Assembly (NCBI GenBank): GCA_964036045.1
Contig: OZ038379.1
Coordinates: 43,276,001-43,340,000 of the forward strand
Reading direction: 5' to 3'
Length of the DNA stretch: 64,000 nucleotides
Origin: Eutreptiella sp. 'Long Island Sound 2002'
Taxonomy: Eukaryota > Protista > Euglenida
The notes beneath the pieces are model-generated. The model saw only the letters and a list, made by a program, of their open reading frames with translations. It searched no databases and was not told where the DNA came from. Position numbers and translations under genes: made by a program. Positions 1 through 64,000 of this stretch are shown piece by piece (the stretch's first letter is position 1; each line of letters begins with the position of its first letter).

Positions 1-205
1 CTTTGTGTGATTGTACTTCACACCCATAGGTATCATCCACCAAAATATCACCCAAATCTGAAGCACCACGACGGAAATCTGATTTTTACCCATTTCGCGC
101 GTGCTGCTGCTTGCTGCTTGCTGCTGCTTGCTGCTGCTTGCTGCTGCTGCTGCTAAACTGGTAGGTCCACCCTAGACACTAAAAAGGGTGACCCTAGCCC
201 TAACC
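1..205 (+). mobile_element. Telomere-repeat-flanked element, 3' part of copy 1 (window-truncated, small internal deletion)
   Basis: Matches 3533-3767: a (CTGCTTG/CTG)n tract, then CCCTAGCCCTAACC. It lacks the ~32-bp segment TTATAAAACCAAGACTGGTTCCACCAGCTCAG. Confidence 0.75.
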
Positions 206-2589
206 TTTGCATCACCATTGCGTGCGCCGCCTTTGGATCTGCAATTTGTGAACCGGTCGCGGACCTCCATTGTGTGCACTGGCTTCCGATCTACATTGTG
301 CAAACCCGCCTTGGATCTCCATTGTGTGCAGCGGCTTTAGATCTCAATTCTGTGAACCGGCTTCGGATTCCCATTGTGTGAACCGGTTTTGGATTTGCAT
401 TGTATGAACCGGCTTTGGATCTCCATTGTCTAAACCGGCTTTGCATCTCCATTGTGTGAAGCGGCTTTGGATCTCCATTTTGTGAACGGGCTTGAGATCT
501 CCATTGTGTGAACCGGGCTTGAATCACCATTGAGTGAACCGGATTTGTAACTCCATTTTGTGAAACCCCTTTGGAACTCCATTGTGTGTAATGGCTTTGC
601 ATCTCTATTGGCTAAATCAGCCTTGGATTTGCATTGTGGGAACAGGCTTCGGAACTCCATTGTGTGAACCAGCTTTGGATCTCCATTGTGTGTATTAGCT
701 TTGGATGTCTGTTGTGTGAACCGGCCTTGCATCTCCATTGAGTGAACCGGCTTTGGATCTCCATTGTGTGAAGCGGCCTTCAATCTCCATTCTGTGCACC
801 GCCTTTAGATCTCCATTATGTGAACCGCCTTTGGATCTCCATAGTGTGAACCGACCTTGAATCTCCATTGTGTGAACCGCCTTTGGATCTCCATTATGTG
901 AACCGGCTTTCGATCTCCATTGTGTGAACCGGCCTTGAATCTCCATTGTGTGAACCGCCTTTGGATCTCCATTTTGTGAATCGATTGTCTGAACTAGCTT
1001 TGGATCTCCATTCTAGGAACCGGCTTTGGATCTCCATTGTGTGAACCGGCTTTGGTCCCCCATTGTCTGACCCGCCTTTGAATCTCCATTAGCTCAACCG
1101 GCCTTTTAATTCGCATTGTGTGAACCAGCTTCGGATCCACTTTGTGTGAACCGCACTTTGGATGTCCATTCTGTTAACCGGCCTTGGATCTTCATTGTGA
1201 GAACGGGGTTTCGATCTCCATTGTGTGCACTGGCTTCGCATCTGCATTTTGTGAATGGTCCTTGGATCTCCATTGTGTGCACCGGCTTTGGATCTCTATT
1301 GTCCGAAGCAGATTTGGATCTCCATTGTGTGAACCGACTTCGGATCCCCATTGTGTGAACTGGCTTCGGATCTGCATTGTGTGAACTGGCTTTGGAGCGG
1401 CATTGTGTACACCGGCTTTGGATCTCCATTGTGTGAAGCGGCCTTGGATCTCCATTGTGCGAACCAGCCTACAATCTCCATTGTGCCAATCGAGTTTGGA
1501 TGTCCATTGTGTGAACCGGCTTTGGTCCCCCATTGTGTGACCCGCCTTTGAATCTCCATTGGCTGAATCGGCCTTGGATCTACGTTGTGTGAACCGGCTT
1601 GGGATCCACTTTGTGTGGACCGCTCTTTGGATTTTGCATTGTGTTCTCCGGCCTTGGATCTCCGTTGTGTGAACCGGCATTGGATCTCCCTTGTGTGCAT
1701 TGGATTCGGATCTGCATTATGTTAACCCGCCTTGGATCTGCGTTGTGTGCAACGGCTTTGGATCTCCATTCTGTGCACCGGCTTTGGATCTCCATTATGT
1801 GAACCGGCCTTGAATCTCCATTGTGTGACACGGCCTTCGATCTCCATTATGTGAACCGGCTTTGCATCTCCCTTGTGTGAACCGGCGTTGAATCTGCATT
1901 GTTTGAACCGCCTTCCGATCTCCATTGTGTGAACCGCCTTTCGATCTCCAGTGTGTGAACCGGCTTTGCTTCTCCATTGTGTGAACCGGCCTTGGATACG
2001 CATCGTGTGACCCGGCTTCGAATCGCCATTCTGTGAACCGTCTTTGGATTTGCATTGTGTGAACCGGCTTTGGATCTCCATTGTGTGAACCGGCTTCGGA
2101 TCTCCATTGTCCGAACCGGCCTGCAATCTCCATTGTGTCAATGAACTTTGGATTTTTGGATTGTCCGAATCTGCTTTGGTCCCCCATTGTGTGACCCGGC
2201 GTTAAATCTCCATTGGCTGATTCGGCCTTGGATCTGCATTGTGTGAACCCGCTTCGGATCCACTTTTTGTGGACCTCTCTTTGCATTTCCATTGTATTAT
2301 CCGGCCTTGAATCTCCTTTGTGTGAACCGTCTTCGGCTCTCCATTGTGTGCAGTGGCTTCAGATCTGCATTATGTGAACCCGCCCAGGATCTCTAGTGTG
2401 TGCAACGGCTTTGGATCTCGATTGTGTGACGCAGATTGGGATCTCCATTGTGTGAACCGGCTTTGGATCCCCATTATGTGTACCGGCTTTGGATCTGCAT
2501 TGTGTGAACCGGCTTTGGATCTCCATTGTCTGAAGCGGCTTTGCATCTCCATTTTTTGCACCGGCTTTGGATCTCCATTGTCTGAACGT

Positions 2590-3767
2590 CCCTAACCCTA
2601 ACCCTAACCCTAATCAAGACTGAATATTGGGACCGAGCTGGTGGGGGAGGGAACATTAGATATGAATGGTGAGGGACATCAAGAATGATTCACACATTGA
2701 TGGCTCTTGACAAAGTGAAATGCACCTGAACCCCATCACCACGAGGCCCACTTTCAAGGCTTTTTGGACTTCTGAGGGGCCAAAATGCCCCAAAATGGGC
2801 TCAAAATGGGCTCATTTCACCCTTTTGTGCACCCCAAATGGTCTACGATGAGTTTTGAAAAAATGTGTTTTTGACCCATTTTTGACCCATTTTTGGTCCC
2901 AAAACAGCCCATTTTCAAGGCATTTTGGGATTTTTGGAGGACCCAAATGGGCCACCACAAGCTCAAAACAGTCCAAAAACACTTGTTTTAGCGTCGCACA
3001 TGGTCTAGGATCATTTTTGCGGAAAGTCATATTTTTACCCCTTTCGGACCCTGTTGACCCATTTGGGTACCCACCTGTTTGGGCTTGAGCTTGCAGCTTG
3101 CCACAGCCTAGTGGGCCTAGTTATTGGGGTCTAGGCGTCCGTTTGGGCAATTCTGAGGGGTGGAAACCACAAAACGTGGGGGGTTGCGGGTGGAGTAGGT
3201 GCCCTCGGAATCGCATTTTGAGCCATGTAGCCAAAGATATGGCCTATTCTTGGTTTGTGGCTATCGGCAGTTGGAGCTTCTGGGGGCCTTTTTGGGCCGT
3301 TTCCGGGACATATCATGGAGTTAGAGGGCCGCAAAGAGCTCGTTGACACGGGGAAGTCAAGCGGCACGTGGAGTGTACCCACCGTTTCCCTTCGCTTGGC
3401 CGTTTTGAATGTGTTCCAGGGCATTTTTGGCCCAAAAATATCTGTTTTTGGCCCTAAACTGCAGTTTCTGAAACTGAGGTCCGCCACTTGCGAATCCCGT
3501 TCCCGGCCGCCACCGTTGAGTTTCTTGCTCAAACTTTGTGTGATTGTACTGCACACCCATAGGTATCATCCACCAAAATTTCACCCGAATCTGAAGCACC
3601 ACGACGGAAATCTGATTTTTACCCATTTCGCGCGCGCTGCTGCTTGCTGCTTGCTGCTGCTTGCTGCTGCTGCTGCTAAACCTGGTAGGTCGACCCTAGA
3701 CACTAAAAAGGGTTATAAAACCAAGACTGGTTCCACCAGCTCAGTGACCCTAACCCTAGCCCTAACC
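2590..3767 (+). mobile_element. 1.18-kb non-coding element flanked by telomeric repeats, copy 2
   Basis: Starts with (CCCTAA)4 at 2590-2613 followed by TCAAGACTGAATATTGGG, has a (CTGCTTG)n tract at about 3636-3676, and ends CCCTAACCCTAGCCCTAACC at 3748-3767. It interrupts a satellite monomer. Mobility is inferred from the dispersed copy at 63.3 kb. Confidence 0.75.
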
Positions 3768-6176
3768 TTTGCATCACCATTGCGTGCGCCGCCTTTGGAT
3801 GTGCAATTTGTGAAGCGGTCACGGACCTCCATTGTGTGCACTGGCTTCCGATCTACATTGTGCAAACCCGCCTTGGATCTCCATTGTGTGCAGCGGCTTT
3901 AGATCTCAATTCTGTGAACCGGCTTCGGATCCCCATTGTGTGAACCGGCTTCGGATCCCCATTGTGTGAACCGGCTTTGGATTTGCATTGTAAGAACCGG
4001 CTTTGGATCTCCATTGTCTAAACCGGCTTTGCATCTCCATTGTGTGAAGCGGCTTTGGATCTCCATTTTGTGAACGGGCTTGGGATCTCCATTGTGTGAA
4101 CCGGGCTTGAATCACCATTGAGTGAACCGGATTTTTAACTCCATTTTGTGAAACCCCTTTGGAACTCCATTGTGTGTAATGGCTTTGCATCTCTATTGGC
4201 TAAATCGGCCTTGGATTTGCATTGTGGGAACAGGCTTCGGAACTCCATTGTGTGAACGAGCTTTGGATCTCCATTGTGTGTATTGGCTTTGGATGTCTGT
4301 TGTGTGAACCGGCCTTGCATCTCCATTGCGTGAACCGGCTTTGGATCTCCATTGTGTGAAGCGGCCTTCAATCTCCATTCTGTGCACCGCCTTTAGATCT
4401 TCATTATGTGAACCGCCTTTGGATCTCCATAGTGTGAACCGACCTTGGATCTCCAATGTGTGAACCGGCCTTGGATCTCCATTATGTGAACCGGCTTTGG
4501 ATCTCCATTGTGTGAACCGGCCTTGAATCTCCATTGTGTGAACCGCCTTTGGATCTCCATTTTGTGAACCGATTGTCTGAACTAGCTTTGGATCTCCATT
4601 CTGGGAACCGGCTTCGGATCTCCATTGTGTGAACCGGCTTTGGTCCCCCATTGTCTGACCCGGCCTTGAATCTCCATTAGCTCAACCGGCCTTGGAATTC
4701 GCATTGTGTGAACCAGCTTCGGATCCACTTTGTGTGAACCGCACTTTGGGTGTCCATTCTGTTAACCGGCCTTGGATCTTCATTGTGAGAACGGGGTTTC
4801 GATCTCCATTGTGTGCACTAGCTTCGCATCTGCATTTTGTGAATGGTCCTTGGATCTCCATTGTGTGCACCGGCTTTGGATCTCTATTGTCCGAAGCATA
4901 TTTGGATCTCCATTGTGTGAACCGACTTCGGATCCCCATTGTGTGAACTGGCTTCGGATCTGCATTGTGTGAACCGGCTTTGGAGCGGCATTGTGTACAC
5001 CAGCTTTGGATCTCCATTGTGTGAAGCGGCCTTGGATTTCCATTGTGCGAACCAGCCTACAATCTCCATTGTGCCAATCGAGTTTGGATGTCCATTGTGT
5101 GACTGGCTTTGGTCCCCCATTGAGTGACCCGCCTTTGAATCTCCATTGGCTGAATCGGCCTTGGATCTATGGTGTGTGAACCGGCTTGGGATCCACTTTG
5201 TGTGGACCGCTCTTTGGATTTTGCACTGTGATATCCGGCCTTGGATCTCCGTTGTGTGAACCGGCATTGGATCTCCCTTGTGTGCATTGGATTCGGATCT
5301 GCATTATGTTAACCCGCCTTGGATCTGCGTTGTGTGCAACGGCTTTGGATCTCCATTCTGTGCACCGGCTTTGGATCTCCATTATGTGAACCGGCCTTGA
5401 ATCTCCATTGTGTGACACGGCCTTCGATCTCCATTATGTGAACCGGCTTTGCATCTCCCTTGTGTGAACCGGCGTTGAATCTGCATTGTTTGAACCGCCT
5501 TCCGATCTCCATTGTGTGAACCGCCTTTCGATCTCCAGTGTGTGAACCGGCTTTGCTTCTCCATTGTGTGAACCGGCCTTGGATACGCATCGTGTGACCC
5601 GGCTTCGAATCGCCATTCTGTGAACCGTCTTTGGATTTGCATTGTGTGAACCGGCTTTGGATCTCCATTGTGTGAACCGGCTTCGGATCTCCATTGTCCG
5701 AACCGGCCTGCAATCTCCATTGTGTCAATGAACTTTGGATTTTTGGATTGTCCGAATCTGCTTTGGTCCCCCATTGTGTGACCCGGCGTTAAATCTCCAT
5801 TGGCTGATTCGGCCTTGGATCTGCATTGTGTGAACCCGCTTCGGATCCACTTTTTGTGGACCTCTCTTTGCATTTCCATTGTATTATCCGGCCTTGAATC
5901 TCCTTTGTGTGAACCGTCTTCGGCTCTCCATTGTGTGCAGTGGCTTCAGATCTGCATTATGTGAACCCGCCCAGGATCTCTAGTGTGTGCAACGGCTTTG
6001 GATCTCGATTGTGTGACGCAGATTGGGATCTCCATTGTGTGAACCGGCTTTGGATCCCCATTATGTGTACCGGCTTTGGATCTGCATTGTGTGAACCGGC
6101 TTTGGATCTCCATTGTCTGAAGCGGCTTTGCATCTCCATTTTTTGCACCGGCTTTGGATCTCCATTGTCTGAACGT

Positions 6177-7354
6177 CCCTAACCCTAACCCTAACCCTAA
6201 TCAAGACTGAATATTGGGACCGAGCTGGTGGGGGAGGGAACATTAGATATGAATGGTGAGGGACATCAAGAATGATTCACACATTGATGGCTCTTGACAA
6301 AGTGAAATGCACCTGAACCCCATCACCACGAGGCCCACTTTCAAGGCTTTTTGGACTTCTGAGGGGCCAAAATGCCCCAAAATGGGCTCAAAATGGGCTC
6401 ATTTCACCCTTTTGTGCACCCCAAATGGTCTACGATGAGTTTTGAAAAAATGTGTTTTTGACCCATTTTTGACCCATTTTTGGTCCCAAAACAGCCCATT
6501 TTCAAGGCATTTTGGGATTTTTGGAGGACCCAAATGGGCCACCACAAGCTCAAAACAGTCCAAAAACACTTGTTTTAGCGTCGCACATGGTCTAGGGTCA
6601 TTTTTGCGGAAAGTCATATTTTTACCCCTTTCGGACCCTGTTGACCCATTTGGGTACCCACCTGTTTGGGCTTGAGCTTGCAGCTTGCCACAGCCTAGTG
6701 GGCCTAGATATTGGGGTCTAGGCGTCCGTTTGGGCAATTCTGAGGGGTGGAAACCACAAAACGTGGGGGGTTGCGGGTGGAGTAGGTGCCCTCGGAATCG
6801 CATTTTGAGCCATGTAGCCAAAGATATGGCCTATTCTTGGTTTGTGGCTATCGGCAGTTGGAGCTTCTGGGGGCCTTTTTGGGACGTTTCCGGGACATAT
6901 CATGGAGTTAGAGGGCCGCAAAGAGCTCGTTGACACGGGGAAGTCAAGCGGCACGTGGAGTGTACCCACCGTTTCCCTTCGCTTGGCCGTTTTGAATGTG
7001 TTCCAGGGCATTTTTGGCCCAAAAATATCTGTTTTTGGCCCTAAACTGCAGTTTCTGAAACTGAGGTCCGCCACTTGCGAATCCCGTTCCCGGCCGCCAC
7101 CGTTGAGTTTCTTGCTCAAACTTTGTGTGATTGTACTTCACACCCATAGGTATCATCCACCAAAATTTCACCCGAATCTGAAGCACCACGACGGAAATCT
7201 GATTTTTACCCATTTCGCGCGCGCTGCTGCTTGCTGCTTGCTGCTGCTTGCTGCTGCTGCTGCTAAACCTGGTAGGTCGACCCTAGACACTAAAAAGGGT
7301 TATAAAACCAAGACTGGTTCCACCAGCTCAGTGACCCTAACCCTAGCCCTAACC
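6177..7354 (+). mobile_element. 1.18-kb telomere-repeat-flanked element, copy 3
   Basis: Near-identical to 2590-3767 at offset 3587. Confidence 0.75.
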
Positions 7355-8259
7355 TTTGCATCACCATTGCGTGCGCCGCCTTTGGATGTGCAATTTGTGA
7401 AGCGGTCACGGACCTCAATTGTGTGCACTGGCTTCCGATCTACATTGTGCAAACCCGCCTTGGATCTCCATTGTGTGCAGCGGCTTTAGATCTCAATTCT
7501 GTGAACCGGCTTCGGATCCCCATTGTGTGAACCGGCTTCGGATCCCCATTGTGTGAACCGGCTTTGGATTTGCATTGTAAGAACCGGCTTTGGATCTCCA
7601 TTGTCTAAACCGGCTTTGCATCTCCATTGTGTGAAGCGGCTTTGGATCTCCATTTTGTGAACGGGCTTGGGATCTCCATTGTGTGAACCGGGCTTGAATC
7701 ACCATTGAGTGAACCGGATTTTTAACTCCATTTTGTGAAACCCCTTTGGAACTCCATTGTGTGTAATGGCTTTGCATCTCTATTGGCTAAATCGGCCTTG
7801 GATTTGCATTGTGGGAACAGGCTTCGGAACTCCATTGTGTGAACCAGCTTTGGATCTCCATTGTGTGTATTGGCTTTGGATGTCTGTTGTGTGAACCGGC
7901 CTTGCATCTCCATTGCGTGAACCGGCTTTGGATCTCCATTGTGTGAAGCGGCCTTCAATCTCCATTCTGTGCACCGCCTTTAGATCTTCATTATGTGAAC
8001 CGCCTTTGGATCTCCATAGTGTGAACCGACCTTGGATCTCCAATGTGTGAACCGGCCTTGGATCTCCATTATGTGAACCGGCTTTGGATCTCCATTGTGT
8101 GAACCGGCCTTGAATCTCCATTGTGTGAACCGCCTTTGGATCTCCATTTTGTGAACCGATTGTCTGAACTAGCTTTGGATCTCCATTCTGGGAACCGGCT
8201 TCGGATCTCCATTGTGTGAACCGGTTTGGTCCCCCATTGTCTGACCCGGCCTTGAATCT

Positions 8260-11200
8260 CCATTAGCTCAACCGGCCTTGGAATTCGCATTGTGTGAACC
8301 AGCTTCGGATCCACTTTGTGTGAACCGCACTTTGGCCGTCCATTCTGTTAACCGGCCTTGGATCTTCATTGTGAGAACGGGGTTTCGATCTCCATTGTGT
8401 GCACTAGCTTCGCATCTGCATTTTGTGAATGGTCCTTGGATCTCCATTGTGTGCACCGGCTTTGGATCTCTATTGTCCGAAGCATATTTGGATCTCCATT
8501 GTGTGAACCGACTTCGGATCCCCATTCTGTGAACTGGCTTCGGATCTGCATTGTGTGAACCGGCTTTGGAGCGGCATTGTGTACACCGGCTTTGGATCTC
8601 CATTGTGTGAAGCGGCCTTGGATTTCCATTGTGCGAACCAGCCTACAATCTCCATTGTGCCAATCGAGTTTGGATGTCCATTGTGTGAACCGGCTTTGGT
8701 CCCCCATTGAGTGACCCGCCTTTGAATCTCCATTGGCTGAATCGGCCTTGGATCTATGGTGTGTGAACCGGCTTGGGATCCACTTTGTGTGGACCGCTCT
8801 TTGGATTTTGCATTGTGATATCCGGCCTTGGATCTCCATTGTGTGAACCGGCATTGGATCTCCATTGTGTGCATTGGATTCGGATCTGCATTATGTTAAC
8901 CCGCCTTGGATCTGCGTTGTGTGCAACGGCGTTGAATCTGCATTGTTTGAACCGCCTTCCGATCTCCATTGTGTGAACCGCCTTTCGATCTCCAGTGTGT
9001 GAACCGGCTTTGCTTCTCCATTGTGTGAACCGGCCTTGGATACGCATCGTGTGGCCCGGCTTCGAATCGCCATTGTGTGAACTGTTTTTGGATTTGCATT
9101 GTGTGAACCGGCTTTGGATCTCCATTGTGGGAACCGGCCTTGAATCTCCATTGTGTGAACCGCCTTTGGATCTCCATTTTGTGAACCGATTGTCTGAACT
9201 AGCTTTAGATCTCCATTCTGGGAACCGGCTTTGGATCTCCATTGTGTGAACCGGCTTTGGTCCCCCATTGTCTGACCCGGCTTTGAATCTCCATTAGCTC
9301 AACCGGCCTTGGAATTCGCATTGTGTGAACCAGCTTCGGATCCACTTTGTGTGAACCGCACTTTGGGTGTCCATTCTGTTAACCGGCCTTGGATCTTCAT
9401 TGTGAGAACCGGGTTTCGATCTCCATTGTGTGCACTGGCTTCGCATCTGCATTTTGTGAATGGTCCTTGGATCTCCATTGTGTGCACCGGCTTTGGATCT
9501 CTATTGTCCGAAGCAGATTTGGATCTCCATTGTGTGAACCGACTTCGGATCCCCATTGTGTGAACTGGCTTCGGATCTGCATTGTGTGAACCGGCTTTGG
9601 AGCGGCATTGTGCACACCGGCTTTGGATCTCCATTGTGTGAAGTCGCCTTGTATTTCCATTGTGCGAACCAGCCTACAATCTCCATTGTGCCAATCGAGT
9701 TTGGATGTCCATTGTGTGAACCGGCTTTGGTCCCCCATTGTGTGACCCGCCTTTCAATATGCATTGGCTGAATCGGCCTTGGATCTATGGTGTGTGAACC
9801 GGCTTGGGATCCACTTTGTGTGGACCGCTCTTTGGATTTTGCATTCTGTTATCCGGCCTTGGATCTCCATTGTGTGAACCGGCATTGGATCTCCATTGTA
9901 TGCATTGGATTCGGATCTGCATTATGTTTACCCGCCTTGGATCTGCGTTGTGTGCAACGGCTTTGGATCTCCATTGTGTGCACCGGCTTTGGATCTCCAT
10001 TCTGTGAACCGGCCTTGAATCTCCATTGTGTGACACGGCCTTCGATCTCCATTATGTGAACCGGCTTTGCATCTCCCTTGTGTGAACCAGCGTTGAATCT
10101 GCATTGTTTGAACCGCCTTCCGATCTCCATTGTGTGAACCGCCTTTCGATCTCCAGTGTGTGAACCGGCTTTGCTTCTCCATTGTGTGAACCGGCCTTGG
10201 ATACGCATCGTGTGGGCCGGCTTCGAATCGCCATTGTGTGAACCGTCTTTGGATTTGCATTGTGTGAACCAGCTTTGGATCTCCATTGTGTGAACCGGCC
10301 TTGAATCTCCATTGTGTGAACCGCCTTTGGATCTTCATTTTGTGAACCGATTGTCTGAACTAGCTTTAGATCTCCATTCTGGGAACCGGCTTTGGATCTC
10401 CCTTGTGTGAACCGGCTTTGAATCTCCATTAGCTCAACCGGCCTTGGAATTCGCATTGTGTGAACCAGCTTCGGATCCACTTTGTGTGAACCGCACTTTG
10501 GGTGTCCATTCTGTTAACCGGCCTTGGATCTTCATTGTGAGAACCGGGTTTCGATCTCCATTGTGTGCACTGGCTTCGCATCTGCATTTTGTGAATGGTC
10601 CTTGGATCTCCATTGTGTGCACCGACTTTGGATCTCTATTGTCCGAAGCAGATTTGGATCTCCATTGTGTGAACCGACTTCGGATCCCCATTGTGTGAAC
10701 TGGCTTCGGATCTGCATTGTGTGAATTGGCTTTGGAGCGGCATTGTATACACCGGCTTTGGATCTCCATTGTGTGAAGCGGCCTTGGATCTCCATTGTGC
10801 GAACCAGCCTACAATCTCCATTGTGCCAATCGAGTTTGGATGTCCATTGTGTGAACTGCCTTTGGTCCCCCATTGTGTGACCCGCCTTTGAATCTCCATT
10901 GGCTGAATCGGCCTTGGATCTATGGTGTGTGAACCGGCTTGGGATCCACTTTGTGTGGACCGCTCTTTGGATTTTGCATTGTGTTATCCGGCCTTGGATC
11001 TCCATGGTGTGAACCGGCATTGGATCTCCATTGTGTGCATTGGATTCGGATCTGCATTATGTTAACCCGCCTTGGATCTGCGTTGTGTGCAACGGCTTTG
11101 GATCTCCATTGTGTGTACCGGCTTTGGATCTCCATTCTGTGAACCGGCCTTGAATCTCCATTGTGTGACACGGCCTTCGATCTCCATTATGTGAACCAGC

Positions 11201-13750
11201 TTTGCATCTCCCCTGTGTGAACCGGCGTTGAATCTGCATTGTTTGAACCGCCTTCCGATCTCCATTGTGTGAACCGCCTTTCGATCTCCATTGTGTGAAC
11301 CGGCTTTGCTTCTCCATTGTGTGAACCGGCCTTGGATACGCATCGTGTGGCGCGGCTTCGAATCGCCATTGTGTGAACCGTCTTTGGATTTGCATTGTGT
11401 GAACCGGCTTTGGATCTCCATTGTGGGAACCGGCCTTGAATCTCCATTGTGTGAACCGCCTTTGGATCTCCATTTTGTGAACGGATTGTCTGAACTAGCT
11501 TTAGATCTCCATTCTGGGAACCGGCTTTGGATCTCCATTGTGTGAACCGGCTTTGGTCCCCCATTGTGTGACCCGGCTTTGAATCTCCATTAGCTCAACC
11601 GGCCTTGGAATTCGCATTGTGTGAACCAGCTTCGGATCCACTTTGTGTGAACCGCACTTTGGGTGTCCATTCTGTTAACCGGCCTTGGATCTTCATTGTG
11701 AGAACCGGGTTTCGATCTCCATTGTGTGCACTGGCTTCGCATCTGCATTTTGTGAATGGTCCTTGGATCTCCATTGTGTGCACCGGCTTTGGATCTCTAT
11801 TGTCCGAAGCAGATTTGGATCTCCATTGTGTGAACCGACTTCGGATCCCCATTCTGTGAACTGGCTTCGGATCTGCATTGTGTGAACTGGCTTTGGAGCG
11901 GCATTGTGTACACCGGCTTTGGATCTCCATTGTGTGAAGCGGCCTTGGATTTCCATTGTGCGAACCAGCCTACAATCTCCATTGTGCCAATCGAGTTTGG
12001 ATGTCCATTGTGTGAACCGGCTTTGGTCCCCCATTGTGTGACCCGCCTTTGAATCTCCATTGGCTGAATCGGCCTTGGATCTATGTTGTGTGAACCGGCT
12101 TACGATCCACTTTGTGTGGACCGCTCTTTGGATTTTGCATTGTGTTCTCACGCCTTGGATCTCCATTGTGTGAACCGGCATTGGATCTCCATTGTGTGCA
12201 TTGGATTCGGATCTGCATTATGTTAACCCGCCTTGGATCTGCGTTGTGTGCAACGGCTTTGGATCTCCATTGTGTGCACCGGCTTTGGATCTCCATTCTG
12301 TGAACCGGCCTTGAATCTCCATTGTGTGACACGGCCTTCGAGCTCCATTATGTGAACCGGCTTTGCATCTCCCTTGTGTGAACCGGCGTTGAATCTGCAT
12401 TGTTTGAACCGCCTTCCGGTCTCCATTGTGTGAACCGCCTTTCGATCTCCAGTGTGTGAACCGGCTTTGCTTCTCCATTGTGTGAACCGGCCTTGGATAC
12501 GCATCGTGTGGCGCGGCTTCGAATCGCCATTGTGTGAACCGTCTTTGGATTTGCATTGTGTGAACCGGCTTTGGATCTCCATTGTGGGAACCGGCCTTGA
12601 ATCTCCATTGTGTGAACCGCCTTTGGATCTCCATTTTGTGAACCGATTGTCTGAACTAGCTTTAGATCTCCATTCTGGGAACCGGCTTTGGATCTCCATT
12701 GTGTGAACCGGCTTTGGTCCCCCATTATCTGACCCGGCTTTGAATCTCTATTAGCTCAACCGGCCTTGGAATTCGCATTGTGTGAACCAGCTTCGGATCC
12801 ACTTTGTGTGAACCGCACTTTGGGTGTCCATTCTGTTAACCGGCCTTGAATCTTCATTGTGAGAACCGGGTTTCGATCTCCATTGTGTGCACTGGCTTCG
12901 CATCTGCATTTTGTGAATGGTCCTTGGATCTCCATTGTGTGCACCGGCTTTGGATCTCTATTGTCCGAAGCATATTTGGATCTCCATTGTGTGAACCGAC
13001 TTCGGATCCCCATTCTGTGAACTGGCTTTGGATCTGCATTGTGTGAACTGGCTTTGGAGCGGCATTGTATACACCGGCCCTTGGATCTCCATTGTGTGAA
13101 GCGGCCTTGGATTTCCATTGTGCGAACCAGCCTACAATCTCCATTGTGCCAATCGAGTTTGGATGTCCATTGTGTGAACCGGCTTTGGTCCCCCATTGTG
13201 TGACCCGCCTTTCAATCTCCATTGGCTGAATCGGCCTTGGATCTATGTTGTGTGAACCGGCTTGGGATCCACTTTGTGTGGACCGCTCTTTGGATTTTGC
13301 ATTGTGATATCCGGCCTTGGATCTCCGTTGTGTGAACCGGCATTGGATCTCCCTTGTGTGCATTGGATTCGGATCTGCATTATGTTAACCCGCCTTGGAT
13401 CTGCGTTGTGTGCAACGGCTTTGGATCTCCATGGTGTGCACCGGCTTTGGATCTCCATTCTGTGAACCGGCCTTGAATCTCCATTGTGTGACACGGCCTT
13501 CGATCTCCATTATGTGAACCGGCTTTGCATCTCCCTTGTGTGAACCGGCGTTGAATCTGCATTGTTTGAACCGCCTTCCGATCTCCATTGTGTGAACCGC
13601 CTTTCGATCTCCAGTGTGTGAACCGGCTTTGCTTCTCCATTGTGTGAACCGGCCTTGGATACGCATCGTGTGGCGCGGCTTCGAATCGCCATTGTGTGAA
13701 CCGTCTTTGGATTTGCATTGTGTGAACCGGCTTTGGATCTCCATTGTGTG
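8260..13750. repeat. ~1.03-1.16-kb higher-order repeat of the 26-bp satellite, about 5 copies
   Basis: The marker variant CTCAACCGGCCTTGGAATTCGC recurs at about 8268, 9299, 10434, 11595 and 12756 (spacings 1031, 1135, 1161, 1161). Confidence 0.9.
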
Positions 13751-16700
13751 AACCGAAGGACCGGCCTGCAATCTCCATTGTGTCAATGAACTTTGGATTT
13801 TTGGATTGTCCGAATCTGCTTTGGTCCCCCATTGTGTGACCCGGCCTTGAATCTCCATTGGCTGAATCGGCCTTGGATCTGCATTGTGTGAACCCGCTTC
13901 GGATCCACTTTTTGTGGACCTCTCTTTGCATTTCCATTGAATTACCGGCCTTGAATCTCCTTTGTGTGAACCGTCTTCGGCTCTCCATTGTGTGCACTGG
14001 CTTCAGATCTGCATTATGTGAACCCGCCCTGGATCTCTAGTGTGTGCAACGGCTTTGGATCTCGATTGTGTGACGCAGATTTGGATCTCCATTGTGTGAA
14101 CCGGCTTTGGATCCCCATTGTGTGTACCGGCTTTGGATCTGCATTGTGTGAACCGGCTTTGGATCTCCATTGTGTGAACCGGCTTTGGATCTCCATTGTC
14201 TGACCCGGCTTTGCATCACCATTGTGTGAAGTGGCTTCGGATCTCCATGGTGTGAAATGGCTTCCGATTTCCATCGTGTGAACCGGAAATGGATTTGCAT
14301 TATGTGAAGCGGTCGTGGACCTCCATCGTGTCAGCCGGCGGTACATTTGCATTGCGTGAATCAGCTTTCGATCTCCATTGTGTGAACCGTCTTCGGATTT
14401 GCATTGTGTGAGCCGGCCTTGGATCTCCATTATGTGCACCACCTTTGGATCTCCAATGTTTCAGCCGGCTTTGGAGCTTCATTGTGTGCACTGCCTTGGA
14501 TCTCCATTGTGTGAACCAGGTTTGAATGTCATTTGTGTGAACCGGCTTCGGATCCCCATTGTGTGCACCAGCTTTGATTCTCCATTGTGTGAACCACCTT
14601 TGGATCTTCCATGTGTGAACCAGCCTTGAATCTCCATTGCGTGGACCGCCTTGGGATCTCCATTGTGTGACCAACCTTTGGATCCCCATTGTGTGAACTA
14701 ACTTTGGCTCTCCATTGTGTGAACTGGCTTTGGATCTGCATTGTGTGAACCGGCTTTGGATCTCTATTGTGTGAACCGGCCTTGGATCTGCATTGTGTGA
14801 ACCGGCTTGGGATCTCCATTGTGTGAACCAGCTTTGGATCTCTATTGTGTCCACTGGCTTTGGACGTCCATTGTGTGAACCGGCCTTGCATCTCCATTGA
14901 GTGAATCAGCTTTGGATCACCATTGTGTGAAGCGGCCTTCAATCTGCATCGTGTGCACCGCCTTTGGATCTCCATTGTGTGACCCGGCCTTGGATCTCCA
15001 TTGTGTGAACGGGCATTGGATCTGCATCAATGGAACCGGCCTTCAATCTCCATTGTGTGAACCCCCTTCGGACCTCCATTGTGTGACCCGGCTTCGGATC
15101 TCCATTGTGTGAACCGGTTTCGGATCGCAAATGTTTGAACCGAAGTTGCATCTCCATTGTTGGAACCGGCTTTGGATCTCCATTCTGTGAAGCGACCTTG
15201 GATCTCCATTGTTTGAACCGGCTTTGCATCTCCAATGTGGGAACCGGCGTGCATTCTCCATTCCTTCAACCAATTTGGGATCTCCATTGTGTGAACCCGC
15301 TTTGGTCCCACGTTGTGTGACCGGGCTGTGAATCTCCTTTGGCTGAATGGGCCTTGGATCTACATTGTGTGAACCGGCTTCGGGTCCAGTTTATTTGAAC
15401 CGCTCTTTGGATGTCCATTGTGTTAACTGGCCTTGGATCTCCATTGTGTGCACTAGCTTCACATCTCCATTGTGTGAACCGGCCCTGGATCTCCGTTGTG
15501 AACACCGGTTTTGGATCTCCATTCTGTGAAGCGAATTGGGATCTCCATTGTGTGAACCGGCTTCAGATCCTCATTGTGTGAACCGGCTTTGGATCTCCAT
15601 TGTGTGAACCGGCTTTAGATCTCCATTGTGTGAAACGCCTTTGTATCTCCATTGTCTCAACCGGATTTGAATCTCCATTGTGTGAACCGGCTGTGGATCT
15701 CCATTGTCTCAACGGGGTTTGAATCTATATTGTGTGAACCGGCTTTCGATGTTTATTTTGTTAACCGGCCTTGGATCTCCTTTGTGTGAACCGGCTTTGG
15801 ATCTCCATTGTGGAACCGGCTTTGGATCTCCATTGTGTGAACCGGCTTTAGATCTCCATTGTGTGAAACGCCTTTGTATCTCCATTGTCTCAACCGGATT
15901 TGGATCTCCATTGTGTGAACCGGTTGTGGATCTCCATTGTCTCAACGGGGTTTGAATCTATATTGTGTGAACCGGCTTTCGATGTTTATTTTTTTAACCG
16001 GCCTTGGATCTCCTTTGTGTGAACCGGCTTTGGATCTCCATTGTGGAACCGGCTTTCGATCTCCATTGTGTGCACCGCCTTTGGATCTCCATGGTGTGAA
16101 CCGGCTTTGGAGCTCCATTGTGTGAAGTGGCTTTGGATCTCCATTGTGTCAACCGGCCTTGCATCTCCATTGAGTCAAGTGCCTTTGGATCTCCCATATG
16201 TGAACCGTTTTCGGATCTCCGTTGTTTGATGCGGCTTTGGATCTGCATTACGTGAACCGGCCTTGTATCTGCATTGTGTGAACCTGCTTTGGATCTCCAT
16301 TGTGTGAACCTGCTTTGGATCTCCATTGTGTGAACCGGATGCGAATCTCCATTCTCTGAAGCGGCCTTGCATCCCCATTGTGTGAACCGGCTTTGAATGT
16401 CCATTGTGTGAACCGGCCCGGCATCTCCATTCAGTGAACCGGCTTTTGATCTTCATTGTGTGAACCGGCCTTGGATCTCCATTGTGTGAGCTGGCCTTGA
16501 ATCTCCATTGTGCGAACCGGCCTTGCATCTCCATTGTGTGAACAGGCCTTGCATCTCCATTGTGTGAACCGGCCTTGGATCTCCATTGCGTGAACCAGCC
16601 TTGGATCTCCATTGTGTGAACCAGCCTTGGATCTCCATTGTGTGAACTGGCCTTGGATCTGCATTGTGTGAACCGGTCTGGGATCTCCATTGTGTGAACC

Positions 16701-19700
16701 GGCTTTGAACATCCATTGTGTGAACCCCCTTTGATCTCCATTGTGTGAACCGGCCTTGGATCTCCATTGTGCGAACCGGCCTTGGATCTCCATTGTGTGA
16801 ATCCGCTTTGGATCTCCATTGTGTGAACTCGCTTTGGATGTCCATTGTATGAACCGGCTTTGGATCTTCATGGTGTGAACCGGCTTCGGTCCCCATGGCC
16901 TCAATTGGCTTCGGATCTCCATTGTCCGAACCCGCTTTGAATCTCCATTGTGTGAACCGGATGTGAATCTACATTCTTTGAACCGGCTGTGGATCCCCAT
17001 TGTGTGAACCGGCTTTGAATGTCCATTGTGTGAACCGGCTTCGCATCTCCATTCAGTCAACCGGCTTTTGATTTTCATTGTGTGAACCGGCCTTGGATCT
17101 CCATTGTGTCAGCCGGCCTTGAATCTCCATTGTGCGAACCGGCCTTGGATCTCCATTCTGTGAACGAGCCTTGCATCTCTATTCTGGGAACCAACTTCGG
17201 GCCTCCATTGTGTGAACCGGCTTTTGATCTCCATTGTGTGAGCCAACCTTGGATCCCCATTGTGTGACCCGGCTTTGAATCCCCATTGTGTGAACCGGCT
17301 TTGCGTCTCCATCATGTGAACCGGCTTTAAATCTCCATTTTGTGCACCAGCTTTGAATCTCTTTTGTCAAAATCAGCCTTGGATCTCCATTGTGTGAACC
17401 GGCCTTGCATCTCCATTGTGTTAACCGGCCTTCAATCTCCATTGTGTGAACCGGCCTTGGATTTCAATTGTGTGAACCGGCCTTCAATCTCCATTATGTG
17501 AACCGGCCTTGGATCTCCATTGTGTGAACCGGCTTGGACATTCAATGTGTGAATCAGCTTCTGATCTCCATTGTGTGCACTGGCTTCGGATCTCCATTGT
17601 TTGAACCAGCCTTGGATTCCCATTGTGTCAACCGGCTTCGGATCTCAATTCTGTGAACCGGCACGGATCTCCATTGTGTGAACCGGCTTCGGATTTCCAT
17701 TGTCTCTACCGGCTTTGGATCTCCATTATCTGAACCGGCTTTGAATCTTCATTGTATGAACGAGCTTTGGATCTCCATTGTGTGAACCCGCTTTGGATCT
17801 ACATTGTGTGAACCCGCCTTGGATCTCCATTGTATGAACTGGCTTTGGATGTCCATTGTGTGAACCGGCTTTGGATGTCCATTGTGTGCACCGGCTTCGC
17901 ATCTCCATTCAGTGAACCGGCTTTTGATCTCCATTGTGTGAACTGGCCTTGGATCTCCATTGTGTGATCCAGCCTTGAATCTCCATTGTGTGAGCCGGCG
18001 TTGAATCTCCATTGTCTGAACAGCGGTTGGATCTCCATTGTGTGAACTGGCTTTTGATCTCCATTGTGTGAAGCGGCTTTGGATCCTAATTGTGTGAAAT
18101 TGCTTGGATATCCAACACACTAGATCATTGTGGGGCGGGTGCTATATCTTGGCACCATGCTTGTAGCGTGTCCATGGTTTGACAGTGCAAAATGAAACGG
18201 CTTCGTGGAAAAATGGGCGTTGTGGGGTCCACAACGTACCTGGGACACCCGTTGGACCGCTAGGACGAGCCATCCCAACCACCCGGCGGTCATCACCTAG
18301 CACTCCAAGGTAATGGACATGTTCACATGGCAAGGAAACCGGAACGGCTGGGTGGGAAGATTAACGTCGTGGGCTCCACAGTAGACTTGGGGCACCTCCT
18401 GAACGGCCATGACGGGTGATTGTACCCGTGCGGGGTCCACCGGTTGCTTGCCCGGGGTCTCGCCCAATGCATTGTGCATGGGGACTCTTACCGCCGACAA
18501 GAGGGCGGGATGGGGTGCTACAACACGATGCGTAGCTGGGAGTACTCGGGGGCCTTTGTGCCCTTAAGCATAAATACCACCCGTTTCGGCAATGCACGTT
18601 GATCGCTGGTTCGTGCCATTGTGCAGCGAGCCACGCTATGGAGAAGGGGCCACTGACAGCTAACATGTCGCAAATGGCATGTTGGACATGGGCTATTACC
18701 CGGAATAGCCCAACAGAGGAATGCCAACAAGTGCCAAAGGCACGGTATGTGGTGGGAACACTGTGATTATGTGTGATACGTGTGACATGGGAAGAAAAAG
18801 TTTTTTCTGCAAGACCTACTTTTTTTTGCCCCCCCCCCCTATTACTGCAACGCACTACCAGCAAGTCACACATTGGTGAGCTAGCACCCATGGCCTTGTG
18901 TGACATTCACTTTGCTGGTTGTGGTGAGCACCTCCCAGCCTGGGGTCTTCGTGATGACTGCATACCGGGCAATGATCAGGCCGTCAGGGGAGGACGCCAT
19001 CGGCAGAAGTTGCATTCTGAATTCCCACCCAGGAAGGTGGATGCCTGCGGCAGTGCGGATGCCCGCAGTAGTACGGATGCCTGCTTGTCATAGCAGAAGG
19101 TTGAAAGGCGAGAGGCCAATAGGCGCGGCCACAGGCGAGCCAACCACCAAGGCGTTGTGCCAAACCAACCCCCCTCGGGGGGGTCCCCCCGAAAAAAAAT
19201 CCCACCTGGTATGGAAAATTTTTTTCTCCGCCCCCTGTTTTTTTGCTTTTTTTTTTTGCGTCATCAGCGCCGTAAAAAGCTATGTTTTGCCTAAATGGGT
19301 GTAAAGACAGGCGTGGTGCATGCGAAACTCTGTGTGGTTTATCATCCACAGGAACATCCCATGTACTCCCACTGTACTGCATTAATTGATAGCTTGTATA
19401 ATATGGGCTGGGCAGGAGAGGACCACATGTGTGCTGCAAAACATCTGGCATTTGTGTGGTTTCTGCAGTGCCTGTGGTAGCTTGGTATTGACTGGCAGGT
19501 GGCAGGGGTGCAGGTTGAGATGCTGTCTGAGGAGCAGGTGTTGGTGGAGAGGTCACAAGAGGCTCTAGGAGGCTCTGCTGCAGGTGGAGCTGTCGTTTCT
19601 GTCGTCGCTTCTGCTCTGGTACAGCCTGGTTGATGTGCAAACTGAGGTGCAGACCAGTTTGTAGACTGATGTGTAGACTGAGGTGCAGTACTGCTTTTAC

Positions 19701-20141
19701 CTTGGGCTGCACTATGCACAAGGATGCCCCGCAACAACTCAAACAGCGGGACACTGCAAAATGATGTTCACAACCCTGTGCAAGCTCAAGCCTCGAAGAT
19801 ATGGCAGAAATGGAGTTCAGCAGACACCAGAGACCACACGTGCTGCTGCAGAAAGGCATCAAGTACCAAGCAACGTTTCTGCTGTTTGTGAGTCAAATGG
19901 TCCTACTGTAGTTAGGGGGGTTAGCCCCCCCCCGCCCCACTGTCCACCACATTTACAAGAGTGGGCGAGGCCTCTGGGCGGGTAGGTTCAATTTTGGCTG
20001 GGGGGCAAGGTGCACAATCTGGGAACCCCTCTTATCAACAAGGCCTGGCAGGACCCCAGGATGTCCAACACCGAGGACACCCAAGTGGATAGAAGATCTT
20101 TTGTCAAGGCCACAAGAAATGGGGCAAACCTAGAAGGGTGA

Positions 20142-20678
<537 letters not shown>

Positions 20679-21166
20679 TAATCATCTGGCCCATTTGAAC
20701 CTAAACCTAAAACCCTACCCCCCACCCCCCACAATCCCTCCATATCCCCACCAAACCCACCCCATACCTCGATGGGGGCTGTGCAGTGTTGTCACACACA
20801 ACTAGACCATGTTCCCTCCGATTGGCGTTTTCGGCAGGATCCCAATACTTTGTTGCAAGCGCTGCTTTATGCTAAGACCTGCAGGCAGGAGCTGATCCCT
20901 GCCTGATAGGTCACGAGTTTTTCTGCCTGACGCAAGGCCGGAGGCTGCAAAACATGTTTTTCTGCATCGCAACCCCGGAGAACGGACTCACGGCCTCCCC
21001 CATTGTTGAGAACACCACCAAACTTTCTAAATTCTGGGTTGCTGCCCCCGCCCCCAACCCACCACCATCCCCACATGCTGGGATACCTAAAACCCGGTGA
21101 ACTGATTTACCTTACCTGACAAGAGGAGCATCACAAGAAATTGTGGGAGCTCAAAGAGTGCATGGA

Positions 21167-21247
21167 GCACACATCCATATCATTTGTGCGAAGGCACACA
21201 TCCATATCACTCTTGCGAAGGCACACATCCATATCACTCTTGCAAAG
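21167..21247. repeat. 27-bp tandem repeat, 3 copies
   Basis: GCACACATCCATATCACTCTTGCGAAG starts at 21167, 21194 and 21221. Confidence 0.9.
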
Positions 21248-22499
21248 GCTTCCCTCATCTTTCCCTTTGGCCATTGCCGAGAAACATGCCATGCTTGTAA
21301 GCCCGCTTGCCCACCTGCTGCAAGATGTGTGCACTCTCCCTCAAGGGTAGGTTTTTACCCTTACTGCTACCAAGATTGCACACAGTTGTAGTATTGATCC
21401 CCAAACCCAGAAGGATGCGATGGGGCAACATTGGGGCTGGAGAGCCACCTCAAGATGCATAAACTCAAAGACAAAGGCTGGTGGGGCATTTTTGTGGGGT
21501 GTCCAACCTGATGGATTTTCATCAAATGGAAGTTCCGATTGTGAAGTGGTTGTGGGCCTCCATTACTGGTTGATGCCCCCAAAATGTTGCATATTGGTCT
21601 TCACACACCCCACTGCCATTGTCAACTGTGCTTGCATTTCCTTTGCCCCCACACCCTAAAGAACACCCCAAGCCACAAGAGTTCCTGAAACTACAACTAT
21701 GGCAAGTTTCAGTGGTTGTGCCCCAGTTGGGCTTGGAGAGGGAGTGCGTAGCCCAGAGTGGTCTTTCAACTTCTAGAGTTTGCACATGTAAAAGCTAGCT
21801 TCAATTTTTGCTTGCCATTGACATCAAAAGTTCAAAAAGAAAAGCGTCAAAAAGAATGACCTTTTTTGCTTTTGTTGGATTCCTCTGTGCCGCATTTAGC
21901 ACATCTAGTCGGGACCATAGTTTCTTTTTTGTACAAAGCAATGGCGTCAACAGATCAATGTGCAGCCCCCTGAGAACCATTGTTGTGAACAAATACCCCA
22001 AAATGTTGAATGGTGTTTCCTCCTTATTGCAGGTTTTGGTGCTTTTTCAGTGTAACATCAATATTCCCAACGTGCGGTACGCGAGTGTACCCCGCTTGGA
22101 TCAACCAAGGCATGGTGCAATGATGCTTGCATAGCACATGGTTCACCCTTCGCACGGGGGCAGCCTTGGCTTCTATCTTCACAATACCTTGGAATAGCAC
22201 CACCAAAAGTTTGGCCCACGACAGCAAAACTACCGTTTTTTTGAGCTGAAATGCCAAACCCCCAACATCAAGAGTTGGGGCCCAATGTCACTAGAACAAT
22301 TGAAATAGCTACCAACCACACGGGCATGGGGGCCGATCCTAGTGGGGACCCGACCCCAAAGGGGGGGGTGACCTGCCCGCTCTACGGACCAAAATTGTTA
22401 CATGGAACAATGTGCTTTGTCGGCGCCAGAGGCGCCAGAGATGTTGGTTGAGGGGGAGTGTTAGCACGCCAGGCGCGCGCCAGGCATCTTTTTTGACCC

Positions 22500-23870
22500 G
22501 TGCCCCACGTGACCTTGGGGGCCACCCCTGATGCTGTGCCCCGCTCTGAAGTGTTGGGGACCCCCCCGGCGGCAGGGGTTATGCCGCCACATTGCCCGCT
22601 TGTGGGCCACCTCTGATGCTGCCCCCCGCTCTGAAGCGGTGGGGACCCCCCTGGCAGCAGGGGTTATGTAGCCACCTTGTCCACCTGCGGGCCACTTCTG
22701 ATGCTCCCCTCCGCTCTGAAGCGGTGGAGACCCCCCTAGGCGGCAGGGGTTATGTAGCCCCCTCGCCCACTTGTGGGCCACCTCTAATGCTGCCCCCTGC
22801 TCTGAAGCGGTCGGGAACCCCCAGGCGGCAGGGGTTATGTAGCCACCTTGCCCACTTGTGGGCCACCTCTGATGCAGCTCCCCGCTCTGAAGCAGTGGGG
22901 ACCCCCCAGGCGGCAGGGGTGATGTAGCCACCTTGCCCAATTCTTGGCCACCTGTGATGCTGCCCCCCGCTCTGAAGCGGTCGGGACCCCCCCAGCCGGC
23001 AGGGGTTATGTAGCCACCTCGCCCATTTGTGGGCGACCTTTGATGCTGCCCCCCGCTCTGAACCTGTGGGGACCCCCGCAGGCAGCAGGGGTTATGTAGC
23101 CACCTTGCCCACTTATGGGCCACCTCTGATGCTGCTCGCCGCTGTGAAGCGGTGGGGACCCCTCCAGGCGGCAGGTGTGATGTAGCCACCTTGCCCACCT
23201 GTGGGCCACCTTTGATGCAGCCCCCCGTTCGGAAGCGGTGGGGACCCCCCCAGCCGGCAGGCGTTATGTAGCCACCTTGCCCACCTGTGGGCCACCTTTG
23301 ATGCTGCCCCCCGCTCGGAAGCGGTGGGGACCCCCCAGTCGGCAGGGGTGATGTAGCCACCTTGCCCACTTGTGGGCCACCTCTGATGCTGCCCCCCGCT
23401 CTGAAGCGGTGGGGACCCCCCCAGCCGGCAGGTGTTATGTAGCCACCTTGCCCACCTGTGGGCCACCTTTGATGCTGCCCCCCGCTCGGAAGCGGTGGTG
23501 ACCCCCCCAGTCGGCAGGGGTGGTGTAGCCACCTTGCCCAAGTCTGGGCCACCTTTGATGCTGTCCCCCGCTTTGAAGCGGTGGGGACCCCCTAGGCGGC
23601 AGGGATGATGTAGCCACCTTGCCCACTTGTGGGCCACCTATGATGCTGCTCCCCGCTGTGAAGCGCTTGGGACCCCACCAGGCGGCAGGGGTGATGTAGC
23701 CACCTTGCCCACTTGTGGGCCACTTCTGATTTTGCCCCCTGCTCTGAAGCGGTGGGGACCCCCCAGGCGGCAGGGGTTATGTAGCCACCTTGCCCACTTG
23801 TGGGCCACCTCTGATGCTGCACCCCGCTTTGAAGCGGTGGGGACCCCCTAGGTAGCAGGGATTATGTAGG
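22500..23870. repeat. GC-rich 85-86-bp minisatellite, about 16 copies
   Basis: The unit GGGCCACCTCTGATGCTGCCCCCCGCTCTGAAGCGGTGGGGACCCCCCAGGCGGCAGGGGTTATGTAGCCACCTTGCCCACTTGT recurs at 22604, 22689, 22775, 22860 and onward. Confidence 0.95.
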
Positions 23871-23909
23871 GTCTTTTTTTGCAAGGCCATAGGTGGGCTG
23901 GCCAAGAGG

Positions 23910-24554
23910 GTGCGGATAAAGGTGCGTTTTGGCTGTGGTGTGGCAACAACGTATGCAAGTGCAGCACAAGTGCACGGCAAGAAAATTGATAGCAATTGCT
24001 GTCTCGCGTACCATCGGCTACGGCTAAACAACACGGCAACCCCAACAGCGATGAACCCTAGCACCAACGGGCTGATTCGCTGTAAGGTGCTTGATTGCCA
24101 AAAATGGCACTGCACCTACGCCATGCCACGCCATATGGCACAAGCGCACCCCGGTGTGTCCCATGACTATGCCGGGTGCAGCGAAGAGGAGAAAACAAAG
24201 GTGTTGCAAGCCTTTGACAATTCTCGGGCCCCATTATCACCGAAGGCAAAGCCTGCTGTGCCGCCGGCCCTGCCCACTTTTCTCCCTGCTCTTCTCTCTG
24301 GGCCAAACCAGGGTAGTAGTAGTAGTGCCAGTAGTTGTAGCAGCAGCTCCACCACCAATGCCTCCTCCAGTACGAGTGCATCCTCCAACAGCAGTGCCCC
24401 GCCAGGCACTATGTGCCATCGGAATCCATTGTCTGATGGGCCGGCAGCCTGCCGGGTAACAAGATCGCAAGCAGCCCGGCCAAAGAAGCTTGCTCGCCCC
24501 AAGAGTAGCGGCAAAAGGGCACGCGACGAGTGGGAGGATGATTCCGATGCTTGA
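23910..24554 (+). CDS. Possible 214-aa ORF or ORF remnant with a C2H2-like zinc finger and Ser-rich tail (probably element-derived)
   Basis: Contains CKVLDC-x11-H-x4-H, followed by low-complexity Pro/Ser sequence, a basic-acidic end (KRARDEWEDDSDA*) and then a (CT)n tract. No homolog was recognised. Confidence 0.3.
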   Translation: MRIKVRFGCGVATTYASAAQVHGKKIDSNCCLAYHRLRLNNTATPTAMNPSTNGLIRCKVLDCQKWHCTYAMPRHMAQAHPGVSHDYAGCSEEEKTKVLQAFDNSRAPLSPKAKPAVPPALPTFLPALLSGPNQGSSSSASSCSSSSTTNASSSTSASSNSSAPPGTMCHRNPLSDGPAACRVTRSQAARPKKLARPKSSGKRARDEWEDDSDA

Positions 24555-25814
24555 GGACCCTTCCCCCCCTGCGCTTCTCTCTCTCTCTCTCTCTCTATAT
24601 ATGTCCGTGGTTTGTGACAAGGGGAAGGGACACTATTTGTTGGCCAGTGGGTATTGGCATAACCTGTTTTGCATGCACGGTTACTAAGAACACTGCACCG
24701 ACCATGCGTCGGTGACCGGGTCTCACTTGCGGGGAGTTAGAGCTGACCCAAGGCAACCCAAGAGAGATTTGATAGCCTTTGGGCGAACTTAAGGCAACAT
24801 TCATTACTGCTGTGAAAGTGCTTGAGTGCCGCAAAACAATCACGAGCTATGACCGGTCACGGTGCGTCTCGTTAGCTTTGTTTGTGTGCGCGCTTGGAGG
24901 TGCCTGACGGAAAAGGTGCTGGGTTTGGGTCAACGAAGCCCCCCCCCCCCTTCGGAGGGGGGTGAGGCCCCCCCCCCCCCCCTGTAGCCCCCAAAACTGT
25001 CGAACACCCCTCGGGGTCACACATTGGCTGGCGGCGGCCCCCGTGATCACGGGTCGTGATACCCTATTGGGTGTCCTCCTACCTTTTCATACGGACCTAG
25101 GCTATCTTGTCATTCAACCATATGTTCGAGCAGCACCTCACACTGAGGTCCACAAACCAAAGCTGCCATTTTTGGCCAAAATACCCCCGCCCCCCACTCC
25201 TTCAAGCTAGACCGGAATGGGCTTTCAACGTGCCAACTTGGTACATTTATCATGCCTCTAGGCCCAAAGTGTTGGATATGCTTGGTTGACAGCCCATTGA
25301 ACCCCAATACTAAAATTGTAAGCCCCATGCCAGGAAACGCCTCATTTGCAGGCTGTGGTGAAAAAATACCAAGAACACACCCAAAAAGCTGGCAAACCTA
25401 GGTTCCAACATTGGCATGTTTTGCGTGGAGTTTAGCCATGCCAAATCGGCACTGTCCCTATGTACCATGTGGGATATGTAGACCCAAAGATTTGAGTACT
25501 AGATTTGGAGATGGCAGCTTGGTGAAGCACCAAGGGGAGGGTGTCAAGCCCAACCAATGACCATTTTTTGCCACCTCTGTGCCTTTGATACACATTTAAT
25601 TGAAAGGCTAGAGGTTCCATCTTCGGTGATTTCCACATCATCTTGGGGGTACGAACCAGACATCCTAAAGTGCCGGCCCGCACCCGGGATAGGCAGTTTC
25701 ACCGGCGCAGAAAAATGACCACAAACCCCCAGTAGTTCAGTAGATTTCAAAAGACAATAGTTTTTGACCACTACAGTTTTTTGAAATCGAATTTTTAGGC
25801 CCCAACGGGCCAAG

Positions 25815-28800
25815 GTTTCACTGTCAACAGTGAAACTCGAGGTGAAAGGCCACATTATATGACACTTTGGGCCGTACCCAACCCCTCCCACTTGTCTACA
25901 ACCCCGCCTTGGGTGCTGGTGGTCGTTCATTTGGGTGTGGTGGAGTATGCACGGACCCAAGTGAGGTTAACAGTGCAAGGTAGTTTCACTGTCAACAATG
26001 AAACTACTTTGCTCTGGAAGAATTGTGATGATACCTCCAAGTCCAGGTGGAGTACCTGTTTTACTACCCGGGCTAGGAGTTTGGTGTTTCACCACTTGGT
26101 CACCAATCTACCAAACATGTCTAAAAACTACGAGTTTGGTAGTGCTAGATGAGTACCCCCTTCTCAGCGGGGCACTTGCCATGCCCAGTGGGTGACCAGG
26201 TGGTGGTGCGGTATGCCACCTGGTGGCTAGGTGGGGGACGTAGCGGGATTCGAACCCAGCCCCACTGGGACAAGACGAGGTGGTTATCTACTGGACCACA
26301 CGACGGTCCGGTGATGTTTCCGATTCTGTTTTTTGCAGCCTTTTTCAAAAACATATTTCTTTTTACTCGTTTTTCCTGCTTATCCATGAACACCATATTA
26401 TGGGAAACAATTTCACCGTTAATAGTGAAGCTGTTTGAGGCCTCATACTCACTTACTTTGTCATCTCATCCTCCCAGGCCACGTTATCACACGTAGTTTC
26501 ACCGTCAACAGTGAAACTACTTTTGGTCATCAAGTACATACGGTAAGTTCCTGCAGCTATGTGCCTTTGTGCTTCCTTGTGGTTCTGCCGTGGTGGGGGG
26601 ACAACAGGGTGCCAGTGGAGGATGTTATTGCAGTTGTACCCCCCCCCTTTGTGCCACCATTCCATGTGTTGTTCTCCTGCCTTTCAAGTGGTTGGCTTCC
26701 ACAGCACCGAAGCACTGAGACTTTCACTGTCAACAGTGAAACCAACTGCCACCACTCCTCGTTAGTAGCACGTGGCTTATTGCACCCTGTGCACAAGTTC
26801 TGCTATTCTGCCTACTCACACCTGTCCACGATGGAGTTTCAATGTCAACAGTGAAACCACTGGTTGCCGTCTGCTTGTTCTGTCTGTATGTAATCCGCCT
26901 GTACTGCCTCAGAGGGCACAGTGACTGGCAACAGTGCCTCCCCATTCCGACTGCGAGAGATTTGGTCGGGGTTGTATGACGTCGTGGATCGGGGTGAGCT
27001 ATATCAAGACGGGGACTCATTGGTGGAATGCGCTCTGGGAGGAGTAGTAGCTTTTCCTTTTCTGGAGGTGGCTCCGGAGTTGCGTTTGAATCCTCGAACA
27101 AGACGAAGTATTGCAGATCTGAAGCAGGGCTGGCCGAGTCGTGGGTCCTAGCAATGGCTTCTGCGCTCTGTGCCCGCTCTGTTTAAGCTCCTCCGCCGCA
27201 TGCTGGTAGTCGCAAAGCCGATGATAGTGGCAAAAACGGTACCCAATGCAAGGGCCATGACAACACCAACCAAGAAACAACGGCTTGAGTTGCAGGGAAG
27301 TGGTTTTGCACTCTTCGAGAAACTACCTTTGGCCAACCGAGTTCCTTTTGCAAAAGAGAGGATCCGCCAAGAAATGACACAAGGATGATGTGACATGGGC
27401 ACACCAATTTTGCAACAGCCTCCATTTCATAGCAGCCCACGGGGAGCAAAGAGGTGCCAGAAGTGGGAGAAAAGCAGCCCCAAACCGTACAAAGCTGCAT
27501 GACCCAGGCACCTCCTCTAATGGGGTTTCACTCTCAACATTCAAAGTGTGCTGCAGGCGATTCGGTTCAAAGGACCATTTGCCTTTGGTTGTCACTGGAG
27601 CATTAGTTTTGGTGTTTCACTATCACACAAGATGCTGGGTTCACCTTATTTTGGCTGATTTCAATTTGCTGATTTTGTTGTTGTACACAAGACACAAGGC
27701 CACTAATAGTTCTTAAAACTAACATTGTGTACATTGATGCTGCAACATAATGCTTCCTGCTCCTCATTTACTTGTAGTGGTTCCTTCTGCCAAGGGATGC
27801 ACAATAAAGACGGAAATCAATTGTGCACCGTTCTTTATGGCCAAACCCTACCATGAATCATATCATGCTAGCCCTTTTTGAATGTGCGGTACATGGACGG
27901 ACACACACACAAAAGGCAAGAGGAATCAAAGAGAATGGTGTGAAGGCTGATAATGAACACAGGCAAGGACACCAGCATCAGAAGCTCCTTGACACCCTGT
28001 TGCCCGGCACCAGCATTCCAAAAAACTGGACTCTCCAAGCAGTTTTCACTGTTGACATTGAAGCTGTCTGCCTGGAAGCTACCTCATCCCCTGCTGTCGA
28101 TTCTGTGGTTCATGTGCCCCCAACTGTCCTCCAACTTGCCTTCAATGCCGTTAGTGTCGATGCAAAGCCAGCTCCTGCGAAGGCAACAAGGAACAAGAGG
28201 GGGAAGGCCAAGCCCCTTGCCAAGGCAAGTGCCAAGCGGCCGAAGGAGCAAACTACCCTCACTCAGATGGACCTAGAGAATGACGTGGATTTCCACAGCA
28301 TTGGTAAGGGACAGTAGCAAGCAATTGCAGCGCAGAGTGAGGACGCGAACAACGTGGGATCCGGCGGACAAGGAGCCCCCGGGGGTCAAGCGGAAACCCA
28401 AAGTCTCCGCCGTGACCATCCCCAGTGTGGCTCAGCCTGAGCAAGCTCCCCGGAGGACCCGCAGTGCAAAGCAGTAGGCTGGATGGGAGGACCTATCAGT
28501 TGTGCTTTTTTTAGAACTGCTTCAGGTTGTACTGTTGTTGCCCTGACAACGTCTGCGGGTTTGCTGGGTTATCACACTATAATTTCCCTGTCAACTGTGA
28601 AACACACTGCCATAATGACACCTGTGCCCAAAACGCCTGAAACCAGTGTCAGATTTTTTCTTGTCACTGCACTGCTCTGTGATGACCTACTGCACAGATA
28701 TGGTGCGGAACTCCACTATGTGCTTTCGTTTTTCAACAGACAGGAACAATCATTTATAAACCATAATTTGTACCCTTCAATCTCTGTCTTGGACTGCACG

Positions 28801-29174
28801 GACATATGACACTGCCCCTGTGTATTTGCACAGTACTTCATTGCAGGAGTCACCTACTGTTTGTCCTCAATGTCAGTTTCACCAACAGGCCCATATATCT
28901 GCTGTATTGTTTCCACGCTGCACCTCGGATACACTCGTTTGTAACAGGGGGAAGTTGTTCGTGCCTGCACCGGCTCCATAGCCGCACATGGGAAGGAATG
29001 GAGGGGGGGCGGGGTTCTGGGGATACAATCCATCACTCCTCAATGGTTCTATGTCAGCTGCTGTTTCACTATTGACAGTGAAACATCATCAAATATGGCC
29101 CCCACAGTGCAGTTTTGGGAAATTGAATTTTTATGTTAGTTTCACCGTTGGCCACACAGGCCAACAGTGAAACT
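25815..29174. repeat. Dispersed 22-bp palindrome GTTTCACTGT-CA-ACAGTGAAAC, about 11 copies with irregular unique spacers
   Basis: Copies start at 25815 (perfect), 25983, 26410, 26496, 26721, 26836, 27525, 28043 (reversed core), 28582 and 29063 (reversed core). There is also an expanded 16-bp-stem hairpin at 29138-29174 and partial copies near 25694 and 28876. Confidence 0.9.
26234..26304 (-). pseudogene. Degenerate tRNA-derived sequence (tRNA pseudogene or SINE head)
   Basis: The minus strand reads GTCGTG-TGGTCCAGTAG (A-box-like) ... CTGGGTTCGAATCCCG (B-box/T-loop) with tRNA-like spacing. Acceptor and anticodon stems pair poorly, so no isotype is assigned. Confidence 0.5.
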
Positions 29175-30724
29175 TTTTGCTTGTTTTCGGGGTACCCGTC
29201 GGCCCGGGATGTCATGTTCGTACCCCCAAGATCATTTCTCCTCCCAATGAGCTAGAAACTCTCCCGTGTTACTTTTGGAGCCTCCCGAGGTAAGTGCACT
29301 AGATGTTTGAAAGCGGCCAAATTATGCTGTATCGGGTCAACCGGCCACTTAAAAGCCACTCCAAGAGTGGCACTACTACTACTACTACAGTACGACTACA
29401 ATTACTGCTGCAGTAATATTCGGTTCCACCCCTATGACCCGTTTGAACCGTAAAGGCAGTCCCGTGTTGGGTTCACTTGGCACGTTGGACGAGAGAAGCG
29501 CACCAATGTACGCGCCAACGAGAAGCCACTATTCGTGAAGTGCTGTTGCGTCGGCAAGGTATGAGCATTCTTTGGCATAGGTTCAGGGTGCAAAGGCGTG
29601 TGAGGGGGGAAGGGGGATTGGGTCGAGTGTTGCGGGTGTTTTTTGCGTGAGGGGCACATGTCGATGATAGGTTCTTTGTTTTTTTTTGGGGGGGGGAAGA
29701 TGCCATGTTCCCCCAACATTAGTCGACACAGTTGCGACCCTCCAACCACCTCTGCATCGCATGAATCGACCTTTGGGAGGGGGGGGGGCGCATTGATTGA
29801 AACAACCACCATCCACCAACGAGGGCTGCACGGTCCATTGTGAGGTTGGGAGAGCCTAAGGTCCAGGGGTTTTAGGAGCATGTTCTAGGCTCACGCAAGG
29901 TCACGGCAAGGTCACCGACACTCGTTGCAAGTGCAGTTTTGTTGTAGTAGTGCAAGCGTGCCCTGCAAGTTCACCAAACGCTCAATCAACTCTTATGGAA
30001 GGCGCATGATATTCTAGTGTGCGTTTGATGAGCTTGCTCTTCACCAAGAGTGAAGTGAGCGTTCAATTTACGCTAGGGCTTGGACCAGCACCAACTGCTG
30101 CAGCTCATTTGTACACCGTGATGAGTGTAGTAGCGTGGGGAGAGGTTGAGTTATCTGGCCTACAACGCTAGGGTTGAGGCCGCAAAACAAAAATGTACAC
30201 CTTGAAGGGTGTAGTGAGGCCAAAACATAGGGGAATGGCATGGAGGCACGGAATGGTAGTTCACAACACCTATCACTACATGGTTCACCACTCCCATGTG
30301 CCCTTCGACCCTTCCCAGGGCTTGGGGAAATACACCTTTGCATGGAGTGGTTTACCACATGTTCCTCGCATTTGGTATGTTTTTCGGATAGGCATGAAGA
30401 CATATGGCATCCCACAACGCTCACTAAACGCCAGTTTAAGGCCCCATATTGTGCAATGAGTATTGTGGGAGTTCGTGAGTCTTTCCATGAAGGACAGCAC
30501 CGCACATAGCACGACCAGTGCACCTTGGGGGAGCGCCATTGGCCAACTTGGCAGTTGGAGGATTTGTGCTGTACCCATGGTTGCGGGATGTGCGGCTGGG
30601 AACACGACTACTACCCCGCGTGCAGTGCAGGGGCACACGACTTCTCGCATGACAGTGGGGGTCATTAAGGGACAGTCTTTTTTGAGGATTTTTTGAGGAT
30701 ATCCTTTATGGACCGTCCCAAGGG

Positions 30725-30870
30725 ACCACCAACCGCCAACCACCAACCGCCACATCTTGCCAACTGCCAACCACTACCGACCGCCATCAACCACCAATCA
30801 GCATCCACCAACCGCCGCCAACCACCACCAAGCACCATCAACCGCCAAGCGCCAACCGCCAAGCGCCAAT
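30725..30870. repeat. Degenerate (CCAACCG/CCAACCA)n simple repeat
   Basis: ACCACCAACCGCCAACCACCAACCGCC ... CCAAGCGCCAACCGCCAAGCGCC. Confidence 0.75.
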
Positions 30871-33800
30871 GGCTAGCAAGTGCCTTCCGGCAAGCCTCAC
30901 CAACGATGGTGGAATATATGAGGTACACACCGTCTTTTTGAAAGACTACCGTTAAGGGTTGCCTTTTTTGTCCTCTCTTAAGAACTGCCGCAGGTTGACC
31001 TACCGCCTAGTAGGCAAGTATAAGCGCATTGTTGGGCCCTGTGTTGCATCGCGGGGGCGTGATGCATTAGGTGCAAGACCCCTAATATTTTACAGGCACA
31101 TTGCAAGCTATGGCTGCATATGTCAATATGTTTGACAACATTGTTGAGCGGGCAGAGCGCGTTGATGCGCACGCGGTGAATTCGGACGCCGACGCCCGGT
31201 GCGATGTTAGCCCCTAAGGGACTCATTTTTCCTTCGAGAGCTGCAACCAAGGCTCCATTCGGTGTACCCACAGCGGGACCCGCCCGGGGTCCCGCTGCAG
31301 GTGTGGCTTTGATTTGTACCCAAACTCCCGGTAGGGTGCTGGTGGGCGTAGGAGGTGGCCAAGGTTCTGGTGGGCTGGGTGAGGGCGCTGGTCTTGGAGC
31401 AGGGTTCTTGGGAAGTCTTGTGGGTCAAACAAGCCGTTGCCTATAATTTCTTTGTGATAAGGGCGTTGCTAGCGGTGCCGTACCACCAAGCCTAGGCGAC
31501 AAGGCACATGTCGCACAATTGCACATCACGGAATCGTTTTTTCCTGCGAGTTTTTAGATGCAGTGCCAGCCATGTTGTTCCCGAAATCCTCAGGCCAATC
31601 GGGCGTGCTGCTGGGAACATCGCGGCCGAGTGGTCCGGCCGATCTCTCTTCCCAAAAGTGTGCTTGCCGAAATTGATCGCGAAAACGCTTCCGACCTTCG
31701 GAAGCAGCGCTCCTGATGATTGCCACCGTTTTGGGAAGCAGTGGCTTTAAACATCGCTTCCAATTTTCCGAAGCACTGCTTCTGATGGTTGGTTGCCGTC
31801 ATACCCCACACTGCTTCTGGAAGGCTATGGGCAATGGCATCGACTAAACAGGACGTCTGCTTCCCAAAACCCTGCCCTAATCGCATGGGATATGATAAAA
31901 AGTTGTGAACCGACTCATGACACGGCCGACCAGATCGGTGTCCGAAGAAGGTGAATTGGTACTTGGAGGACACCATGACCACAGAAAATGAAGGTACCTT
32001 GTTCCGACAGGCATGCCCCAGTTTTAGAAAGCAATAGTGTCACCACTCATTCATGCACGAGGGTGTCTATCTCCTACTGTGGCCCATATTGAAGCAATGA
32101 AAACATGACTCCCCCGCCCCCCCAACCCCCAAAGGTGGTGACGCACGATGTAGTGCCACTTCTTGTATGGAAGGTTTTTTTGTTTTTTGGCAAGCCACCC
32201 CAGCCAACCCCACCCTTTCCCCTCAAACTGGAATCCGCGAACGCCCAGGGGTCCGACTAATCCCTGGGATGCCAGTGGGGATGAGCTATGCACGGATTCA
32301 CCTGGCCTGTCAGGGGCATGGTGGACAGTGGCGTTTTCATGGAAAAAAAACGAACTATCTAATCTTATTTTCGGGGGATCCACTGTCTTGCTTTGTGCGC
32401 GTTTGTTTTCGGACAGTGCATCATTTGTGCCACACGTAGCCGCTCATATGAAGTGTCGGCAGGTCACATTTGAGAACCTTGTGCACCGATGGTCAACTTG
32501 ATTTGTGCATCCTGTTGGCAGGGCCCTATTGTCATGACCCCATGTCGCTCAAACGCATAGTAGGGAATTTTGTTTTTGGCACGGAAATACTGGGCACCAT
32601 GCCAACCCTTGGTGACAGTCATTCTTCCAATTTTGCTTGCAACATTGTTAGCAACGGGTCCAATCATCCTCCGCCCATCGGGAGCGTTGGTTCGGAGATC
32701 GGAAGCGTTTTCCCCGACCGAGCGGTTGGGGCACCTAACCATTCGGCTTACCTGTTGCCGTGGTGCCCTCCCCTACCGGGTGCTCTGCTTACCCTGTCTT
32801 ACTGCGCAGCTGCGCAGGGCATGTGGAGGCTGGCGGACAACCAGGCTCATGGTGGCTGCCGCTGGCCCTCCGTAGTGGGGGCTGTGAGCACGCTCCATGT
32901 TGTTCCCGTCCGCGTTACTTCCTGCCTCGTGACGGTTTCACAAGGTTCACTAGGCTCGGAGCCCCGTCGTTCCGGGGCTTCTTTCTCTGTCACTCCCCGG
33001 TGCCTGTGTCTGTAGCAGCCACGTCTGCTGCAGGCATGACCTGGGGCACTTATCCACTACGCTGCCCCCCTGCTGTGTTGCGGCCTAGGGAACCGGCGCC
33101 ACCTGGCCCGTGCTATTGGCGTGTCGCCACTCGGAGTCCGGGGAGGTGTGAAGGCTGCTATGCGAGAGGGCCCGTGCGTGGGGGGTTGTGTCTCCACTGC
33201 TGCGTTTGAAGGTGTAGTGCCTTGCTCGTGTGTTCCCGCGCGCGCGGCGAGTCGCGGGTGAGGCCGGCGCCCCGCTGTGTGCCCCCCCCCCCCTTTTGCC
33301 CCGTTGTCCTACGCGGCTCTGGCGGTTGGTGTGGTGGGTTGTTACGCCGGGGTGTGTTTTTCCTTGTCCGCTGGTACGCCATTTCAGGTGGTCTGCGCGT
33401 TGCGTGTCCTCGGTCCGCTCGCCCTTGCCCTTTCGCGCTGTGTATCCTTTGTGTGTTGGTGCGCGCTCGCCCTCGTCTCACTCCCGCTTTTCTTGTCCGG
33501 CTTCGCCCCTCCCCCCCTTTCCATCCGCGCGCACTCCGTGAGGTCCCCGCTCAGGGGATTGGTAGGACCGTTCCATGACGTTCCAGCCCCTGCGCGTTTC
33601 TTGTTCGGTTTCTTGCCCCCTTATTTCTCTTCAGAAAGGAGGGGGGGGGGTTTCGCGTTCCTGTCCCCGTTCAGCACTCCCTACTGGCGTCTAGCTAATG
33701 GGCGTATGACCTCGGGCACCAGGGCGTCTGATCACACGTGCCTTGGCGTCTGATCACAGAGGGGCGGATGGGCCTCGCGCGTGGGTTGTTGTGCTCGGTC

Positions 33801-36800
33801 CCGGGGCGACCGCTGGGCACCCCTTAGCCAGGCTAGGACCTTTGGGAGCTGTTGGGTTGAACCTCGCGTTCGGGTGGGTGTGCCGGGTCCCGGGGCGTCC
33901 GCTCGGCGCCCCTCAGCCAAGCCACGTCCTTTGGGCGCTATGTGGTTGGTTGTCAAGTGCGGGCCGATGTGCCGGCTCCCAGCGTGTCCGGCCGGCGCCC
34001 CTGCGCCGGGCTGCGTCCTTTGGGCGCAACGTGGTTGGTCTGCGAGTGCGGGTGGGTTGGGAGCACGAGTTGCCTTCGTGACCCCTCTGGGGAACATAGA
34101 CAGTGCGCTTGGTTTTGTTGTTGTGGGATTTCTTGGACAATCCACAACCTTTGGGAGCACGTCATCATCACTGCTAACCTCGGTTGACATGCGGCCATGC
34201 TTTGACTTTCTCTTCTATGGTACCTTGACAATATTAGTACCCAAGCAGGGTCTGGATTAGGATCACAACGTGGATAAGCGCTGAACCCAAGTCTCCCATA
34301 GCAACCAGCCGGGAAGGGCAATTCTAGTAGTAGAACACAACCTTGGTAAGATGTAACATTGTTGGGAACCTTGCTTCATGAACACGACTGGCAGATCGAT
34401 GCGCGACAATGTGTACATTGTGGAAGGTGACGCAACATCACAACAATATGTGAATGTCCCTTGCAACCATCCCAAGCATCATTGTTCTGACATTCCAACG
34501 CCAAGCTGTTTAGCTGCACTGCAATCAATCCGGAGATACAAATGGCATCATTCTATTTCAACCTGCGCACAATCAAAGCATTCAACTGCAATCTGTCCTC
34601 ATCAAGTTCAATGTACATTTGTAGCATGACATGCACAAATCTTCAAATAGATGCTTCACCAAAAAGAAGTTTAGCGGACGAAAAGAAGTGGTTTTATGCC
34701 ACCGAGCGATCTTTGGTGCCCCTTTTCCATAGATCGCGCAATGTTTTCGAGTATTTGCATAGAAAGATTTTCACACCTTCTCATCACATGCCGTGACATT
34801 GACTACCACAAGGCGACACGACAATGCCTCGCGAAAACCATCCCACTTGGGTGACGTGCACAAAGTACATCGCCATACTACATCCCAAGGAAGCCAAATG
34901 TCCTCTAATTCGGGGGTCCAATCTCCAAGATTGAAAGTCAACAACGACGTTGACTCCACATGCTTTTGCACCCAAACCATTTCATGATCGGTTTTTGGCA
35001 AATGGCATACATGAAGCATATTGCTACAGCGCCAATCGAACGACAGGCTCAAAGCAAGGTGTTCACATCCTTCTTGTTAAATGAAGCAAGGTATTTCGTG
35101 CACGCATACATGCATTCCTTGAAATTTCTTCTTTTTAGGTGCCTCTGACGAGGTGACCGAGTCCGACCGCTTTAGCATCCTTCCACTTGAGATAATTGAC
35201 AATTTCGTCATATTGTGTCCAGTAAAGCCCCGGGGTCATCTTCACAGTTGACCGCTAAATGTTGTCACATGGCCTCATTGTTCGGAACCAAGATCTGGCA
35301 AATGTACCCATGCAATCGGCAATTTGTTGTAACGCACTAGTTTGAGTGCTATCGAAATACTGTGCGGCCACGAGGCACGCCAAAGAGGCACGCTGCCGGC
35401 GGCAACCACTAAACGAGACCGGCTCCCAAGTACCAACGGTGACCAGGTGCCGCAAACCCGGGAAGCACGCACGGCACACAGAGCAATACGCAAGGCACGC
35501 AAGACCACGCACAGCCACACCAACTCGAACACGAGGTCCAACTAGGTAGCACCCGAAAGGATCCGGCGGGCGAAAAAAGGGGTGGCCACCTGACACCTCG
35601 GGACCTGGAACACCAACCCACACTCGAGGACCATCTAGGCAACGTCCATGGGACGTACCCTGGCCGACAGGCGCCCAGCGGCTGCCCCGGGACGCGGCAC
35701 AACAAACCGCACCCGAGGACCAACGAGGCCGCGCCCAAAGGATGTGGCCTGGCTGAGGGGCGCCTGCCGGAAGCCCCAGGTTCGGCACACCCACCGGCAC
35801 GCGAGGTTCAACCAGGTAGCGCCCAAAGTACGTGGCGGGGCTAAAGGGCGCCCACTGGACGCGCCGGGACTACAAATAACTACCAAGGAATGGTGCATTT
35901 GGGGCATGGTTCATTTGTTCCCCATGCACCTTGACCTAGAATGCAGCGAGAAACGCCGCACACATGCTTTGTATTGTCATGTGTCACGGAACATGTTATC
36001 CAGCTTCCTTGGTTAACGATAGGCCGTAGAGATGAGGCAAGGGAGAGAGATCTTACGCATGGCAAGTTATTCGCCAGCGCAATGCCCACCGCTGTGGACG
36101 AAAGTATTGGAGAGACGATGGGCCCTAAAATGTATGTGAAATTCCTTGGGTGTTGTGTCCGGCGCTCTAGAGTCCATTTGTGGCACCCTAAGAGGTGTCG
36201 GGTTTTCATGGGGCATTGTGTGGTGATGGCTTGATTTGTTAGGGGCCCCATCACAAAAGCGTGCTACCAATGCCGTTTGAAAAAGTTTCCATGGGAACCC
36301 CCCCCTCTAGCATAGGTAAAATCACAACTTTGCAAAACTATAAAAAGCACCCACACATATGACAAATTCATGGAAAACTAACAAAACCTCCCCGATGGTG
36401 AAATGACTATTTGTGGTCTCCACATTTGGCTTTTTTGTTTCTTTTTGCAGCAATGAACATAGGTAATAGAAAAGGGCCTCACCTTTTTCAAAGCCTGCAC
36501 ACTGCTGCTGGACCCCCCCTTGACCTCTGTCGTATGTCATAAGATACAACAAGCATATCAAATACCTTCTTCAAACATACGCCCACACTAACATAGATCA
36601 GGCAAGGAGTTTTTTGCAATAATATGATATTAGCACTTGGGATATCATTCTCCCAACACAATCACTTTGTACTGCACATCATACAAGTAGCAATATAAAT
36701 GTATTGTAAAATGAAGTTTCACAGCCGGAGAGATCTTTGACACGCCTGTTTTACAAATGGGCAATATACATAAAGGTGAACTATATGTGACAAAAATGGA

Positions 36801-38654
36801 AGGTGTAACACAAATCGGCAACCGAGCATCACGAAGAGCTCCACATGGAAGTCCCCGTGGAATGACACGTCCAGAAAAATAAGCAAACGTACGAATCGGA
36901 GTAATGACCACCAATCACTTCTTTCCCTTTGAGCTTGTAGATGGTAAGGCAGAGGAACAGCAAGGTCTTACGCGAGCTGCGACGCAAGATGATGTGCCTC
37001 ATGGCTTGGCGGCGACACGTCCGTCCGGAAGCGGCGGCGCACTAACGAGCAATATTGCCCAGAGTCACCGGGCAACCCCATAAAGTAGTATCGTTTGGCC
37101 ACACTACTTAGATACTCAAATAGTATATTTGCATGTGCAAGGGGTTACACGCGCCCAACGGCGCTACACATACGGCTGATGGCACCTTTGAGACTCCGCA
37201 ACACCGGTTGCATTGGAGAATTATGGTACAACCCGTAAGTGCCCGCAAACTTTGTGCACGGGCGTTCCTGAATGGGCACGGGTTCCTGCATGAACATGTC
37301 CGGCACCCCATGCTCAACTGTGACCTATTCATAGTGCACACAGCCCCGAAAGCGGACACAAACAAAAAAAGGCTGGGCAGCCAGTGCATGTTGATAGGGC
37401 TCGCACCGTGGCCCGACGGCACGCTAATTTGGGTTTGGGTCCGACGCTGAGAGTAAGGTAGCGCGCATCCGGGCTAAACCGAAAGTCTCCCCTCAAGAGG
37501 GGATGGGTGGGTTGGGGAGGTGGTGGTGGGTGGGGGTGCGCTGATCAACGACGTCCCCAAGGGCAACAGTGCGGTCTAAGTATGTGTAAACAGATGGGAC
37601 CCTGTGGTCTAACCCCGCGGCACACAAACCCTTGGGGCAGGCGGGGGTTGCACACGGGTGTGGCTCGGCTCTGTGGTCCAGAAATTGCGAGTGGGAAACC
37701 CGATGCCCCACTTGCGAGAGGGCCACTTGCACCATCCAGCGCACAACAAAGAACTACCTTGCCCCCCCCCCCCATGTTAGAATACCCATGGGGACATTCC
37801 CTGGACTAGCTGTGCGCAGGGGGTTATGGGGTCGATAGCCTTCGCCAAGGAGGGGCGTTTCGGCACCTATTGGTGCGATGTTGGGTGGCTGGGTGGCGTA
37901 CGACGGTGGGGACCTCTAACGTGGCTTGGCTGTAGGTGTGGGTGGCAAGGTCGAGTACACACGTGGGGGGAGTTGGCGATGGGGGGGGGGGAGTGTGGCG
38001 TCCTCCCCGATGAGGTGGCACGGTGGGAAGTACCTGCGTCGTAGCTTGAGTGATGCCCCTGCCTCTCCACGGGAGATGGACGATGAGAAACCCCTTGAGC
38101 TACTAGTTTCTACACCACCCACTCTGACACCCCGCCCCATACCTCCCTGCAACGGATTGGAAAACCAAATACATGGCAGAGCTCATAAACAAGCGGAGGA
38201 GGGGAGCAAAGAGCACAACAAGGGATGGATAAGGAAAAATAGCAAAGGGAGCCGCCAACCTTCAACTACTTGGTCCTACCATAGGCGGCATGGTCACACG
38301 CGGGAGCCGTGTTGTGCTTTTCCGGGCTTGCATGGCCAATTTCCATGTGGCCCTGCGGATGGAGAGTAGTGCTTGCGGGGTTCAGATGGACGTGCTCCTG
38401 TGTACTCAAATTTGACCCCTTGCGGTGTATGCCCATCATCACATGGCATCTATTCAACATCTTGGCACCGGGGAACGCCAAATGCAGCACCTGAAAAGAC
38501 AAAGGGTTGAAAGTGTGCATTTATTGGGCAAATTATCTTTCTGCAATGCCGTGTGACGCGATCCTTCCTTGCACTGCAGCACCTTTGACTCCCTCATTGC
38601 GTGCTGTATTGCTGAAGTTCCGGCCCGCATAGCAAAACATGCACAAAGGCAAGC

Positions 38655-41600
38655 TTAGGAGGCGTTAATTGCCCGCCCTGGTGACCCTCAAGGAGTCGAA
38701 TTTGTTACCCCGAACAAGGGTGTTTTTTTAGGGTCTGAAATGCAGGGGGGGGGGGGTCACTGTTTCAGTTTGTGTTTTAAAAGCCATTTTTTCAACCATA
38801 CCAATGTTCAATTTCCGAATAGTCAATTTCAACCCCCAAATCGGCGAAATTCCAAAATGAAGCGAAGTTTTGCCACTCTTTTGAAGTTGGCCGATATCAT
38901 ACCCGTTTTTCATGCATTTTTTGTCCAATGAGACGCGAAATTTCGTCACTCCTTCATTATTTGATGAATTCATGCCCTTATTGTGTATTTGCATTTATGT
39001 ATGTTGATTTGATTTGATTTGTATCGAAATTTGCGCCTTTGATGAATTATACGACCATGCTGGCGGTCTTGGTATGCAGTCTTTTCACTATTCTGAGGCA
39101 ATTATGTGATTCTTTGCTGCGAGGTGACCACAGGGCATGGATCCCGCACTGCTGAGGGTGGTTGTGGCAAGACGTGACTTTCAGAACGTTCTTCACCTCA
39201 TGAGGGATGTTGCCAATGGGGGCTGTGCAAGGTTTTTGGCCGTCGGGGCCTTGGCAATGTGAACAATCGACGTTCACGGATGGATCTTACACGGTTGCTG
39301 TTTGCGTATGGATTGCGGAAGAAGCCACATTGGTACATTGTTTTCTCAAATGACGTGATATGCTTGTGGCGACCTTTCAGAAAGATGGCAGCCCCTCATT
39401 CACAATCTTAGGATGCACCAATGCCTGTTTCAATTATGGGGTGGACCCACTGCATCCTGACCACTCCATAAATTGCACAGCTGTGGCTGTCTTGCATCTA
39501 CCAGCGCTACCGCCATTTCCGGGTCACGTCTCACTAATTCATGCTGTCCAGACAATCAGGGCACGTGTTGATGCTTTGCAACTACGTCATGCAGACTTGT
39601 TTCCGCGGGTTTATGCTCTTCGTGACATGATGCATTGTACCAACAGCCAGGTGCGGATGATGCGAGCGATGACGAGGACGATGGCCCTGAGGTGGCCTTG
39701 TTTGCAGTCCACAGCGACAGTGATAACAGTAGTGTGTCGGATGATGACGATATAGTAGCAATTCTAGATGAGGAGGAGGTTTTTGGACAGGTTCAACATG
39801 GGACTGACATACCTGTTGTCCTTACAATGTACCCGAAATTGTCCTTTCATTGTGGTCTTTTTGCATTGGATGGCGAAATTTCGCCACATATGGCATAATT
39901 GGTGTTTTTAGTATTGGATTTCCCATTTTTGCATTGAGACATAAAATTTCGCATAGTTTTGCCGTTTTGTATGTTTCAAGCCTGCCCGGTAAAGGGTATT
40001 GTCACGCTGCAGCCAGTCCTACCAACAATTCGCTACTGTTTCTTTGTCTGTGATCCCGACTTTGCTAATGTGATGTACTATCTTTTGCTGACAATATCAT
40101 GACGTGTGATTCAGAGTACAATATGCAATTTTCCTGGATTCCCCTTTGCACATACTATAAACTAGGGATAGTGGGTACCGAAAACAACAAATTGCCGCCG
40201 TGTGTCACTGAGATCCATGACCAGAGCACCCTTATTTCCTCCAAGCCCCCGTTGTCACGTCATCTGTACCCCCAAAATCAAATAACAATGTGCCTGTGGC
40301 CCCAGAGCCACCCTCATTGTCACAACCATCGCAGGGGTCCTCCGAGGGCCCCAGTCAACGGACGGCGCACACCCGTGCAAACAAGAAGGGACCTTCGAAA
40401 ACAGTCACTCTAGCAGATGCGGTCCACAACTCAGCGGTGTTATCCTACAAGGTCCTGCGGCTGGACGTGAACCGGGAGCATGGGCAAATCAGGTTGGTAA
40501 GTGCGACCCGACTGAAGCTGCGGCTGGATGATTTGGCAACGGTACCGCCCATGGGGATCATCAAACTTAGGAATCCTTAATTGCCCGCCCTGGTGACCCT
40601 CAAGAAGTCGAATTCGTTACCCCGAGCTGCGGTGTTTTTTTAGGGTCTGAAATGCAGGGGGGGGGGGGGGGGGGCGAGTCACTGTTTCAGCTTGTATTTT
40701 AAAAACCATTTTTTCAACCATACCAATGTTCAAATTCCGAACAGTCAATTTTAACCCCCAAATCGGCCAAATTCCAAAATGAAGCTAAATTTCGCCACTC
40801 CTTTGAAACTAGCCGATACCATACCACTTTTTCATGCATTTTTTCTCCAATGAGACGCGAAATTTCGTCACTCCTTCATTGTTTGATGAATTAACGCCTT
40901 TATTGTGTATTTGCATTTGTGTATGTTACTTTGATTTGCTTTGTGCCCCCAAATCAGCCAAATTCCAAAATGAAGCGAAGTTTTGCCACTCTTTTGAAAT
41001 TGGCCGATATCATCCCCCTTTTTCATGCATTTTTCGTCCAATGAGACGCAAAATTTCGTCACTCCCTCATTATTTGATGAATTAATGCCCTTATTGTGTA
41101 TTTGCATTTATGTATGTTACTTTGATTTGCTTTGTACCCCGAAATCAGCCAAATTACAAAATGAAGCTAAATTTCGCCACTTCTTTGAAATTGGCCGATA
41201 TCATACCCCCTTTTCATGCATTTTTTCTCCGATGAGACGCAAAATTTCGTCACTCCCTCATTTTTTGATGAATTAATGCCCTTACCGTGTATTTGCATTT
41301 GTGTATGTTACTTTGATTTGACTTGTACCGAAATTTGTGCCTTTGATGAATTTTATGAACATTCGGACAATCTTGGTATGCAATCTTTTCACTGTTTTGA
41401 GGCAATTATGACGTCACGTGACCACAGGACATGGATCCGGCACTGTCAAGGGTGGTGGTGGCAAGTCGCAGTAGCAAAGCCCAAGCAATGCCTACAAAAA
41501 GGGCTCGGTCACCCTCTGTTGAGGCTCCAGCGGCGCAGGATGATGAGCAGCAGACACAACACCAGAGTCAGCAGTTGGTCACGCCACACAAAGGAAATAC

Positions 41601-42424
41601 GCATCCACTGTTTGAGCCGAAAGGACAGTCACCGTCACTAGAGGGATTGCACATCTTTGCGAATTAGGTCAGTGGTGGGACTGCACCAGCAGCCCAGCCA
41701 CAACAGCAACCTGAGAAAGGAACGCACCTTGGGGAACAAACGACGACGGTGTTTTAGGTTTTGGTGACTGCAAAACCACCGTCCTCTGAGCAGCTCACTT
41801 GAATTTTAATTTGTGTCCCACTTTATTTGATTTCGTATTTTGGGTCACCCTTTGTGGGTGTTGGCACATGGAATTGCCTTTTGTAGGCAACATTTGGTTC
41901 TTTCTTTGATGCATGTTTTTGTATTGCTTGATTCTAAAGAGTTCCTTATGGTTCGAATTGTATGTTTGTGATATTTTGTATCTATCTTGTGCTGTGGCAA
42001 GCAGGCAATGCACTGAAAGTATTTCATACCTCACTATGCTGTATTTTGCCAAATGTGGCGAAATTTCGCGTCTCATTGAGATTTCCTTACAATGGAAGTC
42101 TGTTTCACCATACATCAGTGTACTGTTTCACAGTGTGTCATCTGTACACAACAAAACCCCTTATGTGGACAATGCAATTTGTCCTTGAGTGCTACTTCCT
42201 TGAATTTGAATGCCTGTTTTGCATGATTTGCAGTGTCCTCAATTACACGCAAAATGGTCCAATTGGACAATATGCAGCATGATTTCAGCAAAAAACTTCA
42301 TACGTTGTGCGCTGTGTGCAATTGGGGGGTAGTAATTCACCATTTTTTTCAACCCATGAATGGCCTTCATTTCGCAGCCCCCCCCCCCCACCCCCCCCCC
42401 CCCCGGGCAATTAAGGCCTCCTAA
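38655..42424. mobile_element. 3.77-kb non-autonomous TIR element (TTAGG...CCTAA ends), composite with a second left end at 40567
   Basis: 21-bp TIR TTAGGAGGCGTTAATTGCCCG (38655-38675) versus 42404-42424, with 1 mismatch. Direct repeat GGCAAGC lies at 38648-38654 and 42425-42431. The uninterrupted site GCACAAAGGCAAGCACGAAAA is present in the paralogous copy on the minus strand at about 48,925-48,945. Confidence 0.88.
40750..41330. repeat. 191-bp tandem triplication inside the TTAGG element
   Basis: CCCC(A/G)AATC(G/A)GCCAAATT(C/A)CAAAATGAAGC occurs at about 40755, 40947 and 41137. ORF-track peptides repeat at 40834, 41025 and 41216. Confidence 0.88.
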
Positions 42425-42609
42425 GGCAAGCACGAAAAACAAGGGGCAGGCAATCATCTGAAGGTGGAGTACTTCCAGCGCCAGCAACCACAAGAATACA
42501 CAAGAAAACACCCACATTCTACTCTCACAGCCGGCGTGTTCGAGTGGGCAGGGGACAAAGAGGTGCATGCAAATGATCAATGGTACCAAGGCTGTCCCTG
42601 CTCCCCCAT

Positions 42610-43950
42610 TGCTTTATTGCTGTCCAAATAGACAACTTCATCAGACATGCCCGTTAGTTGCAGGGCTCTCCGGTCAATGACACCTATGTGGAAAAAGAGA
42701 ACGGTGGTGGGAAGGGCACAGTGGGCAAGTCATGTGGTCGAGGGTTTAATGGTTTAAGGGGGAGCTGACAACCGTTGAAGACATATCTTTTGCGAAGAAA
42801 GGGATTTCTAGGGATTGCTTGGTGTTTTGTTGCCCGCTTGGGCAAGCCGCACGGACGAACATCCGTAGGCAGGATCCCTAGGGGGCCAGATAAATCCGGG
42901 GTTTTTTTTTGTTCAAAAGACAAAATTTGTCCTCGGCGTTTCCGCCGCAATAGTACCGAAACGAAAAGGCTATCGCCGGTGATTTGGAAAAACTTGGATG
43001 AAAAATTCCTGTTGAAAGTAACATACGAGCAAACTGATTTGCAAACTGTGTCGGCACCAAAACGAGTGTGAACATCTAGGCGAAAACGCTCATAGCACCA
43101 GCACCAATTTGTTTGCGAAAATCATCGACACATACAAGCACGTACAGATGACCACCAACTGTATTTCAAGGGTCTCAAGCCTGACGTAAAATGTCTACAA
43201 TGACACCATCAAATCTCGGGTAAAACTTCTATGATTCCCATGTGGACAACTTGTAGCAAATATGCCTAGTGTTGCCGCTGTATATAACTAGGAAACAAAA
43301 CTCAACTACCACAAATTACTACCACCACACAATTGTGTGATGATAAGAAACCCACAGAAATTGATGTTGGCGATGCACAACATCGAAATGTACATGTTTT
43401 TCACCAACTCTGAGTGACATCCACCATCAAATGATTCCAGCAAAATGTCAAGATCGCCATGTAAACCTGTGGTGACCTTGTGATGATGGTCACACTTCGG
43501 TATGCCGGGCACATGGACTATTTCAATCAAAACAAGTGACAAGCTCAAGTGCAGTAGAACAACGTCCATGTAAAAATGTATCAAGGAACTAGGAGGTGGA
43601 ATATGGTGTTGACTATCATTTTGGGCCATCCCAAAGAGTATGCACTTCTTCCTCGTGGGCCCGCCATTACAAGGGGCACGAGCAGTGGTGCCGAAGCTGG
43701 CAAGTGGAGCTAAACTAGGCTGCAAATGGCACGGGGTACCGTGATGTGTATGAGGGGCGCCTCCAGCTCTGTGGACGCAACCATGAGCGCCACACCACAC
43801 GCCTCGCCGCGGACATCGTTGCCCGGCCCCCAAAGGGGCAGTGGGCACATCTCTGGGTGTCACGAAGCAAAATATGGTGGTGCAATTCGTTGCGCCGCTT
43901 GTGCTGGATGCGCTTGAGCGGCTCGTGCATGAAGTTGGGGGATCAATCTA
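42610..43950 (+). repeat. ~1.35-kb diverged direct repeat, copy 1 (decayed ORF remnants)
   Basis: Collinear with 44985-46340. GCTGTCCAAATAG...GGGAAGGGCACAG and GGCAAGTGGAGCTAA...GAAGTTGGGGGATCAATCT occur in both. Confidence 0.85.
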
Positions 43951-44039
43951 CGCGGTGACCTCCCAGGAGGCACCCGCGGTTCCTCCAGATTGGTGTGGCC
44001 GCCGTGGAGCTAGCTGGTCCTGTCGTAAGGGCGAAGCTA

Positions 44040-44945
44040 GCGGATCCAGCCTAATCTCGGCAAGCGACCTTTGAATGTTGGTTGAGTGCCTCTGCTCAAG
44101 GTGGCAGGCTCTCTCACGTTATTTTGGCTCGGCCTACACACCACCCGCATGATTGTTCCTCGCTCAACACGCCGATAGGAGAAAAGCTTACTCCCGGTGG
44201 CCCGTTTGGCTAGCGACAGCAGATATAGCAACCCTTCGGCACCCTTGGGTGTGGAGCATGGCCGGCTCGCAAGCATTGGCCAATATTGTAACACAGTGAT
44301 CTCCAACATGGGCACAACGGGGCGATTTGCAACAGGCAGACCGCCCCCATTTAGCCCCCCCTCCCCGGCGGCGTCTTTGTAGTGTTGTTGCCACCGGCAC
44401 GTCTGGCGAGTAGGCCCGACGGGGTCATGTTGCATATGAAAGGAGTGCATGTCCTCCATGTGCCAGCCTCTAAAAATGGCGCATAAAGAAGCGGTCCGTG
44501 CCCCATAGGCGCAGGCACGCCGCCAACAATATGCGTCAACTTTGGGGATCTCGTTTTGCAAGGCCAAGCGGGGAACTTGCACGGCCTATTGTAGGTTGCC
44601 GAAAAGGTGGCTTTGCCCACAAACCTACGCAAAAGAAGACTTTCGAGCTGAACGACAGAAGGACGGAGAAGAGCACCACCAACCAAACCACTTGCACCAC
44701 TAACCCTAAACGCACGCCGGAGAGGCAATGTCCCCATGTCAGAAGGAACGCTATAGTTGGTCTCCCTAGCCAAACCAGCCATACGTAGTAAGCTTTTCTC
44801 CTATGGGCGTGTTGAGCGAGGAACAATCATGCGGGTCGTGCATAGGCCAAGCCAAAACAACGAGAGAGAACCTGCCACCTTAAGCAGAGGCACTCAACTA
44901 ATATCGAAAGGTCGCTTGTTGAGACTCGCTCCGATCCCCCACCTT
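44040..44945. repeat. Foldback: ~210-bp inverted arms around a ~480-bp spacer
   Basis: About 44040-44260 versus 44730-44945. The peptide SKLFSY.RVERGTIMRVV.RPSQNN.REPATLSRGTQ appears on opposite strands in the ORF track. Confidence 0.85.
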
Positions 44946-44984
44946 CGCCTGTAGCACGTGACTAGCAAAAATGCTCATGGTCCC

Positions 44985-46340
44985 CCATGTCTTTAGTGCT
45001 GTCCAAATAGGCACCTTCATCGGACGCGCACGTTACTTACGGGGCTCTCCGGTCAACGAAACATGTGTGACAAAAGAGAACAGTGGTGGGAAGGGCACAG
45101 TTGGCAAGTCATGTGGTCGAGTGTTTAATGGTTTACGGGTGAGCTGACAACCGTTGGAGACATAACTTTTCCGAAAAAAGGGATTTCTCGGGCTTTGTAT
45201 CGTTGCTTGGTGTGTTCCTACCCGCTTGGGCAAGCAGAACGGCCGAACATCCATAGGGAGGATCCCGCGGGGGCCAAATAAATCCTAGGCGGTTTTTTGT
45301 TTGGACAAAATTTGTCCTCTGTGTTTTGGGCGCAATGATTCCGAAACGTAACGGCTATCGCCGGTGATGTGGAAAAAATCCCCAGGGATTGTAAAGTGCG
45401 AAGCAAAGGGATTTGCAACATGTGTTGGCACGAAAACGAGTGTGAACATCTAGGCGAAAATGCTCATAACATCAACATCAATTTGTTTGGGAAAATCATG
45501 GAAACACATAAGCATGTACGCATGACCACCAACTATACTTCAACAGTCTCGGGCTGGAGGTAAAACGTCTACAATGACACCATCAAATCAAATTAGTTAA
45601 AACTTCTGCGATTCCTGTGTGGACAACATCTAGCAAATATGCAATCATAATGTAACTAGTGTTGCCGCTGTATGTAACGAGGGAAAAAAAACTCAGCTAC
45701 CACAAAATACTACCACCACACAATTGTGTGATGATAAGAAGCCCAAAGAAGTTGATGTTGGCGATGCACAACATCGAAATACACATGTTTTTCACCAACT
45801 CCGAGTGACATCCACCATCAAATGCCTCCACCAAAATGTTTGGAGCGGCATGTAAACGTTCTGGTGACCTTGTGATGACGGTCACACAGTGTTATGCGGG
45901 GCACATGGGCTACTTCAATCAAAACAATTGACAAGCTCAAGTGCGGTACAACAATGTCCATGTAAAGATCTATCAAGGAACTCGGAGGTGGAATATGGTG
46001 TTGACTATCACTGAGGGCCATCCCAAAGAGTGTGCACGTCTTCCTCGTGGGCCCGCCATTACAAGGGGCACGAGCAGTGGTGCCGAAGCTGGCAAGTGGA
46101 GCTAATCTAGGCTCCAAATGGCACGGGGTAGCGTGCTGTGTATCAGGGGCTATGTGTCCTTGGAGGCAACCATGAGTGCCACACCACACGCCTCGCCTGG
46201 GACATCGTTACCCAGCCCCCAAAAGGGGCACCAGGCAAATCTCTGGGTGTCACGAAGCAAAGTGTGGCGGCGCAATTCGTTGCGCCGCTTGTGCTGGATG
46301 CGCTTGAGCAGCTCCCGCATGAAGTTGGGGGATCAATCTG
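44985..46340 (+). repeat. ~1.35-kb diverged direct repeat, copy 2
   Basis: Collinear with 42610-43950 at an offset of about 2.38 kb. Confidence 0.85.
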
Positions 46341-46752
46341 CCCCACGACCACCCAAGAGCACCGGCCATTGCGGAACAGTCCACGTAGCAAGCAAATAGC
46401 AAGGAGCGCACACACCCCTAGCCCTATTTTTGGCAGCACGCCGATGTGGTCCCCATGCACCAGCACTTTCGGGGCTTTTGGCTGGGCCATGGTTATATCG
46501 AGCTACTCCTACTACAAGGGCCGAGTGGCCACAAAGTGGGTCGGGTACAAGCTTAAAAGGAACTGGTGCGTGCCTTTGGGGAGGCGCACTGGCATCATGC
46601 CCGCCTCGTGCACGCATGCACAACACTTCTACGGCACGCCTAATGTGGATGTGCACCAGATCCTTGTCCCCCATCGCCCAACACACAAGGGGCAAGATAA
46701 GTGGCCTTATGCCACTGCCGAATGCAGGAGTTGCAACATTGCACAATGTTTT

Positions 46753-48365
46753 TCAGTTGGTTGCACGCGCAAAGCACGAGAGGCACATAGTGCGTAGGGG
46801 ACCCCGTGCGCCCTTGGCAGACGAACCGGCACTACCGGGCACGCGGGGGGGGGGGGGGGGGTGGCGGGGGGCTACGCACCGAGCGGTACTTTTGTTGCCT
46901 ACTGGCCCAATGTCTTGGAAGGCACGCAATCGCAAAATGGTGTGCGAGGTGGACACTGGAATGGACCTCCACTCTATTGCGTTCAACACAGCCTCGTCCA
47001 CATCATACGCGGCAGGGTTGGAAGAGGTAGAGGGGACAGTTGATGGGTTACGAAGGTCAGAAGAGGAGCTACTGGCAAGTTCACCTGGCGGCTCCAAATC
47101 CTCGTCCTCACTTTCTTCGTCCTCACCCTCCAACTCAACCCGATACACATCGCCAATGTCGGCGTGACGTGTTGCCCTCTTGGAAACAAACCAAAAACCT
47201 TGAATGTCCAATTGAACCTCTGCCTGTCCATCCTCTTCCAAAGAAATTGGCCAATCCTTGACCGCAGCAAACCCAATCAAACCACCATCTTCCACCTCAA
47301 GCGCATGCCCTTGCTTCCGTTTGCGCGGGCGGAAAGGGGTCTTTCGCAAATCATCAAAAACCTCAAAGGGCCCCCAATCCTCTGGTGCCACCCCATTGCA
47401 CCTTACCCACAGCGTCTCACACTTGCGCTCCGTGGTTTGGCCAAAGTCCGTAGCCGTGACGTAGCTAAACACTCTCTCACACGAACACGAGCTTGCGTCA
47501 ACCCAATCCTCCACTGTAGCACTAGCATCCCACTCAGTTCCCTTGAATCGTGTTTGCAAGTCTTCAATCAAGCTGCGAAGAAACTTCATCCGGCTACCCT
47601 TGATGAGGCCACTTCCTATGTCAACACCCAACCATTCCTCCCACCCCTCTGAAATGAGGTGACGCGTGGTGTGCAACGGCTGTGTGCACATTACGTTCAT
47701 CAAACCCTGGACGCCCCCATCCGGGAGAGTGTGCCCCAACACAAACACGTGGTTTGTGCGTCCCATTCCTTTTTAGCACAAGGTCTAGAGGGTCACCTAA
47801 CACCGCGCGTATCCTTTTCGCCACCGCTTCTGTTACCCCAGGTGCGGCGACCAGTGCCCCCTTTGTCGCTTCAACTTTCTTGCTTGTGGCACAAACCACA
47901 GCAAAAACATCGCAAAAAAACGCCGCCGTGAACTTGAAGAGGGGGGGCGAAAGTGCATCAAACAAGCCTTGGGGCTTCTCCCTACGCCCCAGGGCAGCCT
48001 CATGATTAATGTACTGGGGGAGGTGTTCGAGAACAGCAGGCAGATTCTCTAGCACAATATCCAGCTTGTGGATCGAGCTCGTCAAGTTCCCATATGGTCA
48101 ACAAAGGATTGCCCCAACACATAGTAGACGTGATGCAAAGATTTCCAAAAAAAGAAATCGAATTTCCGAACATTTCACGCTGCCACCGAGCCTTAACAAC
48201 GACAAACTTGAGTACTCTTTGTATAGGGGCCGGCGTGGTGGGTGCGTGGGCCAGCTCGAGTTCTAGTGTCTTCCCTTTTGGCCTCTCACCTATGCTACAC
48301 GGTGGCCCAAAGGGAAGGACCAGATGGAAGTCTTTCTCTTCTAGGCTTGCCTGCGTGCCTCCCAC
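46753..48365 (-). pseudogene. hAT-superfamily transposase remnant (C-terminal half, frameshifted, 5'-truncated)
   Basis: Motifs run in hAT order across three frames: GTQASLEEKDFHLV; LDIVLENLPAVLEHL...LFDALSPPLFKFTAAFFCDVFAV; FLRSLIEDLQTRF; and the dimerisation-domain motif SSCSCERVFS (about 47464-47493), followed by LWVRCNG...FDDLRK. The N-terminal catalytic region and TIRs were not found. Confidence 0.75.
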
Positions 48366-48819
48366 GTGTCATACGTTGATGACCCGCGGGCGGGCGTGCC
48401 TTTAGCGTTGCGTCTTGGTGGGAGGAAGAGGGGGAAATTGCATGAGTGGACTAAAGTTGTGTCCGAAGCCATTTTTAGGAAGCATGGTTTCAGTGTGAGC
48501 GGGGAGAAGTGTAAGCTTATGGAACGTGTCAGCTGTGCCACCGGCGATGGAACATTCCGGTGGTCGAACGCTGCGCACCGGATTTGATTGAAAAAGCCAT
48601 TGCTCTTGTTCATGTTGAATTGTGCAGGGTGTGAGGTAGGGTTCGGATGCTATCCTGCAACACATGTTGGGCTAGGATCATATGGTTGTGCGCTTATACA
48701 AATTTGGGGCTAGGGACTCAGGTTTGAACAATTGGGAACACCGGGGCGAAGGCATGTAATGTCCGCGACCTCTTTTGAAAATACCAGGATCTGGATCAAC
48801 TTTTTTTTTTGCGTTAAGG

Positions 48820-51800
48820 ACCCCCTTGCCGCTCGAACACGCCGGCTGTGAGCGTAGAATGTGGGTATTTCTTGTCGGTGCTAGCAATGGAAGTACTGCA
48901 CGTTCCGATGATTGCTTGCCCCTTCTTTTTCGTGCTTGCCTTTGTGCATGTTTTGCTGTGCGGGCCGGTTCTGCAGCAATACAGTACGCCATGAAGGAGC
49001 CAAGGGTGCAGCAATGCAAGTAAGGATTGCATCACACGGCATGGCGGGAAAATAATTTGCCCAATAAATGCACACTTTCAATCCTTTGCCTCTTTTGCTG
49101 CCGCATTTTGCGTTTCGCGGTGCTAGAATTTGGAATAGATGCCACGTCATGATGGGCACACACCGCAAGGGGTCAAGTCCGAGTACACAGGACCACGCCC
49201 ATCTGAACCCCGCAAGCAGTACTCCCCATCCGCAGGGCCACATGAAAATTGGCCATGCAAGCCCCACAAACGAACAACACAGCTCAGGCGTGTGACCATG
49301 CCGCCTATGGTAGGACCAAGTAGTTGAAGGTTGGCGGCTCCCTTTGCTTCCCTTGTTGTGCTCTTTCCTCCCCACCTCCGTTGGTTTATCGGTTCTCCCA
49401 CGTCTTTGGTTTTCGATCACGTTGGAGGGAGGTATGGGAGGGGTGTCAGAGTGGGTGGTGTAGAAACTACTTTCTCAAGGGGTTTCTCATCGTCCATCTC
49501 CCGTGGAGAGGGAGGGGCATCACTCGAGCCACAACGCAGGTACCTCCCAGCGTGCCACGTCGTCGGGGACGAGACCACACCCCCCCCCCCCCCATCGCCA
49601 ACTCCCCCCACGTGTGTACTCCACCTTGCCACCCACACCTGCAGCCAAGCCACGTCAGGTCTCCCCACCGTCGTAGGCCACCCCGCCACCCAAGATCGCA
49701 CCAATAGATGCCAAAATAGCCTCGCCTAGTCCATGGAACGTGTCCATGGGTATTTTCGTATTTTGATGTTTTGGGGGGGGGGGGGGCAAGGTAGTTGTTT
49801 GTTGTGCCTCAGATGGTGCAAGTAGCTCTCTTGCAAGTGGGAAATCCTGTTTCCCACTCTCACTTTCAAATGCAGTGCCGAGAGGGCACGTACTTTGCCC
49901 CACCCGTGTGCCACCCCTGCTGCCCTCATGGTTTGTGTGCCGTGCGCTCGGACCACAGTGTCTCGTCTGTTCACACATGCTTAGACTTCATTGTTGCCCT
50001 TGTGGACGTCGTTGCTTCTAGCGCACCCCCACCCACCACCACCACCCCAACACACCCGCCCCCTCGTGAGAGGACCCTCTCGGTTTAGCCCAAATACGGT
50101 CTCGCTTACTATCAGCGTCGGACCCAAACCCAAAGTAGCCTGGCAACGGGCCACGGTGCTATCCCTATCAACATGCACTGGCTGCCTAGCCTTTTTTTTT
50201 GTTTGTGTCCTCTTTCGCGGCTGTGTGCGCTATGAATAGGTCACAGTTGCTATGCAATTCCTATTGGCCGACCGCCATTAGCTGTTGTGGGAGTGGGGTA
50301 TTTGAACGTGTTTAGTGCCCTAAGGCCCGGAAACACGTGGTGCGGGACATGTTCATGCGCGAACCCGTATCCATTCAGGAAGGACCGTGCACAAAGTTTG
50401 CGTGCACCTACGGGCTGTTCCATGTTTCTCCAATGCAACCGGTGTTGCGGAGTCTCAACGGTGCCATCAGCCGTATGTGTAGCGTCATTGGGCGCGTGCA
50501 ACCCCCTGCATATGCAAATATACTCTTTGAGTATCTAAGTAGTGTGGGCAAACGATACTAGTTTATGGGGTTGCCTGGTGACTCTAGGCAATATTGCTCG
50601 TTAGTGCGCCGCCGCTTCCGGAGTGACGTGTCGCTGCCAAGCCATGAGGCACATCATCCTGCGTCGGAGCTCGCGTAAGACCTTGCTGTTCCTTTGCCTT
50701 ACCATGTTTTGTTGCCCTCCATTTGTCATTTTGTCGTTCCAATTGACAATAGCAGCCTGCAAATAACTACCAAGGAATGGGGCATTGGGGGCATGGTTCA
50801 TGTGTTCCTCATGCACCTTGTCCTAGAATACAGCGAGGAAGGCCGCACACATACTCTCTATTGTCATCTGTCACGGAAAAAGGTATCCAGCTTCATTGGT
50901 GAACCATAGGCTGCAGAGATGAGGTAGAGGAGAAGGATCTTACGCATGGCGAGCGATTCACCCGCCTAACGCCCACCGTTGTGGCCCAAAGTATTGGACA
51001 GAGATTGCACCCTGAAATGTATGTGAAATTCCTTAGGTGTTGTGCCCGGCAGTCTAGAGTCGGGGTTTTCATGGAACAGGTTGTGGTGATGGCTTGTTTG
51101 GTTAGGGGCCCCACCACAAAAGCGTGCTACAAACGCCGTTTCGAAAAGTTTCCATGGACCCCTCCCCCCTTTGGCATACCTAAAATCGCGGCTTTGAAAA
51201 ACTATAGGGGAAAACACACATATGACTAAAAAACAAAACCCTGTCAAATGGTAAAATGAACATTTGTGGTCTCTACATCTAGCTTTTTTGTTTCTTTTTG
51301 CAATACTAAACATAGGTAATACAATAGGGCCCCACTTTTTTGAAAGCGTGCACACTACTGCTGGACCCCCCCTTCACCTCTGTCGTGTGTCATAAGATAG
51401 AACAAGTGAATCAAATACCTTCTTCAAACACATGCCCACATTGACACAGATCGGGCAAGAAAGCAGTTTTTTTGCAATACTGTGAGATTAGCAATTCGGA
51501 GGAAATCATCATCTCAGCACAATCACTTTGTACTGCACATCATAAAAGTAGCAACATACATGTATGGTAAAATGAAGTTTTACTCCTGGAGATATATTTG
51601 ACACGCCTGTTTTGGAAATGGGCAATGTGCATGCAGGTGAACCAAATGTAACAAAAAGGGAAGGTGTGACACAAATTGGCAACAAAACATCACGAAGGGC
51701 ACCACACGGAATTCCTCGTGCAATCAAACGTCCACAAAAGTAAGCAAACATACGAATCGGAGTAAAGAATACCAATCACTACTTCCCTCTTGAGCACGAG

Positions 51801-54800
51801 TTGCCTTCTTGACCTCCGGGGAACATAGCCAGTGGGGTTTGTTTTGTTGTTGTGGGATTTCTTGGACACTCCACAACCTTGGGGAGCACGTCACCATCAC
51901 TGCTAACCTCGGTTGCCATGCAGCCACGCTTTGACTTTCCCTTCTATGGTACTTTCTTTGGAGTTTGACCACCTTCTGGATACTCTGCAACCTTGGTCCT
52001 AGACGCAGGTGCAGGTTCTTTCTTCTCATCAATGTCACCTTCGTCATCCAAGTTGAAATCCTCCCTTTCCAATAGAAACGGGTTTGTCTCGCTCTATACT
52101 TGGTGGCCACTTGTCCCAAGGACTATTATAAAGGCAATCAAACCGTGCAACGAGGCTGCTTAAGTTCCCCGTGAACATGGTAAGCTCAGGGTGCGGTTTC
52201 CCAAATCCTAGGCCAACATTAACGAACTGTGTCAGGGTTGTCAATTGCGCTGCCCGATGGGGGAACTTTGACAATATTAGTACCCAAGCAGGGTCTGGAT
52301 CCGGATCACAACGTGGATAAGGGCCAAACCCAAGTCTCCCATAGCAACCAGCCGGCAAGGGCAATTGCGGTAGTAGAACGCAAATCTCCTTGCAGTGTTG
52401 TCCATTGCGCTGCCCGATGGGGGAACTTTGACAATATTAGTACCCAAGCAGGGTCCGGATCCGGATCACAACGTGGATAAGGGCTGAACCCAAGTCTCCC
52501 ATAGCAACCAGCCGGCAAGGGCAATTGCGGTAGTAGAACTCAAATCTCCTTGGTAAGATGTAACATATTTGGGAACCTTGCTTCATGAATAGGACCGGCA
52601 AATGATGCACGACAATGTGTACATTGTGGAAGTTGACACAACATCACAACGATATGTGAATGTTCCTCGCAGCCATCCCAAGCATCATTGTGCCGACATT
52701 CCAACGCCAAGCTAATTAGCAGCACTGCAATCAATCCAGAGATACAAATGGCATCATTCTATTTCAACCTCCGCACAATCAAAGCCCTCAACTTCAATTT
52801 GTCCTCATCAAGTTCAATGAACATTTGTAGCATGACACACAGAAATCTTTAGATAGATGCTTCGCCAAAAAGTAGTTTAGCAGACGAAAAGAAGTACTTG
52901 ATTTTATACCACCGAGCGATCTTTGGCGCCCCTTTTCCATAGATCGTACAAGGTTTCCGGGTATGCGCATAGAAATAGCTCCACACCTTCTCATCACATG
53001 CCTTGACATTGACTACCACAAGGGGACAGGACATTGCCAGGCGAAAACCATCCCACTTGGGTGACGTGCACAGAGTACATCGCCATACTACATCCGAAGG
53101 AGGCCAAATGTCCTCTGACCAATCTCCAAGATTGACAGTCACCAACGACGTTGACTCCACATGCTTTTGCACCCAAACCATTTCATGATCGGTTTTTGGC
53201 AAATGGCATACATGAAGCATATTGCTACAGCGCCAATAGAACGACAGGCTCAAAGCAAGGTGTTCACATCCTTCTTGTTAAACGAACCAACATATTTCCT
53301 GCACGCATACATGCATTCTTTGAAATTGCTTCCTTTTAGATGCCTCTAACGAGGTGACCGAGTCCGACCAGATTAGCATGCTTCCACTTGACACAATGGA
53401 CAATTTCGTCATATTGTGTCCAATACAGCCCCGGGGTCATCTTCAGACTTGTGATCGCCAAATGTTGTCACATGGCCACATTTTTCGGAAGCAGGAACTA
53501 GCAAATGTACCTATGCAATGGGCAATTTGTTGTAACACACTAGTTTGAGTGCTATCGAAATACTGTGCGGCCACACGACACGCCGAAGAGGCACGCTGCC
53601 GGCGGCAATCACTGCACGAGACCGGGTCCCAAGCAACAACGGTGACCAGGTGCCGCAAACTTGGGAAGCGGCACATAGAGCAACACACAAGGCATGCAAG
53701 ACCACGCACAACCACACCAACTGGAACGCGAGGTCCAACTAGGCAGCACCCGAATAGATGTGGCGTGGCTGAGGGGCGCCCACTTGACACCTCGGAACGT
53801 GGCACACCAACCCACACCCGAGGACCAACGAGGCAGCGCCCATGGGATGTAGCCTCGTTGAAAGGCGCCCAGCGGCTGCCCCGGGACCCGGCACAACAAA
53901 CCGCACCCGAGGACCAACGAGGCTGCACCCAAAGGACGTGGCCCGGCTGAGGGGCGCCCGGTAGAAGCCCCGGGATCCGGCACACCCACCGGCACGCCAG
54001 GTTCAACCACGTATCGCCCAAAGTACGTGGCGTGGCTAAGGGGCGCCCAACGGACGCGCCGGGACCCGACACACCACCACGCACCCAACGACCAACCATG
54101 TTGCCCGACCGGACACGCCGCGACCCGGCACACCAACCCGAACTCGAGGACCAACCACATAGCGCCCAAAGGACGTGGCCTGGCAGAGGGGCGCCCAGCG
54201 GACGCCCCGGGACCGGGCACACCCACCCGCACGCGAGGTTCAACCAAGCAGCGCCCAAATGTGGTGGCCTCGCTGAGGGGCGCCTAGCGGCCGCCCCCGG
54301 ACGTGGCACAACAACCAGCGCGCGAGGACCATCCGCCCCCTTGTGACCAGATGTCGAGGCACATGTGATCATACGCCCCGGAGCCCGAGGTCATACGCCC
54401 AGGCACCCATGGTTAGACGGCAGCAGGGAGTGCAGAACGGGGACCGGAACAGCCCCCCCCCCCCTTAAGACAAATAAGGAGGCAAGAACCCCAATAAGAG
54501 ACGCGGAGGGGCACGAACCACACGGAACGGGCCTACCAATGCCCTCCAAGGGGACCTCGCGGAGTGCGCGCGGATGGAAGAGGTGGGGGGGGGGGAAGCC
54601 GGACAGGAGCAACGGGAGTGACACGAGGGCAAGCACGCCCAACACACAAGGGATACACAACGAAAGGGCAAGGGCCACCAGACCGAGGACGCGGAACGCG
54701 CAGCCCTCTTGGAATGGCGTACCAACGCACAAGGAAAAACGACACCCGAACGTGACAATCCACCACACCAACCGCGAGAGCCGCGTACGACAACATGGAA

Positions 54801-55355
54801 GACGCGGAGGGGGCACACAATCAGGCGCCGGCCTCACCCTCGACCCGCCGCGCGCGCCGGAACACACAAGTAGGGCACTACACGTGCAAACGTAGCAGTG
54901 GGGGCCCAACCCCCCATGCACCAGCCCTCTGGCATAGCAGCCTCCACGCCATCCCCGGAAGTCCCAGTGGCGACAAGCCAATAGCACGGGCCCCGCGGCG
55001 CCGGCTTTCTGGGCGACCACACATTAGGGGGGCGGCGTAGTGGATAAGTGCCTTGAGTCCCGCCTGCACCACACGTGGTTTCTAGAGACACACCTACCGG
55101 GGAGTGACAAAAGAAGAAGCCGGGGAACGACAGGGCTCCGTGCCTAGTGAACCTTGTGAAACCGTTAGGAGGCAGGAAGTGCCCCTAACAAGTACGACAT
55201 GGAGTGTCCTAAGGCCCCCCACTACGAGGGGCCAACGGCAGGCACCATGAGCGCGGTTCTCCACCGGCCTCCACATGCGCCGTGCAGTTGCCCAAAAAGA
55301 CGCGGGAAGCTAAGCACCCGTTAGGGGAAGGCACCACGGCGACGGGTAAGCAGAC
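48820..55355. mobile_element. Large decayed repeat family, copy 2 (about 6.5 kb, overall inverted relative to copy 1)
   Basis: 48820-50705 and 54070-55355 match copy 1 in inverted orientation. 50757-51795 and 51792-54066 match it in direct orientation. Confidence 0.7.
52244..52552. repeat. 160-bp-offset tandem duplication
   Basis: ATTGCGCTGCCCGATGGGGGAACTTTGACAATATTAG starts at 52244 and at 52404. Confidence 0.9.
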
Positions 55356-58322
55356 TCGGCATTGAGATTGCCCGGACCGGACGAGGCCCGGCGCACTAAA
55401 CCGGCACTGTAGCACATACGTGATTGATAGTGCCCACCACCAAGTCGAACAGATGGTTCCACAATATCTAGACCCCATTGTGCAATTCAAAGTGGCAATG
55501 CACGATTTCGTGATGAGAAGGAAACTCCTACTTCCAACTTAATGTCGAAGACCTCCACCGTGCTCTTCTCTTTCAGCAGCACTGCCTTTTCGATTGCTAT
55601 GCAAACCAGTACCTTGTCTTCTCCGTACTTGCCTGCCTACAGCCCACAATGAATCTTGGACATGCGTAGGGAATGAAAAATTTTAATCGGCGCAACCTTT
55701 GGCACGGTCGGATGAATAAACACGTTGACACAATGGTTCTATGTACATTTCAATTAGTAAAAGAGGAAGTGGAAGAATCAGCAGCAAACTGCAATGTCTA
55801 GTTAGGTTACCAGGACTTCATTGATACCGAATCAACATACTTGGAAGCTTTACCCACACCTTTCAGCCACTTTGGATATCTTGAAGACATTCACCGAATC
55901 ATGTGTCGCACTGCTCTCTCCCGCCAAATCTTGATGCCTGTCCAGGTGACATTCACTCTTGATCCCTTGCGGAATTGCAAAGGAGCACCACTTCGGAGGG
56001 GTCTTCTGCTACGGAAAATACCTCATATAATGACGGAAAGCAGCTGGAGTTACATGCTGACACTCCACAACCCTTTGATACCATCTATGTGACAACAGTG
56101 TGTCAAAATAGGACTTGGAGGTCGGAGCGATCTTTTGTGTGCTTGTTCAAACAAGTGCACTTCAGAATCATCGCAAATAGGAAATTGGACACATGAGCTA
56201 CGTTAGCTTTACCAATCTAGATTTGACACTCCAAAGGACCACGGCGCGCATACAATTTGAGATTTTCGAAATGGTTCTGCACTTCCTTCTCATCAAGGGT
56301 TCTGGTCTCCTCATATTGTCCCTACATGTCCTAGGAGAGCTGGTGGATGGGGGTTTTCCTCTTTTTTTTTTCCGCCCAATGCATTAATCCCGGCTAACAA
56401 ATTCGGTTTTCTGCTTTCTCCGAAGGTGGTTTTCCGCGTGACTGCTTCTTGGGCACTGCTTGTGTAAGCGTTCCCTGCTCAAGCGGACCTGCAGCCTCCC
56501 AAACAGGCTCGTTAGGGTACCCGGCGACATTCACACTGCTTGGAAGTTGCCTGTCCGACATATCTGTACAAAATGCATTCTCATTCTGTTGATATCCATT
56601 TGCACAATGAGAGACGATGCATTTGTCCATAAACTGACTGGAACAGCAGGAACAACACCTTTTTCAGGGACGAAATAGTTTTTGGCCAAGTGCAATTATC
56701 AGAATGTACATTGTGAATATTTTTGAGAAATTTCATAATGCGAGGCGGACAAACTGAACTCATCCTTCACGAGGACTAGCGGACATGCGCTTGCGGACGT
56801 GTGAAGTGAAATCACACTCTATGAATTTGTGTCATCATCCCCTTGGTACGTGCTCGCGCCAGCCTTGCTGGTAATTTGGAAAGGTGTTGTCCACACCATG
56901 TCAAACCAACTAGACAGATGGGCAACCTAGTTTAAACCAACATGGGGCGGGGATGTATGAGCCTTGGTGCTGCTGCTGCAGAGGCTTGCGGTTTTGGTTT
57001 TGCTTGGAGTTTTGGTGCTAGCGTACGTGCTTGAGGTCTAGTAGCAAGTGGTTTTGGGGCCACCCCCCCCCCCCCCCGCGCATACCAGGTCTATGTGGTT
57101 CACGCCGCAACGTGGTGCCTACGATTGGCGTGTGTCCACGATATCTCTCTGGGTACGTGCCGTATTTGCGTAGGCGTGCAATTGGTCGTTAAGCCTCCCT
57201 GTTCGGCACATTGGCGGTCCGGGGCACATGTTCGTCCAATAGAACAATAGTCATGTCATTGGCATCCACTACATTTATTAGGGTGTACAAGGTCTGGCGA
57301 CGTAGGTTTGCCCAGTGATTCCGCCTTACAAGCACTGGCAACACGAGTGGGTCTTGTACCCTCCGCCCACATCGCTTGCACAGTGACGGTCTTTGTCTTC
57401 TCCCACTTGATGGGAGCAACATCGTTATTCAATGAACCATATACTAGGCGCTGCGGGTTCCGAGCAACGTAGGAATAGAGCCCCATAGGAATTGTGCTAC
57501 TCACCAAGTCCTTTTCACGGTGACTGGCAGGCTTAAGAAGCAGGTACATGTCACAAATAGCATAAATGGTGTTTGAATGGGGATGGCGACACATGGACGA
57601 ATTTCCTCCGATTGGAATTGCGCAGGTAAGGGTGTCATCCACGGACACCACATCCAAATCGCAATGGGTGCACATCCAACATACTCAACCAAGTGTTCAA
57701 GGCCCAGTGTTAGTTGAACCAAAACGTGCAGCAAGTAATTACCTTATTTGCTGGGCTGCTATCTCAAGCCCCCAAGTTGCAGTCTGGACCAAATGTTCCC
57801 AACAAAAAAAAGGCCCGAACGTGCTCAAACCACAAATTCTTCAGACCATCAACATTGCCCTTAATGCGGCGAGCCCTTTCAGATCCATCTCTTCCCCATT
57901 GTGCAATAGTGTCCACAGAGACATCAAGTTGACCCCTTACGTGAGATGATCCAAGCAGCAAACAGGCCACTAGATATTTCAGGTATATCAGCTTCTGAAA
58001 TGCCTATACTTGGATATGAGGCTCCGGACTGCAGTGAGTAATGGCAAAAAACAGTGAACCAAGAAGGGAGTAGGTCAATGACAAAACATATCTGCAGGGG
58101 TGCCGAATCCGGACGATGGGCGGCGACGTTGTCAACACCGGCCACAAATCCCCAACCAAATAGGTTGAGATATAGCACAATTTCATGATTCGCTAATGAA
58201 TGTTTTCATCAACAATGATGGGAAACGGGGTCTCGGGGTCTCCGTTTTTTTTCATGTCTTCAATTGTGTGTAGCAGCAACATTTGATCATGTTGCTTTCC
58301 CGTATGTGCCTTTGTGATCATG

Positions 58323-58678
58323 CCCTAGGTACACACTAGAAGACCCAATTTCGTTCTAGCCTAGATGGCGCTAGAAGGCTAGAACGAGAAAAAGAGGGGG
58401 TCACCCCCACCGATGGGGTCAAGGGTGGGTGATATGAGGGATCCAACTCCAACCCCCCATCCTTACTTGGGGGCCTAGGGCTTTTTTTTCACAATTTCAG
58501 CGTTTTTACCTTGAATTGGAATGGAAAAAGTTTTCGTTCCAGCGACGTTCCAGCGACGTTTTAGCGCCGCTCCTTAGAACGGCGCTAGAACATGTAGCCT
58601 CGAACGAAATCAAAACAAAAACATTCAAACATTTTGGCAAGCAAAGGGCACCAATCTTTGTGTCGGAGGGGTTCCATG

Positions 58679-58709
<31 letters not shown>

Positions 58710-59679
58710 AAAACCAACATAGTGGGCGGATGTATAGTCATAGGTGCTCCCACACACCCCCACACACACCCACCCACCCACCCACACACACACACACACA
58801 CATTGACATAGGCATAGGCACCATGGGGCTGCCCTCCCTTCAAGCAGTGGGTTTGGGGGGGGGGCTGTTTCCTTGCTTTGCACGTTTGTAATGGGGGGGG
58901 GGGGGCTTGAGAGGTGTTGGGGGCCGGGGTGGGGGCAGCTAGGGGTGTGGGAGGGTGTTCTTTTCAATCAGAGGGAGGGTGCAAATTTCAATCACAAAAA
59001 GACTTGCAACCCAATATCCCGAACTAGCCCCTTTATCTGCTTTGGGGCACATCAATAGCCAAATTCCACCATTTTACCAGTTGTGACCATCCCGGATGCA
59101 TCACTCTCAGAAAGCCAAGCAAGGTGCAGAAGAGGGGAATAAGACAGGGAAGAGGGGGACAACAAGCAGTGGGGCAAACTTTCCCGCAATGCTGGCATTC
59201 TTGCAAACTGCCTATGAAAAACGAAAGGATACCCTCCCTAACCTCAAATGCAATACAACAAGCAACAATAGCCGGAGAACTCACACCACAACATCGAAGG
59301 GGGGAGGGGGGGATAGCCCAACCCTCGGGGGGTGATGGTAAGGTGTTTGTGTGTGCCGTCTCCCCTCTCCTCCCTACCCTCGACATCGTACGTAGTGTGG
59401 TGTAGTGTTTGTATGCCTATGCCAAACCGTGTATGTGCTAGGGGAGGGGGTGGGTACATATGCGTATGCATGCGTCAACTGTGTAGGTTCCTAAGCGTTT
59501 ATATGTCATGCACCCCCCCCCCCCGATACAAGGTGATTACTTGTTTTTTGTGTTGTACCTATTTTACCAGTCCAGGCTAGAAAGATTTGTGTTCTAGCCT
59601 GATATTTTCTAGGCTAGCACATCTAGACTAGAATTGTTCTAACCTAGAACGAAATTGGGTCTTCTAACATGTACCAAGG
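58323..59679. mobile_element. 1.36-kb MITE-like non-autonomous TIR element with a 3-bp target duplication (ATG)
   Basis: Left end (C)CCTAGGTACACACTAGAAGACCCAATTTCGTTCTAG versus reverse-complemented right end CCTTGGTACATGTTAGAAGACCCAATTTCGTTCTAG. ATG lies at 58320-58322 and 59680-59682. The empty paralogous site GATGATGAAAGGATGCC is at about 60,487. Subterminal CTAGAAC/GTTCTAG motifs are present. Confidence 0.8.
58679..58802. repeat. (CA)n and CCCA/CA microsatellites inside the MITE
   Basis: About (CA)15 at 58679-58708 and a mixed CACC/CA tract at 58750-58802. Confidence 0.9.
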
Positions 59680-60578
59680 ATGAAAGGATGCCATGGCTGA
59701 CTACGAACGCCTAGTGTGCGCACATCTGGTACAGGACATCGGAGACAACAAAGTCGGATAGTCTGCTGCATGAATCCTGTCACCGGAGTGTTCAAACCAT
59801 TGAATGATGTGCACAAAGCTCTGCTTACCTCTCGTATTGCAGCGACAAGGCTATACAACATTGGCCAACCTATAACCACTGGTATTCACTGTGGCAGGAT
59901 AATACAACTACTGCCGTGCAGATTAAGCTCTTGTGTCTCCACTAGCCCAGTTGCAGTCACGCACCAATGTGCCCAACAAAAAAAAAGGCCGGAACGTACT
60001 CAAACAGCAAAGTCTTCATACCATGAGCATTGCCCTTAATGCGGCGAGCCCTTTCAGACCCGTCTCTTCCTCATTATGCAATAGTGTCCACATAGACATC
60101 CAGTTGACCCCTTACGTGAGATGATCCAAGCAGCAAACAAGGAACCAGATATTTCAGGTATATCAGCTTCTGAAATGCTTGTACTTGGATACGAGGCTCC
60201 GGACTGCAGTGAGTAATGGCAACAAATAGTGAGCCACAAAGATGGTAGGTCAATGTCAAAACATATCCGTAGGGGTGCCGAATCCGGACCATGGGCGTTA
60301 ATGTTCCTCGACACCGGCCGCTAATCCCCGAACACATAGGTTGAGATATAGCTCAATTTTATGATTCGCTAATGAATGTTTTCATCAACAACGATGCGAA
60401 ATGGGGTCTCGGTGTGTCTTTGGATGTCTCCAATTGCATGCGGTAGCAACGATAGATCATCTTGCTTTCGTATATGTGCGTGTGCGATGATGAAAGGATG
60501 CCATGGCTGACTACGAACGCCTAGTGTGCGCACAACCAGTACAGGACATCGTGCACAACAAAGTTGGACATGCTAGTT

Positions 60579-60751
60579 TTGCAGTCCTGAGTATTAGAAT
60601 TTGCCTGGTGCTGTGCCCCAAAGCAGATAAAGGGGCCAGTTCGGGTCCTTTGATTGTTGCAGTCCTGAGTATTAGAATTTGCCTGGTGCTGTGCCCCAAA
60701 GCAGATAAAGGGGCTAGTTCGGGTCCTTTGATTGTTGCAGTCCTGAGTATT
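60579..60751. repeat. 78-bp tandem repeat, about 2.2 copies
   Basis: GCAGTCCTGAGTATT starts at 60581, 60659 and 60737. An inverted partial copy lies at about 59015-59065. Confidence 0.9.
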
Positions 60752-61351
60752 TAACTGTGATGGTCTCACACCTCAAAACAGGTGCCCAGACCCTGAAATT
60801 TCTAACTGCTGATGGTCTCACACCTCAAAACAGGTGCCCAGACCCTGAAATTTCAAACTGCTGATGGTCTCACACCTCAAAGCAGGTGCCCAGACCCTGA
60901 AATTTCTAACTATTGATGGTCTCACACCTCAAAATAGGTGCCCAGAGCCTGAAATTTCTAACTGCTGATGGTCTCACACCTCAAAACAGGTGCCCAGACC
61001 CTGACATTTCTAACTGCTGATGGTCTCACACCTCAAAACAGCTGCCCAGACGCTGAAATTTTCAATTGCTGATGGTCTCACACCTCAAAACAGGTGCCCA
61101 AACCCTGAAATTTCTAACTGCTGATGGTCTCACACCTCAAAACAGGTGCCCAGACCCTGAAATTTCTAACTGCTGATGGTCTCACACCTCAAAACAGGTG
61201 CCCAAACCCTGAAATTTCTAACTGCTGATGGTCCCACACCTCAAAACAGGTGCCCAGAGCCTGAAATTTCTAACTGCTGATGGTCTCACACCTCAAAACA
61301 GGTGCCCAGACCCTGAAATTTCTAACTGCTGATGGTCTCACACGTCAAAAC
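60752..61351. repeat. 52-bp VNTR, about 11.5 highly similar copies
   Basis: The unit CTGATGGTCTCACACCTCAAAACAGGTGCCCAGACCCTGAAATTTCTAACTG repeats, with TGGTC recurring every 52 bp from 60761 to 61333. Confidence 0.97.
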
Positions 61352-61999
61352 GGCACCAACACTAGGAATATTGAGTAGCGCGGAAATTGTGCCGTAATAG
61401 GTGGTTGCCCGGAAAGTTGTACGGATGGGGCTGGCGGGAGCCCGCAAATTTTTGCCTGCATTTCGCCCTCCAAAGGAGCCCCTGATATCGGGTCCGATGC
61501 CCAGGCCGGCCTCGGTCCCCGGATTGAAAAACCGGGTGTCCGTCTTGGGGCCGCAAAGCGTGGAAGAAACGCCACCCCTAGAAAATTTTCGGGAGCGGGG
61601 AGCGTAGCACTTATGCTCAGGATAACACCATTCTATGCTAGGCGTCCAGGCACAATGTGTTGAGTTCTAGTGTGTGGGGCAGTGGAATGCTTGCTCTGTG
61701 GTGTCGCATAGTGTGAGATATTGTGTCCATGAGTCCACATATATGCACAACCATTGCAAGGGTCCTTGGGGGGGGTGTTGTACACATTGAATGTTTTGGT
61801 TCTAGCTTCGTTCTAGGCTAGCCGTTCTAGTATTGTTCTAGCCACCAAGTCGAAAGAGGCAATCAATGGCGAGAGCAATACAAGAACGGCAAGCCTAGAA
61901 CAAAACTAGAACCAAAACATCAAATGGGCACAACCCCTACAGGACCCTTGCAATGGCTGCACATGCATGTGCACCTACTGACACAATGTATCAGGTCAT

Positions 62000-62360
62000 G
62001 GAACAACAACCCACCAACGAACGGAACAACTAACAACCAACCAAGCAACCAACAATCAACCAAGCAAAACCACCAACCAACCACCCAACCATCTAACCAT
62101 GTGAACCATCTAACCATCCCACCAATGAACCCACTCACCAACCAACCAACAAACCAACTCCACCAACCCAACCAACCCAACCGACGAAGCAAAAAAACAA
62201 CCAATCCACCAACCCACCAACCCACCAACCCATCCACCAAACAACAGCCATCAATGCAACCAACCAACCAAACCAACCAACCAACCAACTAAGCCCAATT
62301 GACAACTTAACTCAGCAACAAACCAAACCCACCACGCCACCAACCAACCACATAAGCAAC
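62000..62360. repeat. Degenerate (CCAA)n simple repeat
   Basis: AACCAACCAAGCAACCAACAATCAACCAAGC ... CCAACCAACC. Confidence 0.85.
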
Positions 62361-62423
62361 CAACCAAGTGAATTTGTTGGTTTCTCTGTGTGTATGTGTG
62401 CTTGCCCTCCACACAACCCAGCC

Positions 62424-62462
<39 letters not shown>

Positions 62463-62503
62463 GCGCGTGCGCGCGCGATTGCGAAACACAGCACAACAAA
62501 GGT

Positions 62504-62544
<41 letters not shown>
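62424..62544. repeat. (CA)n/(CG)n alternating purine-pyrimidine tracts
   Basis: Uninterrupted alternation spans 62424-62477, with (CA)n running into GCGCGCGTGCGCGCGCG. A second (CA)n lies at about 62505-62544. Confidence 0.92.
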
Positions 62545-62546
<2 letters not shown>

Positions 62547-63336
62547 TTGGGTCTGCTTTACTCGCCAAACATGTGTGAATGTTTTCGTTCTAGTTTCGTT
62601 CCGGGCTGGATTTTCTAGGCCGGAATGAAACTTTTCTAGTGCGCTGGCTAGAATAAAACTAGAACGAAACTAGAACGAAACTTTTTGGACCCGAAACTTG
62701 CTTCAAAAAATATAAAACCCAAAAAGCTGGACTTGGGACCCATGGTACGGTTTGTGGGGTCCAACTTTCATCATTGGTATTTCCAACCAAGAACCCATAC
62801 GGTTCGAGGCAATGCTCATCTTTATCGTTCTAGCTATTCTAGTGACTCTGGCCTGGAACAGCAATTGGCCGTTCTAACGTGGACCGAGGGTTGTGCATGT
62901 GCACTGAATTTTTATGATGTGTGATTTTGTGTGTGGCACTACATACCATAAATTACAATGCACCTGGTTTTTGGATTCCTTGATTTGTGGAAATTTGCAG
63001 TAATCTAACCAATATTGTGTGTATTGCAGAGTTACGCCCCGGTCATTTGGAGGCACGGGGGGGTGGCCGGGCCCGGTCCTTGTATGCGACCCCCCCAGCC
63101 CCCCCCCCCCCCCCCCCGGGTTTTGAAAGATAGTGGTGCCGGGTTGGCCACCAACAAGTGTCTCTAGAGAAAACTGTCTGGCGCCAAAGGCGCCAAATTT
63201 ATTTTTCATACTATGTGTTTATACTCAAAATACTCAAAATTTTGTAGAGAAATCATATTTGTGTTAAAACAACAAGAAAAAATTTTGACCTGAAAGAGGG
63301 CTACAGGAGGGCTGCAGGCCCTAACAGCAACAACAA

Positions 63337-64000
63337 CCCTAGCCCTAACCCTAATCAAGACTGAATATTGGGACCGAGCTAGTGGGTGAGGGAACATCAG
63401 CTATGACTGGTGAGGGACATCAAGAATGATTCACACATTGATGGCTCTTGACAAAGTGGAATCAGCTTGCAAGTGAACCCCATCACCACAAGGCCACTTT
63501 CAAGGCTTTTTGGACTTCTGAGGGGCCAAAATGCCCCAAAATGGGCTCAAAATGGGCCCATTTCACCCGTTTGTGCACCCTAAATGGTCTAGGATGACGT
63601 TTGGAAAAATGCGTTTTTGACCCATTTTGAACCCATTTTTGGTCCCAAAACAGCCCATTTTCAAGGCATTTTGGGGTGTTTGGAGGACCAAAATGGGCCA
63701 CCACAAGCTCAAAACGGTCCAAAAACACTTGTTTTAGCGTCGCACATGGTCTAGGATCATTTTTGAGAAAAGTCATCTTTTTGCCCCAACTGGACCCTAT
63801 TGACCCATTTGGGCACCCACCTGTTTGGGCTTGAGCTTGCAGCTTGCGGCCGCCTAGTGGGCCTAGGTATTGGGGTCTAGGCGTCCGTTTGGGCAATTGT
63901 GAGGGATGGAAACCACAAAAAGTGGGGGGTTGCGGGTGGAGTAGGTGCCCTCGGAATCGCATTTTGAGCCATGTAGCCAAAGATATGGCCTATTCTTGGT
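63337..64000 (+). mobile_element. Telomere-repeat-flanked element, diverged copy 4 (5' part, window-truncated)
   Basis: Begins CCCTAGCCCTAACCCTAA-TCAAGACTGAATATTGGGACCGAGC and is then collinear with 2614-3250, with scattered substitutions and a small indel. The flank is non-satellite, (CAA)n. Confidence 0.8.

Follow-up and report, generated by a model that had tools for sequence, protein, structure and literature searches.

A gene-less DNA transposon copy in Eutreptiella carries a lineage-private palindrome, a candidate site for an element-encoded DNA-binding protein

The window analyzed here, a 64-kb stretch of the Eutreptiella genome, contains a mobile element bounded by terminal inverted repeats (TIRs) and studded with copies of a 22-bp palindrome. 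The element spans positions 25642-29230 and is flanked on both sides by the 5-bp target-site duplication (TSD) ATCAT (25637-25641 and 29231-29235, no strand assigned). Its ends begin CTTGGGGGTACGAAC, and its 24-bp TIRs, which start CTTGGGGG, occupy 25642-25665 on the forward strand and, as an inverted match to the left end, 29207-29230 on the reverse strand. The end sequence has 156 matches in the genome and none in the control, and the bases ahead of CTTGG differ among copies. The original prediction gave the inverted repeats as 26 bp long; the inverted ends are real, and because the first two bases of the claimed repeat vary across the 156 genomic copies, we assign those bases to the target duplication and set the element borders at 25642 and 29230. 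The termini read 5'-CTTGG..CCAAG-3'. Of 25 family copies, about 20 have a perfect 5-bp TSD, with a sequence that differs from copy to copy.

Between these ends lies an array of eight strong palindromes, two decayed copies and one long-stem variant, where chance would predict none. At up to three mismatches, GTTTCACTGT-CA-ACAGTGAAAC occurs at 25815, 25983, 26496, 26721, 26836, 28043, 28582 and 29063, and shuffled sequences yield no match. The first site is perfect (25815-25836, +, CA core); those at 25983-26004 (+), 26721-26742 (+) and 26836-26857 (+), all with a CA core, and at 29063-29084 (-, TG core) have one mismatch; the site at 28582-28603 (+) has three; and that at 28043-28064 (TG core) lies inside the remnant of a second gene. 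The decayed sites at 26410 and 27525-27546 (+), with five and four mismatches, respectively, were detected solely as members of the repeat family. As first described, two sites (28043 and 29063) have a TG core and the remaining ones CA, the spacers share no mutual similarity, and the rest of the window holds no copy of the 22-mer. Half-sites (GTTTCAC) also lie 55 bp and 58 bp inward of the two tips. The left one (GTTTCACC, 25696-25703, +) occupies a position that is also filled in an autonomous copy, L030, and the right one is the outer arm of the long-stem variant, which L030 conserves as well. This variant, initially reported as a 16-bp-stem hairpin at 29138, is present at 29139-29173 (no strand assigned), with 15-bp arms containing one mismatch and a 5-nt loop.

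The copy retains only fragments of genes. A broken remnant of a transposase upstream region and roughly the first 175 codons occupies 26719-27420 (+; 80% identity to positions 1104-1806 of the L005 element), and the 3' part of a second, accessory gene occupies 28010-28576 (+; 78% identity to L005 positions 6987-7553). A further segment, 26029-26518 (-), corresponds to positions 444-935 of the autonomous element at 75% identity and is inverted in all 3.8-kb family copies; homology to the autonomous element turns inverted directly after the palindrome at 25983-26004, and the segment contains the decayed site at 26410 and the palindrome at 26496. The longest open reading frame in this copy is 164 amino acids. 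The earlier statement that no cognate enzyme is encoded here thus holds for this copy but not for its 8.3-kb relatives, which encode a transposase with a predicted DDE fold. We conclude that the element at 25642-29230 derives by deletion from an 8.3-kb cut-and-paste DNA transposon with two genes, and that it is old, immobile and non-coding.

The family is dispersed throughout the 2.28-Gb genome. At up to two mismatches each orientation of the 22-mer has about 1300 matches (reversed control, 4 and 23), which are concentrated within elements, and the whole cassette used as a query detects 87 dispersed matching segments, corresponding to at least about 40 copies. The best-matching siblings are 85-91% identical and collinear across 3.3 kb. 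The 8.3-kb copies share these ends and bear 17-18 palindromes, with full sites spaced roughly 460 bp apart along their entire length, some of them in frame within coding sequence. Site density is one per 256-316 bp in deletion derivatives versus one per 460-495 bp in autonomous elements, and a 42-bp unit bearing a palindrome is present in one to three copies, differing between autonomous elements. Across all family sites, the core is CA in 187 cases, TG in 97 and TA in 43. In full-length elements, many sites coincide with gene borders or precede the transposase gene, positions that would also suit promoter or operator signals. The TIRs, the TSD of fixed length and variable sequence, and the existence of transposase-encoding relatives with the same ends place the family among class II TIR transposons.

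The 8.3-kb copies carry an intronless open reading frame of 754 amino acids that matches no Pfam or PDB entry by sequence; a Pfam search with 40 relatives also returned zero matches. An AlphaFold model of the protein (pLDDT 85) adopts an RNase-H (DDE) fold, for which the best structural match is the P-element transposase (Z 9.2 over 320 residues), followed in order by Hermes (Z 7.7), Tn5, retroviral integrases, Transib and RAG1. Residues D162, D247 and E500 are invariant among the 40 relatives, which share about 25% identity. The predicted fold thereby identifies the protein as a DDE-type transposase, presumably catalytic, of an unnamed superfamily. Its relatives in metagenomes number 812 protein clusters, and in the 2.28-Gb genome its candidate loci, on initial inspection, exceed 6,000.

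Several established groups were considered and set aside. Membership in DUF6589 (PF20231) would rest on a single copy scoring 15 bits (E 0.011) against a curated cut-off of 27 bits; the language-model look-alikes of the transposase are DUF6589 clusters (0.92-0.94), and we regard this resemblance as a lead to distant kinship rather than membership. The hAT superfamily includes hAT5, with 5-bp TSDs, but the 40 relatives lack the Pfam hAT dimerisation domain and BED finger, and Hermes matches at a Z of just 7.7. P elements have TSDs of 7-8 bp rather than 5 bp and no THAP match was found, yet P transposase is the best structural match. The CMCT clade (EnSpm/CACTA, Mirage, Chapaev, Transib and Plavaka) has termini 5'-CA..TG-3' and TSDs of 2-5 bp (PMC12730594); our 5-bp TSD fits this range, but the 5'-CTTGG..CCAAG-3' termini do not fit. 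Also at odds with this clade, the 40-sequence alignment has no CxxC among its invariant and nearly invariant columns and shows only partial conservation of WHxYKH, whose second histidine is lost in the family of the copy studied here.

Full-length elements encode a second conserved gene, which in most lineages adjoins the transposase gene. The accessory domain is found beside the transposase gene in this copy's family and in L035-L040, L042-L044, L046, L048 and L049, all of which have palindromes of their own. The accessory protein matches nothing in Pfam or PDB. By eye, its motif Y.LGGQH...A resembles a ParB/sulfiredoxin-like domain; the structural model, with a pLDDT of 45 and a best structural Z of 3.3, yielded neither a ParB nor any other fold.

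The palindromes of related elements differ in sequence. Eight of eight metagenome contigs with enough flanking sequence, and five other lineages of this genome, each carry a different 18-22-bp palindrome, built to the same plan, with two to 13 copies when exact arms are counted (9 to 13, degenerate copies included, in the richest; at most one in shuffles) and a variable center of 0-6 bp. L036 has three half-sites in the terminal 80 bp at either end. When families are compared, identity is 92-93% in palindrome columns and 76-82% in flanks, a difference subject to some ascertainment bias because BLAST seeding favors conserved palindromes. Within families, palindromes and other bases decay equally (2.2 versus 2.9%, 1.7 versus 1.3%, and 2.0 versus 2.0%). 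Because the palindrome is conserved between families yet decays ordinarily after insertion, we conclude that it was selected during the element's life cycle, gene-less copies included. Judged by these sequence comparisons, the palindromes are under selection in the transposing lineage.

We therefore favor, with a probability of roughly 70%, one of the two readings originally offered: the locus is a non-autonomous derivative whose palindromes serve as lineage-private sites for an element-encoded dimeric DNA-binding protein. The TIRs, the 5-bp TSD, the dispersed copies, the DDE-encoding relatives and the selection on the palindrome all point this way, with the binder, its binding and its effect being putative. 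We propose that proteins of full-length elements would have inserted the copy at 25642-29230, producing the ATCAT duplication, and that each 22-bp palindrome may consist of two half-sites of 10 bp, separated by 2 bp under little constraint, and be read by a dimeric sequence-specific protein. Our guess at that protein, at somewhat below even odds, is the accessory protein; the transposase itself is a rather less probable guess. Half-sites near the tips, together with full sites throughout the body, would label the DNA as belonging to its own element family, and gene-less copies may retain palindromes because the sites are needed in cis for mobilisation or protection.

The palindromes might instead be expression signals, such as bidirectional promoters, operators or terminators, recognized by a factor from the host or the element and merely inherited by gene-less copies. 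Six palindromes lie upstream of the transposase gene in full-length elements of this copy's family, clusters of three to four sites occupy the divergent region between the accessory and transposase genes in L037 and L038, and several sites in L035 are no more than about 100 bp from a stop codon. We nonetheless consider this explanation unlikely, since non-autonomous families, which express nothing, hold their sites at 92-93% identity while flanks stand at 76-82% (with the seeding bias given above) and are richer in sites per kb, and since half-sites sit directly beside the tips and other sites lie in frame inside coding sequence.

Alternatively, the palindromes could work through DNA structure, folding into hairpins or cruciforms that need no dedicated protein and that prime repair or replication or form fragile sites spread by duplication. 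The perfect 10-bp-arm stems, the longer stem at the right end, the breakpoints found at or near palindrome centers and the variable copy number of the palindrome-bearing 42-bp unit are all consistent with such a role. A purely structural function would accept any stable hairpin, however, and each lineage instead keeps one exact sequence at all sites while others keep another, which indicates sequence-specific reading; lone half-sites near the tips, moreover, are unable to form hairpins. We judge this explanation very improbable.

The other reading in the original prediction was an integron- or shufflon-like array, in which the palindromes are crossover sites for a site-specific recombinase that adds, removes or flips segments at a directional CA/TG core. 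Some rearrangements do coincide with palindromes: a 620-bp segment inverted between subfamilies has its left border against one, a 3.7-kb deletion junction in L031 falls exactly at a palindrome center, and a truncation in L033 falls within a palindrome. Counted individually, six of 18 rearrangement breakpoints lie within 10 bp of a site versus 9% expected (p = 0.004); when each event is counted once, the excess loses significance (4 of 12, p = 0.14), two thirds of breakpoints lie elsewhere, and the opposite border of the 620-bp inversion is away from any palindrome. Site orientation strings are identical within each non-autonomous family, as in famA and famB, and autonomous copies differ by the presence or absence of one site, so there is no flipping at present. 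A Pfam search of the tested open reading frames of 8.3-kb elements and relatives found no tyrosine or serine recombinase, the sole recognizable enzyme being the DDE-fold protein. Integron attC and shufflon sfx sites are likewise imperfect palindromes dividing unrelated DNA segments, but here segment order is constant, the tyrosine recombinase is missing and the core is unconserved. With siblings collinear, orientation fixed and the supposedly directional dinucleotide merely a loose CA, TG or TA spacer (0-6 bp and variable in relatives), the recombinase explanation is largely refuted. Most likely, the palindromes are not dedicated recombination sites, and serve as occasional breakpoints, in deletions and one old inversion, as a side effect of their repetition, since any two sites match in direct as well as inverted orientation.

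Returning to palindromes as binding sites for an element-encoded protein, a bolder and more tentative form of this reading, to which we give appreciably less credence, is that these elements form an undescribed, widespread DDE superfamily (5-bp TSD, CTTGGGG tips) whose private palindrome acts as a "bar code", loaded by a ParB-like element protein and marking self. Each lineage would carry a distinct 18-22-bp palindrome at intervals of a few hundred bases, even inside codons, marking autonomous and gene-less copies alike, and this self-marking would serve transposition-complex assembly or escape from silencing. If so, many lineages could share one genome without cross-talk, and the lineage-changing pairing of palindrome and binder would amount to a naturally occurring collection of orthogonal protein-DNA recognition pairs. 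A large, unnamed transposon group, with 812 protein clusters, no Pfam family and no solved relative, retains a lineage-specific palindrome under selection, and gene-less passengers keep it too. This makes testable the question of how related transposon lineages sharing one genome recognize just their own DNA, and supplies a missing annotation for a big part of the 2.28-Gb genome.

Elements of this arrangement are familiar from other systems. In bacterial ParB-parS partition and condensation, a dimeric protein recognizes multiple palindromic sites. In our palindrome, the outermost 7 bp of the arms (GTTTCAC / GTGAAAC) are the same as the parS half-sites; here they stand 8 bp farther apart, no ParA-like gene was found by Pfam among the tested open reading frames, and the resemblance may be due to chance because other lineages use unrelated sequences. 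In CACTA (TNPA), Ac/Ds and P elements, subterminal transposase-binding repeats are limited to the terminal 100-300 bp. Those systems, where a cis requirement is established, share with ours short tip-proximal motifs besides the TIRs that non-autonomous copies keep, but our full palindromes recur across the entire element. The Arabidopsis VANDAL protein VANC, reportedly shown by Hosaka and colleagues in 2017 to counteract silencing with loss of DNA methylation, is an element-encoded sequence-specific binder of short motifs that are repeated within a family and differ between families; our binder is putative, and VANC recognizes short direct repeats located outside the coding regions of Mutator-like elements, whereas our motifs are 22-bp palindromes with a proposed function. 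Parallels in architecture also come from eukaryotic DNA transposons in which a transposase and an accessory protein are found together with inverted repeats specific to the element: PAG3, with a ParB-like N-terminal domain and a 2OG-oxygenase, accompanies inverted-repeat arrays in Plavaka elements of red algae and in further transposons (Petroll et al. 2025, bioRxiv 10.1101/2025.02.11.637652), and Sola1-1_Ec32 of Ectocarpus carries a ParB-like/methyltransferase gene (PMC12477816). In both cases, the accessory protein is proposed to bind the very element that encodes it (bioRxiv 10.1101/2025.02.11.637652; PMC12477816). Their repeats form tandem arrays beside the accessory gene in 17-21-kb elements of the EnSpm/Plavaka, Sola1, Zisupton and Mutator superfamilies, whereas the family described here scatters single palindromes over 8.3 kb, through coding sequence and into gene-less derivatives, and uses another, unnamed kind of transposase.

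Within the window, the palindromes studding the cassette are confined to a single transposon copy. Allowing at most three mismatches, the 22-mer GTTTCACTGT-CA-ACAGTGAAAC has eight occurrences between 25815 and 29084, and neither the rest of the 64-kb window nor 100 shuffles gave a match. The sites at 26410 and 27525 add two decayed copies, detected solely as members of the repeat family, and 29139-29173 holds a long-stem variant with 15-bp arms and a 5-nt loop; the core reads TG at 28043 and 29063, the two right-hand sites, and CA at the remaining sites. These results bear out how the original prediction described the palindromes, including its statement that no full copy lies elsewhere in the window, while its exact cassette ends, 25640 and 29232, do not stand: the end sequence has 156 genomic matches at up to three mismatches (control, 0), and the two bases preceding CTTGG, with which the claimed repeat began, differ between these copies, so that the element spans 25642 to 29230. 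TSDs, proposed there as a check, are present: ATCAT stands on both flanks of this interval, and a perfect 5-bp TSD, different in sequence from copy to copy, flanks about 20 of the 25 family members whose two ends are both present, most of the others having one mismatch. Since no such TSD was confirmed at the putative ends of the lineage represented by L042 and L043 in the same genome, or in the metagenome contigs L036 and L037, the 5-bp rule is established for the window element's family only. At L042:2462-8234 and L043:1706-7421, where no 5-bp duplication is found, the two loci resemble each other in the DNA beyond the putative CTTGGGG ends, and the element may extend past these ends or be lodged in another repeat.

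Querying the genome (2.28 Gb in 2317 contigs) with the whole cassette returned dozens of copies, the best of which align collinearly with 89-91% identity across positions 1-3290, then carry about 157 bp that the window copy has lost before realigning to the right end. The window copy contains no ORF longer than 164 aa. Sibling copies of the 3.8-kb family (L010-L015) possess a duplicate of the 30-bp extended palindrome 40 bp past the site at 25983-26004, as well as a further site near the right end; the window copy has lost both, leaving 9-10 sites as against 12 in the siblings. A 29-nt motif, 83% alike between its two occurrences at 25769-25797 and 29105-29133, lies roughly 100-130 bp inside both ends in direct rather than inverted orientation, and is visible in the autonomous copy at L030 too. 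We also note a tRNA-like stretch at 26236-26310, inside the element's inverted segment, with a T-arm-like GGTTCGAATCC on the minus strand; ARAGORN and Rfam scans of the cassette found nothing, and this stretch was not called as a tRNA.

Autonomous relatives, for which the original prediction had suggested looking, were reached through palindrome clusters: elements of 7.8-8.4 kb that share the ends of the window element and have 17-18 palindromes each and a 754-aa transposase ORF that is uninterrupted in the complete copy at L030 (8,323 bp, TSD AGGAA). Two other autonomous copies, at L004:3670-7605 and L003:4668-6077, are broken by nested retroelements, which give hits to reverse transcriptase, RNase H and integrase. 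Pfam recognizes no family in any ORF of the 8.3-kb elements or their relatives, the 754-aa protein included, and a PDB sequence search found no match for the latter. An exhaustive HMMER search with the transposase returned 812 cluster representatives at E≤1e-3, 118 of them at E≤1e-30; a word-indexed protein search with the transposase profile returned this genome's own copies only, and transposase-motif scans of viral and JGI metagenome contigs found no relatives. For all 20 relatives whose records were consulted the source is a metagenome or a raw-read assembly, and the few that bear a name are called just 'hypothetical protein'. Across 40 full-length relatives at about 25% identity, D162, D247, E500, E501 and E504, among others, are invariant, and none of the 40 has a Pfam hit. 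The AlphaFold model of the protein (pLDDT 85, pTM 0.79) matches P-element transposase best (Z 9.2 over 320 residues), followed by Hermes (7.7), Tn5 (6.9), retroviral integrases (about 6), Transib (5.8) and RAG1 (5.2), and Foldseek returns the same set of structures with weak scores. These structural matches mark the modelled protein as an RNase-H-fold DDE transposase, presumably catalytic, that contains a large helical insertion. DUF6589 is indicated as a distant relative by a language-model search and by a single hmmscan hit below threshold, which we treat as a lead only. The superfamily of this transposase is very abundant and varied in the genome: a first look gave 6,789 candidate loci, many with open frames of 600-840 aa.

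Each lineage that could be judged carries a private palindrome. Every one of the eight metagenome contigs with enough flank has its own 18-22-bp palindrome in 2-13 copies (shuffles, at most one), for example AAAACGACGGATCCGTCGTTTT in L035 and CAACGGGATCGATCCCGTTG in L037, and the same holds in at least five further lineages of the Eutreptiella genome (such as those at L042-L051), among them L049 with nine copies of CTGGCCGAAATTTCGGCCAG. The ninth contig, L007, shows no repeated palindrome, but at 2.5 kb, with the gene flanked on either side by only some 150-200 bp, it is too short for a verdict. The CTTGGGG ends recur in L036 and L037, and L036 has three half-sites within 80 bp of each tip; the window element's family has one half-site 55-58 bp from each tip. 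Some sites precede the transposase gene, others are intergenic, and others again lie in frame within coding sequence, where the site in the transposase reads FTVDSET and falls in a low-confidence loop of the model. A 42-bp unit containing one palindrome varies from one to three tandem copies among autonomous copies (L005 element 4861-4924; L002 element 4262-4361; L001 element 4865); three palindromes stand close together in L002, and two 42-bp-unit palindromes are read through in frame in L030.

Comparison of the gene-less families with the autonomous element shows palindrome columns to be 92-93% identical versus 76-82% for their 100-bp flanks. Within families, where differences arose after insertion, palindromes and other columns decay alike (2.2 versus 2.9%, 1.7 versus 1.3% and 2.0 versus 2.0%). 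Conservation between families combined with equal decay within them therefore means that the sites were kept intact during the period of active transposition, neither by the host at a later time nor through mutational bias. Deletion derivatives also have a higher site density, one per 256-316 bp versus one per 460-495 bp. Because gene-less elements are selected only for needs in cis, this retention favors a role in mobilization or protection over one in gene expression.

The original prediction had also offered an integron- or shufflon-like array, with segments exchanged at the palindromes. Some rearrangements do meet the sites: the 3.8-kb family is a mosaic of autonomous-element segments, two of them inverted, with one inversion border abutting a palindrome while the other does not; a 3.7-kb deletion in L031 is joined exactly at a palindrome center with 3 bp of microhomology; one truncation point falls within a site; and neighboring sites have lost the spacer between them in two small deletions. 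Of 18 breakpoints, 6 are no more than 10 bp from a site (9% expected, p = 0.004), or 4 of 12 when counted by event (p = 0.14). Against recombination, siblings keep segment order and orientation over positions 1-3290, copies of any one non-autonomous family share the same +/- orientation string of their sites, and the strings of autonomous copies differ solely in the presence or absence of one site. The core varies as well (CA 187, TG 97 and TA 43 across family copies, with CG in 0 of 331), and the center in other lineages is a variable 0-6 bp. We therefore reject the array: the palindromes mildly promote breakage or template switching, as sites repeated in both direct and inverted orientation would be expected to, and are not crossover sites. 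Since deamination of a central CpG yields CA or TG, the 'asymmetric core' could, speculatively, be the decayed CpG of a once perfect palindrome. An independent micro-element is likewise rejected, as site positions are inherited together with the surrounding segments.

The best-supported reading is that a dimer of an element-encoded protein would read the two 10-bp half-sites, with palindrome and reader co-evolving, such that tip-proximal and body sites might label the DNA for the element's own machinery. Which protein would be the reader is inferred, as is the purpose of reading, which may be to assemble the transposition complex, to counter silencing or to control copy number. Several ORFs follow the transposase gene, and one of them encodes a domain with the pattern Y.LGGQH...TPL..AG.HQ..Q. 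The metagenome relatives L035-L040 encode this domain beside their transposase gene too, as do other lineages within the genome. In L036 this domain forms the N-terminal part of a 722-aa protein whose middle weakly matches the next large ORF of the window element's family, so the accessory gene in this genome is probably one long gene split into exons. Searched as separate, unjoined ORF pieces, the accessory protein had no Pfam or PDB hit, and a model built from seven sequences was unusable (pLDDT 45; best structural Z 3.3). By eye, the Y.LGGQH domain resembles the ParB/sulfiredoxin fold, a likeness that neither these searches nor the model showed.

Among known transposons, the CMCT superfamilies (as defined in PMC12730594), hAT and P are rejected as homes for the window family, whose transposase fails the defining features of each. 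Similar arrangements occur elsewhere: red-algal Plavaka elements encode accessory proteins with a ParB-like N-terminus and adjoining inverted-repeat arrays (Petroll et al. 2025, 10.1101/2025.02.11.637652), and an Ectocarpus Sola1 element, Sola1-1_Ec32, carries a ParB-like/methyltransferase gene (PMC12477816). Petroll et al. propose that such accessory proteins bind their own elements, and among the systems they name, VANDAL/VANC is the sole one in which self-binding is known.
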